A stretch of 31,822 nucleotides of DNA from positions 1 through 31,822 of IMG/VR virus record IMGVR_UViG_3300020042_008321; one strand, written 5' to 3'. Source of the stretch: a virus. Lineage: Duplodnaviria; Caudoviricetes. Position 1 is the stretch's first letter, and the number at the start of each line of letters is the position of its first letter. The notes beneath the pieces were generated by a model. That model was not told the DNA's origin. It made no database searches and saw only the letters and a list, made by a program, of their open reading frames with translations. The translations under genes were made by a program, and so were the position numbers. This document shows positions 1 to 31,822 of the stretch, one piece after another.

Positions 1-2
1 CA

Positions 3-3000
3 ATAAGTCAAAACTCAAGAAACTCTCAAGGAAATTATGACGCTATGCTTGGCATAACTACTAATTTTAATTTTACTTATAATCAAGATGGTGGATATGA
101 TTGTTCAGTAAGACTAATGGCATTAGGAATTCTTGGAGACTCTATAAAAATAAATAACCCAGGAGTACTTCCAGATTTATTAACAGAGGAAATATTGCAA
201 TTGAATAATACACTATTGCAAATAAGCCAGCAACAATTACCTGAAGTACCAATAGATCCACTATTAGCTAATACACCAGACCCAACAAATGATATACTAG
301 CTAACTTAGTTAGTGGATTAGCATTAAATATACCTGGAGTTATTCCACAAAAACAGTTTTCTGAAACAGATCTAAAAACAATTGCATTTGCTAATAATAA
401 TCTAGACAGTCAAAGAGCAGATAAAAGAATTAGGGAGGCTTTAAGTGATGATGGAGACAGAATAGCTATTTTTCCATATACGGCAGATTTTAAAATAGAC
501 AATTTAGTTCAGTATAATTCTTTAGATAAGAAAAAGTTTTATCAACTAGATTACTATATGGGAAGATCTAGTAGATATATAATAGGAGATCTTAATTTAG
601 TTTTAGATCAAAAACAGACCTATACAAATATAGGAATAGATATCCCAGCCCTTAAAGAAAGAAACCTAAAATCATTCCCAGGACAAACTGTACAACCATT
701 TTTTCAAATAGTATTTAATACAGAAAAAGCAGTATTGAATAAAGACGCTAGTAGTGATCGTCAAGTTTTTGGAGCAGGAACAGGAGATATCGTATATTAC
801 AAATATGTAATACAATATAAAAATAGTTTAGGAAAGCAATATTTTTTTACTATTGAATTAGATCCTGGAGTATATGCTAAAGATCCTGTAACCGGTGCTT
901 CATATAGATTACTACTAAATCCTAAACAAAGAAAAGATATAATAGAAAATATATTATCTAATGGAGAGAATGTTTTTAGGAATAATAATCTAGCTTTTTC
1001 TCAAAACATATTTAGTGAGGCCGTAGGATGGCCGTTTTTTTCCTATCAATTTAATCTACAATTAAAATACGATTATAATAGCTCATTTAAAGCTCCAAGC
1101 GGAAATCAAATTAATCTTGAGGCTTCTACTAACGCATTAATTAAATTTAATGATAGTAGTTTATTTACATCGGATATAATTCCATCAAATGATACTGCAA
1201 TATTAACTTCGTTCGGAAGAAGTATAAGAGACAGAGATTTAACAAGTCAAAATATAAATAATGTAGTAAATACTGAAGATGAAAATAAAGCTCAACAAGC
1301 ACTTAGTACTCAAGTAGCTCAAGCGCTAAATTATCAATCTTCTTTAGAAATCATTTTAAGAACTATAGAAGTTCATGCTTTAAATAAAGCTATAAATCAA
1401 AAAGAATCACCTGATTTAACTATAGGCAAAAGAGTTTATACTAATGAATTTTGGAATGACAAAAGTGAAAAGAAACAATTTGCAGAGCAGATATTTTCTA
1501 GCGGTGTATTCAGTACTTTTATTAAAGACTTAATAAACGATGATATAAAACCAAAAGATATTGCCTATACTACGGAAACAAAAATGGATCCATTAGAAAG
1601 ATTTAGAATACAATCTAAGTATGGATTCTCTAGTAATTTAATGGGTAATAAAGCTGCCCTAAGTGAATTAGCAGGGCGAAATGTAAATTTTCAAGAGTTA
1701 TTAAGAGCATTTGTTGTTCCTTATCAGATCAATCAAGAAATTATAAAAGGAACTCAAACAAACCACCCGGTTTATATACAGTTGGGATTGTTATTGATGA
1801 TATTAAATCATACATGTACTATATACGATACAAAAAAAGATTTTCAAACACCATTAGTATATATTGACTTTAATCCTGAATTAAACTTTTTTCTAACTAA
1901 CTCAAAACAATTATCAACTAATCCTTGGAAAACACTGATTCCTTTTGAAGGAACTTTTGAAGATTATAAACAATTATTTGATAAAGATATATTAGATGGT
2001 GAAAAAAGAGATGCTATCAAACCACCTTCAGGATCTATAGAATCTACTCCGCTATTTAATCCTAAAACAGATGATAAATTATCAGGATCACTTCCCAAGT
2101 TAAAAAAAGACAAACTTGATGATAATGTATATAGAGGTAAGGTGATGAACATTTTACTTAATATAGATTACTTAGTTAACTTAACTCAACAATATAGTGC
2201 AAAAGATAGCATAAATAATGTTTATCTCAAACCATTTTTAGAACAGATATTATCTGATCTTAATAAGTACTTAGGTAACTTTAATGCTTTTAGACTTTCT
2301 TATAGTGATGCTGGAAATACTTTTCAAATAACTGATGATCAGTTTGTTCCATCACTACCAGGTGAAGATCAAATTTCGCCAACTAATAGAACAGAAATTC
2401 CTTTAATAGGCAAATTTTCTATAGCTAAATCATTAGAGATAAAAACAGAAATGAGTAGTAAGCTAGCTAATATGTTAGCAATATCTGCAAACTCTGATAT
2501 CAAAAATAAATCAACTCTATCTACTAATGGTAGTAATGTTGGTTACATAAACACTAATTATACAGATAGATATATTACAGATAGACAAGAACCTACTGGA
2601 AGTACAAATAAGTCTCGTGAATTAGACACACTAAAAACAACTGCAGCAGAATTTAATCAAACGATCTCAGACTTCTATAGTAAAATAAATCCTTCAGAAG
2701 CAACAGTTTCTCATGCTACAAGTTATTACATAGATAAAATGAGTAGGATCAAAAATGATGATTATGCTACTAGAGCATCAGCCATGATACCTGTGTCATT
2801 AAATTTTACTACAGATGGAATAGCTGGTATGTCAATGGGACAGGCATTTACTGTTAGTGAAGAACTTCTTCCTTATACTTATACTACAAAAAAAGTTGCT
2901 GGTGCTCCAACAGATTATATAAACAAAGTTGGATTTGTTATGGTTGGTCTTACTCATACTATAGAAAGCAATCAATGGAATACAGCAGTTAGGGCTAACA

Positions 3001-3566
3001 TGATTTTTTTAAAGGATGCTACATCTTTTACTGGAAGTGTCAGCGCAGTAGAAAACAGAGTTGGAGAATTTGGAATTGACGCTAGTAATCAATATGATTA
3101 TTCTAATGTAGTAGCATCTAATGTTTCTATACCAACAGGAGACTCTAGAAATAATATACTAAATGCTATAAATAAAGTTTCTGCTAATGTTGGTATTAAA
3201 ATGTTAGCATTAGCCCATGTTACAATTGAAGGATATAGCCCAGGAACTTTAGCTTACGTAAATAATAATCCTGGAAATTTAAGATCTACTCAAGGTCCAT
3301 TTAGAGTATTTCCTACATTACAAGATGGAGTTCAAGGTTTAATTGATTACATATCTAGAGCAGCTAATAAAACAAATGTAGCTTATAAAAATGCAAATAC
3401 TCTTGCTGAATATATAAATGTATATGCTCCTCCTAGTGAAAATCAGACGAGTTCTTATATTAGCGGAGTTCTTGGATATTTTAAAAAATTAGGAGTAAAT
3501 GATTTTAGTGCAAATGCTTTACTAAAAGACATTATTTCTTATAATAAAGATATAAAACTTGCATAA
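3..3566 (+). CDS. Large virion structural protein (baseplate hub/tail-associated) with C-terminal lysozyme-like peptidoglycan hydrolase domain; 5'-truncated by the window edge
   Basis: The frame is open from base 3 (ISQNSRNSQGNYDAM...), so the ATG at 45 is probably internal. A hub-like segment (SLNFTTDGIAGMSMGQAFTV...HTIESNQWNT) is followed by a C-terminal domain with EG...NNNPGNLR...F.TLQDGV...YAPPSENQT..Y, typical of phage virion-associated lysozyme-like domains. Confidence 0.6.
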   Translation: MSQNSRNSQGNYDAMLGITTNFNFTYNQDGGYDCSVRLMALGILGDSIKINNPGVLPDLLTEEILQLNNTLLQISQQQLPEVPIDPLLANTPDPTNDILANLVSGLALNIPGVIPQKQFSETDLKTIAFANNNLDSQRADKRIREALSDDGDRIAIFPYTADFKIDNLVQYNSLDKKKFYQLDYYMGRSSRYIIGDLNLVLDQKQTYTNIGIDIPALKERNLKSFPGQTVQPFFQIVFNTEKAVLNKDASSDRQVFGAGTGDIVYYKYVIQYKNSLGKQYFFTIELDPGVYAKDPVTGASYRLLLNPKQRKDIIENILSNGENVFRNNNLAFSQNIFSEAVGWPFFSYQFNLQLKYDYNSSFKAPSGNQINLEASTNALIKFNDSSLFTSDIIPSNDTAILTSFGRSIRDRDLTSQNINNVVNTEDENKAQQALSTQVAQALNYQSSLEIILRTIEVHALNKAINQKESPDLTIGKRVYTNEFWNDKSEKKQFAEQIFSSGVFSTFIKDLINDDIKPKDIAYTTETKMDPLERFRIQSKYGFSSNLMGNKAALSELAGRNVNFQELLRAFVVPYQINQEIIKGTQTNHPVYIQLGLLLMILNHTCTIYDTKKDFQTPLVYIDFNPELNFFLTNSKQLSTNPWKTLIPFEGTFEDYKQLFDKDILDGEKRDAIKPPSGSIESTPLFNPKTDDKLSGSLPKLKKDKLDDNVYRGKVMNILLNIDYLVNLTQQYSAKDSINNVYLKPFLEQILSDLNKYLGNFNAFRLSYSDAGNTFQITDDQFVPSLPGEDQISPTNRTEIPLIGKFSIAKSLEIKTEMSSKLANMLAISANSDIKNKSTLSTNGSNVGYINTNYTDRYITDRQEPTGSTNKSRELDTLKTTAAEFNQTISDFYSKINPSEATVSHATSYYIDKMSRIKNDDYATRASAMIPVSLNFTTDGIAGMSMGQAFTVSEELLPYTYTTKKVAGAPTDYINKVGFVMVGLTHTIESNQWNTAVRANMIFLKDATSFTGSVSAVENRVGEFGIDASNQYDYSNVVASNVSIPTGDSRNNILNAINKVSANVGIKMLALAHVTIEGYSPGTLAYVNNNPGNLRSTQGPFRVFPTLQDGVQGLIDYISRAANKTNVAYKNANTLAEYINVYAPPSENQTSSYISGVLGYFKKLGVNDFSANALLKDIISYNKDIKLA

Positions 3567-4195
3567 TGCTTAGATACTACCCTGCATTTAAAATAGATAC
3601 AAATAAATCCACAGCAGGTGGAGAGTATACTTTAAAAGGTAAGTCTTATAAAGGTAAATACTATAAAACATATGACAATAGAGCATTTACAGGTGTTTCA
3701 CCAGAAACAGGACCTAGTGAATTATTAACTTTAATTAATAAATATGAAACCGCACCAGGTTTAAATAGTGCTAATTTATCTGATAGAAGTAAAATAGATT
3801 TAGCTATTAGAAGTAACTTATCAACTACAAGAATTCCTGGTAAGCCCAATAATTTCTATCCACAACCAGATTCAGATGATTATAAACGTGGTTACATAAC
3901 AAGATACTTTACTAAGAAAGAAAATGAAAGAGGTTTTATAATAGAGATATCAAAAGATGAGTACAACAATATTGTTAATGGAGATACAGATTATGATATA
4001 TCAATATACCAAGTAACACAAATATTGTGGAAGTTAACTGGTCCTTTAAAAAGCACAAGAACTTCACAATACAATGTAATTCCAGGTATAATCGATACAA
4101 ATCAAAGGCTTACAGAATCTGCAAATATAAACTTCTTTGGCATTATTGATTTTATTGGAGGCGACTATATAAAATTTGCAAAGCCTACTATGTAA
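3566..4195 (+). CDS. Hypothetical phage protein, probably structural
   Basis: 209-aa ORF coupled to the upstream gene by a TAATG overlap; no catalytic motif recognised. Confidence 0.6.
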   Translation: MLRYYPAFKIDTNKSTAGGEYTLKGKSYKGKYYKTYDNRAFTGVSPETGPSELLTLINKYETAPGLNSANLSDRSKIDLAIRSNLSTTRIPGKPNNFYPQPDSDDYKRGYITRYFTKKENERGFIIEISKDEYNNIVNGDTDYDISIYQVTQILWKLTGPLKSTRTSQYNVIPGIIDTNQRLTESANINFFGIIDFIGGDYIKFAKPTM

Positions 4196-4248
4196 TTTGT
4201 TTATGCTGTATAAGATATATGTCTTATATTAGCTATTAATAATAGGTT

Positions 4249-5544
4249 ATGTACTTCATCATTGAAAATAAAGAGCAGTTAGATCGTTTAGAAGTGTCGG
4301 ATCAGTCATTCATTCAAATAGTTACTTCAAATGATTATTATCATTCTAAGTTAACTAGAGTTAGTTTAGTTTATTATAATAATTCTAAGAAAGGCTATGT
4401 ATTTGTAATTAATCACTGTGAAGGATTCTCACTAGATCTTAAACTAGTTGAAGAGTTTTTGCAAAAGCATACTAAGGTTTACTTACTAGATAAGAAAATG
4501 CACTCATATTTTCTTGATCTTCCTCAAGCTATTGACGTACAATTCATTTGTATAGATAAAAATAATGAGTATAGCTCTTTTGAATGTAATACTCCGGTCC
4601 ATAGAGACTTTTATATGAGGTATCCTGTAATGCCAACTATAAATGAAGTACTACCGATATCTAAACACTATCAAAAGTGCGAGTGTCTTTACAAAATGGT
4701 AAAAGACTACTTTGAATTAGAGATGGATATAGATCTTCAAGAGAAGTTAGTAGATGCTTATAAACATGTTGAAGAAACAGGAATACAAGTAGATCTTTCA
4801 TGCCTAAATAAAAAATACCAATTCCAGCACCCAGAATACTCACTCTTAGGAAATACTATCTATTCTAATTATAATTTATATAATTTAACAGCAAGACCAA
4901 CTAATTCTTTTAACGGAGTTAACTTTCTAGCAATTCCTAAAGACAAAGACTTTAGAGAGTGTTTTGTACCAAAGAATGACTATTTAGTTGAGTTTGACTT
5001 TGATGCTTACCACTTAAGATTGATATCTAGGTTAATTAGGTTTGAGCCGCCTAAAGATTCAATGCACAACTACCTTGGACGCGCATATTTCAACGTGGCT
5101 GAGCTTACTGATGAACAGTATAAAGAATCAAAGGCCATTACATTTAAGCAGCTCTATGGCGGTATAGAACCACAATATAAAGATATAGACTTCTTTAAGT
5201 CTCTAGATGAATATATAAACAATGAGTGGAAAAAGTATAATGCGCACAAAGCTTCTGTACTACCTACAGGAAGGATCTTAAAAAAGCTTCCTGGTATGAA
5301 TAAGCTCAAATTGTTTAATTATATTATCCAGAACCTGGAGACTAAAGAGAACATCTATAAGATTTTGGAGATCAATAAACTTCTCAGTAATAAGAAAACA
5401 AAGCTAATCTTGATCACATACGATTCTTTCTTATTTGACTTCTCTAAAGAAGATGATAAAAACACGCTAAAAAACATTAAAACAATACTAGAGGGCGGAA
5501 ATATGGTAGTTAAACATAAGTACGGAGTAAACTACGCTTTCTAA
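4249..5544 (+). CDS. Short, degenerate family A DNA polymerase-like protein
   Basis: TARPT (cf. TGRLS), motif A-like EFDFDAYHLRL, motif B-like YKESKAITFKQLYGG, FNYIIQ and motif C-like ITYDSFLFD. Only 431 aa, with no recognisable DxE exonuclease motif. Confidence 0.8.
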   Translation: MYFIIENKEQLDRLEVSDQSFIQIVTSNDYYHSKLTRVSLVYYNNSKKGYVFVINHCEGFSLDLKLVEEFLQKHTKVYLLDKKMHSYFLDLPQAIDVQFICIDKNNEYSSFECNTPVHRDFYMRYPVMPTINEVLPISKHYQKCECLYKMVKDYFELEMDIDLQEKLVDAYKHVEETGIQVDLSCLNKKYQFQHPEYSLLGNTIYSNYNLYNLTARPTNSFNGVNFLAIPKDKDFRECFVPKNDYLVEFDFDAYHLRLISRLIRFEPPKDSMHNYLGRAYFNVAELTDEQYKESKAITFKQLYGGIEPQYKDIDFFKSLDEYINNEWKKYNAHKASVLPTGRILKKLPGMNKLKLFNYIIQNLETKENIYKILEINKLLSNKKTKLILITYDSFLFDFSKEDDKNTLKNIKTILEGGNMVVKHKYGVNYAF

Positions 5545-5584
5545 TATATTATCAATATTTATTAACAGTATATAAAAAGAGGTT

Positions 5585-6013
5585 ATGGAAGAAATGAAAC
5601 TAATAGAAATCACGTCTGAATCAATTATGAATAAGTTATTTTGTACCTTTTCATCTAAAGAGGGTCTTGATGAGACTCTAAGAGAGATCAATAAAGAGTA
5701 CACCATCCTATATAAAAAGATCTTTGTTCTGGCTTCCCAAGACTCGGAAGAGTTCTTATGCACTTACAATATCGAGATTGAAGGATCACAAACTAAGATC
5801 CTTCCGAATACAATCCTTCTTCACAGAAAGAAAGATTCAAATACACTCTATACCATTAACGCATTAAACACTTTGATCAAACAATTAAATGGTGGAGTAC
5901 TAGATACATCTTTTGCTATTAACTGGCAAGACTATAAGAATAGTGTCTTGTTGACTCAAGGAGATGATCTCAAAAGATTAAACACTACTATCCATAAGAT
6001 AATTGCTGTTTAA
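5585..6013 (+). CDS. Hypothetical protein in the replication module
   Basis: 142-aa ORF between the PolA-like gene and the SSB; GGTT-ATG start context. Confidence 0.65.
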   Translation: MEEMKLIEITSESIMNKLFCTFSSKEGLDETLREINKEYTILYKKIFVLASQDSEEFLCTYNIEIEGSQTKILPNTILLHRKKDSNTLYTINALNTLIKQLNGGVLDTSFAINWQDYKNSVLLTQGDDLKRLNTTIHKIIAV

Positions 6014-6074
6014 CTTCGAAGAACGATTTTTCTATCGTATCTTATTGTCTTACATTTATTCAAATTAGTTACAT

Positions 6075-6887
6075 ATGGATATATCCGTTTTAAAGTCAAG
6101 ACTGTCGGCTCTGCAAAATCCACGCGGAGGACAAAAGAAAGACCTATCCCAGACTATCTGGAGGCCTACCGTGGGAAAACATTCAGTACGTATTGTACCT
6201 TCTAAGTTTGACAAGCAAAATCCATTCAAAGAGGTTCTAATGCATTATGGTATCAACAACAGAACCATGATGAGTTTGGCTAACTTTAGTGAAAAGGATC
6301 CAATTGTTGAATTTGCTCAAGGACTTCGCAAGTCTGGAGACAAAGAAAACTGGTCTCTTGCTAAAAAGCTAGAACCCAAAATGCGTATCTTTACACCTGT
6401 TATTGTACGAGGTGAAGAAGATAAAGGCGTTAGGCTTTGGGAATTTGGTAAACAAGTTTACATGGACTTGTTAAGCATTGCTGAAGATGAGGACGTAGGA
6501 GATTACACAGATCCTATTACAGGTCGTGACATTACAGTTGAAACAGCTGGTAAAGAAACCACTGGTTTAATGTATAACACTTCAACTGTTAGGGTTAGAA
6601 CAAAATCCACACCACTTTCAGATGATGCTGATAAGGTAAAGACTTGGCTTGATAACCAACCTGATCCTTTGACACAATTCAAAAAGTATTCTTATGATGA
6701 GATGAAAGAGGCTTTGCTTAAGCATCTTAATCCAGAAGAAGAGTTGAAAGAACAAGCTGATGCTGTTCAAACTAAACCAACCGGAGATCTTCCTTGGGAA
6801 AAACCTCAAGCACCGGCAGAATATGTATTGAATACTTCAAAAGCAAGCGTTGATTCCTCGATTGACGATCTCTTCAGTGATCTTTAA
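6075..6887 (+). CDS. Single-stranded DNA-binding protein (T4 gp32-like)
   Basis: W.P..G...VRIVP, GVRLWEFGKQVY and DYTDPITGRDITV motifs; acidic C-terminal tail SIDDLFSDL; lies next to the recombinase. Confidence 0.8.
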   Translation: MDISVLKSRLSALQNPRGGQKKDLSQTIWRPTVGKHSVRIVPSKFDKQNPFKEVLMHYGINNRTMMSLANFSEKDPIVEFAQGLRKSGDKENWSLAKKLEPKMRIFTPVIVRGEEDKGVRLWEFGKQVYMDLLSIAEDEDVGDYTDPITGRDITVETAGKETTGLMYNTSTVRVRTKSTPLSDDADKVKTWLDNQPDPLTQFKKYSYDEMKEALLKHLNPEEELKEQADAVQTKPTGDLPWEKPQAPAEYVLNTSKASVDSSIDDLFSDL

Positions 6888-6918
6888 TAAAATCCCCGGT
6901 TATAAGCCGGGGTTTTTT
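6888..6918 (+). terminator. Rho-independent terminator
   Basis: CCCCGG(T)-TATAA-(G)CCGGGG stem-loop followed by TTTTTT, directly after the SSB stop codon. Confidence 0.85.
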
Positions 6919-6934
6919 AACTAAACAGTTTCGT

Positions 6935-7996
6935 ATGGCAAAATCATTAACAAGTACTATAAATAGTGCAATAAAAGGCACTATTGATTTAGAGAAATTT
7001 AAAAAGGGAAAAAACCTTTCAGCAGGCGTTGTATTTAAAGAGCAAAGGTGGATACCTCTATCTCAAGCATTTCAAGATACACTTCAAATCCCAGGTATTC
7101 CTCTTGGTCACATCACTCTTTTAAGAGGGCATTCTGATACAGGTAAAACAACAGCACTTCTTGAAGCAGCAGTTTCAGCTCAAAAGATGGGCATTCTTCC
7201 TGTGTTTATTATTACAGAGATGAAATGGGATTGGAGTCACGCTAAAGAAATGGGATTTCAATTTGAAGAAGTAGCAGATCCTGCAACAGGTGAAGTAATT
7301 GATTACAAAGGATTCTTTTTGTATATTGATCGTGAAAGACTAGAGTGTGTAGAAGACGTAGGCGCTTTCATTGCTGATATTCTTGATGAACAGAAAAGAG
7401 GTACGCTTCCTCACGATGTTTGTTTCTTCTGGGATTCTGTAGGATCTATTCCATGTAGAATGAGTATCGAAAAGTCAAGCAATAACAATGAGTGGAACGC
7501 AGGAGCCATGTCTCAAACATTTGGTAACTTTATTAATCAGAGAGTTGTACTGTCTCGTAAAGCATCACAGCCTTACACTAATACTCTTGTAGCAGTTAAC
7601 AAAGTATGGGTTGCAAAACCTGACTCTCCGATGGGCCAACCTACCATGAATAACAAAGGTGGTAATACAATGTACTTTGACTCTTCATTAATTGTTACTT
7701 TTGGTAACATTGCTAGAGCTGGAACAAACAAAATCAAAGCCACTAAAAATGGTAAAGAGGTTGAGTTTGCTAAAAGGACTAGAATTAGTTGCGACAAAAA
7801 TCACGTGACTGGTGTCACTGCTGTCAACAAAGTTATTATGACAGTACATGGATTTATCAACGATGATAAAAAAGCTCTTGATGAATACAAGAAGCAATAT
7901 TCAGATCAGTGGATGAAAGTTCTAGGATCAACATCATTCGATATAGTTGAAGAAGACACACCGCTATCACCTGATATTTTTGATACAGCAGACTAA
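6935..7996 (+). CDS. recA: RecA/UvsX-like recombinase
   Basis: Walker A GHSDTGKT, Walker B FFWDSVG, and the RecA-like VNKVW...KGG..M.F.S segment. Confidence 0.85.
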   Translation: MAKSLTSTINSAIKGTIDLEKFKKGKNLSAGVVFKEQRWIPLSQAFQDTLQIPGIPLGHITLLRGHSDTGKTTALLEAAVSAQKMGILPVFIITEMKWDWSHAKEMGFQFEEVADPATGEVIDYKGFFLYIDRERLECVEDVGAFIADILDEQKRGTLPHDVCFFWDSVGSIPCRMSIEKSSNNNEWNAGAMSQTFGNFINQRVVLSRKASQPYTNTLVAVNKVWVAKPDSPMGQPTMNNKGGNTMYFDSSLIVTFGNIARAGTNKIKATKNGKEVEFAKRTRISCDKNHVTGVTAVNKVIMTVHGFINDDKKALDEYKKQYSDQWMKVLGSTSFDIVEEDTPLSPDIFDTAD

Positions 7997-9006
7997 TGAA
8001 TGAAGAAATGAAAAAAATATTCGACTCTTTAAAAGAAGAAACAGTCGAAAACCATGTTGATAGTAGGGTGCTTCTTGTAGACGGCTTAAACACCTTCTTA
8101 AGAGCATTCACTGCTATCGGGTGGGTAAATAAAGATCTATCACACATAGGAGGATTAACAGGCTTTTTACGTTCATTAGGTTACGTAATTAAATTAATTA
8201 GGCCGACTAGAGTGATATTAGTATTCGATGGTCAAGGTGCATCAACAAATAAAAGATATATCTATCCAGAATATAAAGGTAATAGAGGTCTTAAAAGAGT
8301 CACGAATTGGGATTCATTTGAATCACAACAAGACGAATCTGATGCAATTACCAATCAGATAGTTAGATTAATATACTATCTAAAACAACTTCCAGTTGAT
8401 ATGCTTTCGATTGATAAGATTGAAGCAGACGATGTTATCGGTTACATCACAGGAAAATTAACCGGAGAGGTTACAATTGTATCTTCAGACAGAGATTACT
8501 TACAGCTAGTTTCAGATAAAGTAACAATCTATTCTCCTACTAAAAAGAAGTTCTATGATAGAGAGCTCGTACTAAAAGAGTACGGCGTAACGCCAAAGAA
8601 CTTTCTAACTCAAAAGATACTTCTTGGAGATTCTGGAGATAATGTACCTGGAGTAAAAGGCCTTGGAAGTAAGACTATGCTCAAGTTGTTTCCACAACTA
8701 GGTTCTGAAGAAGAGATTAGTTTAGATAATATATTGCAATCTTGTGAAGGAAAGGCTAAGATACTAGAATCTATTAAGAACTATCAGTATCAATTAAGGA
8801 TCAATAAAAAGTTAATGGACTTAAAAGATCCTAATATTCCAGAAGAGGCACTAGAAGAAATAAATAGTTTGTTACTCAGTCCTTCGAAGGAGTTCAATTC
8901 AAAAGAATTTCTTAATTTGTATCATGAAGATGAATTAGGCAACTCTATACCTAACGTGTATACATGGTTGTTTAATCACTTTAACGAATTATCAAAATAT
9001 AAATAG
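7996..9006 (+). CDS. 5'-3' exonuclease / flap endonuclease (T4 RNase H-like)
   Basis: LLVDGLN, VFDG, YPEYKGNR, EADDVIG, SSDRD and the H3TH motif GDSGDNVPGVKGLG. Confidence 0.92.
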   Translation: MNEEMKKIFDSLKEETVENHVDSRVLLVDGLNTFLRAFTAIGWVNKDLSHIGGLTGFLRSLGYVIKLIRPTRVILVFDGQGASTNKRYIYPEYKGNRGLKRVTNWDSFESQQDESDAITNQIVRLIYYLKQLPVDMLSIDKIEADDVIGYITGKLTGEVTIVSSDRDYLQLVSDKVTIYSPTKKKFYDRELVLKEYGVTPKNFLTQKILLGDSGDNVPGVKGLGSKTMLKLFPQLGSEEEISLDNILQSCEGKAKILESIKNYQYQLRINKKLMDLKDPNIPEEALEEINSLLLSPSKEFNSKEFLNLYHEDELGNSIPNVYTWLFNHFNELSKYK

Positions 9007-9008
9007 TT

Positions 9009-10394
9009 ATGGCGTCATTAAATCAGTTACAACAGTACGGTGTTAGTTTTCAAATCAAGGTAATGTCTAGTTTGTTGAAACATAAAGAGTTTCTTCAAAA
9101 CATAAACGATATTCTTGATACTGAAATGTTTGATAATCCAGCACATAAGTGGATTGTTGGTGAGATTCTAAGATATTATTACAAGTATCACACTACTCCA
9201 TCACTTGATGCACTTCAAGTAGAAGTAAGAAAGATAGAGAATGAAGTATTGAAAGTCAGTGTCATTGAGCAACTTAAAGAAACGTATAAATCAGCTAATG
9301 AGGATAGGGAATATGTAGAGCAAGAGTTTAGCAGCTTTTGTAAAAATCAACAGATTAAAAAAGCTATCCTTAATTCTGTTACGTTGTTAGAGAAAGGTCA
9401 ATATGATGATATCAAGTATATGATGGATCAGGCTTTAAAAGCAGGACAAGAAAAGTCTATCGGTCATGAATATGAAAAAGATATTGAGACAAGGTATCGT
9501 GAAGAAGAGCGTGCAGCTATTCCTACATCATGGCCACATATCAATGAACTTCTTATGGGAGGACTTGGTAAAGGAGATCTTGGTCTTATATTTGGTAATC
9601 CTGGTGGAGGAAAGTCATGGATGCTAGTCAATCTAGGAGCTATGGCTGTACAAAGAGGCCACACTGTGTGTCATTATACCTTAGAACTATCTGAGTACTA
9701 CGTAGGCAAGCGTTATGACTCTTTATTTACAGGAATAGATGTACAACAGGTTCATAAGCATCGCGGCGCCATTGAGGAAGCAGTTGGCAAATTGAAAGGC
9801 AAACTTGTTATTAAAGAGTTCCCTATGGGAAAAGCAACAATCCACACAATTGAAGCACACATTCAGAAGTGTTCAGATTTAGGCTATCCTCCAGACTTGG
9901 TTATTATCGACTATGTTGATCTATTAAAGAGTAAAACAAAGTCAATAGATCCTAAAGATGCCATTGATGATGTCTATACTGCAACAAAAGGTATGGCAAG
10001 AGAGCTTAAAGTACCTATCTGGACAGTATCTCAGGTTAATAGAGCAGGTGCAAAGGATGATGTTATTGAAGGAGATAAAGCCGCAGGATCTTATAATAAG
10101 ATGATGATTGCAGACTTTGCTATGTCATTATCAAGAAAGAGGCAAGACAAAGTTAACGGTACGGGCCGTATGCATATTATGAAAAATAGATATGGCATGG
10201 ATGGAATGACCTACTCTGCCAAGATAAGTACTAATAATGGTCATATTGAAATTAATCCTGATAGCCTTAATGATGACGAATTGACATTTGATACATCTAC
10301 TCCTACCAGTGGTTCAAACAAGCCATTTAGTTCTGGGTTAGATAGAGATGAGAAGGCTTATTTAGCAGGAAAGTTTTTTGAGTTAGGCTTGTAA
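9009..10394 (+). CDS. DnaB-like replicative helicase (T4 gp41-like)
   Basis: Walker A GNPGGGKS, YTLELSE, VIIDYVDLL, WTVSQVNR and KNRYG. Confidence 0.92.
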   Translation: MASLNQLQQYGVSFQIKVMSSLLKHKEFLQNINDILDTEMFDNPAHKWIVGEILRYYYKYHTTPSLDALQVEVRKIENEVLKVSVIEQLKETYKSANEDREYVEQEFSSFCKNQQIKKAILNSVTLLEKGQYDDIKYMMDQALKAGQEKSIGHEYEKDIETRYREEERAAIPTSWPHINELLMGGLGKGDLGLIFGNPGGGKSWMLVNLGAMAVQRGHTVCHYTLELSEYYVGKRYDSLFTGIDVQQVHKHRGAIEEAVGKLKGKLVIKEFPMGKATIHTIEAHIQKCSDLGYPPDLVIIDYVDLLKSKTKSIDPKDAIDDVYTATKGMARELKVPIWTVSQVNRAGAKDDVIEGDKAAGSYNKMMIADFAMSLSRKRQDKVNGTGRMHIMKNRYGMDGMTYSAKISTNNGHIEINPDSLNDDELTFDTSTPTSGSNKPFSSGLDRDEKAYLAGKFFELGL

Positions 10395-10437
10395 ATTAAC
10401 CTGAAAAGGCTATATTTATTAGAGAAAATAGACTAAT

Positions 10438-10656
10438 ATGAATTTTTTGATTGACTTATTTAGAAAGGCATTAAAGGGAGACAACTTTAGGTTAACTAAC
10501 TCTCCTCTTAAGTACAATGATAAAATTGCACAACTTAACTCAGCTCAACCAAATCAAGCTAGTAAGTTGAATACGAATACCATAAATAAGATTCAAAAAA
10601 CTACGTCTACCTTAACTCAATCTACGTCAAAAGGATCTACTTTACCAGGTAGCTAA
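10438..10656 (+). CDS. Small basic hypothetical protein
   Basis: 72-aa ORF preceded by an ATATTTAT motif at 10412-10419. Confidence 0.5.
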   Translation: MNFLIDLFRKALKGDNFRLTNSPLKYNDKIAQLNSAQPNQASKLNTNTINKIQKTTSTLTQSTSKGSTLPGS

Positions 10657-10767
10657 GTAGACAAACAACCCTTAGATCTTACTATAACAGGTTATGAAAC
10701 TAATAGAGGACTATTAAGTCGTCTAATTAAACTTTTATTTTTTAAATTTTTTTAAACAAAACTAAAA

Positions 10768-12618
10768 ATGGACATCACGCAACAGATTTTGTCTGAAATT
10801 ACTGTGTACAATAAGTACGCAAAATACTTACCAGAAGTAGAAAGAAGAGAAACATGGAATGAAATAGTTACGAGAAATAAGGACATGCATATACAAAAGT
10901 TTCCTCATCTTACAGACGAAATTGAAAGCATTTATAAATTAGTATATGATAAAAAGATTCTTCCGTCAATGCGCTCAATGCAATTTGCAGGCAAACCCAT
11001 TGAGATTAATAATGCTCGTATATTTAACTGTTCTTTTGCTCCTATTGATGATTGGCGTGTATTTTCAGAAATAATGTTCCTTTTGCTAGGTGGCTGTGGT
11101 GTAGGTTATTCTGTACAACGTCACCATGTAGAGAAGCTTCCTGAAATTATTAAGCCGATTAAAGAAAAAAGATATTTAATTGGTGACTCAATTGAAGGTT
11201 GGGCTGATGCAATTAAATTGTTGATGAAGTCTTATTTTATAGGTGGGCCTAGACCTAAGTTTGATTTTCGTGATATTAGGCCAAAAGGTGCAATGCTGAT
11301 CACAGCAGGCGGTAAAGCCCCTGGTCCTGAACCATTAAAAGAGTGTTTGTTTCAGATTCAAAAGATTCTTGATCGTAAAGGCACAGGCGACAGAATAACT
11401 CCTGTTGAGTGCCATGACATTATTTGTTATATTGCTGATGCAGTATTGTCTGGAGGTATACGTCGCGCTGCATTAATTAGTCTTTTCTCTTTCAATGATG
11501 AAGACATGCTTACCTGTAAGTTTGGTAGCTGGTGGGAAAACAATCCACAACGTGGTCGTGCAAACAACTCTGCTGTTATCTTACGTGATCGTGTTGAGAA
11601 AGAAGACTTCATGGCTCTTTGGAAGAAAATTGAATTGTCTAATGCAGGCGAACCTGGATTCTTTTTGACTAATGATAAAGATTGGGGAACTAATCCATGT
11701 GCCGAGATTGCACTTAGGCCGTTTCAATTCTGTAACTTGTGTGAAGTAAACGTTTCTAACTTAGAGTCACAAGAAGATTTAAATAAAAGAGTTAAAGCCG
11801 CAGCATTTATTGGAACACTTCAAGCATCATATACGGACTTCCACTATCTTCGTGATATTTGGAAAAAGACAACTGAAAAAGATGCGTTGATTGGTGTTGG
11901 TATGACTGGTATTGCTTCTGGAGCTGTATTGAAATTAAACATGAAAGAAGCCGCTATTATTGTAAAAGAAGAGAATGAAAGAGTAGCAAAAGTTATTGGT
12001 GTTAATAAAGCAGCTCGTTGTACAACTGTTAAGCCTTCTGGAACTACATCAATGGTTCTTGGTACGTCATCCGGTGTTCACGCATGGCATGATGAGTTCT
12101 ATGTTCGTAGAATGAGGCTTGGTAAAAATGAAGCTCTTTATAAGCATCTATCTACCTACCATCCAGAATTGGTTGAAGACGAATACTTTAAACCACAATC
12201 ACAAGCAGTTGTATCAGTACCGCAAAGATCTCCTAAAGGAGCAATTTTAAGGTCTGAGTCTGCAATGGATCTTCTTCATAGAGTAGAAAAAATGCACAAA
12301 GATTGGATTAAACCTGGACATAGAACAGGTAGAAATACTCATAACGTATCTGTAACTATTTCTCTAAAACCAGAAGAGTGGCCAGAAGTTGGTGAATGGG
12401 CATGGGATAATAGGAATAACTATACCGCATTATCTTGTCTCCCTTACGACAACGGCTCATATGTTCAGGCTCCTTTTGAAACAATAACAGAAGAGAAGTT
12501 CAATGATATTGTAGGACTGCTTCACGAAGTAGATTTATCTAAAGTAATTGAAGTTGAAGATAATACTGATCAAAAGGGCGAATTAGCCTGTGCCGGTGGA
12601 GCATGCGAACTAGTATAA
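10768..12618 (+). CDS. nrdJ: Class II (adenosylcobalamin-dependent) ribonucleotide reductase
   Basis: ILPSMR, FNC, GGIRRAA, finger loop TNPCAEI, FCNLCEV, TVKPSGT and C-terminal redox pair ACAGGAC. No NrdB gene nearby. Confidence 0.9.
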   Translation: MDITQQILSEITVYNKYAKYLPEVERRETWNEIVTRNKDMHIQKFPHLTDEIESIYKLVYDKKILPSMRSMQFAGKPIEINNARIFNCSFAPIDDWRVFSEIMFLLLGGCGVGYSVQRHHVEKLPEIIKPIKEKRYLIGDSIEGWADAIKLLMKSYFIGGPRPKFDFRDIRPKGAMLITAGGKAPGPEPLKECLFQIQKILDRKGTGDRITPVECHDIICYIADAVLSGGIRRAALISLFSFNDEDMLTCKFGSWWENNPQRGRANNSAVILRDRVEKEDFMALWKKIELSNAGEPGFFLTNDKDWGTNPCAEIALRPFQFCNLCEVNVSNLESQEDLNKRVKAAAFIGTLQASYTDFHYLRDIWKKTTEKDALIGVGMTGIASGAVLKLNMKEAAIIVKEENERVAKVIGVNKAARCTTVKPSGTTSMVLGTSSGVHAWHDEFYVRRMRLGKNEALYKHLSTYHPELVEDEYFKPQSQAVVSVPQRSPKGAILRSESAMDLLHRVEKMHKDWIKPGHRTGRNTHNVSVTISLKPEEWPEVGEWAWDNRNNYTALSCLPYDNGSYVQAPFETITEEKFNDIVGLLHEVDLSKVIEVEDNTDQKGELACAGGACELV

Positions 12619-12797
12619 TAGAAAATGTGCACTACTATCTCGAAAATGGAAGGGTGGTTTTTACCGCTCTTTTCCATTTAGAGAGAGGTACTTGCTGTGG
12701 AAATAAGTGTAGACACTGCCCGTTTAATCCGGAGTGGACAAAAGGTACTACAAGAATAAAAGATAAAGAATCAGAAGATTGGCTTACATTTGATTAA
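12603..12797 (+). CDS. Small Cys-rich protein (DUF5522-like)
   Basis: HLERGTCCGNKCRHCPF motif. Confidence 0.7.
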   Translation: MRTSIIENVHYYLENGRVVFTALFHLERGTCCGNKCRHCPFNPEWTKGTTRIKDKESEDWLTFD

Positions 12798-12807
12798 AAT
12801 AACAAAT

Positions 12808-13011
12808 ATGACGGTTACGATTACTCCAGACTATATTTATTTAGTAGTTACTCTAATTTTAATGTTAATACAATTCATCCAGTGGAGAATAATTAGCAAA
12901 CTTAAAACAGAGATTGAAAGTATGTGGCAACAAATTAGTATATTAGCTATGTCATCAGCAGGTTTTTTTGATAAATTCCAAAAAAAGATAGATGAAAAAC
13001 AAAACAAATAA
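12808..13011 (+). CDS. Small membrane protein
   Basis: One hydrophobic segment (YIYLVVTLILMLIQFIQW) followed by a coiled coil. The ATG at 12808 is preferred over the ORF-track start. Confidence 0.55.
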   Translation: MTVTITPDYIYLVVTLILMLIQFIQWRIISKLKTEIESMWQQISILAMSSAGFFDKFQKKIDEKQNK

Positions 13012-13174
13012 ACAAAGCTCAATTGGTTTAGGCGATACTATTGCCAAAATAACTCACTTTTTTGGTATAGATGTATTAGCTAAAAAAATAGCTAAGCTTT
13101 TCGGTAAAGAAGATTGCGGCTGTAATCGTAGACGTGAAAATCTTAATAAGATAGTTCCTTACAACAAAAAATAA
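12992..13174 (+). CDS. Small phage hypothetical protein
   Basis: GLGDTIAKIT...DCGCNRRRE.LN, a motif I recognise from small phage proteins. Confidence 0.6.
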   Translation: MKNKTNKQSSIGLGDTIAKITHFFGIDVLAKKIAKLFGKEDCGCNRRRENLNKIVPYNKK

Positions 13175-13177
13175 GTT

Positions 13178-15481
13178 ATGAATAAAAGTTATGTGACAGT
13201 TGATTCGATAGACAAGCTTAAAGATCTAATCGAACATGTAAAGGCGTGCGATATCATTGCGTTTGATACAGAGACAAATAGTCTTAATCCTCGTAAAGGT
13301 AAAATCATTGGCTTCTCAGTATCAGGTGAAGAAGGAAAAGGTTACTACATGCCAACTATGATATTCAAAGATGAAGAGTTGCAAGACGCTTATATCGATG
13401 GTAAATTATGTCATGATCTTGCAAAGAAAACAATCTCACTACTTATTGGTAAAAAGTTGATCATGCATAATGCATCATTTGACGTTAAGTTCGTCAAGTG
13501 TTTTTATGATGTTGATTTGCTTTCTAGTTTGTATGTTGATACGATTCTCTTAGTGCATACAGTAAAAGAAGAAGGCGCTGGCTTTATGGGAGGCTCTGCA
13601 TTCGGTCTTAAGGATATTGCTAAAATGATCCAAAAAGAGATAGGTCTAGATATTGATAAAGCAGCTAATGAAGAACAAGTTGCTCTTAAAGAGTCTATCA
13701 AAAAGAACGGCGGTCAAATAACAAGAGAAAACTATGAGATATGGAAAGCCGATCTTGAACTACTTTCAGAATATGCTTCAGCAGATACCGACTTAACTCT
13801 TAGAGTCTATAATCACTTCATAAAGACTTTGTATGCTGAAGGACTAGAAGACTTCTTCTTTAAGGATGAGGTTATGCCTCTTTACAAAGAGGTTACAATT
13901 CCTATGGAACAAGTAGGCGTTAAACTTGATCTTGAGCTTATTAAAAGTTCTAGAGAGTCTATTGGGCAAAAGCTAAAAGAGTACGAAGAGCTAGTAACAA
14001 AAGAATTGCTTAAAAGCCCTGATGTAAGAGCTTGGATTGTAATGAAAGCAATGGATGCATATCCAGCTAATAATAAAGGCACATTTGCTCAAGAGCTTAT
14101 TAAAGAATATAATTACGAACTAGAACAATCTGCTAGAACAGGAAAGTATAGCATTACTAAGTCATCACTCATAAGACTTCCTGAAGGATCAGCAAAACAC
14201 TTCTTACTACACGGAGATCCTTCTGTACTTGATAAAGACATAGTAATGAAGATTGCTATGAAACTGTGGAGAGAAGATAATGATGGAGCATATTTTAATA
14301 TTCAGTCTAAAGATCAATTAGGTGAAATAGCATTCGGTGTTCTTGGTATTAAATCTTTGTCTAATACAAAAACAGGTAAGCCACAATTTGATGATGATAC
14401 TGTGCAATCAATAGCCGGTAAATATGCGTGGGCTAGAAACTTACGCATCTATAATAGGCTACTTAAGATAAAGTCTACTTACATGGATCGCTTTTTAGAT
14501 GCTCAAGAAGAGGGTAGATATTACTTCTATTATAAACAGCATGGCACAGTATCAGGAAGATATGGTTCTGATGCTCAACAATTACCAAGACCTAAAGAAG
14601 AGGGTGATGATGAACCAATTGTAATCGAGTACAATAACTTGATTCGAGCATTCTTTATTCATGATAGTGGAAACATCTTTATTGATTGTGACTATGAATC
14701 ACTTGAACCGCATACATTTGCTCACGTATCTGGTGATGAAGGACTTAAAGACATCTTTAGAAATAACTGGGACTTCTATTCTACTATTGCAATTAAAACA
14801 GAGGGGCTAACTCAATATTCACCTGATAAAAAAGCTCCTAACTTCCTACGTAAGATGGAACCTAAGCTTAGGAATAAAGCTAAAGCTTATTCACTTGGTA
14901 TTCCTTATGGCATGGGTGCTTATGCACTAGGTATGACTCTTGGAATTCCTACTAAAGAAGCAAAGAAACTTGTTGAGGGTTACTTAAGTGCGTACCCGCA
15001 ACTTAAAGAGTGGATGGAAAGATCTAAAAAGCAGGCAAAGACTGTTGGCTTTGTTAAAACACAAGTCGGTAGAGTAAGGCACTTACCTAAAGTAAAAGCT
15101 ATTTACGATAAGATTGGTGATGACCTTCTTGATTGGAATATCAAGAAAGAAATGGAAAGACAATATGGTGTTGATCAAATTAAAAGCCTGTCTAGAGACT
15201 ATATTAATGGATTAAATAACAGTTGCAACGTACAGATCCAAGGTCTAGCGGCTTCAATTGTTAACCGTGCAGCATTAGCCATCAATAGAAAGTTTCAAGA
15301 ACTAGGTATACGCGGCTGGGTATGTGCTCAGATCCATGATCAGTTAGTAATTGAGGTAGACAGCGATAAATCACAAGAAGCGGCCAGAATCGTCCAGGAT
15401 TTAATGGAGAACACTACTAAGCTGAGCATAGCTTTAAAAGCACCCCCAGCATTAGCAATGAACTTACGCGACGGACATTAG
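13178..15481 (+). CDS. polA: Family A DNA polymerase with 3'-5' exonuclease domain
   Basis: ExoI AFDTET, ExoII HNASFD, ExoIII YASAD, GTVSGRY, motif A DYESLE, motif B RNKAKAYSLGIPYG and motif C QIHDQ. Confidence 0.95.
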   Translation: MNKSYVTVDSIDKLKDLIEHVKACDIIAFDTETNSLNPRKGKIIGFSVSGEEGKGYYMPTMIFKDEELQDAYIDGKLCHDLAKKTISLLIGKKLIMHNASFDVKFVKCFYDVDLLSSLYVDTILLVHTVKEEGAGFMGGSAFGLKDIAKMIQKEIGLDIDKAANEEQVALKESIKKNGGQITRENYEIWKADLELLSEYASADTDLTLRVYNHFIKTLYAEGLEDFFFKDEVMPLYKEVTIPMEQVGVKLDLELIKSSRESIGQKLKEYEELVTKELLKSPDVRAWIVMKAMDAYPANNKGTFAQELIKEYNYELEQSARTGKYSITKSSLIRLPEGSAKHFLLHGDPSVLDKDIVMKIAMKLWREDNDGAYFNIQSKDQLGEIAFGVLGIKSLSNTKTGKPQFDDDTVQSIAGKYAWARNLRIYNRLLKIKSTYMDRFLDAQEEGRYYFYYKQHGTVSGRYGSDAQQLPRPKEEGDDEPIVIEYNNLIRAFFIHDSGNIFIDCDYESLEPHTFAHVSGDEGLKDIFRNNWDFYSTIAIKTEGLTQYSPDKKAPNFLRKMEPKLRNKAKAYSLGIPYGMGAYALGMTLGIPTKEAKKLVEGYLSAYPQLKEWMERSKKQAKTVGFVKTQVGRVRHLPKVKAIYDKIGDDLLDWNIKKEMERQYGVDQIKSLSRDYINGLNNSCNVQIQGLAASIVNRAALAINRKFQELGIRGWVCAQIHDQLVIEVDSDKSQEAARIVQDLMENTTKLSIALKAPPALAMNLRDGH

Positions 15482-15501
15482 CAGATATTTATTGTAAATA
15501 C

Positions 15502-16009
15502 GGGTACTGTGAGTAGGCCCAAGGTTATGAATAAACATTTATAAATCGTTTACCGTAAGGGAACACAAAACTAAACACTATGGGAATATTAAGACCATTT
15601 GAGCTAGATCCATTTGACTTGCTCTGGAAAGACCTTTTTGAATCAGTACCTCACTTTTCTGCAATTACGCAGAAAATATCACATCCAGTAGACATTTTTG
15701 AAACAGAAGACGGCATTCGATTTGAAGTAGCCGCAGTAGGCCTCGATAAGAGTGATATTAGTATCATTATCGAAGGAGACCAATTACGTATTACTTACGA
15801 AAAACCAAACAAACCTGAAGAATCTCCAATTTACCGGGGTATTAAGAGATCATCTTTTAATTTGACTTGGAAGATTTCAACTAAATTCGATCTAAGTAAG
15901 CTTGACGCTTCGTTAGATAAGGGACTACTTATATTAACAGTTCCTACAGCAGAAGGTAAAGCTGTAAAACAAATAGTTATAAAATAAAAAATAGGCCTAC
16001 TCACAACCC
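15502..16009. repeat. Inverted repeat pair flanking hsp20
   Basis: TGTGAGTAGGCC (15508-15519) is the exact reverse complement of GGCCTACTCACA (15994-16005). The pairing extends with GGGT (15502-15505)/ACCC (16006-16009) across a 2-nt bulge. Confidence 0.85.
15580..15987 (+). CDS. Small heat shock protein (Hsp20/alpha-crystallin)
   Basis: PVDIFETEDG..FEVAAVG, RGI..SSF, A.LDKGLL.LTVP and a C-terminal I-x-I motif. Confidence 0.92.
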   Translation: MGILRPFELDPFDLLWKDLFESVPHFSAITQKISHPVDIFETEDGIRFEVAAVGLDKSDISIIIEGDQLRITYEKPNKPEESPIYRGIKRSSFNLTWKISTKFDLSKLDASLDKGLLILTVPTAEGKAVKQIVIK

Positions 16010-16014
16010 TAGTT

Positions 16015-16209
16015 ATGTTTTCACTTTGTAAGAATTTCATCAATATTAATGGAGATCTGTTTCAAGTTAAACGTACATTTACTGAAGAGTGGATGAACGG
16101 AAAGGATCTAGACGTATTAAAAACTTGGTACGGAGCAGATGTAGTCTTTAAAAAAGATACGCTACTCTATTTTTGTATTAAAATAAATGAATTAGAAATT
16201 ATAAATTAG
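16015..16209 (+). CDS. Small hypothetical protein
   Basis: 64-aa ORF with a GTT-ATG start, between hsp20 and groES. Confidence 0.55.
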   Translation: MFSLCKNFININGDLFQVKRTFTEEWMNGKDLDVLKTWYGADVVFKKDTLLYFCIKINELEIIN

Positions 16210-16213
16210 TAAT

Positions 16214-16504
16214 ATGAAAAAAATAACCCCACTAAATGGCTATGTAGTACTAAAGCCAATAGAATCACAAGAAGAAACATTTGGTAACATTATCATTCCA
16301 GATCTTGGTAAAGAAAGGCCTGAAATGGGAGAAGTATTTGCAACATCTGATATTTACAATTATCATACTGATAAATTGGTTATATCAACATTAGAAATTG
16401 GAGAGATTGCGCTAATTCCTAAAATGGGATCACAAAGAATAGTAGTAGACGGAGAAGACTATTACATTTGTAGAGAGTCAGAAATATTTGCAGTAATTAA
16501 ATAA
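16214..16504 (+). CDS. groES: Co-chaperonin GroES
   Basis: ITPLNGYVVLK, mobile loop GNIIIPD...KERPEMGEV and Y.ICRESEIFA; directly upstream of groEL. Confidence 0.9.
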   Translation: MKKITPLNGYVVLKPIESQEETFGNIIIPDLGKERPEMGEVFATSDIYNYHTDKLVISTLEIGEIALIPKMGSQRIVVDGEDYYICRESEIFAVIK

Positions 16505-16512
16505 AATAAACT

Positions 16513-18144
16513 ATGAGTACAACTAAAAACGTTTTTGGTACAGAGCTTAAAGAAAAGCTACTGTCCGGTATAGAAAAGCTAAATGCCTCAGTTTCATCAA
16601 CATTAGGACCAGGCGGTCGTACTGTTTTGATTCGTGAACAAAATGGCGAAGTTAAAGTTACAAAGGATGGAGTAACTGTTGCAAAAGCATTCCATAAATT
16701 GGAAGATGACATTGAAGATCTTGGTGCACAACTTGTTAAGCAAGTTAGTATTAAGTCTGCTAATGAAGCTGGTGACGGTACAACAACATCTACTTTGATT
16801 GCAACTGAAATTGTAAAGGCAGGACTAAAAGAAATTAGACAAGGTTATAATGCAGTTGAAATTAAAAATGAAATTGATATCATTGTTGCAGAAGTAGTCC
16901 AAGAGATTAAAGATATGTCAATTGAGATCTCTTCTGAAGAGCAAATTAAGCAAGTTGCAACTATATCAGGTAATAATGATTCAGAGGTTGGTAATTTAAT
17001 TGCAACAGCAATTGAGAAAGTAGGTCGTGAAGGTGTTGTCACTATTGAAGAATCTAAAACAGGTGAAACCTCTCTTGAAGTTGTTGAAGGTATGCAATTT
17101 GATCGTGGTTATAAATCACCTTATTTTGTTACTAATAATACTACAATGCAAGCAGGACTTGAAAATCCTTATATCATGTTGTATGATGGACGTATCTCAA
17201 CTGCGCAAGAACTAGTTCAAGTATTAACTAAAGCAAACTCTGAGAATAAGCCACTATTGATTATCGCTGAAGATATTGGTGATGAAGCTCTTGCTACATT
17301 GATCGTAAACAAGATGCGCGGTATTGTTCAAGTTTGTGCAGTTAAAGCACCAGACTTTGGAGACCGTAAGACTTTGATTTTGGAAGACATTGCAATTCTT
17401 ACAGGTGGACAAGTTATCTCTAAAGAGAAAGGCCATAAACTTGATAAGATTACTACTCAGCAATTGGGACAATTCCTAGGTACAGCTAGACTATCTACCG
17501 TCTCTAAAGAAGAGACAACCATTGTAGACGGTAAAGGATCAACTGAAACAATTGAAGCTAGAGCTAAAGAAATTCAAGAGCAAATTGAAAAGGCAACCTC
17601 ATTCTATGAAAAAGAGAAGTTGCAAGAAAGGCTTGGTAAACTTATAGGAGGAGTAGCTATCATCAATGTTGGTGGTAATAGTGATATCGAGATCAAAGAA
17701 AAGAAAGATCGTGTAGAAGACGCACTATTTGCAACTAAAGCAGCATTAGAAGGCGGTGTAGTTCCAGGAGGCGGCTCAGCTTTATATAGGTGTTCGCTTA
17801 ATCACAGACCAGAGCATAATAATAATGTATCTATTGCTAGAGACATTGTACGTAAAGCTTTGCAAGCACCATTTATTAAGATCCTTGCTAATTCTGGCGT
17901 TGAGAACTGGTGGGAATTTACTCCTAGTGAATTAGTAGATGGTAAAATCTATGATGCAAAGAATCATAAAATGGTTAATGCATTTGAAGCTGGTATTATT
18001 GACCCTGCCAAAGTGGTAATTACCGCTCTTAAAAACGCATCTTCTGTAGCCGGGACAATCCTAACAACAGAAAGTGTTATTTTTGAAAAGAAAGATAAAA
18101 GTGAGAAATCAGACCCTATGATGGATATGACAATGGGAATGTAA
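16513..18144 (+). CDS. groEL: Chaperonin GroEL
   Basis: [45 protein letters not shown] and GVVPGGG. Confidence 0.98.
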
Positions 18145-18150
18145 AAAATA

Positions 18151-18176
18151 AGGCCCTACTTCGGTAGGGCTTTTTT
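18151..18176 (+). terminator. Rho-independent terminator
   Basis: GCCCTAC-TTCG-GTAGGGC hairpin (cUUCGg loop) followed by TTTTTT. Confidence 0.92.
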
Positions 18177-18242
18177 ATTATACTTAATAGATAAACTTTC
18201 TAAGCAATTATAAATTGTTTATATTTAAATAAATAATAGGTT

Positions 18243-19175
18243 ATGAAAGCAGCAATTGTAGGAATGCTAAATAATGTGAGTAACAGTCAAAATCATCACG
18301 GTGGCGGTTATTCACGGATTATGGTTAGAATACTAAAAGAATCCATTCCAGAAATAAAATTTACAGTTAATCCAGAACCTAATACTTGGAATGAGTATGA
18401 CTGCCTTTGTATTTTAGAAGGAGTCAACTATAAAGAAAATACTTTTAATTTTATTGGAGGTCCTCAACCTGAACATACTGAGAAGTTAAAAGCTGTTCTT
18501 GATTATAAAGGTACTATTAAGTTTATTAATAAGTCCTTAGATTTTTCTCAATTCAATAAAAGATTTGGTCTTGAAGGAGAATTTCCTACTGGTAAAACTA
18601 TTGACTTTGCTACTAAGTATGGTGAGAAAACTAAAAAAGTAATTATAGGAGATTCGCATTCTTTAAGTGTTTGGAAACCTGGTTTTGGCATTAATAGAAC
18701 TGATGGTAGAACTTTATTTGGATTCTTAAAAGACGTCGACTCTTTAGTTGAAGAGTGGAACAGTAAGTATGATGAAGTAGTTTTGTACTTCGGTAATATT
18801 GATTTACGCTTTCATTTAATGAGGCAAGAAAATCCAAGAGCTGCAACAGAAGATCTATTTAGAAGATATATAGAGTTTGCTAAGAAACTAAATAACGCTA
18901 CTCTAGTTAATTTGCTACCAGTTGAGCACGAAAGTCGTAAATTACCTGGTACAGGTTTATATCTTAAACAACCGTTCTTTGGAACAAGGCAAGAAAGAGC
19001 AGATTTAAGAGACGCTGCAAATAGGATTATGAATAACTCAGGACTTAAAACTATTCAATGGCCAGATGAATGGATTGATGCAGATGGTATGAAAATGTTT
19101 GAGTACATGGAAGCTAAACAGTCAGTACATTTAAAGCCTAAATACTATATGTTCGCAAATCAATTTGTAAAATAA
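18243..19175 (+). CDS. Putative DNA-modification enzyme: T4 beta-glucosyltransferase-like N-terminal domain fused to an SGNH/GDSL-like domain
   Basis: The N-terminus MKAAIVGMLNNV...NEYDCL...FNFIGG...YKGTI...FSQ parallels T4 BGT as I recall it (MKIAIINMGNNV...NDYDRL...INFFGG...YKSKI...FSQ). The C-terminal part has SGNH blocks IIGDSHS, YFGNID and QSVH. Confidence 0.55.
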   Translation: MKAAIVGMLNNVSNSQNHHGGGYSRIMVRILKESIPEIKFTVNPEPNTWNEYDCLCILEGVNYKENTFNFIGGPQPEHTEKLKAVLDYKGTIKFINKSLDFSQFNKRFGLEGEFPTGKTIDFATKYGEKTKKVIIGDSHSLSVWKPGFGINRTDGRTLFGFLKDVDSLVEEWNSKYDEVVLYFGNIDLRFHLMRQENPRAATEDLFRRYIEFAKKLNNATLVNLLPVEHESRKLPGTGLYLKQPFFGTRQERADLRDAANRIMNNSGLKTIQWPDEWIDADGMKMFEYMEAKQSVHLKPKYYMFANQFVK

Positions 19176-19176
19176 C

Positions 19177-20220
19177 ATGCAAAAATTTATTATCAACGAA
19201 AAGTTACTTGCCGCATTAGACGAATACGATAAACGTAGTTTGTTAATGCAACAACATGGTAGCTTAGGACTTCCTTATGATGGAAACTTACTTGCAGATG
19301 TTAATGACGATCTAATCTATCACGTACCCATTTATGATACCGCGCATCGTAGGTTTGCCGCCTTCTGTGCCTTTACTGAAGCTGTATGGTATAAAGAAGA
19401 GGATATAAGAGGAATGGGACACCACTTCTCAAGTCATGGTATTAAAGATGAATTTGATTGGTTTATGTTGTTCTATTTATTCAGGCTTTGTGGTTCTGGT
19501 ATTAATTATGTACCAAGATATAAGAAGGATCATATCAAGGATATATTAGGGACGCATGGCTTCGGTAACTTCTGGATTGTGGATTCTATATTGAAAGATA
19601 AACACACATGGCCAGAATGGAAGCAGGACCTTCATAATCGGATTACACCATTTACAGATAACAAAGGATATTTACTCCCTCAATTTACTTTTGAAGGCGA
19701 GACTAGAGGCCATCTTAGAAAGTTTATTCTTGAACACTCAGAAGGATTAGTTAGACACATTTACAATGCAGTAACTAAAAACAAACTTGACATCTATCAA
19801 GTAACAGATTTAGGTAATGAATATCTTAATAACGCTGGATTTAAGAGGCAAAACTTTGTATTGACTGCATTTGCTGCTGACTTAGGTGAATATTTTCCTA
19901 ATATGGTAAATCCTAAAGGTTGGGTATATGCAGGAACAAACGCAGTTCGTTGTATTAAAGCTATTTTTCCTAAAGTTAGTCCTAAAGTAAAAGAGTTTGA
20001 ATACATCAATGAAGTACTGCAGTTCTTATCTAATAGATACGATTTAAATCCTATTGATTGTGAAGATAGTAGAGCTTGTGACGTAGTTCGTTATTTCCAA
20101 GAATATCAGTCTGAAGATCATATTATTAAAAATAATGGTCGTAGGATGTATAATAATTCTATTCTTAAACAAACATGGGGTCATGACAAGTATTATGACT
20201 TCGCAATTAAATTAAAATAA
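19177..20220 (+). CDS. Amino acid:DNA transferase-like protein (alpha-glutamyl/putrescinyl thymine pyrophosphorylase, aGPT-Pplase family)
   Basis: YDTAHRR, YLFRL, F...AFAADL..Y.P, AGTNAVRCI..IF and DCEDSRACDVVRY correspond to the family motifs (NV.R, LFR, F.....Dl, GPGA.RGL, D.E...CE..KY). A PLP enzyme and nucleotide-metabolism genes are nearby. Confidence 0.65.
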   Translation: MQKFIINEKLLAALDEYDKRSLLMQQHGSLGLPYDGNLLADVNDDLIYHVPIYDTAHRRFAAFCAFTEAVWYKEEDIRGMGHHFSSHGIKDEFDWFMLFYLFRLCGSGINYVPRYKKDHIKDILGTHGFGNFWIVDSILKDKHTWPEWKQDLHNRITPFTDNKGYLLPQFTFEGETRGHLRKFILEHSEGLVRHIYNAVTKNKLDIYQVTDLGNEYLNNAGFKRQNFVLTAFAADLGEYFPNMVNPKGWVYAGTNAVRCIKAIFPKVSPKVKEFEYINEVLQFLSNRYDLNPIDCEDSRACDVVRYFQEYQSEDHIIKNNGRRMYNNSILKQTWGHDKYYDFAIKLK

Positions 20221-20233
20221 AAAAAACAAAAAA

Positions 20234-20920
20234 ATGAAAAAAAGCGCACTCATAGTAGTTAGTCTACTAGTAATGTTATTTAGTTGTAAGACAAAAACTG
20301 AAACAGTTGAAGATCTTAGATCTAATAAAATAGTAAAAATTCACGAAGGCTCTTTTGCCTTTTGCGGTGCATCTGGAGCAATTCCTACAGGAAAAAAGAT
20401 CATTGTTCAAGGAGTTGAGTATGATGAAGGTTGTGCTATATGCCCTGTATTAACAGGACCATCTCTTTCAAATTTAGCAATGAAAGGAATTAGTGGAACT
20501 TACGGAAAATTCAACGTAGGCGAAAACCCGCAAACCCCAGACGGAACAGACAAAACAGTATGGTCTTTCTTTTGGTATTACGATTCAGCAACTTCAGTAC
20601 CTCAATTCGATCCATCAACTAAAGAGTGGCAATTATTACCACCAGTAAATCGTTCGTTTGTTGTAAACTTAGATTCTCCAAGCACAAGCGAAAGTAATAT
20701 GTTCGCAATGCCAGGTATTATCTTTGATACAACCGCTTCAGGTATTGTATTGGCAAAAGTATACGGACCGCTTAATGAAGCAGCAGTTCCACTACGTAAA
20801 GCTATTTCTGTTAAATCCGGAATGACATCTATCACTGCAGCTAAGGAAGGATTCCCATATCCTGTAGGAACGCCAGTTCCTGTTAGTCAATTAAGCAAAG
20901 AACTTCAAGAAAAAAAATAA
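20234..20920 (+). CDS. Hypothetical lipoprotein
   Basis: Signal peptide II MKKSALIVVSLLVMLFS-C; additional cysteines (FAFCG, GCAICP). Confidence 0.7.
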   Translation: MKKSALIVVSLLVMLFSCKTKTETVEDLRSNKIVKIHEGSFAFCGASGAIPTGKKIIVQGVEYDEGCAICPVLTGPSLSNLAMKGISGTYGKFNVGENPQTPDGTDKTVWSFFWYYDSATSVPQFDPSTKEWQLLPPVNRSFVVNLDSPSTSESNMFAMPGIIFDTTASGIVLAKVYGPLNEAAVPLRKAISVKSGMTSITAAKEGFPYPVGTPVPVSQLSKELQEKK

Positions 20921-20935
20921 ATAAAATACTAATTG

Positions 20936-21823
20936 ATGTTTTTAAACAAAACGACTGATCAATCAAATTTAGACATGTCAGATGGTAGAGATTTAAACTA
21001 TTATCTTGAAATGACTAAAGACTATAAGCCTGATTTTGACTTCTCAATAAAACAAATCGATGGTTATAATGTAATCGACGATGGAGAATTTCAATACGGA
21101 AGTAAAGCAAAGATGGGCGACTTCATGATCAGTCAAGTAAAAGAAGACACCTTAGTTTATGTTGCTCCAAGAACAGGCTACGCCCCGTATTCATTATCAT
21201 ATCTTGCAAAGAAGTATAATAAGAAACTAGTATTACTTATGCCAGCATCTAAAGAAGCTTCTGAACATCAACTACGTGTTATTGAAGATGGGGCTACGCC
21301 AATATTCTTAAAGACTCCTGCAATGCCAACTATAAATGCTTGGGCAAAAGACTTTGCAAAAAAAATTGGAGCAAAATATATACCATTCGGTCTTAAGCAC
21401 GAACAAGTTGTAGCAGGAGGTATAAAGATATTTCATGAAGCATTTAAAGATAAAAATATAGACGAGTTATGGAGTGTATTCTCAACAGGAGTTCTGTCTA
21501 GAACACTACAAATTGCACTTCCTAATACTAAGTTTAATGCTGTAGCAGTCGCAAGAAATGTACAACCTGGTGAATTGGGTAGAGCTAAATTCTATGCTTA
21601 TCATAAAGACTTCTTAAAAGACTGTGATATTGATACTCCATTTGATTGCATTAAAACTTACGATGCAAAAGGTTGGGACTATATGAAACGTTATGGTAAC
21701 TCTGGAGATTGGTTCTGGAATGTAGCTAGGAATATGCCAAAGCCTACAATTAAGGCAAGTGATATTGATTCTCAAAGAGAGTGGGGAGATAAAAGTGATA
21801 TCCTTAAATACTTAGGAGAATAG
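20936..21823 (+). CDS. PLP-dependent enzyme (fold type II), similar to decarboxylases of phage base-hypermodification clusters
   Basis: Schiff-base Lys motif GSKAK, VYVAPRTGYA..SL..LAK, IPFGL, phosphate-binding STGVLSR, YDAKGW and WFWNVA. Confidence 0.75.
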   Translation: MFLNKTTDQSNLDMSDGRDLNYYLEMTKDYKPDFDFSIKQIDGYNVIDDGEFQYGSKAKMGDFMISQVKEDTLVYVAPRTGYAPYSLSYLAKKYNKKLVLLMPASKEASEHQLRVIEDGATPIFLKTPAMPTINAWAKDFAKKIGAKYIPFGLKHEQVVAGGIKIFHEAFKDKNIDELWSVFSTGVLSRTLQIALPNTKFNAVAVARNVQPGELGRAKFYAYHKDFLKDCDIDTPFDCIKTYDAKGWDYMKRYGNSGDWFWNVARNMPKPTIKASDIDSQREWGDKSDILKYLGE

Positions 21824-21847
21824 TTTTACAATCTACAAAATCTATTA

Positions 21848-21855
21848 TATATTTG
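21848..21855 (+). promoter_or_regulatory. Bacteroidetes-type -7 promoter element (TAnnTTTG)
   Basis: TATATTTG in the intergenic gap upstream of 21860. Confidence 0.55.
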
Positions 21856-21859
21856 ACTT

Positions 21860-22165
21860 ATGAATATACTTCAAGAAGCAAACAAGATTATCTACGAAAG
21901 ATCTGAAGAAAAAGAGCGTCAATACGGACCTATGCAAGAAGGTATGGAAGAAGCCGCTAAGATTGCATCTTTGTTAAGCCGTAAAGAATTAACTGCTGTG
22001 GACATGTACAATGCCATGATTGCTCTTAAATTATCAAGACAGGCATATAACCATAAGGAGGATAATCTTCTAGACTGCGTGGCTTATATGGCATCACTAA
22101 ACGATTATCAAAATAATATTAACAATGAAAGTACAAAAGTTAAGGGAAGTAAAAACACCAAATAG
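21860..22165 (+). CDS. DUF6378-like small helical protein, candidate dNTP pyrophosphohydrolase-related
   Basis: ILQEA..II..R...YG...MIALKLSR....HKEDNLLD..AY pattern; lies next to dUTPase. Confidence 0.6.
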   Translation: MNILQEANKIIYERSEEKERQYGPMQEGMEEAAKIASLLSRKELTAVDMYNAMIALKLSRQAYNHKEDNLLDCVAYMASLNDYQNNINNESTKVKGSKNTK

Positions 22166-22553
22166 AGGAACAGAAGTATCAGCAGGAATTGACTTCTACG
22201 TACCTGAAGATTTTGAAACAAAAGTATTAGCACCAGGACAATCTGTTCTTATTCCGTCTGGTATTAAAGTGAGAGTTCCTATAGGATATGCATTGATTGC
22301 ATTCAACAAATCAGGTGTATCAGTTAAGCAAGGCCTATCTGTTGGAGCTTGTGTAGTAGATGAAGATTACGATGGAGAAGTTCATCTTCATATGATCAAT
22401 ACATCAAACAAAGATCAAACAATTTCTACAGGTCAAAAACTAGTTCAATTTGTATTAATCCCAGTAAGCTATACAAATGTAGAAGCTGTAGATGAGCTTC
22501 CACAAAGAGTTACACAAAGAGGTGCTGGAGGCTTTGGTTCAACAGGACTATAA
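22125..22553 (+). CDS. dut: Trimeric dUTPase
   Basis: SAGIDF, KSG, VVDEDYDGE, QLV-like motif 4 and motif 5 RGAGGFGSTG. Confidence 0.93.
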   Translation: MKVQKLREVKTPNRGTEVSAGIDFYVPEDFETKVLAPGQSVLIPSGIKVRVPIGYALIAFNKSGVSVKQGLSVGACVVDEDYDGEVHLHMINTSNKDQTISTGQKLVQFVLIPVSYTNVEAVDELPQRVTQRGAGGFGSTGL

Positions 22554-22554
22554 T

Positions 22555-22956
22555 ATGACTAAACTAGATACAGTATTTATAAACATAGCAAAAGAAACCT
22601 CTACTCTGTCACACTGCGCCCGCTCAAAAGTCGGCGCAGTTTTAGTTAAAGATGGCAATATAATCTCTTTTGGTTACAATGGCACTCCATCTGGAATGGA
22701 TAATGCTTGTGAGAAAGATAATGTTACTCTACCTCATGTTATTCACGCAGAGTGTAATGCAATTCTTAAAGCCGCTAAAACAGGCAACTCTGTAGATGGT
22801 TCCACTTTGTACTTAACACTAAGTCCTTGTTTAGACTGCTCTAAACTTATTCTGCAATCAGGAATTAAAAGAGTTGTATATTTGGATAGATATCGCAGTC
22901 CTGAAGGTATTGATTTTCTTAAACAATTTATTGAAGTATACCAATATGAAATTTAA
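22555..22956 (+). CDS. dCMP deaminase
   Basis: S.C.RSKVGAV, GYNGTPSG, HAECNAI and SPCLDC. The ATG at 22555 follows the dut stop codon. Confidence 0.93.
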   Translation: MTKLDTVFINIAKETSTLSHCARSKVGAVLVKDGNIISFGYNGTPSGMDNACEKDNVTLPHVIHAECNAILKAAKTGNSVDGSTLYLTLSPCLDCSKLILQSGIKRVVYLDRYRSPEGIDFLKQFIEVYQYEI

Positions 22957-23584
22957 AACAGCAACTGACGCATTTGAGAATCTTTATCCGCTAATAATGA
23001 ATACAGGTGAAGATTATGCAGGCACAAAAGCTTTGTTTAACTGTAGTTTTTCTTTAGAGAATCCAGAAGATAAAGTTATTAAGACTCCTGAACGTAAGTT
23101 TAAACAAGACTATGCTGAGTATGAATGGAAATGGTATCTAGAAGGTAATAGAGATGCTAAAGAGATAGGACAGATAGCGAAGATATGGAATAACATGATG
23201 ATCCCAGGCACTACTAATGTGAACTCTAACTATGGGTTCTTTTGGAATTATAACAATCAGCTTCGTAAAGTAGTTTCAGAACTTAGAAGAAATAAAGAAT
23301 CAAGACGTGCAATTGTATTACATTACCTTATACATGAAATGGATCAGTATAAGTATGATACTCCATGTAATATTGCTTTGAATTTCTATATAAAAGATGG
23401 CGTATTGAATCTAACAGTATTTGCAAGATCAATTGACTTAGTTTATGGATTCTCTAATGATCAGTATACATTTGCTAAGTTAATGGAAAAGGTTGCAGAA
23501 GAGTTAGCAATACCTCTTGGCAATATGCATTGGTTCGTAACTAATTTACATATCTATCCTAGGCATTATGAATTGATAAAATAA
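22946..23584 (+). CDS. Thymidylate synthase-fold pyrimidine hydroxymethylase, most similar to T4 gp42 dCMP hydroxymethylase
   Basis: E..WY, KIW, NSNYG, SRRAI, catalytic DTPC, RSIDLVYGFSND (T4 gp42 RSNDVVFGFRND; ThyA has Asn at the last position) and LHIYPRHY. Confidence 0.75.
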   Translation: MKFKTATDAFENLYPLIMNTGEDYAGTKALFNCSFSLENPEDKVIKTPERKFKQDYAEYEWKWYLEGNRDAKEIGQIAKIWNNMMIPGTTNVNSNYGFFWNYNNQLRKVVSELRRNKESRRAIVLHYLIHEMDQYKYDTPCNIALNFYIKDGVLNLTVFARSIDLVYGFSNDQYTFAKLMEKVAEELAIPLGNMHWFVTNLHIYPRHYELIK

Positions 23585-23589
23585 AGATT

Positions 23590-24036
23590 ATGATGTTTGA
23601 AACAAACCTATCTAGAGAGTTCTTAGAATCTAAATTATCTAAACTGCCAAAAAAGACTTACAATCAATTTATGTGGTGGAGAAGGTATCAATCAAGACAA
23701 ACTCTACACCCTTATAATACTCTATATCAAAAAATAGTAAATGGAGATTATGAGAATTCAGATTACTACTATCAAGCAGAGTATGAAAATCATATGCTAG
23801 AAGATGCAATATCTGATATTAAGTATTATGAGGATAAGTTAGAAAAAATAAGTTTGTTTAGGACTAGATATAAAAAGCTCCAAGAGGATTATTTAAAGGA
23901 AGAAACTGACATCATGACTAAAATGAAAAAAGATTTTAAAACTACATTTAAAATATCTCAAGAGAAGTTAGACAGTATAATGGAATCTTTTGATGGAACA
24001 ACATTAGAGCTTTATAATCATATAAAACAATTGTAA
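23590..24036 (+). CDS. Hypothetical protein
   Basis: 148-aa helical ORF containing YNQFMWWRRY. Confidence 0.6.
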   Translation: MMFETNLSREFLESKLSKLPKKTYNQFMWWRRYQSRQTLHPYNTLYQKIVNGDYENSDYYYQAEYENHMLEDAISDIKYYEDKLEKISLFRTRYKKLQEDYLKEETDIMTKMKKDFKTTFKISQEKLDSIMESFDGTTLELYNHIKQL

Positions 24037-24100
24037 TTAAACTCTAATTAAATATTTTTCTATCTTAATTTAATTTATTATATTTATCAAAAGAACGGTT

Positions 24101-24673
24101 ATGGAGATTCAAGCAAGCAATTCCTTTTTTGAGAGTTTAAAGAAACTGATATGGCATCAAAATCCTATTTATAGGATATATAGCCTATTCAGACACGACC
24201 TCCCTGCATTCATTAAGAATATTTGGAGGTTTCGTAGTGAGCTATGGTCGCATCGTTGGTGGGACTATCACTTTACGTTAAAAATCTTGAAAAGATCCCT
24301 TGAGATTCAAGAAGAGAGTACAAGATTAAAAGGCACAGAATCATCAGAGTCTCTTGATAAAAAACTTGTAAAGATGAAAAGAGCTATAGAGCTCTTACAA
24401 AATAAAATTGAGGACAATTATATTGATAGAATAGAGGACATAAATGGAAAATTAGTTATGAAAGAGTGGAAGTTTGAAGATTCTGAAAATGGCTCATACG
24501 TACTAGTTGATGAAGATACAGAAGATGAAAAGAAGCACAACAGAATGATTTTTAAAAAAGCTTACGATTTAGAGGAAAAAGAATGGACTGAGTTATGGGA
24601 AATCATTAAAGGCAAAAAGTGGGAAGCAGGAAAAGACTGGGATGGATCAGACCTTAGAGGATGGTGGGACTAG
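24101..24673 (+). CDS. Hypothetical phage protein
   Basis: 190-aa ORF with RWWDY and a terminal GWWD; GGTT-ATG start. Confidence 0.65.
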   Translation: MEIQASNSFFESLKKLIWHQNPIYRIYSLFRHDLPAFIKNIWRFRSELWSHRWWDYHFTLKILKRSLEIQEESTRLKGTESSESLDKKLVKMKRAIELLQNKIEDNYIDRIEDINGKLVMKEWKFEDSENGSYVLVDEDTEDEKKHNRMIFKKAYDLEEKEWTELWEIIKGKKWEAGKDWDGSDLRGWWD

Positions 24674-24891
24674 CTATAAAATTATTATTTATGATAGGCA
24701 TTATTTTGTTAGTTATTGCTATTTTTGGTTCATTAGTCTGGCTTTGGGTAGGCGGTATAGACTACATGGCAAAAAAACATCCTAATTATAAAGGAGAAGA
24801 TTTTTTAAATTGGGATCCTAAAGAAGAGGATCTTAATAAGGTAGCAGGAAGAGAAGTCTCTGATGAAAATTTATATAACGAAATTTATTGA
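24661..24891 (+). CDS. Small membrane protein
   Basis: Long N-terminal hydrophobic segment followed by GIDYM.KKHPNYKGEDFL. Confidence 0.55.
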   Translation: MVGLAIKLLFMIGIILLVIAIFGSLVWLWVGGIDYMAKKHPNYKGEDFLNWDPKEEDLNKVAGREVSDENLYNEIY

Positions 24892-24908
24892 AATTAAATT
24901 AAATAGTT

Positions 24909-25220
24909 ATGAAACAGATTTTTGAAAGAGTACAAACAGGATTATTTTTTGCGGCAATCCTAATAGCCATCTTAGTAATTAGAGATCAAAAAACTAAGAT
25001 AGAAAAATATAAGTATTCAGAAGGAATGTTTCAAGGAGGCGACATTACAAAACAACAATACATAGACTCGCTACAACACGTAGTTGATTCACTATATTGG
25101 GAATTACTTCCAACTCAAATTGAATTAGGCAGATATCAAGTTGCTTATGGCATGTTTAAAGAACGTAATCCAAAAGCAGCTAAACAATTTGACGAGATTA
25201 TTTCATCAGAAACAGAATAA
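24909..25220 (+). CDS. Membrane-anchored hypothetical protein
   Basis: One N-terminal TM segment followed by a helical domain. Confidence 0.6.
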   Translation: MKQIFERVQTGLFFAAILIAILVIRDQKTKIEKYKYSEGMFQGGDITKQQYIDSLQHVVDSLYWELLPTQIELGRYQVAYGMFKERNPKAAKQFDEIISSETE

Positions 25221-25223
25221 AGT

Positions 25224-25340
25224 ATGGAAAACAATCGTAGATCATTTTTTAAAGGACTAGCAACATTCGCTAGCGGAGTAGTAGCAGCTAAAGTATCCGC
25301 TTGTAGTAAAGAAAACAGATATAGATGGTATGGTATTTGA
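25224..25340 (+). CDS. Small ORF with twin-arginine-like signal (possibly a frameshifted remnant)
   Basis: Not in the ORF track. Translates as MENNRRSFFKGLATFASGVVAAKVSACSKENRYRWYGI*. Confidence 0.45.
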   Translation: MENNRRSFFKGLATFASGVVAAKVSACSKENRYRWYGI

Positions 25341-25456
25341 ACAACCTAAAAACACATCGTCCCTAGGAAACTCATTCACTATAAAAGAATCAACTCCAAA
25401 AATTAGAAAAGCAAACGTATGAGTAAATTAAAATAATCACCCACTATAAACAAAAT

Positions 25457-25483
25457 AAGCCTTCGTATTAGAGGTTTTTTTTT
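25457..25483 (+). terminator. Probable rho-independent terminator
   Basis: AAGCCTT...GAGGTTT hairpin followed by a long T run. Confidence 0.5.
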
Positions 25484-25490
25484 ATATTTG
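25483..25490 (+). promoter_or_regulatory. Bacteroidetes-type -7 promoter element
   Basis: TATATTTG just upstream of the ATG at 25495. Confidence 0.5.
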
Positions 25491-25494
25491 TTGT

Positions 25495-25695
25495 ATGACA
25501 TATGAACAAAGACGAGACTTACTACTTAAGACAATGAGGAAGCAAACAGACAGTTGGCTTAAAGAGGATCAATATGAAGAGTGGCAAAAGAAGAATAAGC
25601 CAAAGCACTCGTATACTTTCAAACCAAAAAGAACTATAAGGACAAGCGATATTTATAATAAAGAATGCTTAAAGTATTATCCTCAGTTGCAATAG
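25495..25695 (+). CDS. Small basic hypothetical protein
   Basis: 66-aa ORF downstream of a promoter-like element. Confidence 0.5.
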   Translation: MTYEQRRDLLLKTMRKQTDSWLKEDQYEEWQKKNKPKHSYTFKPKRTIRTSDIYNKECLKYYPQLQ

Positions 25696-25764
25696 TTCTT
25701 TTACTTAGTGTGTCATTAAAGGCAGAAAGATATAGAAAAGTTAACCAATTTAAAATAAAGTAAT

Positions 25765-26022
25765 ATGAGTGTTTTGTATTTTTCAGCAGACTGGTGCGGT
25801 CCTTGTAAATCATTTAAACCCGTAGTACAGCAAGTTTCACAAGAGTTAGGAGTCTCTGTTAATTATGTTAATGTAGACTATGATGCATCACTAACCCAGA
25901 AATATTCTATAACTTCCGTACCTACTATTATGGTAACAAATTATCAAGGAGACGAAGTATATAGAAAGTCTGGAGTCTTGTCAAGAGATCAATTAATTAA
26001 CATGTTTAATCAATTTAAGTAA
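25765..26022 (+). CDS. trxA: Thioredoxin
   Basis: YFSADWCGPCK and the cis-Pro motif SVPT. Confidence 0.92.
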   Translation: MSVLYFSADWCGPCKSFKPVVQQVSQELGVSVNYVNVDYDASLTQKYSITSVPTIMVTNYQGDEVYRKSGVLSRDQLINMFNQFK

Positions 26023-26109
26023 GCTTTTAAGATATTTATATCTAAAATAGGTTGATGAATTAGTTGTAGTAACAGGTTTTATATTTGTTTACTAAACTGT
26101 TTATCAATT

Positions 26110-26709
26110 ATGGACATCAGCAAACTTAAAGGTCACATTCCTGAAGCTGTACTAGCACAGATCCCTGATACTGCTGCTAAATTTGAAATTAACACTCCAC
26201 TTCGTTTAGCTCACTTTTTGGCTCAATGTGGCCATGAATCTGGCGGGTTTAAACTTGTTCAAGAGAACTTAAACTACGGAGCAAAAGGTCTTTTGGGTAT
26301 ATTCAAGAAGTATTTCCCAACAGAAGAAAAAGCAAAATTGTATGAAAGAAAGCCTGAAAAAATTGCAAACCTCGTTTATGGATCAAGGATGGGGAACGGA
26401 CCTGAACCTTCAGGAGATGGTTATAAATTTCGTGGCCGTGGTTATATTCAATTAACCGGTAAAGACAACTATACTGCATTTGGCAAAGCTATTAATGAAG
26501 ATATTGCCATCAACCCAGATAAAGTAGCTACTAACTATGCTTTATTATCTGCGGCATGGTTTTTCCATAAGAATGGCTTACATAAAATAGCTGATGGAGG
26601 TGCAACTGACGCAGTAGTAACTTCTGTAACTAAGCGTGTCAACGGAGGAACTATTGGCCTTCCTGATCGTATCAAACACTTTAAAGAGTATTACGATTTA
26701 TTAAAGTAG
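26110..26709 (+). CDS. Endolysin, glycoside hydrolase family 19
   Basis: AHFLAQCGHESG, ENLNY, FRGRGYIQLTGKDNY, SAAWFF and TKRVNGG. Confidence 0.92.
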   Translation: MDISKLKGHIPEAVLAQIPDTAAKFEINTPLRLAHFLAQCGHESGGFKLVQENLNYGAKGLLGIFKKYFPTEEKAKLYERKPEKIANLVYGSRMGNGPEPSGDGYKFRGRGYIQLTGKDNYTAFGKAINEDIAINPDKVATNYALLSAAWFFHKNGLHKIADGGATDAVVTSVTKRVNGGTIGLPDRIKHFKEYYDLLK

Positions 26710-26755
26710 TAGGTTTCATAAAGGTTATACATTTATAACAATAAAAATGTACCTT

Positions 26756-27010
26756 ATGAAAAATTTTTTTAAAGCATTATTTAACGACAACAACACTATT
26801 AACGAAAAAAGTTTTATTGGGTTTTGTGCCTTCTTAATGATGGTAGGCTTTGCAGTAGCAGATATTGTTACTGGAAGTCTTGGTAAGGAACTCGTTGTTC
26901 AAGAGTTTATCTTTAATGCATTTATGGTATTGACTTTAGGTTCTTTTGGTATTGCTTCCATAGATAAGTGGATCAATAAGAGCAAAGGAGAATCTAATGG
27001 AGAACAGTAA
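26756..27010 (+). CDS. Putative holin (two TM helices)
   Basis: Two hydrophobic segments and a charged C-terminus; directly follows the endolysin. Confidence 0.55.
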   Translation: MKNFFKALFNDNNTINEKSFIGFCAFLMMVGFAVADIVTGSLGKELVVQEFIFNAFMVLTLGSFGIASIDKWINKSKGESNGEQ

Positions 27011-27266
27011 AACTGGCACATTCTTATCCAATAACTGGAGTATTATAGTAGGGATACTAACTGTAGCATTTGCTGCAGGTGGAATCTTTAGTGAGTTCAG
27101 ACTAATGCATAAAGAAATAGAAGAACTAAAAAAAGAGACTGACAGCAAAATTAATCAGATCATAGACGAACGTCAACGTAAGAGCGATTGGTTAGAGGAA
27201 CAAGAACAACGAATTGATGATTTAGAAGAGTGGAAAGCATACGAAGACGGAAGACAGTCTAAATAA
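26997..27266 (+). CDS. Membrane protein with coiled coil (possible lysis accessory)
   Basis: One TM segment followed by a charged coiled coil; last gene before a terminator. Confidence 0.5.
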   Translation: MENSKTGTFLSNNWSIIVGILTVAFAAGGIFSEFRLMHKEIEELKKETDSKINQIIDERQRKSDWLEEQEQRIDDLEEWKAYEDGRQSK

Positions 27267-27307
27267 AAAATAAATCATTTAAGCATAGTTAATAAATAGA
27301 TAACAAT

Positions 27308-27337
27308 AAAATCCCTACTTTAGTGTGGGGATTTTTT
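27308..27337 (+). terminator. Rho-independent terminator
   Basis: AAAATCCCTAC...GTGGGGATTTT hairpin running into a T tract. Confidence 0.7.
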
Positions 27338-27347
27338 ATTTATAATC

Positions 27348-28046
27348 ATGAAAGACCTACTAACAATCGTCATTCCTTGTAAAAACGAAAGTTCAATATT
27401 AATAGAAACATTAAATTGTTTAAAAGATCAAGATGGTATAAAAGGAACTAGAATAATAATTGCAGACTGTTCTACAGATACTACGGTTAATCTAGTGCAT
27501 TTTTATAATCGGTTCGCTAATCTCAATATAGAATTTATAGAAGGCGGTTATCCAGCAATAGCTAGAAACAACGGAGCAAAACTAACCACAACTCCTTACA
27601 TTCTTTTTCTTGATGCAGATATTTGGCTATTTGATAAAGATCACTTAAATGATTGTTTAAATCAAATAATGTCAAAAAATGCAGCATTATTAACATGTAA
27701 TATAGGAACTAACGATAAATATAATATAGTATATTCTATATTCTTTAATATACAGAAAATAATATCTATATTCTCTCCAATTGCTATAGGTGGATTCATG
27801 TTATTTAATACTAATGATTTTAATAATCTTGGGGGTTTTGATGAAAAAGACAAATTTGCTGAAGATTATCATTTAAGTTCTAAAGTAAATCGCAAAAGAT
27901 TCACTATATCAAATAATAAAGCTTTTACTACTAGTAGAAGAATAAAAAAGAAGGGAATGTGGTTTATGACAAAAATGGCAGTTTTGAGTGTTATAAATAA
28001 AAACAAAAAAGAATTCTTTCACTCAGAATATGATTATTGGAAATGA
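27348..28046 (+). CDS. Glycosyltransferase family 2
   Basis: IVIPCKNE, IIAD..STD, ARNNGA, LFLDAD, GGFDE, EDY and TSRR. Confidence 0.92.
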   Translation: MKDLLTIVIPCKNESSILIETLNCLKDQDGIKGTRIIIADCSTDTTVNLVHFYNRFANLNIEFIEGGYPAIARNNGAKLTTTPYILFLDADIWLFDKDHLNDCLNQIMSKNAALLTCNIGTNDKYNIVYSIFFNIQKIISIFSPIAIGGFMLFNTNDFNNLGGFDEKDKFAEDYHLSSKVNRKRFTISNNKAFTTSRRIKKKGMWFMTKMAVLSVINKNKKEFFHSEYDYWK

Positions 28047-28789
28047 AAAATTATAGAGCTATTATTGTATCTGATTTGCATTTAGGAACAAAAGATTCTA
28101 AAGCTGAAGAATTTTTAGACTTTATAGAAAAACATCCAACAGACTTATTAATATTGAATGGAGATATTATTGATGGTTGGGCAATTAATAGGGGTAGCAA
28201 ATGGAAAAAACAACATACTAAAGTTATCTCTAAGTTACTAAAACTATCTAATAAAATACAGATAATTTGGATAAGAGGCAATCACGATGAATTTTTACAA
28301 GAATTTATAGGAGATCATTTTGGAGCTATAGAAATAAGAGAAGATTATAAATTAGAGTATTCAGAACATGTAGAATACGATAGTTGGAAAAAAAGATGCT
28401 ATTATATATTCCATGGAGATGTAATTGATATTTTTATAACAAAATATAAATGGCTATCAAAATTAGGATCAATAGGATATGATTTGGCCTTGTGGGCAAA
28501 TAGGCAATATAACAGGTATAGAAAGTGGAGAAAGTTACCTTACCAATCTATATCTCAAAAAATAAAAGCAAGTGTTAAAACTGCCGTTAATTATGTGAAT
28601 GATTTTGAAGTAACTGCACTAAAGATGGCAGAAAAAAATGGTTGTGATGGAGTTATATGTGGACACATACACCAACCAGAAGATAGAATAATTAATGGTA
28701 GAAGATATTTAAATTCAGGAGACTGGGTAGAAAATATGAGTGCTATCTTAATAGATAATTTAGGAAATATTAAAATATATAAAAAATAA
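28043..28789 (+). CDS. Calcineurin-like metallophosphoesterase of the LpxH2/PlcP (UDP-2,3-diacylglucosamine hydrolase-like) group
   Basis: SDLHLG, GDIIDGW, GNHD, HGD, CGHIH and NSGDWVE. Confidence 0.85.
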   Translation: MKNYRAIIVSDLHLGTKDSKAEEFLDFIEKHPTDLLILNGDIIDGWAINRGSKWKKQHTKVISKLLKLSNKIQIIWIRGNHDEFLQEFIGDHFGAIEIREDYKLEYSEHVEYDSWKKRCYYIFHGDVIDIFITKYKWLSKLGSIGYDLALWANRQYNRYRKWRKLPYQSISQKIKASVKTAVNYVNDFEVTALKMAEKNGCDGVICGHIHQPEDRIINGRRYLNSGDWVENMSAILIDNLGNIKIYKK

Positions 28790-28792
28790 TCT

Positions 28793-28915
28793 ATGTATAA
28801 GTTTTTTGATCTATTGCTTAATTTTCGTAGTAACAAACAAGATATGATGGCTAAAGGATTTATATGGGGGATAGGATTATTCTTACTTTGTTTTTTAATT
28901 TCTTTATCACTTTAA
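28793..28915 (+). CDS. Small membrane protein (40 aa)
   Basis: Not in the ORF track. Translates as MYKFFDLLLNFRSNKQDMMAKGFIWGIGLFLLCFLISLSL*. Confidence 0.4.
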   Translation: MYKFFDLLLNFRSNKQDMMAKGFIWGIGLFLLCFLISLSL

Positions 28916-28943
28916 AAATAAATTGCATCGATTAATACAAAAG

Positions 28944-28955
28944 GTCTTATATTTG
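28944..28955 (+). promoter_or_regulatory. Bacteroidetes-type promoter element
   Basis: GTCTTATATTTG, identical to the copy at 31419-31430. Confidence 0.6.
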
Positions 28956-28981
28956 TATTGACACAAAAACAAATAAACGTT

Positions 28982-29134
28982 ATGAAAAAAGCAATGATTA
29001 TCTTTGCAGCCTCTTTAACTTTGGCTGCCTGTGGTGGAAGTTCAACTGAGCAAACTTCTACTGATTCTGTATTCGTGGATTCAGTTGTAGTTGATACTAC
29101 AGAAGTTGTTACTGATAGCGTGACTGTTAAGTAA
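28982..29134 (+). CDS. Small Ser/Thr/Asp-rich lipoprotein (50 aa)
   Basis: Not in the ORF track. Translates as MKKAMIIFAASLTLAA-CGGSSTEQTSTDSVFVDSVVVDTTEVVTDSVTVK*, with a perfect LAAC lipobox. Confidence 0.8.
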   Translation: MKKAMIIFAASLTLAACGGSSTEQTSTDSVFVDSVVVDTTEVVTDSVTVK

Positions 29135-29216
29135 TTAAGATCCAGAGTTGTCGAGGGAAACGCTCGGAAAGGATACCGTTGAAACTCCTTTTTGCATAAA
29201 ATCAAATACTTATTAT

Positions 29217-29453
29217 ATGAAAGTTCTTTGTGTAAATGGATATGAAGATGTGCTTACTGAAGGTGAAGTTTATACTGTAGTTCAAGTAACTACAGGAAAT
29301 AACTTTCTATTAGAAGAAGTAAATGTTCCAGAAGGATATACATCATTTAACTCTAATAGATTTGTTCCTCTTATTACAAGTGATGAAGATTCATTAGATG
29401 AAACTTTTTTAGAACACAAACCTACGGCAGTATTTTACTGTGTAGATCTTTAA
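29217..29453 (+). CDS. Small hypothetical phage protein
   Basis: MKVLCVN....LTEGEVYTV pattern. The ATG at 29217 is preferred over the ORF-track start. Confidence 0.55.
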   Translation: MKVLCVNGYEDVLTEGEVYTVVQVTTGNNFLLEEVNVPEGYTSFNSNRFVPLITSDEDSLDETFLEHKPTAVFYCVDL

Positions 29454-29458
29454 AATAT

Positions 29459-29843
29459 GGGCCTGACTGGAATTGATCCGGTTGTTGAGATTGCACCACA
29501 TGCAGGCGTTTGGTAGAGTCGCCTTAGAAAACTGCAAACAATAACTGACGAAATGTCAACAATGACCTTCGATGACCTTATGGCCTTCGTTGGTGCCGAT
29601 TACGCTGTAGCAGCCTAGTCCGCAAACGGGTGAGTAACCTAGGAACAGAACTACTCCGAGCGCTCACGATCGACTCGTTAAATAAAGACTGTGGATTAGT
29701 TTTCTTGATAGTCATAAAATCAAGTGGTGGAAACGACCATAATGGTCCGCCCCTACTGATCAAAAGAAATTTAGATCTAAGCATGTGAAACGTTGGTGTT
29801 ATTGTCGCTATCGGAGACGAGAGTTCGAATCTCTCCAGGTCCA
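29459..29843 (+). ncRNA. ssrA: tmRNA
   Basis: The 5' GGGCCTG pairs with the 3' CAGGTCC-A and includes the G3:U alanine identity pair. T-arm GAGAG-TTCGAAT-CTCTC. After ATAACT, the tag frame 29547-29618 reads DEMSTMTFDDLMAFVGADYAVAA*. Confidence 0.93.
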
Positions 29844-29909
29844 ACCTATCAACATATTTATTAATGTATATGTTGTGTAAAAACGGGCAGAAACATTAAA
29901 ATTTTTAAT

Positions 29910-30545
29910 ATGGAAAAAAAGAAAAAATACCATTTTCTTTACAAAATTACTTGTAGAATAACTAATAACTATTATATAGGAGTACATTCTACAACTAATT
30001 TAGAAGATGGTTATTTAGGTAGCGGAAAAATAATTAAACTATCTATTAAAAAGTATGGTAAAGAAAATCATATTATAGAAATAGTAAAGTTCTTTGATAC
30101 GAATAAAGAAAAATATTTAGCAGAAAAAGAATATCTAACAGAAGAAATGATATTAGATAGTAAGTGTATGAATATTAGCTGTGGTGGATTAGGAGGAATT
30201 CAGAATAAAGATCACTATAAAAAATTTATGTTAGCTGCTACAAACGCCTTTAAAGAAAAATTAAAAGATTCTGAGTTTAAACAAAAATTTTCTGAAACTT
30301 GTAGTAACAGAAATAAAAAAAGAATAGAGCTAGGAACTATTAAATCTTGGAAAGAGACCTGTAATTGGACTGGTAGAAAACATAAACAAGAAACTATAGA
30401 AAAATTTAAAGTTTCAAAGATAAATCATGGAATAGGAGAATCAAATTCTCAATTTGGTACTCGATGGATAACTAATGGCAACGAAAATAAAAAAATAAAA
30501 AAAATAGATTCTTTACCTAATGGTTGGGAATTTGGTAGAAATTAA
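29910..30545 (+). CDS. GIY-YIG homing endonuclease (Seg-like, with NUMOD-type DNA-binding segments)
   Basis: FLYKITC...YYIGVH, YLGSG, E...N, GRKHKQETIEK and WITNG...PNGWEFGR. Confidence 0.85.
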   Translation: MEKKKKYHFLYKITCRITNNYYIGVHSTTNLEDGYLGSGKIIKLSIKKYGKENHIIEIVKFFDTNKEKYLAEKEYLTEEMILDSKCMNISCGGLGGIQNKDHYKKFMLAATNAFKEKLKDSEFKQKFSETCSNRNKKRIELGTIKSWKETCNWTGRKHKQETIEKFKVSKINHGIGESNSQFGTRWITNGNENKKIKKIDSLPNGWEFGRN

Positions 30546-30548
30546 AAT

Positions 30549-30620
30549 TGCGAGGTAGAGCAGCGGTAGCTCGGCGGGCTCATAACCCGTAGGTCGCAGG
30601 TTCGATTCCTGCCCTCGCTA
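30549..30620 (+). tRNA. tRNA-Met(CAT), initiator type
   Basis: Full cloverleaf with anticodon CAT at 30581-30583. Initiator features: three consecutive G-C pairs in the anticodon stem, an unpaired 1:72 position and A11:U24. CCA is not encoded. Confidence 0.92.
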
Positions 30621-30641
30621 CTAATTAATCCCCCTTATAAA

Positions 30642-31205
30642 ATGAAAACAGTTTTGTTAACAGTCATGCTATTGTGCTCACTATTAGGATATTCCCAAAA
30701 TGGAGGCCAATTTAATGAAAACAATGTTTTAAAAGTCGACTACGTAGGTTATAACAATGGTAACCACATATTCAAGATCATTAATAAAATTAATTGTGTC
30801 TTGGGTGTTAAGATAGATAAAAACGGTGTTACTTCTTCTCAAACTATGGCAGGTTTACAGGAAACAGTCATTGTAGTAACTGCACCACAAACTCCTCAGA
30901 TTAATGTTAAAGTTAAAAGAGAAACAGGAGCGCAGTGCCAACAAAATCCAGATAATGGTTGGGTAGAATTACAATCTAGTATTGTACTTCCTATTAAGTT
31001 TGGAGGCATTACAGCAATTAAAGTTAGTTCTAATCTAATTAAACTTACTTTTGATGTAGAAGAAGATCACGCACTTAAAAGTTATGGTATAATGGTAAGT
31101 CCTGATGGTAAAAATTTTAAGCGGGTTAAAGTTCTATTTCCTAATGGAATAGTACCCTATGGTTCAACCAGTAGTAAAAAATATTCCGTACTAGTTAAAT
31201 TCTAA
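30642..31205 (+). CDS. Secreted beta-rich protein with an Ig-like segment resembling Bacteroidetes secreted proteins
   Basis: Signal peptide MKTVLLTVMLLCSLLGYS/Q, followed later by LPIKF....IKLTF..EED....Y.I..SPDGKNFKRV. Confidence 0.6.
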   Translation: MKTVLLTVMLLCSLLGYSQNGGQFNENNVLKVDYVGYNNGNHIFKIINKINCVLGVKIDKNGVTSSQTMAGLQETVIVVTAPQTPQINVKVKRETGAQCQQNPDNGWVELQSSIVLPIKFGGITAIKVSSNLIKLTFDVEEDHALKSYGIMVSPDGKNFKRVKVLFPNGIVPYGSTSSKKYSVLVKF

Positions 31206-31208
31206 ATC

Positions 31209-31361
31209 ATGAAATATATCCTTTTATTCATTTTATTTTTAGTTTCTTGCACTAAAGAAGAGCAAGTAAAACAAGAAATATCAAATCCGGTACTAATTCA
31301 AATTGAAGCCGTACATGTGGATGGAAATATAGAACTGTCTCCTATAGTTTTAATAAGGTAA
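31209..31361 (+). CDS. Small lipoprotein (50 aa)
   Basis: Not in the ORF track. Translates as MKYILLFILFLVS-CTKEEQVKQEISNPVLIQIEAVHVDGNIELSPIVLIR*. Confidence 0.7.
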   Translation: MKYILLFILFLVSCTKEEQVKQEISNPVLIQIEAVHVDGNIELSPIVLIR

Positions 31362-31418
31362 AGTGCAATATTTAAATAAATTGCACTCTAAAGATATAAT
31401 GTAAAGGTAAAACAATAT

Positions 31419-31430
31419 GTCTTATATTTG
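31419..31430 (+). promoter_or_regulatory. Bacteroidetes-type promoter element
   Basis: GTCTTATATTTG, 20 nt upstream of the ATG at 31451. Confidence 0.6.
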
Positions 31431-31450
31431 TATTAATCAATCAAACAGTT

Positions 31451-31669
31451 ATGATATATACAATTTGGATCATTAGCGTTATTTACTGTATAATTAAAAT
31501 GTACAGATCCTACAATAAGAAAGAAATAGATCCAGTTTACGCTACACCAGGTCTAGAGACCCTAGCAATCGTAGTAATGGCGCCAGTTCTAATGGCAGTA
31601 GACGCAACTCTTACATGGGTTCATAAGTTTAAAGAATACAGAGAAGAAAAACAAGATAAGATCTTTTAG
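31451..31669 (+). CDS. Small membrane protein
   Basis: 72 aa with two hydrophobic segments. Confidence 0.55.
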   Translation: MIYTIWIISVIYCIIKMYRSYNKKEIDPVYATPGLETLAIVVMAPVLMAVDATLTWVHKFKEYREEKQDKIF

Positions 31670-31674
31670 TTAAT

Positions 31675-31822
31675 TATCAGGTGGTGAAAGGATATATCCA
31701 AGGCATACACACCCTCTCGTCTCGAGGGCGCTGAATATGAGACAGGTAACTGGATATGGGTTGACCACAAGCGTACGCATTTTGTCCACTACTGAATTAC
31801 AGCATGAAGGTTCGACTCCTTC
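31675..31822 (+). ncRNA. Atypical tRNA-like RNA with expanded D-loop and very large variable arm; 3' end cut by the window edge
   Basis: D-stem GTG/CAC, anticodon stem CCCTC/GAGGG, variable stem GCTG/CAGC enclosing about 66 nt, and T-arm GAAGG-TTCGACT-CCTTC. Confidence 0.7.

Follow-up and report, generated by a model that had tools for sequence, protein, structure and literature searches.

A widespread tRNA-like RNA with aspartate identity marks and a giant variable arm in Bacteroidota and their large phages

The last 148 bases of the virus record IMGVR_UViG_3300020042_008321 (31675..31822, plus strand) are filled by a tRNA-like RNA that is real and conserved and has apparently not been described before; 148 of its approximately 157 nt are present. 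The record is a single contig of 31.8 kb that was analysed at its full length (31,822 nt) and is called the window below. Relatives of this RNA occur in other phages and in the chromosomes of Bacteroidota. We propose, with about as much confidence as doubt, that the RNA is a non-decoding carrier for asparagine synthesis that was captured by phages. No description of it was found in published full texts, mostly open-access and taken without supplements, including PMC8421152.

The preliminary description of this locus had recognized a tRNA-like scaffold, and all sequences that it named lie at the positions it gave. The 5' acceptor strand (31675..31681, plus strand) starts with U1, which pairs with A72 in the homologs; the window copy has A2, and the family mostly G2 (G2-C71 in 123 of 127 viral rows). 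It is followed by a D arm of the tRNA-Leu type (31682..31711, plus strand) with a 3-bp stem, A14, A15, G18 G19 and A20a. The insert reported in the D-loop is present at 31690..31699 (plus strand) as a perfect 10-nt palindrome, and it proved to be an optional, mostly phage feature of the family. The anticodon-like stem-loop (31712..31728, plus strand) has the loop TCGTCTC (31717-31723), that is U32 C33 G34 U35 C36 U37 C38, with the aspartate marks and a non-purine at position 37. The loop had been called non-canonical for lacking both U33 and a purine at 37, and in the window it lacks both; U37 is a trait of the whole family and the lack of U33 that of a subtype. The element ends with a 77-nt variable arm (31729..31805, plus strand), delimited by covariance and RNAalifold, and a canonical T arm (31806..31822, plus strand). 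Overall this is a 7/5 cloverleaf with a 7-bp acceptor stem, a 5-bp T stem, a T-loop and G18 G19.

From its foot, the variable arm consists of a 4-bp helix, an A-rich bulge, a 3-bp helix, a conserved asymmetric internal loop, a helix of about 9 bp and a terminal junction. The A-rich asymmetric internal loop resembles an S-turn. A long arm of nested stems had been predicted and a long covarying arm is indeed present, but two of the proposed stems, GGT/ACC and GCG/CGC, would need 2-nt loops. In their place the homologs have a conserved 9-nt loop closed by a G-C pair (31758..31768, loop 31759-31767, plus strand), which is missing in short host paralogs, and a perfect 8-nt palindrome at the arm tip (31771..31778, plus strand) with flanking A residues, a predicted site of dimerisation by kissing.

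Because the window is the entire contig, the 3' acceptor strand cannot be read in it; the contig ends at 31822, and the acceptor strand, G73 and C74 of this copy lie past its end, as the preliminary description had supposed. The nearest homolog (L015) is complete, identical to the window copy at 147 of 148 nt, and continues with CCTGATA-G-C, which provides the anticipated complementary acceptor strand, G73 and C74. CCA is not encoded. Our covariance model scores the 3'-truncated window copy at 102 bits. Existing tools do not recognize the RNA: the window copy receives no ARAGORN call and no Rfam match, including RF00005; among the Rfam 15 covariance models no family matches the window or ten host loci; and a partial tRNA-Glu call in one of 40 host loci is the only recognition by ARAGORN or RF00005.

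The window encodes GroEL, a homing endonuclease and proteins of phage replication, together with a tmRNA and a tRNA-Met, and its proteins contain 6.3% asparagine. The tmRNA gene (29459..29843, plus strand) belongs to the same stable-RNA region as the tRNA-like RNA, and the tRNA-Met(CAT) gene (30549..30621, plus strand) forms part of its context. Between 29459 and 30621, the tmRNA with its 23-residue tag is followed by the homing endonuclease gene (PHROG 314), inserted ahead of tRNA-Met; similar tmRNAs were seen in L001, L005, L369 and L370. A full family A polymerase and a second ORF with weak similarity to PolA together occupy 4249-5544 and 13178-15481, and the window also has phage Hsp20 and GroEL genes, with 15580-18144 among their coordinates. 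A 72-codon ORF (31451-31669) has its stop 5 nt upstream of the tRNA-like RNA and is preceded by a box (31423..31430, plus strand) that presumably matches the Bacteroidota-type -7 promoter consensus. The ORF and the tRNA-like RNA are probably co-transcribed.

Viral relatives were collected by three pattern scans of IMG/VR and from one GenBank phage. They comprise at least 219 occurrences, or at least 128 distinct full-length elements of 142-177 nt; for one of the scans about 240 stretches were estimated and nine matches were discarded as fragments or false. BLAST against records of isolated phages gave only T-arm matches and one unannotated 636-kb phage. In the latter (L228:2192-2372; L369:7425-7509) we also observed 88-nt tRNA-Asn and tRNA-Thr calls with class II-like arms; in phage G004 a Ser-type tRNA bears the anticodon ACT. 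Some viral elements (L016:505-675, L131, L012, L064, L205, L222) have longer D-loop inserts, which form hairpins bearing a sequence nearly identical to that of the anticodon loop and so look like an additional anticodon-like loop.

The fold of the RNA is real and stands above chance. When 48 diverse copies from phages and hosts were aligned with MAFFT, 96.5% of 1,809 cells of the cloverleaf and arm were paired, and both sides had changed in 30 of the 38 pairs. There are 390 compensatory cells, compared to 104 +/- 12 in shuffled alignments and 22-75 in slid controls. The same helices were recovered independently by RNAalifold. The single-strand fold of the window copy alone is unremarkable (z +1.05).

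The pseudoknot between the anticodon loop (GTCTC) and GAGAC in the variable arm (31739-31743), which was central to the preliminary description, did not withstand this analysis and was dropped. It shows no compensatory changes, and its pairing (82.5%) is not in excess over shuffled alignments (82.9%). A perfect five-base match occurs in three of 128 viral copies, and the commonest form (53 copies) is mismatched in the centre. Two of the five GAGAC bases belong to the covarying 3-bp helix, and the sequence also overlaps the conserved A-rich internal loop. Short host paralogs lack the partner sequence and keep the anticodon loop. A three-base GUC:GAY core can be formed in 32 of the 48 rows and is possible in the window copy. 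The alternative of GUC pairing with GAC of the 9-nt loop is not required, as short paralogs without that loop keep GUC; covariation is uninformative here because neither side ever varies, and no variants of this GAC were seen in two viral scans.

A scan of GTDB genomes gave at least 120 host loci (about 880 stretches estimated). All 80 host loci listed belong to Bacteroidota, among them Pedobacter, Chitinophaga, Aquirufa, Cyclobacteriaceae and Saprospiraceae, and they contain 114 matches of the covariance model. Host copies include tandem short paralogs of 108-125 nt, which lack the 9-nt loop and retain the anticodon loop, the acceptor and the internal loop; the helices and loops of the arm are conserved from the 108-nt to the 213-nt forms. 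Tandem copies are frequent in hosts (L253:1243-1571, L256, L231, L258, L250); the short form precedes the long one in Pedobacter, and Saprospiraceae have up to three long copies in tandem. The best matches of the covariance model among ordinary tRNAs are tRNA-Leu, so the body of the RNA is likely Leu-derived.

The host RNA is frequently found next to a gene for an AsnC-like regulator, which lies divergently upstream in 51 of the 80 listed host loci. Such a gene is near the RNA in 24 of 27 loci of the class sample described below and in none of 20 viral loci. The best NCBIfam model was AsnC in all six proteins tested, with scores below the cut-off, and the nearest solved structure is AsnC 2cg4. 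In one RNA-negative genome (G111) an AsnC-like gene faces asnB. A search beside the AsnC-like gene yielded no RNA in seven RNA-negative genomes, nor in three carriers that have the RNA elsewhere. In two related carriers (G001:C17, G011:C2) asnS lies 6-7 kb from the RNA.

Identity marks were counted in 89 phage copies, obtained with a pattern that fixes neither the anticodon nor the acceptor end, and in 110 host rows, in which positions 71-74 were predetermined by the search pattern. The counts exclude two viral rows whose 5' ends had been mis-called (L023, L096), as well as four host matches that were partial or false. In the phage copies G34 U35 C36, G73 and C74 are invariant (89/89 each), U1 and A72 are present in 88, U37 in 87 and C38 in 82. 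In the host rows U1, G34, U35, C36, U37 and C38 are each found in 110 of 110. C33 is present in 53 of the 89 phage copies and nine of the 110 host copies, U33 in the other 101 host copies; in phages C33 travels with the D-loop insert (50 of 89 have C33 and the insert, 30 have U33 and no insert). A20a is found in 126 of 127 viral rows and all 110 host rows. A few host copies (L362, L366, L340, L352) alter position 34 to U or A or position 37 to C, the position-34 variants being short-arm forms.

In the accessible text of PMC9976931, G73, G34, U35, C36 and C38 are the five strong aspartate determinants, and G1-C72 helps E. coli AspRS. The window copy, with G73 taken from the homolog L015, fits all five; the minor bacterial marks G1-C72 and G2-C71 are not seen, as the family has U1-A72 and the window copy A2. 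U1-A72 is described in the part of PMC1635274 available to us as the determinant for bacterial GatCAB, for which C36 matters little, and tRNA-Asp given U1-A72 becomes amidatable. The same source names nucleotide 20a as an anti-determinant, in Neisseria at an approximately 100-fold cost and also in Thermus. The RNA has the U1-A72 mark; its D loop is not of the short kind that lacks 20a. That nucleotide is likewise found in Bacteroidia tRNA-Asn, and U1-A72 in the host tRNA-Asn of all genomes read, whether or not they carry the RNA. The tail of GatB contacts the D loop and the variable loop (PMC2811023, accessible text), the very sites at which phage copies are enlarged by an 11-29-nt D-loop insert and the giant arm. 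A purine at position 37 favours binding to the A site (PMC8007984, accessible text). The suggestion that this is a non-decoding tRNA mimic is supported by the near-invariant U37, the 40-110-nt arm and the presence of a separate, ordinary tRNA-Asp in related phages. The last observation also led us to drop a replacement of tRNA-Asp as the role of the RNA.

We analysed the distribution of the RNA in 149 genomes of Bacteroidia, using a covariance-model search in which the best 20-21 candidates per genome were scored; all RNA frequencies given here rest on such genome samples, and G232 counts as one RNA-negative row. At least 27 of the 149 class genomes and at least 15 of 151 genomes of a phylum-wide sample are carriers. 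GatB was found in all 27 carriers compared to 109 of 149 genomes overall, and in 15 of 15 carriers of the phylum sample. AsnA or E. coli-type AsnB was found in none of the 27 carriers compared to 23 of 149 genomes overall (AsnA in 6, AsnB in 20). A close AsnC-like group (at least 150 bits) is present in 33 genomes, namely all 27 carriers and six others, four of which have AsnA or AsnB. The carriers show no enrichment in AsnRS (23 of 27 vs 115 of 149), and four of the 27 have no AsnRS match. The carriers cluster on a weakly resolved AspRS tree (14 changes compared to 22 when shuffled, with only two forced), and therefore Fisher p-values for these contrasts overstate the independence of the genomes and are inflated.

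Among the 18 genomes having GatB, GlnRS and AsnRS, 13 carry the RNA, four have a GatB-AspRS fusion and one has neither. The fusion is encoded by one ORF (about 1,110 residues) in G187, G223, G255 and G283 (for example G223:C47:25678-28953; L488-L491). These four genomes gave no RNA even on a deeper search, and a deeper search of ten RNA-negative genomes yielded tRNA-length matches only. The four fusion genomes also have a normal AspRS, GlnRS and AsnRS, the fused domain being a second AspRS. A histidine that we take to be a mark of non-discriminating AspRS is found in the fused domain of all four and in none of 26 carriers; it is also absent from 14 of 14 controls without detected AsnRS. The RNA is absent from all 38 GlnRS-positive genomes that lack GatB. 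It is present in 14 of 91 genomes that have GatB and lack GlnRS; 73 of these 91 have neither the RNA nor detected AsnA or AsnB, and 20 of 38 GatB-negative genomes lack both synthetases. Such genomes therefore have another route to asparagine or their enzymes were incompletely detected. A specialized GatB in carriers was considered and rejected, as the low GatB scores seen at the phylum level vanished within the class. Seven genomes (G105, G109, G101, G045, G057, G061, G149) have a second, weak GatB_N match in ORFs of 640-670 residues, possibly GatE-like proteins in bacteria.

Phage copies have palindromic loops more often than host copies. Of 128 viral copies, 120 have a perfect palindrome of at least 6 nt (6-12 nt) at the tip of the arm, compared to 25 of 110 host copies; the viral palindromes comprise 14 different cores. 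Among distinct viral tips 59 of 65 are palindromic vs 12.7 +/- 3.1 (maximum 24) after shuffling, and control windows give three of 79. The D-loop inserts, 11-29 nt long, contain palindromes in 39 of 64 cases vs 12.1 after shuffling. Both the D loop and the tip are palindromic in 59 of 127 viral rows, the window copy among them; the two share a core in none of these 59, and about 1.3 would be expected by chance, so the difference is not significant. Self-complementarity of the loop is thus kept through sequence change, as in kissing loops. Intermolecular pairing, or dimerisation, is the likely role of the palindromes, because no hairpin loop would fit at their centres; palindrome formation by mutation at the DNA level is a possible other origin. 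The dimer is predicted to be only slightly more stable than tip-shuffled versions (-13.3 vs -10.9 kcal/mol).

In lake RNA libraries, short contigs approximately 90% similar to the Aquirufa copy cover the element only. Word depth on this Aquirufa-like element was 137-1,500 in two of four runs and 0-6 on its flanks; contigs of this kind show neither expression level nor strand. One of them ends in adapter sequence at its 3' end. The window copy was not covered by RNA contigs of the four runs, and tmRNA relatives were, which is uninformative either way.

On these grounds we consider that the RNA may well function like the tRNA-Asn of the indirect pathway, outside translation; we hold this as an even proposition, ahead of the regulatory reading discussed below. 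Counting against it are nucleotide 20a, the enlargement of the two loops contacted by GatB, the lack of G1-C72, A2 in the window copy, the U1-A72 of host tRNA-Asn, the GatB-positive genomes with neither the RNA nor detected AsnA or AsnB, and the carriers with no AsnRS match. The RNA would be processed by RNase P and completed by CCA addition. Host AspRS would load it with aspartate, and host GatCAB would amidate the bound aspartate to asparagine, which might be freed by spontaneous deacylation or by some hydrolase and would feed AsnRS. U37 and the arm would keep the RNA off the ribosome. In the host, AsnC would control the RNA gene. The phage copy, lying in a tRNA/tmRNA cluster without an AsnC gene, would give an unregulated supply of asparagine during infection, and phage copies may dimerise through their palindromes. 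GatB was found in none of five phage records, and therefore the enzymes of the host would be used. Four of five phage tRNA-Asn seen start with G1-C72, not U1-A72, and would depend on AsnRS and free asparagine; a BLAST search for host tRNA-Asn with phage queries mostly matched other tRNAs. We speculate, a little more tentatively, that in many Bacteroidota the RNA gene replaces asparagine synthetase under AsnC control, and that phages captured it as a protein-free auxiliary metabolic gene, freed from AsnC and fitted with one or two different palindromic loops for assembly into dimers or larger rings.

The RNA might instead be an AsnC-controlled regulatory mimic that binds AspRS and/or GatCAB as a sponge, a transamidosome scaffold or a sensor of charging state, tuning the tRNA-Asn route without net production of asparagine, with the phage dimer capturing a dimeric synthetase. 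A synthetase regulator had also been named in the preliminary description, and it stays in contention. The identity marks and the gene profile are the same for this reading as for the carrier. U1-A72 is already present in host tRNA-Asn, and therefore a non-discriminating AspRS could make asparagine on ordinary tRNA-Asn, a route proposed for such Bacteroidetes in the accessible text of PMC4206432; nucleotide 20a and the inserts could hinder turnover, and conservation of the loops in the arm hints at a surface to which proteins bind. We nevertheless regard regulation as rather unlikely, since a biosynthetic substitute better explains why the RNA and AsnA, AsnB or the GatB-AspRS fusion exclude one another, and the acceptor end is conserved base by base, like that of a substrate. 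It is improbable that the RNA carries serine or another amino acid into a non-ribosomal pathway. G73 and a long variable arm are what SerRS reads (PMC7609411, accessible text), and in two phages (G003, G004) the gene lies 4-5 nt behind tRNA-Ser(TGA); yet the core is of the Leu type, not the Ser type, and the invariant GUC, U1-A72, the AsnC neighbour and the tie to GatB would be left unexplained.

The preliminary description had offered a decoy for anticodon nucleases as an example. For such a decoy, or one aimed at another anti-phage defence, whether the pseudoknot forms or not, it can be said that the joint appearance of C33 and the D-loop insert in phages could reflect escape from a host enzyme. 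As a main role it is unlikely, because the presence of the RNA tracks GatB and the absence of asparagine synthetases, and we rate it slightly below the serine carrier. The host gene is chromosomal and vertically kept beside AsnC in several orders, the pseudoknot does not covary, and C33 with the insert may mark a single clade. Least probable of all is that the RNA is an unusual tRNA-Asp that still decodes, or a precursor from which the arm is excised to leave an ordinary tRNA. Such a tRNA would account for the complete 7/5 cloverleaf, the GUC anticodon, U33 in most host copies and the location of phage copies in tRNA clusters, but U37 is near-invariant, ordinary tRNA-Asp genes coexist (also in phages G003 and G004), and U1-A72 in GatB-positive hosts would risk asparagine at aspartate codons. 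The arm helices and loops, conserved across the 108-213-nt forms, also speak against this reading, as does, weakly, the lack of a joined form in RNA contigs.

Finders of tRNAs and RNA families have overlooked this widespread stable RNA, both in a major bacterial phylum and in the large phages of that phylum. If the carrier reading is true, it would explain why GatCAB is retained despite GlnRS and AsnRS in genomes without asparagine synthetase, a pattern noted in the accessible text of PMC4206432. It would also make a tRNA a pure metabolic cofactor and provide an RNA-only auxiliary metabolic gene of phages. With their covarying palindromes the phage copies are a simple natural model of how RNA could self-assemble on a tRNA scaffold. 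Kissing-loop dimer sites of the HIV-1 DIS type are reportedly self-complementary loops of 6-10 nt, flanked by A and free to vary in sequence; here it is a tRNA scaffold that bears the palindromes, often two of them whose cores differ, and dimerisation is predicted.

The RNA belongs to none of the families with which we compared it. It shares A14, A15 with U48, G18 G19, 20a and a single unpaired base at the arm's foot with bacterial class II tRNA-Leu, but differs by G73 instead of A73, U1-A72, an Asp-type loop with U37, and an arm that contains internal loops and palindromes and is several times as long. In the available parts of PMC1635274 and PMC4206432, the indirect-pathway tRNA-Asn of Thermus, Deinococcus and Bdellovibrio, served by AspRS and GatCAB, has the same U1-A72 and G73, and PMC4206432 reports the same retention of GatCAB despite AsnRS and GlnRS where AsnA and AsnB are missing. 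Unlike that tRNA, the RNA has GUC instead of GUU, U37, a Leu-type core and a 40-110-nt arm, and its product would not be directly usable for decoding. Y RNAs (YrlA; PMC4201824, accessible text) are likewise tRNA-mimicking non-coding RNAs of bacteria and phages. The present RNA has an ordinary 5'/3' acceptor topology and a true anticodon arm, and a Y RNA was ruled out, as TROVE occurs in two of 15 carriers and Ro60 is not a neighbour. Allo-tRNAs and selC* share the long variable arm, G73, GUC anticodons in some members and occurrence of some in phages, but the acceptor branch of the RNA is 7/5, not 8/4 or 9/3, which rules out this assignment; it comes from Bacteroidota, a word absent from the main text of PMC5389517, where these tRNAs are described. 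The tRNA-Other of Bacillus cereus is, in the accessible text of PMC3399842, also a pseudo-tRNA without a function in translation; it differs in sequence, size and setting from the RNA described here, which is conserved across orders and phages.
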